DNA of 64,000 bases from Saccostrea echinata (lineage: Eukaryota). Below are positions 1 to 64,000 of this stretch, in pieces. The first letter of the stretch is position 1. Every line of letters begins with the position of its first letter. The stretch covers positions 13,702,001-13,766,000 of the forward strand of contig NW_026889803.1 in the NCBI RefSeq assembly GCF_033153115.1, read 5' to 3'. The position numbers and the translations under genes were made by a program. The notes under the pieces are model-generated. The model was not told the origin of the DNA and ran no database searches. It saw only the letters and a list, made by a program, of their open reading frames with translations.

Positions 1-235
1 CCACAGATTCTTCTACAGTTGGCTCTCGTCTTTGAGAATGTTTCAAAATTTGATCTCGAATGTCTGTAAGGCACCCACTGTCGTGGGAAGTAATGGAGGC
101 TCCAAGGCCAGCGTCAGAATCAAATCTCTCTTCAGACTTCAGTTTGTCCAGTCTTCCATCAGATGGTCCAAATTTATGGAAGTTTTCAGGCATAGGTGCT
201 GCACAGCAGTCTTCTTCTAGGTCGTTCATATCCAT
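1..235 (-). CDS. Probable IkappaB/cactus-like NF-kappaB inhibitor, N-terminal coding portion (gene continues beyond the left edge)
   Basis: Reverse-strand ORF from aaacATG at 235 stays open to the edge: MDMNDLEEDCCAAPMPENFHKFGPSDGRLDKLKSEERFDSDAGLGASITSHDSGCLTDIRDQILKH... It has an acidic N-terminus, Lys residues upstream of degron-like RFDSDAGLGAS and HDSGCLT, and kappaB sites 125-225 bp upstream. The ankyrin repeats are not visible in the window. Confidence 0.55.
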   Translation of the reverse strand, partial: MDMNDLEEDCCAAPMPENFHKFGPSDGRLDKLKSEERFDSDAGLGASITSHDSGCLTDIRDQILKHSQRREPTVEESV

Positions 236-360
236 GTTTAGATCAGTGCAAAACTGTTTATCACAATCGAGTGTACAAAAATAAAGAATATAATTCAAAT
301 CTCGCAAGTTATGTACCTCTTCAACGGCTAAATTCCCAACGTATACTGTTTTTGTTTCGA

Positions 361-459
361 TGGACTTTCCACCCAACGTAGAAACTGGAAATTTTCAATC
401 TAACAAAGACAACGCACAAAGGGACTTGTACGATAGGGAATTCCCGTTTGGATTTCCCC
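361..459. promoter_or_regulatory. Cluster of NF-kappaB/Rel binding sites upstream of the IkappaB-like gene
   Basis: Perfect palindrome GGGAATTCCC at 436-445, GGGGAAATCC on the - strand at 450-459, and near-consensus TGGACTTTCC at 361-370. Confidence 0.7.
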
Positions 460-2611
460 TAGATATGACCTAGATATTTGCAGCGGCGGTTGTCGGCAGT
501 CATACAGCGTATCGAACTTTAACATATGGTTATTTTATCAAAATAGACTTTTTCCTGATGAATGTATTTTAGTTATTCACAAAATTTAAAAAAAAAATAT
601 AAGTATTATTGTGACCGGTAATTTTTACTTCCGCACAAACTAAAAAAGTAATGGAATTTATATATGATTAATATTAATCGTAAGAAATTTTTTTCCCTTC
701 ATGAATTTCAAAATTGCTTCGTTTAATATTGCATTGATGAGGATATCCATTGCCAACACCTTAATTATTTGTTTTGTACCTGTATATTTATAGCACGTGG
801 GCGAAATCGTTTACTACACATTGTATGTATATAAGTAATACAATAATCCGATGATCAATATACCTACGTACGTCAGCTTTTTAAATATACCTATATGGCC
901 TGTTCTTTTGATATACATTATGTAAGTTCTTATGTAGGATCTGATTTCATCATGTTCATTACAGGAAACCATATAAGGCAAAGAACCTGAAAAAATATTA
1001 GATATTAATTTTTGTACTTTCTCAACTATATAAAGATTATGTCAAATATTTCTACAAATATCCTCGTTAACGATGGAATTTCAATATTTCACGACAACCT
1101 AGATAAGAGGTGCGATCCCTGCTTCCATATGGCCTCGCCGGTTGAAATTTATTTATTTATTTATTTATTTAATTTATCTATTTATTTGTTTTCTCTTGAT
1201 GTTTAAAAATTCTCATTTTAAAATAAAGTGATTAAAAACGTCAAAGAACTGCTATTATTCAATGTTTATACACTTTTAAAATAATTATATTATCTTAAAA
1301 CTTGAATCCAAAACAAGTATTCAATATAATATGATGTACCTACTAGTATGTATTATATGTATCTATATATAAATGATATAAAAATGTTAATCTATAAAGT
1401 TTTGCTTTTAAAAAGTTTTTGTTTTGAAGTATTTATCACAAAGTGGAACTTTTAAAAATCAAATCAAATAAATGAATAAATGAAGACACCCCCCCTCCCC
1501 CGATTTTGCATGATATAAAAATTCGCTGACAAAATTTTCTACTAAAGATGAAGATACATTTGCACTCTGTCAACGTTTTAAACTCTTTGTACTTCGTATA
1601 CCGTACGTGTTCCCCATCTCGTTATTGTTTAATACAAATAGAGATTTCAGTTTTATTTATTAACCTTGAAATTAAGGAGGGGCACGCCCCTAACGAATGG
1701 GTTTAGTTAAGAGTAAGGTGCATCTTCTATCGATCCTGTGCGATTAGCCGTGCCTGTATTTAATGAATATTTATAACTCACTTGTTTACACAAGGGTATT
1801 TCCATTCAAACTGGAAAAAAAACAAACACTACCACTAAGTTAACAAACAGGAAACGAGAGATATAATTCACCAGTAAGGGAGGGTGTGGTCTATTATGAA
1901 AGCACCCATTTACGGCCATGATAAAAAAAATTCCTTGATTTTCATTCATTTTTTTAAATTGTAGCAGGCGGGAGGCGGGCGGGGATGGAATCTTGGAATT
2001 TTTATGCGCAATAATTTAGAATATCGATAATTTATTTGAAGAGATCTTTAACTGAATTGTCAGTGGTGTATTTTCCTTTCTGTACATGTGTAGGCTAATG
2101 ATAAATCGAAACACTTCACCAGAGACGTGACATGCTAGATTGGGAGTAGGCACCTCCTCCAGTTGGAAGGGGGGGGGGTTACCTTGGAGAGAAAAAAAAT
2201 GGAGAAAATAAATACAAAATCATGCGAGTTTATAACATGAAAATAAAAGAAAAATTGTTTTGGAGATTGATGTAAAATGTATATATTCTTGTCTAAGTAA
2301 CACAAGAAAAACTCTTAAACGTTCGTGTTTCTTTTCATCGATAGAAATTGTTTGCACACTTGAAAAACATCCATGATTATTTTGTAGTGGACTGTATAAT
2401 GGGGACTTACAATGCCTCAACGTCCCGTTACCCCTCACTAGTAAGATAGCTTAAATTCAGAAAACTCGATCCTCAATTTCAGATAGTATATCTAGACAAT
2501 ATATAAGCTGTGGCGAGCCTGAAGAGCCCTAGCTTGGATGGATGATCGCTTCATAATACAAACACATATTTAGTAACTAGAAATATAGTATCGTCATGAC
2601 TACTTACCGTA

Positions 2612-2713
2612 TAGTCCAAAACATCTGACGTTTTCCAGGCTTTTTCACGATTTTGATATTTTACGTGCCAAAATCGTGAAAAAAGCCTGGAAAACGTCAG
2701 ATATTTCGGACTA
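2612..2713. mobile_element. ~100-bp hairpin MITE with a 9-bp TSD (Mutator-like)
   Basis: Inverted arms TAGTCCAAAACATCTGACGTTTTCCAGGC... and ...GCCTGGAAAACGTCAGATATTTCGGACTA, with CTTACCGTA at 2603-2611 and 2714-2722. Confidence 0.7.
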
Positions 2714-4142
2714 CTTACCGTATAGATAATGAGTAATCTTGTAAAATTCTTCAGCACCAAGGTAAAATTCTTTTAATATTTAATATTTTCAATTCAAATG
2801 GTATTTTAGATTTTTTTTTTCCATTACAGTTTCCAAATAGTCCAAAATAGTAATCAAAAATAGCAATTATTCCGATCATGGACATTAACAGAAACTGTCT
2901 GCAAGATTTATAATTTTTTTTCCTCTTTTCAAATATTTACTACAGTATATATGTACATATTTGTTTTATGTCTTGAGGGAATGATGTGTATCAACAAAAA
3001 CTGGGGGAGGGGGGGGGGCAACAACACCTAAATAAAAATTTACTACAGCAAAATATACTTAGAAAAACGGGGAAGTCACGCTCTCCCAAATTCTACAGGC
3101 CTGAGTAATTTAGCCTATAATTTTAAGGACACGTAAAAGTATTAGAAGGCAGAGATTATTTTTTCAGGGGACGTCCATTTGATTCTAGAGGGGGGCTGTC
3201 AAAAATCATGCCTTCACATGACAGAATATTTTTATTTCTAGGATGACAATTAAGAGCTTCTTTTAGTTATGTCTTCACTGAAAAAAGTTTGACAAACAAA
3301 AACAGGGAGGGTTGTCCAAACTAAAAAAAAAACTTTCTTATTTTTTTCCAAGATCGTTCAACCCCCTCTCTCCCCTCCCCAGCACACATATACACACACA
3401 AAACAGAAATCAAATATTTGCCCCCTTATGTTTCTTTAAAAATACTGGACAGAAAATCCTGATTTATATAAATTTCAAACTATTCCGTAATTGAAATTAT
3501 TTGTCTTCTGTGGCAATCAGTAACACCGTGCATTCTAGAGTAGCTGAGGTGGATTGAAAATGAATTTCAAACTAGTTTCAATCCAATGTTTTCTCAGACG
3601 TCCGTGTCGAATTGTACCCGCCCATTTCATTGTCTATCATTAAATATTTTGACTGTAACAGATGGAAATGACGTAAGCTGCATATTTCCAAGTTCTGCGG
3701 TCTTATTGTATGATACACTATAGATTCCTGAATATACACTAGGAATTTATTGTCACGTCATTTCGCAAGAAGCTCAACTCAAGAAATAAGATTACTCACT
3801 TTATTCTTATGTTGCTGAAATACGTGTAAAAATTCCTGATCAACAGTCCGCTTGCGAATTCATGTCTAATTTGACGTTTGCGATATTTACGTAGTTCTCG
3901 CATAAAATAAGGAATCTACAGTATATAGGCCTCGCAAACAAAAAGTATGATGATTATCTAGGTAAAAAAAAAAAATAAGAAGAAAATAGAAGAGAAAAAA
4001 AACTTAGAAAAAATATATTTTAATTTTACTAAAAGTACGCAAATTAACATCACAGTGGTATTTCAGGAATTATGTTATGTACAACATAAAATAATTTTAA
4101 TTGCTATATTCAAAATAATTTATAAACTTTTAAAAAAAAAAT

Positions 4143-7100
4143 CTATGTAATATTCAACTCCTCCAAAACATCATCTCTATCTATACTCTGTAAGGCATCC
4201 ACAACACCTTGAAGTCTGTCTTTTCCCATGTGTTTCAGTTTCCTGAGAAGTTGGTAAGTAATTTCATAATGCCCTTCATCTTTGTAGTCCATTTCTACTT
4301 GTTCAATCTGAACCTCTTTGAAACCTAACCGTCGACAGAACTTTTTATAATCACGTCCCAAATTCTCTGACAGTTTATCACATTCTTCATCTGTTATTGC
4401 TCTGTCAGGTGCTGGTTAAAAAAGAAATAATTTTATGGAATCTCATTTTTTACTTAAGAATTATATATGATTTTTTTTTTGTTATTTATTAACTGTCAAA
4501 ACAAAACTTCTACAAAGAGAAACAATATTTCTAAAACTTGAGCTTTCATTCAAATTTTAAAGATTATGAGTAGATTGAAGATAAAAGCTCTGGCATTTAA
4601 GAAATATTATTCAAAGTCAATTCAACATTCTATGAAACTACATGCAAGTACATATACACTGCAAGAAATATAATATATGCTTGTGAAAATCCCCTGATAA
4701 CTCTTCATGTCAATCTGTATAGCTTTTTTTAAGGGAATTTCCATACATACTTAATTCATTATTTTCATTTTTCACTTTAGAAAAGGAAGTTCAATCTGTG
4801 TTTAGTTTTCCTTCCTTTATACCACTTTAACTATAAGTATTATTCCTAAAACAACTGTTTTCATATTTGCTTTGTAAAAATGTGAATCATCTGCAGACAT
4901 TTCTCAGGATTCAGTTTTCAATGAACAGAAACAAACATTTTGAATTTTGAATTCATTCTATCGATATCAAGGTAAAACAGCTGTAGAGTACTGTAGACCT
5001 TACTACAGTCACTATTGGTGCAAGTTTACAATCACTGAAAGAATTCATTCAAGCTTTTTTTTTTGCATTTAGACATGTATATACACCACTGACCAATAAA
5101 CTGTAAACTTGCACCAATAGTGACTGTAGTAAGGTCTACAGTACTCTACAGCTGTTTTACCTTGATATCGATAGAATATTATGTATATAATTGTTTTGAA
5201 AATTTTAAGGACAATTTAATTATTTTATTTTTAATTTATGACAATCCAGTATATCCTGTCAAAAACCCTCATACATGCAACATGCAGCACTGAGAAAGAC
5301 AGTCAATAAGAATATAGGCTGCTAACTGCCTTGCTGTTGAAAAAAATGGTTCTGAATGTAGACAGCTCACTCATAGATTAACGATGAGTGGATTCTGAGC
5401 TAGAGATATATAGCAATACTCCTTTTTTCTTGAAAAAAAATCGTCAATTTTTTTCATTTAACTTCAATTGAAAAAAAAAACATAAAAATCAATTATTTCC
5501 TGCCTTCCCCCAGTGGCAATTCCAAACAAACAATTTCAACGAATGGCCTAGACTACTTTTTTGTATAAAGAAATAATTTCAGTCTATAAATTTACATTTG
5601 TTTTAATGCAATAAAAACTGGTCCAGAATAAAATCTTTTGAAGAAAACCTACAACAAACATAATTAAACCCCACCCACAGCCCTTGAAGGAAAAGGTTAC
5701 ATCTAAGGGTTTACAACCAAAGGCTCCCTTTCATTGTTTGATTTTCAATATGCATATATATGTCACACAGAATGACTGCAGAAAAGCATTTGTCTGGAAA
5801 CTCATTGTTGGTTATGCATTCCCCTTTTTTCCATTTCCTAATTGATTGAAAAAGGAATAAAAGAAAACCATCTCTGATCCCAATATTAATGGGTAATCTT
5901 AAAATAAATAAAATGAGCAGAGGTTGAATGCAATGCCAAGAACATATATGAGACATATCACACCTTCGATCTTCTTCCTGTCCTTTTTCTTAGCTTTTTT
6001 CTTCCATTTTGAACTTGAGGCACCATGATCTCCCACAACCATGAAATTCTGATCTCCTATTTGTATATTTGGGAGCTTGTCGTTGGGAATTGTACCCAAG
6101 TGTAATGTGGTTCGACCTCCACCTCCTGAAAGGACAATAGAATGAATGTTGATAAATTAAATACTGTCTTTCAGAAAAAAAACCCTTAGAAGATGGACGT
6201 TTTAATCTTACATTGTTTTGTTAGTCTACATTCCAATATCATATACTTCATTTAACTACAGTCAAACCTCATTATCTCAAACTCAATGGGATCAAGGAAA
6301 AACTTCAGGATATTCTTGAGTTCAAAATATTGAGGGTTAAATACATAGAGGAAAAGGGGTTGGGATTTCCAAACGACTTCAACATATCTATGGGATTTGA
6401 CATGTTTGAGATACCGAAGTTCAACTGTACTAAATACTAATTCCAAGAAAACTCTTATAGTTCATTAAGTGTTGGATCTGTAAGTTTCCTTATCTTTCCT
6501 CAAGAGAAGTAACAAAATAGACCACAAAATGAGCTGAATTCAGACTGATGGACATCTCTATACTACATCAGTCTTAAGATACATATATCAATGTAATACA
6601 GACTCATATTCAATTAATGGAGGGAGGATCTACAAAACTTGGGAAAATTCATAAAAATTTATCTGGGAACTGGAATATGAAACAATTCAAATAGAATTTT
6701 TCCAATACACAAGTAATTTTGTAAGGAATTGTTGTCACAGTTATTGAACTTGTACACTCTTAATTTTCCAAAGAACAAAAAAAAAACCCACACTATCAAG
6801 TCTTTTAAATCAATCTACAGGCACTTCTAGTACATGTCTTTTAATGACCTCCTTTTATGAGCCTATGTTGTATACATATATACATCTTTAAAAACATCTC
6901 TCATATAACTTTAAGGTAATTTAACAATGTTTTATCTCCAATCTCCAACTGCCATGTTGAGAAAATGCACCTTGTGCATGACTGACAATAATAAATTTTT
7001 ATGTAATCGTAATTAGAAATGATATTTACTATGTTCATAATGGATGGTTTGAGGTTGATCACTACTTCTAGATTTCTTTGTTGAATCTGAAGTACCCGGT

Positions 7101-7618
7101 CTGGCATCTGTTTCAATCTGGTAAAGAAGAAATTTTGTTATGTGTTTGTTCATTTAAATACATAAGTGACAGTGTTCACAAAGTAACATAATTCAAGGAA
7201 TGTTCATTGGCATCCTCACAACATCAGGGGTCCTGAGTCCACACATGCTCTTGGAGCCCCTGAGAGACTTCATTTGATGTTTTATGGGCTTGCTTCTCTC
7301 ATTTAAAAGATTCAGTCAAATTGGGGCTTTCATAAACTGACATAAAACATAAACAGAAAGTAATCAGTTGACACCTCAATGCATGTACTATAGAAAGGCT
7401 GAATGTGATTGGTCAGGAGATAAGAAAACAATCAAGTTTTGTAACTCCCCTGAGAGACCTTGCTGCAGTCAGCCCATAAAATATTGAATGAAGTTTGTCA
7501 GGGGTCCCACGACCACATGTGAACTCAGGAGACTCCTGACATTGTGAGGATGGTTCATTGACTAAAAGCTATGAAAGAATATCACCTCTGATTGATATGA
7601 TGCTACGTCTTCTTCCAT
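4143..7618 (-). CDS. Imd-like / RIPK1-C-terminus-like adaptor with caspase site, RHIM and death domain (183 aa)
   Basis: Exons 7618-7586, 7117-7030, 6125-5964 and 4411-4143 join through GT-AG introns in consistent phase (552 nt): MEEDVASYQSE|IETDARPGTSDS...|...NIQIGDQNFMVVG...KWKKKAKKKDRKKIE|APDRAITDEECDKLSENLGRDYKKFCRRLGFKEVQIEQVEMDY...YQLLRKL...VVDALQSIDRDDVLEELNIT*. The last exon is a typical death domain. Confidence 0.8.
4955..5177. mobile_element. MITE/foldback element with perfect 76-bp inverted arms
   Basis: 4955-5030 is the exact reverse complement of 5102-5177. Confidence 0.8.
6259..6427. mobile_element. Tc1/pogo-type MITE
   Basis: TA|CAGTCAAACCTC...GAAGTTCAACTG|TA termini with a TA target duplication. 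Confidence 0.6.
7211..7552. mobile_element. MITE with long imperfect TIRs
   Basis: CATCCTCACAA...TTGTGAGGATG termini, with GTTCATTG on both flanks (7202-7209 and 7553-7560). Confidence 0.7.
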
Positions 7619-10213
7619 GAAGTCTGAAATTGTCTTGGAAGATGCTTTTACAGTTTGGAATGATGTGATACCTGTCAACTACATACAAGAATATCTTATG
7701 ATAATATATTACACACAATACTATTTATTGCATTGAAAACTGCTTGGTATATAAAAAGAATAAATCATTACTCTTTCATGTTACCTTTACAATTTAGATA
7801 TAACTTTCACAGCTTCTCTTCTGTGAATTTAGTTAGAATAATCTAACTGTGTCTCGGGACAAGCCCTCGATCACCACAGTTAGAATATGTCCCATATACT
7901 TGCAATGTAGCAAATCGGAGTGGATCCACTCCGAAATGATTTTGAAGAATACAAAAGGAGTTGCACTGAAAATAACTACCAAATTAATCATAACAAACCT
8001 TTTTGAGATTGTATATGCCTTTTAACCTAAAAAATAATCCATATAAATACGAAAATTCAACTCATTTTCTCAACGTTTTTTCCTTGCTTCAAATTTAACG
8101 CCATGTTGACATTCGGAACTCTCTGGATTGTTCATAGAAAATGCACAGAGTTCGAGTTATCGCCCGTGTTTATTTTGCTACATTGCGAATACACGGAACG
8201 AATTCTATCGTTAAACCGGGTCCGTAGGACAATATCATTTTAACGATAGAACATTCTATCTACTGTGAATTGTACACGTAAACATGTTATCTTAATATGT
8301 CTCTGTTTACCCCAGGGACATATATGCCTAGTATATTAATATATAGGACCCTTTTTATACCAAAATGATATTAGTCCTGCATTTGGAATTAAAATTAACT
8401 ATTAGCAACATAACAAGGTCAGCATTGATCTTAGCTAGATATTTAGAGTTGACAATCATGATCATAGGTTTTAAAATGCTCCGACGTTAGATGGTCCTTG
8501 CAAACATCGGAAAATCAAACACGTGTCTTGTTCTTTCATATATTTATCTCAAAAGAGAGAAAGCTGATAGTGATCCAGTCTACATCCCACTTCTTTCAGT
8601 TTTTACCAAACCCAGGAAAGAAATCAAAAACTTACAAATTTGTCGATTGTCATTTTCTAAAAGTCCTCAATCATAAGTGCCAGCGTTCACTTTCTCAAAG
8701 ACTTTTCTGTGTTTACAATATCAATATGAATGCCATTATAGAAATTATGTTACCTTAAAAAGATTGTGAAAATTACCAAAATCCAAGATCGCACAAACCG
8801 AAAGTAGAATGGGAAGGCGGTAAAAGAAGTTCGTCAGATGCGACAGGCGATAAAACTAGTACTCCTGATGCCTCTCTCAACTGAATTGCGTTTTGTTTTG
8901 TTTTTGTTTTGTTTTGTCATTTCTTCTGGGTTTGTGTGTGTGTGTGTGAGGGTGTGTGTGTGTGTGTTTAATGAGGGTATCTGTAAACTACGAAAAGAAA
9001 AGAAACAAAACGAAACGGAGAGGAAACAAAAAGAAACGAAGAAAAGAAACGAAACGTAGATTTCATCAGGAAAAAGATGAAAGGAAAAAAAGATTTATAC
9101 AAAAAGTACTAAATTTAAGATGGGACTTAATATAGTATTGATTTTATAGGTCAATTAAAAGCACATAATATATATGATTTTGTGTATACATCTAAAGTAA
9201 ATTAATTTAGGGGGGAGAGAGGCTTTGTTCATTGATAATTTGCGGTTCTGTAGTGCATGTGACTTGTTAATACCATTTGACTGGAGGTTAGAGGCTCTGT
9301 CAGTTTTTCATGATGGATTTTTTTGTGTTCAGTATATGCGTTTATTGACCAATCAAGGATCCTCGGGGGATACACGGTATACACGGTTTAGGTTTTTTTT
9401 AACTACTAACAACTTCACATAGACTTTGAAACAGGAGGGGGTGATGTGCTCCCCCCTTTATTCCCCAAAACACATTAACATCTTAGTCCTTTCCCACTTT
9501 TTTCCCACAAAAAATTACTCGAATCTTGCACCCTTTCCCCCATTTCTTATATGTCTCGAAATTTTATAAAAATAAAAATAATTGCCATCAAACACCCTCC
9601 CCATCATATTTACACTTTTTTTAATTTCATGCATGTGCTTATCAGTGGGAAGAGCAAACTTCACTATATACTTATCGATAAAGGACACCCCCAACCCACA
9701 CACACACACAAACACACTGATAAGAATGCCAGATGCTTTTATATAACCCATGAAATCGATATTGTGATAATTTCAGTCTTGATAAAATAATCATTATAAA
9801 TTTATATATATTTTATTCCTTTTTTCTTCTTCTTATTTTTATTTACTTTTCATTTCTTTTCCTTATGTTTTTTCCTCTTTTTGTTTTCTTTTCGTTTTTT
9901 CACTTTCTTTTCTTTCTTTCTTTTTTTTTCGATTCTCTTCTTTTCGCAGTTTACAGAGTACACCATGACAGTTTACGTTTCTGGCCTGAAACTTTAGAAG
10001 ACTTTTCTTCCGATTTCAACCGAAAAAAAAAATATCTGGCTGATCTGAAGACAATTTTAAAGTAAAAAAAAAAATTCAATATCTATTTATTTATCCGTTA
10101 TCATGTTAGAATTTCTCAGTTAGTGTCACTTCTTTTAAACTCTTTCTTATTCATTTTTCTCTCTCCAAATTTTGGGGCTGAAATAAGATTTTCCAAAAGG
10201 GTTTTTTAAATAA

Positions 10214-12250
10214 ACTAGAGGCCAAATGGCTTTAACGGTCACCTGAGTATATCACAACCCTCAGTCCCTGTAAAGGATCTATGGAATGGCAATTTATAAA
10301 ACAAAATAAACTGACAGATGAAGTTGTATTGCTCAAAACAAGAGAAATATCATAATCAGGGATCGGCAAAATAATTAGTATGGTAATCAACAACAAATCA
10401 GAATGATGTAGATTTACTTGTTTGTATGTGCCAGTGCTCTCTAAACCAAACTAACATAATTGTGCTTTAGCAACATAGTAAGCCTAGCTAGTGGCCACTG
10501 CAATGGTATCTCTTACTATTAATCATCTATTATTTCAAAGTCTACATGGCCATTAAAAACTGTAAATGTGCTTTTTGTATATTAGACATTAAAAATTCTT
10601 GTATAATTCTTTTATTCAATATATCTATCAGCTACATTATTTACAGTGATTAATTACCATACGTGAATAATAATGGGCAATAACTCCTCTTATTTCCATA
10701 TATGATCATAATAGAGCCCCGCCCTAACCCCAGACCCCTGATCCAAGGGCCATGGATTTCACAATTTTGGAAGAAGCACTCATGCTCATCATACAACTTT
10801 GTCTGCCAAAGTTTAATACCCATGTAGGAGGAGAGAGATTTTCAAAGAATTAATACATTTTCATCATGTGATCAAAAGAGTCCCGTCCTAACCAGAATAC
10901 AAGATCCAGGTTCCATGAATTTCACAATTTCGGAAGAAGCACCCTTGTTCATCATAACCATGCACTTGTTTGTCTACTAAATACACAGGAGCAGAAGAAA
11001 ATTTTCAGAGAATTAATACATTTTCATTACGTGATCAATAAAGCCCCCTTGCTCCACAACCCCTGACCCAGGAGCCATAAATTTCACAATTTGGGGAGAA
11101 GCCTCTTGCTCATCATATTTATGTGCTTAGTTTGTCTGCTAATTATACAGGAGGAAAGATTTTTGTATGGAATTAAAAATTATACCCAGGAGCAGAAGAA
11201 CTTTTCAAAGATATAGGTGATTCCACTCTCGTTTGATGTCAACAGTTTTTGCAAAATCTTTCATTAATTTAACAATATTAATTGAACAATATAAATATAT
11301 TTTTTAGAAGAATGTTTTTAAATAGGTTGTTTAATGAAAGAATTACTAGTAATAGAATAATATTCAGGAAGCAATTTCATTTTGGGGAGGGGGGACAACC
11401 AAACTTATTTCAGTTTGGGTGGGCACTACCAAGCAAAAATTCCTTGGCAAGCCCCCCCCCCCCCCTTTACTATAAATAATAATTTATTTACTCTTTAAAA
11501 ACATGCAAAGGGCAATAACTCTTATCCACGCATCTTTTTTCATGTATTACTTTAATGGATTCCCCGATATCCACAATCTATATATATTTTCTAAGTTACA
11601 ATTATTTGGGAGTTTCATTATTAAAATTATGTCATTTGAGCAAGTTTAATTGATTTTGATGATGCTATTAACCAAAAATGAGAGTTTTTTTTATTCTTAC
11701 AGATATACTTCTGTTTATCTTTGTCTGAGAACTTGAGCGGGGGACCTGTACATTTTTGTGATTAGTATTATAGTTAAACTGTATTCGGTGGAAATTAAAG
11801 CAGTTTTTAAACGTAGAACCCATAAAAGTGTAAGTATGAACTCACCGTAATGTATTTTCAACATACAAATATATGAACAATAGAGCCCCGTCCTAACACC
11901 AGACCCCTGACCCCGGGGGGGGGGGGGGTTGAAGAATTTAATGCACTTTCACTATATGATCTATAGAGGCTCACCCGAACACCAGAACCCCTAACCCTGG
12001 GGCCATGTATTTCACAATGACTGCTTGATATCCAGGGGTAAAGATTTTTTTTTAAAGATTGCATTAATTTTTATGGTTTTGGTCCCACCCCTCAGGCCCC
12101 AGGAGGACAGAAATTATCAAGTTTTGTTCCTTTTTACCCATAGATGCTATATATTAAAATTGAATGAAATTGGGTCAGGGTTTTTCAGAAAAGAAGTTCA
12201 AAATGTTCAATTAAATGCTAACGCACGACACACGAAGACGAACAAAAACA
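10214..12250 (+). mobile_element. Non-autonomous Helentron (HINE)-like element with an internal ~165-bp satellite-like array, 3' end degraded
   Basis: Starts ACTAGAGGCC...AACGGTCACCTGAGT and contains repeated GCCATGAATTTCACAATTTTGG/AGAAGATTTTCAAAGA units. Same family as 37549-39553. Confidence 0.7.
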
Positions 12251-12521
12251 GATAAATACTGAAAATTGAAATAAGCAAAACTAATTTGTTTCAGAGGTAG
12301 CTTCAATTTTTAACATTCACGTTTCTACAAATAGTAAATTTTCTTATGGTTACCATGGAGATACTTTAAAATGAATGTTGCTTAGCAGATTCAATTACAC
12401 ACCTTTACGTCATGAAAATGAAGGTATTCAGATAAAAAAAAAAGGCTTTTAGTCCAATATTCAATACATGTATTTATATGCAACAAATAAGCTAATTAAA
12501 ATTAAAGACCGCTGAATTTAA

Positions 12522-12839
12522 AATAATTTTAAGGGAACGTCTAAAATATATATTACTCAGTATTGCATGACAATTCAGATAGATTCGTCCTATAAAAAAT
12601 GAGAACTTAAGATGGGACTTTTTATTTATAAAAATGATTGATCACACATTTACAAAATGTATTGGAGTAAGTCCGACGACGAAGAAATTATTTTAAAGAA
12701 ACGTCTAAAACATAAATTACCCAGTATTCAATGACAATTCTGACATATTCGTCCTACAAATAATGAGAACTTAAGATGGGACTTTTTATTTATTAAAATG
12801 GCTTCATCACACATTTACAACTGAATGTACTAGGAGTAA
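12522..12839. repeat. Imperfect ~165-bp direct tandem duplication
   Basis: AACGTCTAAAA...ATGAGAACTTAAGATGGGACTTTTTATTTAT...TGGAGTAAG occurs twice. Confidence 0.7.
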
Positions 12840-12973
12840 GAAATTCAGATTCAGCTCAGTAGAGGAACACCTGCAAGGTATAGTGTAAATTGAACCAAAG
12901 TTCGATAGCTGAATTCCTTTGGATCAGGTAAATTGATTGTTTGTCGAAAATCAATCATCGATCGACTTCTGCG

Positions 12974-25617: not shown

Positions 25618-25872
25618 CATGTACCGGTACACATTTCATAATACCCCAGTTCTGACCTGCTGTAGCTTCACTTACATATGTTTAACATTTAGATTGCTGT
25701 AAATTATCTCATGAACTGATGAATGCAAGATGCCTTAGTTTAAAACATTTGACCTTGCATAAAACAGATGAATAAAAAAATGCATCCAAAAAATATACAT
25801 ACCGATTAACAGTACATGAAATCATGCAACAGAAGTAAACAATCGCAAATTCAATTCTTTTGACTTTGGTTT

Positions 25873-25899
25873 ACTTTCACATTTCACTGGAAAATCCCC
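25873..25899 (-). promoter_or_regulatory. Adjacent kappaB and IRF-E-like sites in the RIPK/NUDCD1 bidirectional promoter
   Basis: The - strand reads GGGGATTTTCC (25899-25889) immediately followed by AGTGAAATGTGAAAGT (25888-25873). A likely kinase 5'UTR donor CG|GTATGT lies at ~25802. Confidence 0.5.
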
Positions 25900-26150
25900 T
25901 GCCTATTTTTATAACTCTTATCCACATCCGTTTAGAATTGTTTTTGGCAAAACGCATAATGTTGTAATACATTAAATTCGATTTAAGATTTTAAAATGCA
26001 AGTAGTTTTTCATAGACGTACAAAAATATTCATTATACAGCTATTTTTCTATCACAGTTTATCTTAAAATTAGCAAATTCATATATTTTGTTAATGGGAT
26101 ATTTTTTTATTTTCGTTCCTTTAAAAACGTAATTTCGTAATTTTACAAAC

Positions 26151-29100
26151 ATGGCGGACAAAGTAGAGTTACGCGTACGTCGCGAGCTTTTGGATCCAAA
26201 TTTTGACGGATATAAGCTGAGTCTTGATCCTTTGCCAACATATACATGCAAATTAGACAATGGTAACGTTTATTGATAAGTTGTATACTGTTGTCATTTT
26301 CATTAACATTGATTTAAGAAGAGCAGAATGGAACATTCGCGAAATAATTTTCTGAAAAAGGTACCATTCCCATGAACAAAGCTTTGATTAGTAAAATTGA
26401 TTTACATGAAAGCATCAATATTGTGTATAAATAGATTAAATTATTAAAAGCATGGGCTTTTATCTGTTTTGGGGCCACAAAACTATATAGCTAGATAATG
26501 AAGAGATTGTGCTGGATCTGTTTCACTCGACTGCATAGTGCCTAAAAAGAAAACTTTGCAAAAGTTGTTTCCCTTTGCAGGGTCAACCAAAAGGTCAAAA
26601 GGGAAAGAAACGACATTTCTTCTCTTTATGCTACCAAACATTTTGTCATGCTCCGATTTCTTTCAATGGGTAGTCTCATCTCAGAACAAACAGTATGTAC
26701 AAGATGTAAATATTTTTTTCCAGTCAAATAACAAAGTTACAAACCAGAAAAGTACAAAGGCTACTGTGAAGATTCTGTGGGTTTTCCCCAAAGATGGTGG
26801 CCAAGGGACATAACTTTTGAAAAGTTTGGGTTCAACTATTTGGCCTTGGAAAAATATAAAGGTTTACTATTAATGCTAATATAAAAATGGTCAGTAGATA
26901 GGATTTTGTTTTAATTTTTTTTTTTTTTTTGAAATACAATTTTTTTAAGACTTCAAGTCTTCAAGCCATACAATATTGTTTTTAATGGTTAATAAGAAGT
27001 GATACTACAATCTTTAAACTGTTAATGAAGGAAAAATATATGAACATGCAATTTCAAGATTCTAGGAAAAAATAATATTTGGGTCGGTGCATAAAATTTG
27101 GGTCAATCTGATAACTGTAAACAAACATTTCTTTCCTTGCGCTAAACAGAATTGGTGATTTTTAGAAACCAAAGATCTATGTCCAGTAACCCTTTCACAA
27201 AAAATCTTAAGATTTATTTTCATCTTAAGAGAAAACCTATGATTTGTTTTTCCTTTTTTGAAAATACTTTGATAAGAGATTCTTAAGGACAAATTTGTTG
27301 TGACTTCACTAGCTAGAGCTCCAACCTTTTTGTATTTTAGAACTATTAATAATGTAAAAGGTCTAAAATAAAAAATAAATTGTTTGCAGGTGCCTACTTA
27401 GCTCACCTGAACCAAAGGCTCAAGTGAGCCATCAGATCAAAATTTGTCTATTGTCTGTTGTGGTGGTTAATTTTTCATATTTTCATTTATTCTCTGGAAC
27501 CACTTCAATTTCAATCAAACTTGGCACTGTACAGATTAATACCAGTATGCAAGGTGAAACATCTTCAGGTAAAACAGATACAAGTTTGTACAAGTCATGG
27601 CCCCTGTGGGTAGGACAGGACCAAAATATTAAGGGACCAAAGGCATCATAAAAATGTATCAGAAAAATCTTCTTAAGAACAGGAAGATCATGATTGTCAT
27701 TTATTATTAAGGATGTCAACGAATAGTCGACTATTCGACTATCAGTCGAATGGATCGACGATCGAATAATGAAACGACATTCGAATATTTTCATAATTAA
27801 ATAAATACAATAAAAGAGTGATAACGTGATGGAATTCTCATTACAAAATTGAGAAACCGTCTTTCCCAAGAAACAGTCGATAATTTTCCTCAACAAAGAA
27901 CAGTTGATTTTCCATGTACATATAAAAAGTACAGTGATTATAAGTGCTTCACTACTGCCGAGTACTGCGGGAATTATTTAGCAGTAACTGCCTGTGTTGT
28001 TTTTGTAATTTAAAATCACTCACCAATTTACTAGGCTTTGTTTGTAAAATTATTAATTGGACTTGATCTTATACCATGTACCAATTATTTTTTTGTTATT
28101 TTAAGATTGCTCAAACGCAAGGAAGAAACCATAACTTTGACATGTTTTGACACTCCGATAATTATTAAAACAATTCGCTTACATTTTAAACTGTATAAGG
28201 ACATTTTGATAGCCAGAGCAAACAATAATCGAATAAGCAGTATCTAACTGTTTAACAATTTCACAGGCACTTGACGTGTGGATAGTGAGAGATTAACCCC
28301 CCCTCCCACAATTTATTTCATAATAAGCTTTAAAAAAAAATCTCCTGGCATTTTTTTTCTTTGCTTGCTTAAATAAAAACTGACTGCATGCACAGATCGA
28401 ATTATGAATTCTATTGACGGGGAAATCATACATTTTGGAGAATTAGGAAAAAAAACATGCTATCTACGCATTACATTGCATAAATTTTGATGTTACTTTT
28501 TAAATAAATTTAAGTAAAAGGGCTTTCTGAATTCTAAATACGTCATGTACCAGTGAAGTTTGAAATACAATTTTATTTTCGGAAAATGTTCCGAATATAT
28601 TCGACTATCGTTCGAATAATGCAATCGAATATTACACTAAGGAAAATAAATATTTTGACATCCCTATTTATTATACACATACAAGTATCCTCAGATAGTG
28701 CAAATATTCAAAATGTTCAAATATGTACTGTGAATTCAAGTTTAGTTATGTCATAACCCATAGGGGCTGGGGGAGGGGGGCACAATATGGGGTAAAAATG
28801 TTATGGTAACATATTGGAAATTTAAACCTAAAAGTTGTATTGATATCAAATATTGTGATCATATCTGCTCTAGTATACTCTAGCTTTCAACTGGGTAAAG
28901 TTTGATGACAGGAGGGATTTAAATTGATGCTTACAAATGTACTTTGATTTTACAGGCATTGCCTTTACATCACTTTCGGAGGATCAGTATTCCTACCATC
29001 ATGCTAAATTGTTCGGAGTCCACAATCACCTATACCTGGATCCATGGAACACGGACTACATTTACTTTATTGACAGTGGCTGGAGTATAGTTCAAGCACT

Positions 29101-32100
29101 ATCTACAGTAAGCACAGTGAAAACTGTCTAATCCAACACCTGTGCAATCCGTTTCACTGTGGAATCCAACATTGATTTTCATTTTAATTCTGTCTATTCT
29201 GACACAAAATTTGTCTCTAGTGCATGTCAGACAGGTTTCACTGTAAGGTGACTTTGTTTGTTTTCTTAAATCGAATAAGGAGGGTGTTGTCATATTTCTT
29301 GTCTTGCTTTTATTTTGATTTTGAAAACAATCTGAAAAATGTCAATTGTGCTAAATTTTAAATGCGCTAGCTATTTAATGGTGTAATTGATGTAGTTGAA
29401 TTCGATACATGTACTAGCTACATTTACATTTAAAGGGAGAATGTAAACCTCTGCTTCTTTAAAATGATATTTTTCCCCAAAATTCAATGAATGTTTCAGA
29501 CCCCAGGATTACGAAACTGACTCAGACTTTCAAAACTTAACTCGTCTGTTCTATAAGTGTAAACTATTAAAATTTGTGATTTATTAATTGCACTTAAGAT
29601 ACAAAAGTTCTATCTTTTACCAGGGAGCCGGTGTCACCATTACCAGTAATGCTGGAATCATTCCTGATCTGAACAGGCAGAACTCAGTGAATGGCCGACT
29701 AAATGCCTCCCTGTGTTTTGTATCAGAAGACATGGCTGTGGTTGGAGATGGTGCTGGAAAGCTTCATTTGTATTTCACTGGAGCTAGGAATTGTTCACAG
29801 CTCTGGAAGGTTTTTAAGACATTTAATATTGTATATGGTCATAGCCTTGGCTTGATATGAAGTCATGAATTAAGCCACTGGTACTAGTGTAAAAAAAAAT
29901 AAAACAGTATTATGTCATAATGAGGTCTACATGTATTTCCTTATAAGAACTTTTAAGTCGGTGCCATAATTAGGGGGTTAAATTTCACATTAATATTTCC
30001 AGTACATCAAGTAATCTTATTCAGATTTTTCGACTTTATGCAGATTGTATTTTCTAATGATCCACTGGAGAACAGCACCCCATTCCTGTTGGTAGATGCA
30101 GTGCTGCATACAGTGGACAGTGCATACAAACTGGAATGCCTGTGTGTACATGTGGTAGAGTGTGATGCTGAGCAGAAAGACAAGTACAGAGCTACACATT
30201 TAACAGTCATGGAGTGGATTACAATATCCTCAGGTAAGTATCCATTTTGTGTGTATACAGGAGCCTGTTTTTGTAACTGAATAAAATTCAACATTAACCT
30301 TAAAAACATAACTTGATGTTTAAGCTTCAAAGAATATATTTTTTCCTCTACGTTTTTCACTTTTTTGTAATATTCTAGACAAAAATTCACTTTTTACAAA
30401 AGCTACATATTGTTAAGGGTTACCATTTTTTCATTTGATTAAAAAGAAATTAATTGATGAAATGAACTTTAAATTTTTATTCACAGGAGATAAAATTACT
30501 TGGGTGCAAGAGCGAAGTCGACGTCTTTATGGGAGAAGACCTTTTGATTATGCTGCCTTCAGTAAGGACGGATCTGCTCTGATTGTTGGGGCTGAGGCAG
30601 ATTTTGTCTTTGAGTATGACTCACTGAAGCCAGTTAGAGAAGAGGAACCCATGGAGGCAGAAACCAATGGACAAGGTCAGGCTTCAAGTTTAGAAACTCT
30701 ACATTGTCAGAAAAGCATGAATATATTGGAATTTCCCATTATCTTATCTGAAATGATTATATTTTATCAAAATGGTATGAAAAAATGCATGTAGCAGTGA
30801 TTAACCAGTATTTAACACCATGAACCACATTTAGGCATTACGGGGCATTTTTTAAGGAATGTCATGTAACACGCAGATGGATGTAGTGTTAAACAAGTGA
30901 TTTACCCTGTTTGTAGAAAAGCCAGAACCTGAATACACCTGGTCACAGAATAGCGAGGAAGTGACTGCATTGTTCACTTTACCCAGTGGTCTGACCAAAG
31001 CAGATGTGTACTTCATATTATCACATGACTTCATTGACTTCGGAATCAAAAATGGAAACCATTTGTTGAAGGGTCAGCTATTTGGAGATATAGATGTAGA
31101 AGGTAGCACTTGGAAAATTCAAGACCAGAGGTAAAAGACGTAGAGAAACTTGATTTGCTAATTTTTTGTCCATTATTTAGTCCCAAAATATATATATTAC
31201 ATGTACTTAGCCTATATGTTGTGGTTTTGAGAAAATGAGATTCATGTTTTTGGTCATTATTTTTATAAACTCCCAAAACAGGGTAGAGTTGACTTTGAGT
31301 AAATGCGAGGAGCAGGTGTGGTCACATATTGTAGTGGGAGACAATCGTGGTGAAATGACTATGGATCCAGCAATGATAGCTCAGATCCACGAGAGATTGG
31401 CAGGTCTTACCTCCGACCAGCTGGTGAGTACCATATGCAGTAAAACACGCTTATAATGAAGTGCCAGGGATGGAAGATTTTGCTTCGTTGTAAGCGTAAT
31501 TCATTATATTCATTAGATTCATGATGTATTTTAAAGTCACAGGAAATGAAAAGCACTTCGCTGTAGGTGTCATTTCATTAATATAAGTGTGTTTTACTGT
31601 ACATTATAAAAGTTGTGTGTGGTTTGTCAAGTTGTTCTTTTCGATGTCTTCTCTTAAATCACTTTGCAAATTTCAACTACTTGAAAAACGTAAATGCAAA
31701 AAAAAACAGTTTTTAATTATAAGGTGAAAATTTTGCCCCAATGTTGTAGAATCCTGATCCTGAAGAGGGGAAAGAAAAACCATACAACTCACAACAGCTC
31801 GAGGAATGTGATGTATTCCCAGAGGAATCCTCTTCTTTAATGAGGTTTGATGGAGATACACATAAAATAACACATCAGGTAAGCTTGATAGGTACAGTGT
31901 AGTTGCATTATCATGTGTATATTTACAGCTATAGGGAATAAAACCATTTCAATTTTAAATTGTTAATTTTTTTTGCATGATTATTATGTAATTTTTTATT
32001 CTTTCATGAAAAGCTTTCTTTCTTTTTAATTTGATAGACAAACACAGGGAGCCATCAGTTTCTTTTCTCTGCCTCGCTTGATAAAGACAAATCCTCTGCT

Positions 32101-32490
32101 CTCTGTTTACGTCATGATGTTGATGGCATCATGTGGCAACCAGAAAACCAGTGCAAAGAAACAGAACTTCCATGGCAACATGTGGCAACATTCAATGCAT
32201 TTGGTTATGTTCAGGCCTCTAAACAAAATCGAAAATTTACCTTATGTGCTCCAGACTGTTCATTTGCTGTTATTTGTGACATATGGCGACATGCCTATGT
32301 ATATAGACAGCCAGCACCTATTGCAACTCCAGTCAGAAATCGTAAAGATGGACGGCAAATTAGCCATGTTGCCAAGCAACAAGTGGTTTCACTGGAGTGT
32401 ACAGATCACATTGTTGGTATAAAGGCAACATCACAGAAACTCTATATTTTGACTGAATCTGTGTTACATGCTGTTCAAATCAGTTCATAA
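26151..32490 (+). CDS. NUDCD1: NudC domain-containing protein 1
   Basis: Exons 26151-26262, 28956-29107, 29624-29809, 30044-30233, 30487-30675, 30917-31130, 31282-31423, 31750-31878 and 32038-32490. N-terminus [31 protein letters not shown] domain YTWSQ..., C-terminal HDVDG..WQP and [15 protein letters not shown]. Confidence 0.93.
27708..28666. mobile_element. Non-autonomous hAT-type element nested in a HINE fragment in NUDCD1 intron 1
   Basis: TAAGGATGTCAA...TTGACATCCCTA TIRs, an exact 8-bp TSD TTTATTAT (27700-27707 and 28667-28674), and subterminal TCGACTAT/CGAATA repeats. Confidence 0.8.
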
Positions 32491-35400
32491 GAATACATGT
32501 GTATGCATGGCAAATTCAGTTCTTGGCCCTCAGTTTCAAAAACAAGCATGTTGACTTAATTTTCACACATTCATGAAAAACATGCTTTTGATCAGAAAAA
32601 TCTTTACATTAATCTGGTTTAGAATCATTTTTAGCCATCAATACATGTATCAATTTTGTTGTTTTCAAAACAAAGTTTTTGTTAATTTTAATATAGCAAT
32701 GAAACAATAAATAAAACTGTTTACTAATGTTGTGTGCAATTTTATTTGATGAGCATTTAAAAGTGGAATGTATATTTTACAGTCCAAGCACTGGGCGTGT
32801 TTATGTGCATCAAACACAATTCTAACAAACTGAGGAACACTACAAGCATAATAATCTATGATTAAAAATTAATTTGGTCATTATACATATTTGTGTTGCG
32901 TAACTTTTTGTAGCTCTGTAGAACAGTATCTGGGATAGTCTGTGGAATCTGAAAACCTTTTTGTGGATAAATCTGTATTCTATGTAGACATCCCATCAGA
33001 GCACTAATAACATCACGCAGTGATCCCACTTCTGTATTGGGGTAACTGAGCATTGGAATTGGCGGTGAAGTCACCAAAACTTGCAAATCAGGAGTTTCTC
33101 TGAAGCCTGGCCATAGTTTCATGAATGTGGCATAAACTCTTCTTTCCATGTATGGCATCTGCACCAAAAGTATCTTTTTTTTTTGGTAATAAGTTTCTTT
33201 GTTTCAGGATATTGTATGAAAAGCTTACATTTTCACCTGTATTAGTAGCTTTGGGTTCCAACAGAATTTTATTTTTGTTGACACCTAGAGATATGGCCCT
33301 ATCTTTAAATATCTCAGCTTCAGATTTTTTCCATTTCCCTACATGGAACACAAAACAAATATATATAAAGTCAGGTTATTCTGCATTTTAAATGACATCT
33401 ATATTCATAAATTCAATAAATGAAGAAGAAGGAATTCACCTCTAGTATTTGCACCTTCCTTTCCTGAGAAGAGAATCCATGGTGCCATTCCTTGACGCCA
33501 CAACATGGCAGCATGTTCAACTGTTCGTAAGTCATGGTTTCCTAGAACCAATATAACATCACTCTGTAATGAAAATCATTTAGTTTATTAAAAAAAATGA
33601 CCTGCTGATAGTTTCTAGATCTATATATTATTTTCGTGGTGGTGATGGTGGGGGGGGGGGGGGGGGTTGTTACACCATTTCTGTGAAGAACAAAATCAAT
33701 CCCTTAAAATTTTATGAACTTTATTACCAGATATACTCGTGCTTCTGAACATGCATGACCACTTAAAATACATATATGCAGCTGATAGATGTAGGATAAT
33801 CCGAGATTCCTCTGACTCTAACCCTTATCTCGGTGGAGATTCGGCTGGGCTAGATATTTGGTCTGCTTTTATTTTGTGACATGTGACTCTAACCCCCGCA
33901 CATGTCACAACATATTTACACCCACTGAATATTATTTCCTTTATTTCTTATAAAAACCATTGCCGTTAATCAGTCCATATTAAAACAACACTAAGCAAGC
34001 CACCAGCATAGATTTCTTAAGCAACGGCTGTTCTATCAATTAAGCATACAATGGCATACACACCTATAATACAATATTTAACATATTTAATTTACTTCGA
34101 ATGTTTTTTTTTTATAATGATATAGATATAAACAATAAAATGTCTTTCTTTCTTTTTTAGTACGGGAATTAACGTTGCACCTATTGCAGAAAAAATTCAC
34201 ATAACCCGCGTAAGCGGGTTATGTATTTTTTCTGCAACAGCTGCAACATTAATTCCCGTACTAACAACCAAAGTTTAAATATAAATGCGGGGGTTAGAGT
34301 CACAGACCTGTTCAGGTCCAGTACATTTAGCTACGTAGCTAAAATTACCTACCGTAGCTTTATTTACCTACCTCAGGTAGCTTTATTTAGCTATTTCAAG
34401 ATAACTTTTCACAATTTTGCTTTTCATTTTAAAAATACAAAAAAAAAAACGCAAATATTAAATGACTACTATATTTATACTAGGGATTATATAAAAAGCA
34501 ATCCAAAGCAGGGATAGTTCTAACATTGCTGCGTTTGAACACTTTTAAGGAAAAGATGTATTTCCATTGTTTGAGTAACTGTACACCACCTTGTGTGCAA
34601 TGGGGCGTGGATAAGTATGATTGCCTCTCATTGTGTTCATGTTAACCAGAACTAGTTTTCTTTGTTATTTCATTTAAGAAGTAACTGTTTGGTCATAAAT
34701 TAACTGTTGTATATAGCCCAAAACTTTTAGAACTTTGATTGCGCAGAAAAAGACACATCTCCAAGAGTGATTTTTTCAAGAATTGTTTTCAGATGAGTTC
34801 AAAGTTGAAAATTATCACTGCATCAAAGTGCAGTATTCTGCACTTTCTGGGGGAAATGCTAATTTAAGAAATAAGTTTGATTTAGTAGCTAAATAAAACT
34901 ATACTTCAGGTACGTAAATAAAGCTATGTAGGTAATTCAAGCTATGTAGCTAAATCTAGTGACTGTACCAGACCTGCTGGGGTACTACTAAACAGAGAAC
35001 TCTAAAGAACCCTAGAGAACCCTAATGATTTTTTAGCAAAATTTGCTCGTTCTTGCGCATTCAGGAATCACTGGATATTTATTACGTGACTATGGTTATG
35101 TATCTTTAATTATTTCTTGTTTGTAAATGAAATATTTATGTTTTAAATTACCAATATATCATACAAAAACAAAATAAGATTTAAAAAAAGAATATTATGC
35201 CAGGTGTTATGCTTATTTTCAATGGAATACTAATGTATGAAGACTTCATCATACTTTGTGTAATTTTAATTATTTTTTCAAATAAGTTTACGCCAAGTTT
35301 CGCGGCTTTGCAGGCCATTTAAAAGTGTCCGAAAACATATCATGAAAATTAGTTATATGAATCCTCTACCTTCGTTTTATATTCTCTGAAAATTTTATAA

Positions 35401-37548
35401 AATTCTTCTGCATCGTTTTTGTGTAATTAAATCCCAAACATGCCATTGTTGTCGTTACATTTTCGACGTCATTCTATTGAATTATATAAGAAAAACGTCG
35501 TTTTCGGCTCGTTTTGAGGCAAGATTTTGTTTCAAAAAATACCAATAACTTTTAAATGGTGCAGACGAAATTGTTTCCCCTTTGGTATTTTAACAAAGAA
35601 TTGATTTGAAATAAATCAATGTGAAAAAATTAATATGTCTTCGGGTTAGTTTTCGCGTAATTTAAATGTGGATAATTGCTTTTATATCGCAAAATGTAAC
35701 ATTTTTAAGAACGACGTCATAAAATATCGCGACGACATGCTTGACGTCGTGAATGTCTATCCGATATTCAGTGCAGAAGAATAAGATAATTTTTATAAAA
35801 AAAAAAATCACGTCTATCTGCTTTCAAGTGACCCGTGAATCGTATCAAAATAATTCAATATCAATGAAATGATTATTAGGCATGTTTCTCTTCAGATTAG
35901 GTTTTTTTTGTACGTCTTATATTTGTGAAAATTCTCGCAAGGGACGTTAAACAAGTCAATCCTTTAGATTCTTTCTTCCAAATTACTTTCTTTATGTGTT
36001 GTTTTCTTATCGTTTCTTTCTTGTTTGTTTTTGTTTTGCATTTTTTCGTAGATTAGACGTATCCTTACATTTGGTGTATTTTTCTTTTCCAGCGTGCTGG
36101 CGGAAAACGCTATCCTCTAATTCAAGTAATTCAAGTACATAATTTTTTTTTATTTAGACCATTCAGCAAGGCGCTCAAATCTACGAATTTCTGCCAAATA
36201 TCGTCCCGGCTAAATACAATATATTTTCGGTGTATATTTAAAAAAAATATTTAGTTTTACATACCACATTTTCAGAGGGGTAAATGGGACGAGAATTTAC
36301 AAATTAATTTTATCTGACGTTATCAACAGCCATTTTTTTAGAACATTAATTCTACTTGTTGGACATGGAAAGCAAAGTAGCGAATAAAATCTGTAGGTAT
36401 ATATTAAACAGCATTGCATGCTGTTGCTTAGGGGACGACCATTTCATTCGGGGGGGGGGGGGGGGCTTACAGATTTTGTAAATAAATAATCTGTCCTCGA
36501 AAATGTTGAAAATAAATAATCTCTCCATGACTACCGGTAGTTCTAGCCCCCCCCCCCCCTTCAAATGGGAGTTTTCAACTTTGAGGTATTTCTTTCTTTT
36601 TGTTTTTTGTTTGTTTGTTTGTTTTTTTTTTTTTTTTGCTTGTCAGACTTTTTCCAGTGAAGCAGAAATAAATAATCTGTCCTTCACCGACATGAAAATA
36701 AACAATCTTACTCAGTAAAATTTGCCACCCCCTCTCCCTCAAAATCAAATAGTTGTTCCCTAACAGGAGGTCAGTGTCGCTAAAAAATTGTCTTTATGTT
36801 TCATCGTACCTTAGCAGTATAAACTTGTAGATTTATATATTTTAAAAATACCCTTTTTTAAAATATAGGTTAATCTTTTGATGTAACAGGAGTATTTGCG
36901 ATTTTTTTTAAATAATGGCTTCTTTATTAATAAAACAAACTGTTAATTCAAATACGATCAAAGGAAAAAAGGTCAGATGAATCTTATGTCCATATCGTTT
37001 CGCGATACCAAGTGAAAACAAATCAATCGCAATTTCTCGGGCCTTTCCGACAAGCCGAAAAACAACCAATTGTATTTTCCAAGCTTGCAGGAAAGGCCCG
37101 AGAAAATAACAAATAATTAAACGTTTTTGATACTTCCAGTGTCGATCATTCGAATCGTAATAAGCCTTCTTCACTAAATTACCAATTCCAACAAAAGTTA
37201 TATGTAAGTATTGCATCGACTATACAAATCGTAAAAAGTCTTCATTATGTGTGATAAGTTGTTGCTTAAATAATATAACACTTAACTACCAATTCCAAGA
37301 AAAGTTGTAGCTAAATAATAATATACTGAAGAATTTAATAAAACAAAAATCATCGCAGATTTCTTTTTCTTTGTGACGTCATAATCAAATGTGCACAAGA
37401 AAGTCGCCCAAATCATATAAATTGCGTACCCAGTTTTAACGACGTCATCAAACCCGCGACCTACTTTAATGACTAAGAGTTCTATATAACTTAAAAAATG
37501 AAATTAAATAAAAAACATGTGGGTACCAGGCTCTGCCTTTAATAAAAA

Positions 37549-38854
37549 ACAAGAGGCCCAAGGGTCTTAACGGTCACCTGAGTATAACACAACAATTTAG
37601 AGGATCCATAGAGTATAAAATGAACTGAAAGGTGACGCTTTGTTGCCCAAAAGCAAGAAAAATAGGGTGATCAGGATCAACAAAATAATTAGTCTAGTAT
37701 TCATTAACAGTTCATAAATTAGGTTCTAATCTGTTCCCCATTTATCACTCTCACCATACAGTACATTAACAAACTATCAGTGCTTCTGTACTATTTTAAT
37801 CCCTTGTTGAAATCTCTTACATTGGCCTCTCTTGGTCTTTGATGAACATTTAATAAGGCAAGCTATTTTTGTCTCATTTTTATTTATATATTACTTGCAA
37901 GTCTACCTGATCATTAAAACTATGAAAGTACTTTTTGTATTATACAATAAAAATTCTTGCATAATTCTCTTATTCTATTAACCTTTCAAGTATATTATTT
38001 ACAGTGATTAATTATCAAAAGTAAATGGCAAAGGGGAATAACTCCTCTCAGTAGAATATAAATTAATAGAGCCCTGGCCAGGACCAGAACACTTGACCAA
38101 ATGGTCCAGATGTTCAAAAATCTGGTAAAAATACCCTTCCTTATAATTGTTTTTTTACTCTTTTTGCCTCTGATATGCCCAGGCGCAGAGAAGATTTCTA
38201 AAGAAATAATGCATTTTTACTACAGATTCACTATAATATGATCAATAGCACCCCCCCCCCCCCCTCCCCACTGAGAAACACCAGAGCCACTCACCCTGGG
38301 ACCAGAGGTTTGCTCATCATAAGTAATCACTTTGCTTATCTGCTTAACAATAAGGAGCCGACAGGATTATTTGATAGAATTAATGCATTTTCACTATATT
38401 ATCAAGAGTCCCAACCTTACACCAGCACATCTGACCCAGGGGTCATGCAATTCACTACTCTGGAAGAAGCACTCTTGCTTATCATAATTATATACTTATA
38501 GCTTCTTTGCTTTTTAACCAGAAGCAGAAAAGAATATTTTTCAAAGAAATTTTGCTTTATCACTATATAATCAATAGAGCCCCCCCCCCCCTTTTTCACC
38601 AGAACCCTTGACCCTGGGACCATGAAATTCACAATTTTGGAAGAGGCATCCTTGCATATCATAACAATGTACATGTACTTAGTTTGTTTAAATAATACCC
38701 AGGAGTAGAGAAGAAAAATGCACTTTCACTATATAATCTATATAGCCCACCCTAGCATCAGAACCCCTGACCCTGGGGCCATGAATTTCACAATTTTGGT
38801 AGAGCTACCCTTGCTTATCATAACTATGTATGCAATTTGTTTCAATAATACCCA

Positions 38855-38889
<35 letters not shown>

Positions 38890-39553
38890 CTTTCACTATA
38901 TGATCTATATAGCCCCACCCTATCACCAGAACCCCTGACCCTGGGGCCATGAATTTCACAATTTTGGTAGAGGGCTCAATGCTTAATTATTACAGTCATG
39001 CCAACAGTTTGACTGCTTGGTGTCCAGTAGTAAAGAAGAAGATTTTTAAAGATAGCATTAATTTTGGTGGTTTTAGCCCCACCCCTCAGGCCCCAGGGGG
39101 GCAGGGACCATGAAATTCACAAATTTTGTTCCTCTTCACAAATAGATGCCATATGCTAAAATTGGCTGAAATTGGTTCAGCGGTTTCAGAGAAGAAGCAT
39201 AGGCACTCCCCAGCTTAATTGTTAAAAAAATATATATCTACTATACTATAAACATAACGTACTGCAAGATTCAACCTGATTTGATTTTATTTCAATAAAT
39301 GACAGCTTCCGATGTCTGAGAAAAGTCCGACTTAGGCGAGAAATTCTCGCTATTAGTCAGAAAGTGCCCCTAAGCGGAATCCAACATGGAGGCTAGTTTC
39401 ATGCCTTGTTATGTTTATAGTATAGTAGATATATATTTTTTTAACAATTAAGCTGGGTAGTGCCTATGAGAAGAAGCTGAAAAAATTCAAATGTTAACAC
39501 ACGACGGACGAAAACAGAAAACAATAGGTCACCTGAGTGACTCAGGTGACCAA
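37549..39553 (+). mobile_element. Complete HINE (Helentron-associated) element with a ~166-bp satellite core
   Basis: 5' ACAAGAGGCCC...GGTCACCTGAGT, tandem AGAACCCCTGACCCTGGGGCCATGAATTTCACAATTTTGGTAGAG units, a GACGGACG microsatellite and the 3' hairpin GGTCACCTGAGTGACTCAGGTGACC. Confidence 0.8.
39198..39468. mobile_element. MITE with an 8-bp TSD (P- or hAT-like) inserted in the HINE
   Basis: ~60-bp TIRs CATAGGCACTCCCCAGCTTAATTG...CAATTAAGCTGGGTAGTGCCTATG; TSD AGAAGAAG at 39190-39197 and 39469-39476. Confidence 0.82.
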
Positions 39554-40570
39554 ATAATGTGAAAAAGAATTGTAAAATTATGTGGTAAAATTATAATTTC
39601 AATTAACAACGTATTTGAAATTCAGTCGGGATCGAGATGACTTAAAATATTACACTAATCTATGTTGTTACATTTTCAATTTTTTTTTCGAGGGAAAACA
39701 TCCATAAAAAATTCATGTTATTGATTTTATAGACAGAATATGATTTATAAAGTAAAAATAAACTCGATTCTTTCGGGTTCTCTTTTTAGTTAAGGACCGG
39801 ACCTGCTGTTTACCCATATTGTTGTCTCTCAGTATTTTTTTTTTTTAATTTGTCAGTGAGATTTGGCATTTGCCCGTAAGATTCACTTTCCACCGACTTT
39901 ACATATATTACTAGAGCACAACTAAATTTTTGATTACCAAAACATGGTTTAATATCATTATTCCTTGCTATCTTTCGAGGGGTTTCTGTCATTTTTTAAA
40001 CCATCGCGTTTTGGCAACCCGACATCACTGAAGTGTTTGAAATCCATCTCTTTGTTAACAATTAAAAATCGTCAAACTGAGACAGATCATAACGAAAACT
40101 AAATGCTGAAATCCAAACGACAGATTTTCGTATTTACATAACAGCAAAACGTGAGACGTATTTTGGACTCAAAATACGGCGAAATCGTAAGAGTAAATAG
40201 GTCTGGAGTCAGAGGAATCTCGGATTATCGCCAAACCCCCTAACTCCGTCACTTTCGGGAAACCCTGTGCTGTTTGTAAACGAATGCGATTGTGACGTCA
40301 TTTTTTATATGCTGAAAATCTACAATCAGATGCCGAGAAATTATTAGGCCTACAGTCAAATTCAAGAATGCGTCAAAAATAAATAACAATTACACGTGAT
40401 CTATTGTACCTATCATATTCCATGTGAGATCAGTAGGTACTTTTTCCTTTATGCGCTATTCCATCGATACCTCCGACAGGTGCGTCGGGTAGACTTTACT
40501 TTACCGGTCCCCAAATCCGCAAGATCCGCGTGCTCATTGCACTATGACGTAAGACTTGCGTCACTCAACT

Positions 40571-40786
40571 GATTAGGGTTGGTTTTGCACATTTTTCGAC
40601 TGGTTAAGGTTAGTCTTGCACCCACCTGAAAGATTAGGGTTAGTCCTTCCATAAGTTTTCAACTGATTAGGGTTAGTCTCGCATCCATCCGAGAGATTAG
40701 GGTTAGTCCTCGCACATGGGTTAGTCTAGCATCCGCCTGGGAGATTTGAGTTAGTCCTCGCATACCATCTGAGAGATTAGGGTTAG
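40571..40786 (+). repeat. Degenerate ~30-bp minisatellite containing GATTAGGGTTAG
   Basis: About 8 units of the form (GA)TTAGGGTTAGTC(C/T)TCGCA. Confidence 0.65.
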
Positions 40787-43614
40787 TGTCTTGTTCTTTT
40801 AGGTTAATTAAGAAATTCAGTTGCATCTGTATTTTTTGCAAGATCTTAATTCAGCTTCAGCGACATCTCGTTGGTTTGTTTACATGAAAAAAAATGGCTA
40901 AGTATAGTACAAAAGAAACCATTCGGCAAACCTCGGCTAATTCCGTCACCTTCATCAAACGTTAGATGAGGTACGAATCGGCCAAGGTGTGCCGAGTGAA
41001 AAGAAACGGCACTAAGCATGCGCCGCACGTGCTCCGTTCACAATTATTTCGTGTCTCCTTTTCACTGAATAAACAATAGTTATATTACTTTTTTTCAGAG
41101 AACGAGGTTAAAAACTTCGTTTAAAAACGAAGTTTTAAACTGAACTTTTAACCGTAGAATTCGATTTTGGGGTCAAAAAGGCTTAAAACTTCATATTTTA
41201 AATTTTTTTCGATCGCTCACGCGATCTCATATATATTGAAGTCGCCTACGGCGACACTATATTTTAGCGCGTTTTTCTGGGGACCGGTAAAGTCAAGTCG
41301 TTCCGGTGCGTCAATGTGCTCATTTTTACATGTCAATCATATTTATGAAGGTCTTTGCCAAAAGATTAATATGAAATTCCATATTGAATACGGCTAAAAA
41401 TGTTTCATTTTTCGTCTCAATTTGCCCTAATACGCTACACGTTGGAGATAACGTAGCGTGACGTTATTACATATAAATACATATAAAATATGTTATAGGC
41501 CTATTAACGTACGTTATTTTTTCTCTTGTTGATACTTTTCCTAAAATATAATTTAATACTATTTTAAATCTTCAAAACTAATTTTCTATACTTACAAGTT
41601 TAAGATGAATTTAAGGGAGAAAAACCTAAACTGGAAAAAAAATTCTAATTAATACGTTGACATATTGTAGAGGGCCCCGCTGAAGGAGTTTAGTTAGTAA
41701 GGGATAGATGTAGGAATATAAGTACTTCTGAAATTTCGTGTCCAAGAATCAAGAAATCCCATATTTTCTTAGCCTGTAACTGGTGATCATCGGGAACAAA
41801 GCTACTGTCGTTAATGCAATGTAATTTACATCCATTTAAAAGAACTAAAAATCCGACGAATAAACCACGGAGATTGGTACTGTTTACCATGACGTGTTAT
41901 TTTCATGTTTCAATGGCTATCAAAAAATATATGAAGTATATTTATATATAGAGACAGGTCATCTCGTCTAAATCAAAACGAGGCTCTGGCACTCCGGAAT
42001 GGCATTCGTAACTACTCGGCCATTTTCAGAGAGAGAAATAATTTATCGTTCACGGAAATAGCCGAGTAGTTACGATTGTCCGGAATGGGTCCTTTCTAAT
42101 CTCGGAATCGGTGGGCGTCAGACCAATATCTAGCCGAGCCGAATCTATAAACAGCTCCAGTGCACCCCAGGATGTAGCCTCCTATGTCCTGAAAAAAATA
42201 GTTCCTGTCAAAAAATTTATTTATTTACAAAATACATTAAATTTACTAAGCACAGGTACCAAAGTTGTAAAAATAGCCTGGAAGAAAATAAAAAAAATTA
42301 TCAAAAGAAAGAAAAATTAATTTTATATGTATGGAACTACAACTGATAAGTTCATTTTGATTGGTAAATTACCGGTGTGATACCTACGCCATGTGTTTAT
42401 CTTAAACCGGAAGTACGAGTTCGTAAATTTGAAATCTGGATCCCGACTCAAATTCAACATCTGAAAGAAAAAATTCCATTTTTCTCAATTTTATTTTTTT
42501 CTGAAAATTCAAAAACTTGAGCGGCGGGTTTGTAAACCTAAAAATAAAAAAATGCTGGCCTTAAGAGTCAATGAAGAAAATAAACCAGTTCGAACACGAA
42601 AAACCTAACCGGGGGATTTTGGTTGGACACTTCTCTATTCTTTCATATATATACTCGACTCTTCTTACCAACTACAGTGAACTTCTGTATCCTTTGGGGT
42701 GGTAGTGGGAAAAGGGGGGAACTATTTCTTCCTTTACATTTAATATTTGAATTTCGCTGGATCCGCTACTGAGATTAATTGATTCCTACTTCACGATGAG
42801 AAGGGAGTGGACTTTGCTTTGTCATAAATTATAAGTGCATTTATGCAATTATATCGGCATTAATTTGAGGTATAGGAATGATTTAAAACTAGAATTCATT
42901 ACTATGAAATCTGCTGGAAACTGGGAGAAAGGATGTCTTTGTCAATAGTGCTATGTGCTAAAAGATCAATGTCATATAGAATATGTATAAAAAAAAAAAC
43001 CCTGGAAATATTTTCTTGAACGCATGTCAAACTATTTTTGCCACACTGAAATAGAATTTTGTATGTGTTAACCCCCCCCCCCCCCCCATTTCTGCCACTG
43101 CTTAGGCTACACAGAAATATTCTCTATTTAAGAACAATAAAATTTTACCCTTTCCTCTTATGCTGTCTGTCGTAAAGCCTTATTAGCAAGTCCTTGTTTG
43201 TGTAAAATCAATCTTACGCTGAGTATTAGTAAAATGTTAATGCATGTATATATGTATCTCATTTATTTCTTGACAAGCATTACACACATTCAATACTGCT
43301 CTATTTATTCACATGAAAATCATAATGTGAAAAATGAAATTGAAAGTAGTGACTGTTAAGTCACCAATAAAAACACAATTACTAAATTTATTACATTTAT
43401 AGATCAATAGATTATGATGGGTTTTGAGAAGAAAAAACCGAAACATCATTTATATATCATATCACCGTCCTGCTTACACTTATTATTTTATGGGAATAAG
43501 ACATGGCCTAGCGATTGGCTCGTTCGCGAAGATAATTATCCACGAGCTTGGGTTGCTACGAATCTTGTGGATATTTCTCGCATATGCGTATGAAAGTTGT
43601 TTAACAGTATATAG

Positions 43615-43695
43615 CATTCTCTATCCAGAGTTGTCTTCCGCTACGCTACCTGAATGTAGGAGCGAAGCGGGAACGACAACTCTGAATAGAGAATG
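43615..43695. mobile_element. ~80-bp hairpin MITE
   Basis: CATTCTCTATCCAGAGTTGTC...GACAACTCTGAATAGAGAATG, flanked by ACAGTATATAG and ACAGTATAG. Confidence 0.6.
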
Positions 43696-43728
43696 ACAGT
43701 ATAGATATAAGAATTTATCTTGATGTTA

Positions 43729-44967
43729 GGGCCCTGTCACACCAGCTGCGTTCACACGGAGTTATTACGGTGTTGTTAAATTTTTAAAATCGCAACGGAA
43801 TCGCAGGGAAATCGCACAAATTTCTGTAAAATTTTCACAATGTGAAGATGTCACGGCGTCCCCATGCGTTTCTACGGCGTTCTCGCGGCGTGCTACTGCG
43901 TTCCCTCGGAGATCTCTTCGCGATTGACTGCGCTTCCGCGGAGCTTTTATGGCGTGTTAGGAGTTGTCACCTTGCGTTCACGGCGTTCTCACGGCGCTTG
44001 CTGCGTTCACAATACAATGCGTTCTTCACTATGGATATACAAATGTATATTCAGAAGGAGCGTATCACATTTTTTTTTTTAAAGATTCAAGTCACATGAC
44101 GAAAATACATCTACTTATGCCACAAAATATTCTTTAATTGAAAATAATCTATTTGAATAATTTAGTACTAAATTATTGATAGTTTTATTATTAAAATCCT
44201 TTTTTCAATTATATCAATTCAGATGTGTTTTCTTCTTTTCTTTGATTTTATTATGAATGTAAAAATAAACACACTGAAAAGTTGTTATAAAATTTAAGTA
44301 ATTCCACCGCAACTCCACTGAAACAACAGCACAAGTTCTGATGTAATTTTTACCTCCCAGTTCTACTCCCATGCTCTTGGTCAGGAGTGCAACAAATACG
44401 TTAGAATTATTGCTGATCAAATATGAGGCCATTGCTCTTGTTTTGTGAGCTAGCTGACAACGCTCTAACAACGCCGTGAAAGCGCATTGTGATCGCCAAT
44501 GGACGCTGTAGAAACGCCAAGGGAGCGCAATGACTGCAATGACAACTCCTTGTTGTCGCTGTGTAATCGCAGTCAAAAAATCACAAGACAATCTCATTAG
44601 AAGCGCCGTAAAAGCAGTGACATCTCCAAGGACTCCGCGAGGTCTCCGTGGAAGCGCAGTCTATACTTTCAAGGAGCTCCCATGCACTGCGTTGTTGGAG
44701 ATCTCGCTGCGCTGCTACGGCGATCATACTACGTTTCTACTGCGTTTTTATCAGACTGCGATCACACGGCGCGTACTTTGTGCATGCCCAAAGTGCGCGC
44801 CGTCCCCTGGCGTTCTAGGAGACCCTACGCGACCCTACCGTGCTCAGTGGAGATCTCGCCGCGTTGTCACGGCGCTGTAGGAGACTACTGCGCTCAACTC
44901 GGCGTATTGCATTTTCTGTGGACGCCGTGCGATTGCCGTAAGGACGCAGTCCCGGAGTGACAGGGGT
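43729..44967. mobile_element. GC-rich non-autonomous TIR element (PIF/Harbinger-like)
   Basis: GGCCCTGTCACACC...GGAGTGACAGGGG termini, CpG-rich subterminal CACGGCGTT repeats and an AT-rich centre; no transposase ORF. Confidence 0.6.
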
Positions 44968-45049
44968 TTTACATGTACTCTCTTTGTTTATATACATTCA
45001 AAATTATCATCGAGTATAACACAAATTTCTACCTTAATTAATTTCTTCA

Positions 45050-45108
<59 letters not shown>
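45050..45108. repeat. (TA)n microsatellite
   Basis: About 29 TA units. Confidence 0.95.
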
Positions 45109-45111
<3 letters not shown>

Positions 45112-46189
45112 GAACCACGAATCAGAAAATATCTATATTTATATTTCAGTTAATGAATACTCTGTTTATTCTTTCATGGGAATGTTGGGAATTCTCGTGA
45201 ATTCAACTTAGTCAATAGCATAGATCTTCAATTTTTAAGCAGATTTAACATTTGTGTTTTTGGGTGATTTTCTTTTAAATATAATTCAATTTTTCCACAA
45301 AATTTCGCATTTAGGAATAACAAGTTTTAATGAGTTCCGTATTTTACGAAACTCCTCTCAGTTTCTCTTTTACGTACATGAGGTTTTACAAAAGGTGTAG
45401 AAAACGATGAGACATTCAATTGATTGTTACAAATGTATAGGAAATAAGTCCTTTTAACTTCTGTGGACTTTTTCTTCTCTAATAATTTATTCAGATATAG
45501 ATTTTTAAAAGGCCTAAATATTAACTATTGCATGGATCTAAAAATACCGCAGTTGAAGTCATTTTCCATGGAAAACATCTTTCTCTTTTTTTTCAATTCT
45601 ATCCTAATTGACTGGTATATCAAATAAACACCTTTATCTGCTTTTTTTTAATTATTATTTTATGATTGTAAATTGTTATGATGTTGATTAAATAAATACC
45701 TATTGCCAATTATTCAATTTCAAGTCCTATATTCGTATATTGGTACTTTGTAATCACAAACTTTAAGGATGTACAACACAACACCCCCCTCCCAAATTCC
45801 TGTCGTTTAATTTTCGTTATTTTTTTATTTATTTTATACATGACTATATCCACTATGTGTATGCACATTTTGGACAACTTAATCGTTCGAGTCGTATTTG
45901 GACAGGAATTAAGTTCCAAAAGTTACCCCCTTTAGCTGTCCACGAGGAGAAGCAAGAACAGGTTTCCATAAGACTGTTTTTGGCCCATAATGAACTTTAA
46001 ATTAATTTGTTTAGTAATGTCTAGTAATGTTTCATCTGTTATATTTTATAATTTATTTGCAGAACCAACGCATATTAGTCACGTGAGTCCCTCAATGGTC
46101 CCTCTAAAAGCATCTAAGAGGGTTATGGCGATTTATTACATGTAGTAGACTATTCATTGTAAAAAACCAAAGAAAGATTAACAGTATAT

Positions 46190-46937
46190 CCATACAACTC
46201 ACAACAACTGGAGCAATGTGACATATTCCCAGACGAATCCTCTTCTTTAATGAAGTTTGATGGAGATACGCAATAAAATTACACATCAGGTAAGCTTGAT
46301 AGGTACAGTGCAGTTGCATTATCATGTGTATATTTATATAGCTATAAGGAATAAAACCATTTCAATTTTAAATTGTTAATTTTTTGCATGATTATTATTT
46401 ATTTTTGTATTCTTTCATTAGAATATTTTTAAACTTATCAGGGACCTATATACCTATATAGTATATAGGTCCCTGAACTTATAGACAAGCACAGGGAGCC
46501 ATCAATTTCTTTTCTCTGCCTCGCTTGATAAAGACAAACCCCCTGCTCCCTGTTTACGTCATGATGTTGATGGAATCATGTGGCAACCAGAAAACCTGTG
46601 CAAAGAAACAGAACTTCCATGGCAACATGTGGCAACATTCAATGCATTTGGTTACGTTCAGGCCTCTAAACAAAATCGAAAATTTACCTTATGTGCTCCA
46701 GACTGTTCGTTTGCTGTTATCTTTGACATATGGCGACATGCATATGTATACAGACAGCCAGCACCTATTGCAACTCCAGTCAGAAATCATAAAGATGGAA
46801 GACAAATTAGCCATGTTGCCAAGCAACAAGTGGTTTCACTGGAGTGTACAGATCACATTGTTGGTGTACAGGCAACATCACAGAAACTCTACATTCTGAC
46901 TGAATCTGTGTTACATGCTCTTCAAATCAGCTCATAA
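46190..46937 (+). pseudogene. Duplicated 3' fragment of NUDCD1 (part of exon 8, the intron and the last exon)
   Basis: High similarity to 31780-32490, beginning mid-exon. A 1-nt insertion creates TAA at 46274-46276. No upstream exons are duplicated. Confidence 0.85.
46439..46475. mobile_element. 37-bp palindromic micro-MITE with a 7-bp TSD
   Basis: AACTTAT-CAGGGACCTATATAC...GTATATAGGTCCCTG-AACTTAT; absent from the paralogous site at ~32030. Confidence 0.75.
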
Positions 46938-47318
46938 GAATACATGTACATGTATATGCTTGGCAGGTTCAATTCTTGGGCTCAGTTTCAAAAACAAGCG
47001 TGTGGGCTTAATTTTCACCTATTCTTGAAAAGCATTCTTTTACTCAGAAAAAATCATAACATTTGTCCGATTTTTAATCATTTTTTATCCATCAGTACAT
47101 GTATTAATTTTGTTGTTTTCAAGGCAAAGTTTTTTGTTAATTTAATATAGCAATGAAATAATAAATGAAACTTGTGAAATAATGTTGTGTGCAATTAATT
47201 TGATGAGCATTTAAAAGTGGAATGTATATTTTACAGTCAAAGCACTCAATGGGGTATTTATGTGCATCAAGCACAATTCTACTCCACTGAGGAACATTAA
47301 AAGCATAATTATCTATGA

Positions 47319-48435
47319 TTAAATATTAATTAGGTCATTATACATATTTGTTTGGAGTAACTTTTTGTAGCTCTGTAGAACAGTATCTGGGATAGTCTGT
47401 GGAATCTGAAAACCTTTTTGTGGATAAATCTGTATTCTGTATAGACATCCTATCATAGCACTAATAACATCACACAGTGATCCCACTTCTGTATTGGGGT
47501 AACTGAGCATTGGAATTCGTGGTGAGGTCACCAAAACTTGCAAATTGGGAGTTTCTGAGAAACCTGACCATTGTTTCATAAATGTGGCATAAACTCTTCT
47601 TTCCATGTATGGCATCTGCACCAAAAGTATCTTTTCTTTTGGTAATAAGTTTCTTTGTTGCAGGATGTTGTATGAGAAGCGTACATTTTCACCTGTGTTA
47701 GTAGCATGGGGTTCCAACAAAATTTTATTTTTGTTGACACCTAGAGATATGGCCACATCTTTAAATATCTCAGCTTCAGGTTTTGTCCATTTCCCTACAT
47801 TGAACACAAAACAAATATATAGTCAGGTTATCAAGCATTTTAAATGACAGCTAGATTCATAAATACAATGATTGAAGAAGAAGGAATTCACCTCTAGTAT
47901 TTGCACCTTCTTTTCCCGAGAACAGAATCCATGGTGCCACTCCTTGAAGCCATAAACTAGCACCATGTTCAGCTGTCCGTAAATCATGGTTTCCTAGAAC
48001 CAATATAACATCACTCTGTAATGAAGACCGTTTACTTTAGAAGAAATTACGAAAGGGGGGGGGGGGTCTGTTAAGAGATTCGTGGTGCCTGGACACTATT
48101 TCTCTCAAGAAAGAAATCACCTCATTCTGAATCTTTTTAATAAAGTTTATTACCAGATATGCTCATGATTTTAATCATACATAGCTACTTAAAAAATATA
48201 TGTAGGTGAAAGGATTATTTTATACCTTTGAAATTTCATGTCCAAGAATCAAGTAATCCCATATTTTCTTCGCCAATAACTTGTGATCATCAGGAACAAA
48301 GCTACTGCTTTTAGTGCAATGTAAATTCCTCCTCAAAGCACATTTAAAAGAACTAGAGATCCAACGAATAACCCATGGAGATTGGTACAAGTGAAAGTTG
48401 TTCATCATGCTTACGCATGACGTCATTACTTTCAT
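47319..48435 (-). CDS. DUF218/YdcF-like (SCO4629-like) protein, copy B, intact (~269 aa)
   Basis: Exons 48435-48226, 48015-47892 and 47794-47319 join in frame (810 nt): ...KKIWDYLILGHEISK|SDVILVLGNHDLRTAEHGASLWLQGVAPWILFSGKEG...PEAEIF...ATNTGENVRFS...QMPYMERRVYATF...YPQKGFQIPQTIPD. The start could also be the Met at 48408. Confidence 0.85.
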
Positions 48436-48699
48436 TTTTTAACGAAAAATAAATCGTTCATTGTGTATGAAAGAATATATATTGTCAGTAGGCATTTATA
48501 CATAATTTAGTCGGTGTTTTTGAACATTTAAAACAGAGTTAACTGCATCAATTTGGAAAGTTTTCTTCAAAATGAAAAAATGCATCTTTGCTAATTTTAA
48601 TATATTACGGCGACAATTCTACGAACGAGTTGTTTAAGAAATGAAAACCCCGCCATTTTCAATATTCAAAAAAATCCTTTAAATCATATAATAGTTAAT

Positions 48700-51600
48700 A
48701 TGACAGCAGGTAAATATCTATATCGTTAGCGTAAGAAAATATTTCACAGGCATTAGACTAAGATATTGTTGACACCACTTTGGGAGTGAATTGTGTTCAT
48801 GTCAAAGACCAGTGTGTCTGAAAACTTATTCCGCTGTTATTTGAAAAATCTTTCAAACTTTCGTTATTCTCTAACATCTGGGTTGTAAGTACAACTGTAC
48901 TCAAAACATACACAAATTTAGCAAAAATTTGATTGTGTAGAAATATACCTATTTCGAGTAACAGGCACTAACAGCAAACATTCATCTTCGTTCATTACCG
49001 TCTTCTGGTAATTAAGATGATAAAATAAAAAGTAGCACCCTGCTAAAATAATCCACTGTATGATATATCTAAATAGAGTGTTATATTACAGCATATAAAT
49101 GTAGTTAATATTTTTTTTTTAATTTTAGACAAAAGTTCAACAGAAGCAAGGTAATAGCTAGTGATGTAGTATGACTTATATTTAATATGTTCAATCATTG
49201 AAATGATGAATGTTCTACAGACCCGGTATAAAGATAGAATGCATTCTGTGTATTGGCAGTGTAGCAAAGAAAACATGAGCAATAACTTTACCTCATTGCA
49301 ATACACTGCGAACAGTCCAAAGAGTTCCGAAATGTCAACATGGTGTGTAAATTTGAAACGAGTAAAAATGTGTTGAAATCTTTGATTATATGGATTAATT
49401 TTGGTATGAAAGGTATCCACAATTTTCAAAAAGGTTTGTTATGATTAATTTGACAGTTATTTCCAATGCAACTCTACTTTTTTTTTCCAAAATCATTTCG
49501 GAGCTATTCTGCAATTTTCTGCTACATTGCGGGTATATGAGAGGCATTCTAACTGTGGTGAGGGCCTGTCCCTGGCCACAGTTAGATTTTTCTAAACTAA
49601 ATTTATATTATTTGTCTTTATGTTTTCATTCCCATATAATATTGTAAAAAATGTATGCGATATTAGTAAAATAAAAAGTGGTAAGTGTCTAAAGATGATT
49701 TTACTAACAATAACCAAGTTATTCTTTACCAACTCTTAAATTTTTTTTTTTTAGTGAGGGGGATGCCATTAAAGTGTTTGTGAGAATTCGCCCCCCTGAT
49801 TCCTACGACAATGACCGTGGTTGTCAGCCTTGTGTGTCTGTCAATGACAGCAAGACGGCAGTTATTGTTCAAAGCAAACCAGATCCAAAAACATATACAT
49901 TTGATCATGTTGCAGATTATCAAGATACACAGGTACTCATGAATAATAAATATACATTTGAATTATGTTCTCATGATTGCCTGCTTCAAAAACCCAGGAC
50001 AGGAAATTGTTTACATCTTCCTCTTTGAAATCAAATTTTTTGTATACTGTACACATCTGGATTGTTTATAGTGTTGTTATCTGTTTCCAAACTTCAAAAG
50101 AAGGTAGTTGGAACAGATAAGATCTCTTTCACACACTTTGTTCGTGTACATAATTACTTATAAATAACTTACATAAATTTGTAAAGGAATACTTAGACAC
50201 TGTGATTAAATTTCTGTATGAATTAATTTTTTTTCTTATTCACATTTTAGGAGTCGGTTTTCACCATCATGGGTAAGAAAATAATTGAGAGCTGCGTAAC
50301 AGGGTATAATGGAACCATATTTGCCTAGTGAGTACAATGGTTTCTATATAGGCCATATATAATTTGCTTTTATTTTTGTTTTTCTGCAATTAATATGATT
50401 TTTGAACCATTTAAATACATGTACAATATTTTGATTACAGTGGCCAAACAGGGAGTGGGAAAACATACAGCATGATAGGTAAGGAAGAAAAATCATTTAG
50501 ACAATATATGAGTTTACATTGTATAAAGTTAAGAATACATGCATGTCATTCATGATAAAGCAAAACCCCAGTAATGTTTTCTATAATAAAACTTCAATGT
50601 TTTTCAACATTATCAAAGTGTATTTTTATTACTCAAAATTTAAAAGAATCAGTATTTTAACAAATGATTTGCAATTTGAAGCCATTGGATAAAGTACTTG
50701 GTTCATTAATTACATGTGTAGCAATTTTCGTTATGTGCTAGCACTCTCTATGTAGGTCCATCAGATGATGTAGACAATTTCCAGCATGACCTAAGGGGAG
50801 TCACTCCAAGAAGTTTTGAATATTTGTTCAATTTGATTAGTGAAAAACAGGAAAATGTGAGTATATTAAAAAGTTCATTGTTGGTATTTAACACCATTAC
50901 ATGTAATAAAGTTTGATATTTAACAGTGGAGAATTGTAATTAACTCTGGCTAAGTAGTTTGTGTTTCAATGATTATTCATATGGCAATTGCTTTTATAGT
51001 ACAGGTATAAAAATTTGATTTTTGAATGTTGTTTTATGTAGGGATCAGAATTCCTTTTGAAATGCTCATTCCTGGAGATCTACAATGAGCAGATATATGA
51101 CCTTATGGAACCCTCCACAATGACCCTTCACCTGCGGGAGAATATGAAGAAAGGTGTATTTGTGGATAGACTTACTGAGATCTCAGTAACTACGGCACTT
51201 GAAGCCTACGAGGTTAGAGTTTTTAAAAAATTGTTTACTTTTCCAAATTTCATGTACTTGCACGAATTTCAAGATGCAGCAGTTACAAATGAATGTATAC
51301 AAGTACATGTATTCCCCAAAGGCATTACATGAATTTATCATCTTGAAGGGTACTTGTACATTGTTTGTTTTAAAATGGTTTTACTTTGATTTAAGTTGTT
51401 GACATTAATAGTATAAGATCTACAGTAAAACATTAAAAACCTACATGTACATCTATCTGATTGACAGGTTTTAACATCTGGTTGGATCAATAGGCGAGTA
51501 GCATCTACTTCAATGAATAGAGAGAGTTCCAGGAGCCATGCTGTGTTCACCATTCAAATTGAATCAAAGGTGTGTACTATTAAAAATTTACAGTAGCTAT

Positions 51601-64000: not shown

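Follow-up and report, generated by a model that had tools for sequence, protein, structure and literature searches.

A RIPK1-like RHIM and death-domain gene of the oyster Saccostrea echinata, very probably separated from its kinase half

The window (the whole 64,000-nt stretch of Saccostrea echinata DNA that was analysed) carries on its minus strand, at 7618..4143, a gene for a small protein with a RHIM and a death domain. With high confidence, this gene is the RHIM–death-domain half of the oyster RIPK1 ortholog, and the ancestral gene has been split into two adjacent genes on the same strand. The best overall explanation, that the split RIPK1 half acts with an Imd-like logic, is judged moderately probable, its functional part being predicted. 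The initial annotation had regarded the product as a free-standing mollusc equivalent of Imd. This view is abandoned, because the kinase half adjoins the gene upstream and the scallop, mussel and clam orthologs are fused. RefSeq already models the gene as RIPK1-like, and neither the gene itself nor the existence of oyster RHIM proteins is new. A mollusc origin of RIPK1/3 is reported in a paper on the origin of necroptosis signalling (Sun et al. 2025, Dev Comp Immunol).

Gene structure and transcripts

The RHIM/death-domain gene has four coding exons and two alternative 5' ends, with the following features:

8754..8764, minus strand: 3' end of a non-coding first exon of the 183-aa isoform (start unseen; donor GT at 8753-8752), spliced to 7678
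8636..8665, minus strand: alternative 5' exon of the 209-aa isoform, last 30 nt evidenced, with ATG at 8653-8651 (MTIDKF)
7586..7678, minus strand: exon with ATG 7618 (MEEDVASYQSE), from X1 and X3 contig pieces, translation and splice sites
7030..7117, minus strand: exon starting exactly at I12, with IETD↓ARPG (arrow, putative cleavage point) and a Ser/Lys-rich disordered stretch, from contigs and splice sites
7088..7120, minus strand: invariant block SEIETDARPG (residues 10-19), from the alignment of six oyster orthologs
5964..6125, minus strand: exon with the RHIM and a Lys-rich linker (5968-6006), from contigs, motif and profile match
4007..4411, minus strand: last exon with the death domain (about 4382-4155) and stop TAG at 4145-4143, from the Pfam Death match and contig ends

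The gene is transcribed and spliced. All three modelled exon junctions (7586 to 7117, 7030 to 6125 and 5964 to 4411) are bridged by spliced contigs from three public runs, X1 (717 nt), X3 (759 nt) and X2, which are presumed to be RNA and whose contigs are compatible with rare read-through transcripts. All three coding introns are GT..AG. The exons were searched singly, and their four translations are exact substrings, at offsets 0, 11, 41 and 95 and with split codons for R and A, of P0071 (RefSeq "RIPK1-like isoform X2", Saccostrea echinata, 183 aa), the public protein on which the full-length analyses were run. The spliced contigs and the exact matches led to rejection of a mis-joined gene model. 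The exon joins of the initial annotation are thus confirmed, and its positions for the start codon (7618), for IETD (7117-7106) followed by A-R-P-G and for IQIG (6066-6055) all hold.

The two 5' ends were also seen in contigs. In the X3 contig, nine loose letters past 7680 correspond to ...ATCTTTTTAAG followed by GT in the window, and the frame 8855-8754 of this first exon has no ATG. The alternative 5' exon was revealed by an X2 joint from 7678 to 8636 (GT..AG, 30 nt on the exon side), and the same N-terminal extension exists in S. cucullata isoform X1 (P0072, 209 aa). The frame of exon 7678-7586 is open as far as the acceptor at 7678. At the other end, the 3' UTR extends to about 4007-4038, where the contigs end.

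No kinase is encoded in the same polypeptide, since the reading frame begins at 7618 or 8653, an in-frame TAG (8659-8657) lies directly upstream of ATG 8653, and the whole contigs are 717-759 nt long. A hidden kinase in the RHIM–death-domain transcript was rejected for the same reasons.

RHIM, death domain and the neighbouring kinase gene

In vertebrate RIPK1, a kinase is followed by an intermediate domain with an IQIG RHIM and by a C-terminal death domain, and caspase-8 cuts between the kinase and the RHIM. The oyster protein consists of a disordered N-terminus with IETD15↓A16-R-P-G, a RHIM, a Lys-rich linker and a death domain. Its IQIG core lies within NIQIGDQNFMVVG and is of the canonical RIPK1 type, sharing I-Q-I-G-D-x-N-x-M with the vertebrate proteins. 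In all six frames of the window (128,000 codons), the pattern [IV]Q[IV]G..N.[ML] was found once. When a profile of five vertebrate RIPK1 RHIMs was searched against 2,121 window peptides, the exon-3 frame was the sole match (E 0.0028; next 1.6). The earlier call of a canonical RIPK1-type RHIM is therefore upheld by the unique core motif and the profile match. Chance motifs were rejected, as the window has a single instance of the RHIM core and a single one of [ILVM]ETDA, and the profile has one match. The AF2 model places low-confidence strands at residues 60-71, with disorder on either side. The genome has one copy of the RHIM exon. Between the RHIM core and the C-terminus the molluscan proteins have 118-137 aa, in agreement with the 128-133 aa of vertebrate RIPK1. 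The 22-position Pfam RHIM model (PF12721) did not match exon 3 or P0071 at E up to 10. This miss carries no information, since even bona fide vertebrate RIPK1 scores poorly with the model (just 12-24 bits, with two of the four below cutoff). A PDB sequence search with exon 3 gave no matches.

The death domain, for which a HMMER check had been proposed, was recovered on exon 4 by Pfam Death (PF00531) above the gathering score (E 2.2e-11, 44.2 bits versus a 22.6 cutoff). Together with the upstream stop and the short contigs, this match bears out the earlier description of a product without a kinase and with a death domain. Helices cover residues 102-179 in the AF2 model (pLDDT 85-90). By sequence, the best PDB match is the RIPK1 death domain (E 2e-10), followed by TRADD (1e-3) and FADD (0.04), and the Foldseek top matches are also RIPK1 death-domain structures, so the oyster domain is closest to that of RIPK1 in both sequence and fold. 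The layout of a RHIM, about 40 aa and a C-terminal RIPK1-type death domain is that of RIPK1, while an adaptor without a kinase and with a C-terminal RIP-type death domain is also the arrangement of Imd. The maximum-likelihood tree of 40 death-domain sequences had no backbone resolution; therefore the RIPK1, Imd-like and FADD-like groups are not separable by the tree. A profile search with alignment A1 found almost no further members. As a separate lead only, small arthropod proteins with a death domain make up the nearest protein language-model clusters (score 0.91).

Upstream of the RHIM/death-domain gene, the window contains:

19906..24578, minus strand: kinase gene (RefSeq "RIPK3-like isoform X2", 708 aa), from the P0113 mapping and Pfam kinase matches
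15171..16562, plus strand: intronless TFAM-like ORF of 463 aa, from the ORF list, nested between kinase-gene exons
12977..13441, minus strand: terminal exon with stop of a long kinase-gene isoform, from the mapping of S. cucullata P0114 (862 aa)

P0113 maps to 24578..20739 with 81-99% identity, apart from one short piece, and the last exon ends in ...DSGKK and a stop near 19922-19906. The product of this gene has no RHIM core and no death domain. P0114 maps to 19801-19718 and to 13441-12977. Because its terminal exon is reached through the exon at 19803-19718, the long kinase isoform spans the TFAM-like gene.

Both halves of the fused bivalve proteins map collinearly onto the window. Scallop P0034 matches the oyster kinase protein over residues 8-596 (44% identity) and P0071 over residues 1004-1143 (E 2e-19). 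Scallops, mussels and clams have a single fused protein with kinase, RHIM and death domain, and in scallops and mussels also xETD↓A, whereas the oyster and Pinctada proteins are kinase-only. The fused RIPK1-like proteins (Argopecten P0034, Mizuhopecten P0109, Mytilus P0111 and Mercenaria P0078) are orthologous to the oyster product over the RHIM, linker and death domain, and those of scallop and mussel share its caspase-type motif as LETD↓A. Unlike the oyster protein, they are single polypeptides of 1035-1217 aa in which the kinase is retained, together with a middle domain that is conserved and a long linker of low complexity. Among 5.8 billion clusters no fused oyster protein was found, though oyster proteins with just the kinase were matched at E about 1e-159. 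Genome-wide, the locus in the window is the best kinase match, and the RHIM/death-domain gene, collinear with the fused scallop, mussel and clam proteins, is single-copy and the only RIPK1-type RHIM–death-domain gene in the genome. These results indicate orthology to the RIPK1-like genes of related animals. Like vertebrate RIPK1, the oyster protein has a caspase-type site upstream of the RHIM. It differs in having 183 or 209 aa, with the kinase in a separate neighbouring gene, and in its site, which is xETD↓A versus LQ[LV]D↓C (LQVD↓C in a ray RIPK1).

The IETD↓ARPG site and its predicted function

The putative caspase-8-type site IETD15↓A16 is located at 7117-7103, and the first two codons of the SEIETDARPG block sit in the preceding exon (7591-7586). 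The block is 100% invariant in the six oyster orthologs, versus 11% and 24% in its flanks, and [ILVM]ETDA occurs once in the six-frame translation of the window (128,000 codons). The motif [ILMV][EQ]TD↓A was found in seven lineages, including oysters, scallops, mussels, two gastropods and amphioxus, with a chance expectation of 1.5e-4 to 4e-3 per sequence. The comparison of orthologs shows that the presumed caspase-8-type site and its Ala are under very strong constraint. From the Ala onward, however, the residues differ by lineage (ARPG, AAPP, ASGS, ASAE, AELA and AVTE). The earlier expectation that D↓AxP would be conserved in orthologs is accordingly only partly realized: ARPG is invariant in the six oysters, but Pro at position 3 after the cut occurs in just three of the seven lineages, and the ETD↓A motif is absent from the heterodont clams (Mercenaria, Mactra and two further proteins), fused or short. 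The AF2 pLDDT is below 50 over residues 1-35, which puts the site in a predicted disordered segment.

Cleavage after D15 by a caspase-8 homolog is predicted with about an even chance of being correct. Binding of a BIR by the new ARPG N-terminus is a more doubtful prediction. A-R-P-G has Ala1 and Pro3, and Gly at position 4 is atypical for IAP-binding motifs. The Ala alone is no proof of such a motif, because caspases favour small P1' residues anyway. The genome has at least 150 BIR matches, and one that was inspected is of the type II kind. A complex prediction with an oyster type II BIR (L008:1462-1746:-), an arbitrary pick from these at least 150 matches, and P0071 residues 16-50 scored 0.02, which is below the mark and is no evidence either way.

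The proposed mechanism starts from an ancestral gene that encoded a kinase and, after a long linker, xETD↓A, the RHIM and the death domain, and that very probably underwent fission in oysters. The split-off gene, with its own 5' exons and start codons, gives the 183-aa or 209-aa adaptor without a kinase. Through its death domain this protein may bind FADD, TRADD or death domains of the receptor type, and the RHIM may drive amyloid-like oligomerisation. A caspase-8 homolog would cut after D15, which is D41 in the long isoform, so that a short propeptide would be lost and Ala-Arg-Pro-Gly would become the new N-terminus. One of the many type II BIR proteins of the oyster could then recognise this end as an IAP-binding motif. 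After IAP capture, the Lys-rich linker would be ubiquitinated and NF-kB and/or caspase signalling would follow, on the pattern of Drosophila Imd. On analogy, such an Imd-like logic is plausible for the oyster protein. A further-reaching version, that oysters show a RIPK1-to-Imd transition underway, appears unlikely. Here the gene would have been cut a few codons upstream of the caspase site, and the adaptor would be activated in the Imd manner by IETD↓A cleavage, IAP capture and ubiquitin-dependent NF-kB signalling from a RHIM amyloid. The caspase/IAP-binding switch would be ancestral to bilaterian RIPK1-type proteins and would predate arthropods, because xETD↓A is also present in scallops, mussels, gastropods and amphioxus.

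The same gene and the same split could also be combined with an ETD↓A site that has no IAP-binding role, an alternative with perhaps one chance in a few. The product would then be a RHIM/death-domain scaffold with a pro-apoptotic or dominant-negative role. It would be equivalent to the C-terminal fragment that caspases release from mammalian RIPK1 and would feed FADD and caspase-8, and the motif would be kept only as a caspase regulatory or turnover site. In human RIPK1 the kinase is severed at D324. In the fused orthologs the site likewise lies between the kinase and the RHIM, and by analogy it could merely sever the kinase. The variation of the residues after the Ala among lineages fits such a role, as does the title of a paper that links the CgRHIM-containing protein of Crassostrea gigas to haemocyte apoptosis (Liu et al. 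2024, Dev Comp Immunol 159:105226). That protein may be the ortholog of the Saccostrea gene, with P0086 (LOC105318256) as the C. gigas ortholog in this analysis. In oysters, however, A-R-P-G is as invariant as I-E-T-D, a constraint that caspase recognition by itself would hardly account for, and there is nothing to sever, because just 15 residues precede the site.

The gene family of oyster, abalone, apple snail and clam combines a canonical RHIM with the architecture of Imd, and the oyster gene still has the kinase half as its neighbour. This offers a concrete, testable model of an NF-kB/cell-death adaptor without a kinase arising from RIPK1, with the invariant SEIETDARPG as a precise mutagenesis target. 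The block also hints at a connection with the very large set of IAP/BIR proteins in oysters, a matter of relevance to disease and stress in these animals.

The probable gene split and the resemblance to Imd

It is very unlikely that there is no real split, with the RHIM–death-domain product as an isoform made from an internal promoter of a single long RIPK1-like gene, whose full kinase–RHIM–death-domain form would be made by splicing across the TFAM-like gene. The open frame of exon 7678-7586 up to its acceptor would allow this, and in Mercenaria a 1105-aa and a 137-aa form fall in one 90% cluster on one chromosome. In contrast, both oyster kinase-gene isoforms have their own stops (near 19906 and at 12977), the donor after ...KPSRK reads as phase 1 whereas the acceptors at 7678 and 7117 need phase 0, the contigs show only two nearby 5' exons, and the cluster search yielded no fused oyster protein.

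That the gene is a true ortholog of arthropod Imd, already separate and without a kinase in the protostome ancestor, is highly improbable: the NCBI name of the abalone homolog ("protein immune deficiency-like"), the language-model lead and a 248-aa match (P0066) with D↓AVP near its N-terminus and a death domain would agree with it, but the two halves are collinear with single fused bivalve proteins, the kinase half adjoins the gene, no second RIPK1-type RHIM–death-domain gene exists in the genome, and the death-domain tree has no resolved backbone.

Drosophila Imd is a death-domain adaptor with a cryptic RHIM, in which a cut by Dredd exposes an IAP-binding motif for DIAP2, and K63 ubiquitination takes place (PMC9496462, PMC4262963); according to a 2023 survey, the Imd adaptor is not known from molluscs (PMC9835746). 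Like Imd, the oyster protein has no kinase, a C-terminal RIP-like death domain, a RHIM-type motif before it and a Lys-rich region, and at its N-terminus a caspase-type D↓A site followed by x-P, where cleavage is predicted. Unlike Imd, it has a canonical RHIM rather than a cryptic one and ARPG instead of the Imd motif, and its gene would derive from a lineage-specific fission of RIPK1. Because the oyster halves match orthologs that are fused in scallops, mussels and clams, an independent loss of the kinase is taken to explain the likeness to Imd.

Structure and transcription of the RHIM-DD gene

The gene with the RHIM and the death domain (DD) has four minus-strand coding exons, which were found where the initial annotation had placed them. 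They and two alternative 5' exons are as follows.

7618..7586 (-), exon 1, beginning with ATG, MEEDVASYQSE
7117..7030 (-), exon 2, opening with IETD (7117-7106), then A-R-P-G
6125..5964 (-), exon 3, NIQIGDQNFMVVG with IQIG at 6066-6055, and a Lys-rich stretch
4411..4143 (-), exon 4, death domain, then stop
End at 8754 (-), alternative 5' exon, non-coding
End at 8636 (-), alternative 5' exon, coding from ATG 8653, adding 26 residues, with an in-frame TAG directly upstream

Every coding intron is bounded by GT..AG, and R and A are the split-codon residues. The proposed exon joins recur in spliced contigs from the public sequencing runs X1 (717 nt), X3 (759 nt) and X2, with 0-5 mismatches. That these runs are RNA is a guess; because the contigs are spliced, processed transcripts are their sole possible source. 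The four exon translations are exact substrings of P0071 (183 aa, RefSeq "RIPK1-like isoform X2" of Saccostrea echinata) at offsets 0, 11, 41 and 95, and the gene model is already in RefSeq. The 26-residue extension from ATG 8653 also exists in a 209-aa isoform of S. cucullata.

A perfect 76-nt inverted repeat (4955-5030 and 5102-5177, 71-nt loop), which looks like a MITE-type hairpin, lies in the intron separating exon 3 (RHIM) from exon 4 (death domain). In introns and flanks, the stretches 3400-3700, 6250-6430 and 7830-8260 attract many short diverged contigs with many loose ends from all four runs, one of which is from a different organism. Dispersed repeats or pieces of transposons that do not belong to the gene are the probable explanation.

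Exon 4 matches Pfam Death (E 2.2e-11), in agreement with the death domain first annotated. Among solved structures, the death domain of RIPK1 is by a wide margin its best match (E 2e-10), ahead of those of TRADD (1e-3) and FADD (0.04). In the AlphaFold2 model, residues 100-180 form a helical domain of good confidence, strands near the RHIM have low confidence, and residues 1-35 and the linker are disordered; the top Foldseek matches are RIPK1 DD structures. The short RHIM model of Pfam gave no match to the product; genuine vertebrate RIPK1 itself reaches just 12-24 bits with this model. Across the six frames of the window, [IV]Q[IV]G..N.[ML] occurs once, and a profile from five vertebrate RIPK1 RHIMs matches only the exon-3 frame (E 0.0028). 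Between the RHIM core and the C-terminus lie 118-137 residues in molluscs and 128-133 in vertebrate RIPK1. Unique pattern, profile match and C-terminal spacing back the canonical RHIM of the initial annotation, a sequence-based call that is solid by measures other than Pfam.

The annotated Lys-rich linker is present in exon 3 as a Lys/Arg-rich segment, KWKKKAKKKDRKK (5968-6006, -), which separates the RHIM from the death domain. Most short mollusc forms in the alignment retain a basic linker. The oyster segment might serve as a nuclear localisation signal or offer acceptor sites for ubiquitin.

Relation to the neighbouring kinase gene

Kinase exons lie upstream on the same strand (24578-23000). 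Searching with the death-domain exon retrieved full-length kinase, RHIM and death-domain proteins of 1035-1217 aa from scallops, mussels and clams, several of them from intron-free transcript contigs. Residues 8-596 of the scallop protein P0034 are 44% identical to the oyster kinase protein and residues 1004-1143 match P0071 (E 2e-19), both parts being collinear on the window. The kinase-gene frames are closed by their own stops, near 19906 and, in the long form, at 12977. The oyster kinase proteins checked contain neither a death domain nor a RHIM core, and nor does Pinctada P0116:

P0113, S. echinata, 708 aa, "RIPK3-like"
P0114, S. cucullata, 862 aa
P0115, oyster, Logan cluster

The protein search returned no fused oyster protein, for which a score as high as those of the kinase-only matches was expected. 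Genome-wide in S. echinata, the RHIM exon occurs once, paralogs of the DD exon are all distant, and P0034 finds its best kinase match at the window locus. The gene is thus very probably the RHIM-DD half of a split RIPK1, and the adaptor would lack a kinase because RIPK1 was split, not through membership of an unrelated family.

A comparable arrangement was found in Haliotis rufescens. P0117 (1228 aa) contains a kinase and a RHIM (GVQFGENNVMVLN) without a DD, a RIPK3-like architecture, and a separate RHIM-DD protein, P0062 (190 aa, named "protein immune deficiency-like" by NCBI), is encoded on the same contig.

A C. gigas RHIM-containing protein was reportedly described in 2024; for RIPK1/3, an origin in molluscs is said to have been proposed in 2025. 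Amphioxus RHIM and death-domain proteins have already been described (PMC4262963). As far as checked, the evidence that the oyster adaptor represents half of a split RIPK1, next to its kinase half, is new.

The long kinase-gene form passes over a TFAM-like gene on the opposite strand, an intronless 463-aa ORF (15171-16562, +) nested in the intron between kinase-gene exons 19718 and 13441 (-).

Conservation of the IETD↓A site

Caspase-8 prefers (I/L)ETD, and its cut in RIPK1 falls after the kinase and ahead of the RHIM. IETD followed by ARPG was confirmed at the exon 2 start, and in seven lineages [ILMV][EQ]TD↓A (arrow, proposed scissile bond) precedes the RHIM:

Oysters, IETD↓ARPG
Scallops, LETD↓A(A/T)PP
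Mussels, LETD↓ASGS or AVGS
Haliotis, VETD↓ASAE
Pomacea, LQTD↓AELA
P0077 (277-aa protein), METD↓AQPS
P0049 (amphioxus kinase-RHIM-DD protein), LETD↓AVTE

A match is expected by chance at 1.5e-4 to 4e-3 per sequence. In short forms the Asp lies 46-52 residues ahead of the RHIM core; heterodont clams lack the motif. SEIETDARPG shows 100% invariance across six oyster orthologs, versus 11% for residues 1-9, 24% for 20-40, 81% for the RHIM and 61% for the DD. This invariance and the deep xETD↓A conservation are new as far as checked.

Oyster cleavage would remove only a 15-residue (or 41-residue) peptide. Since the residues before and after the proposed cut are frozen though so little would be lost, sequence conservation favours a function of the N-terminus that cleavage would expose, although caspases favour small P1' residues anyway. 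Because exon 2 begins exactly at the Ile of IETD, the structure fits the acquisition, within the preceding intron, of a new promoter along with first exons.

The fused Mytilus trossulus protein P0111 (1051 aa) has tandem sites, DLETD↓AS and DLETD↓SK, 33 residues apart.

Comparison with Imd and the IAP repertoire

Dredd cleavage of Imd yields an Ala-initiated IAP-binding motif (IBM), which recruits DIAP2 for K63 ubiquitination (PMC9496462), and Imd was still said to be missing from molluscs in a 2023 survey (PMC9835746). The oyster product is orthologous to the C-terminal half of RIPK1 but lacks its kinase, and it shares the architecture and sequence logic of Imd. The DD tree left the branching without resolution. 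Collinearity with the fused bivalve genes points to a kinase loss independent of Imd. The observations behind the proposed "mollusc Imd equivalent" were therefore confirmed and its interpretation holds only in part: the architecture and logic are Imd-type, and the gene is very probably half of a split RIPK1, with a kinase loss probably separate from that of Imd. The Imd-like reading is a good testable hypothesis.

The genome searched has at least 150 matches to BIR, the IAP domain, a very large IAP expansion. One BIR inspected resembles ML-IAP, cIAP1-BIR3, DIAP1-BIR2 and XIAP-BIR3 and is predicted to be of the IBM-binding (type II) kind. Complex prediction for this one BIR among at least 150 with P0071 residues 16-50 scored 0.02, a value below the mark that counts neither for nor against binding.

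The BIR clusters on contigs C38 (~1.98-2.22 Mb) and C44 (~2.00-2.22 Mb) are mirror images: their scores are equal and their strands opposite, a pattern suggestive of duplicated haplotigs or of an inverted duplication of recent date. On C38 of this genome (G000), L008:1408-3072:- is an intronless two-BIR IAP-like ORF with ...SNSTSNIQIG... between the BIR domains. This RHIM-core-like tetrad is present in three copies (L008, L009 and L010) and absent from seven other inspected IAP loci; it may be chance, or mark a RHIM-bearing IAP.
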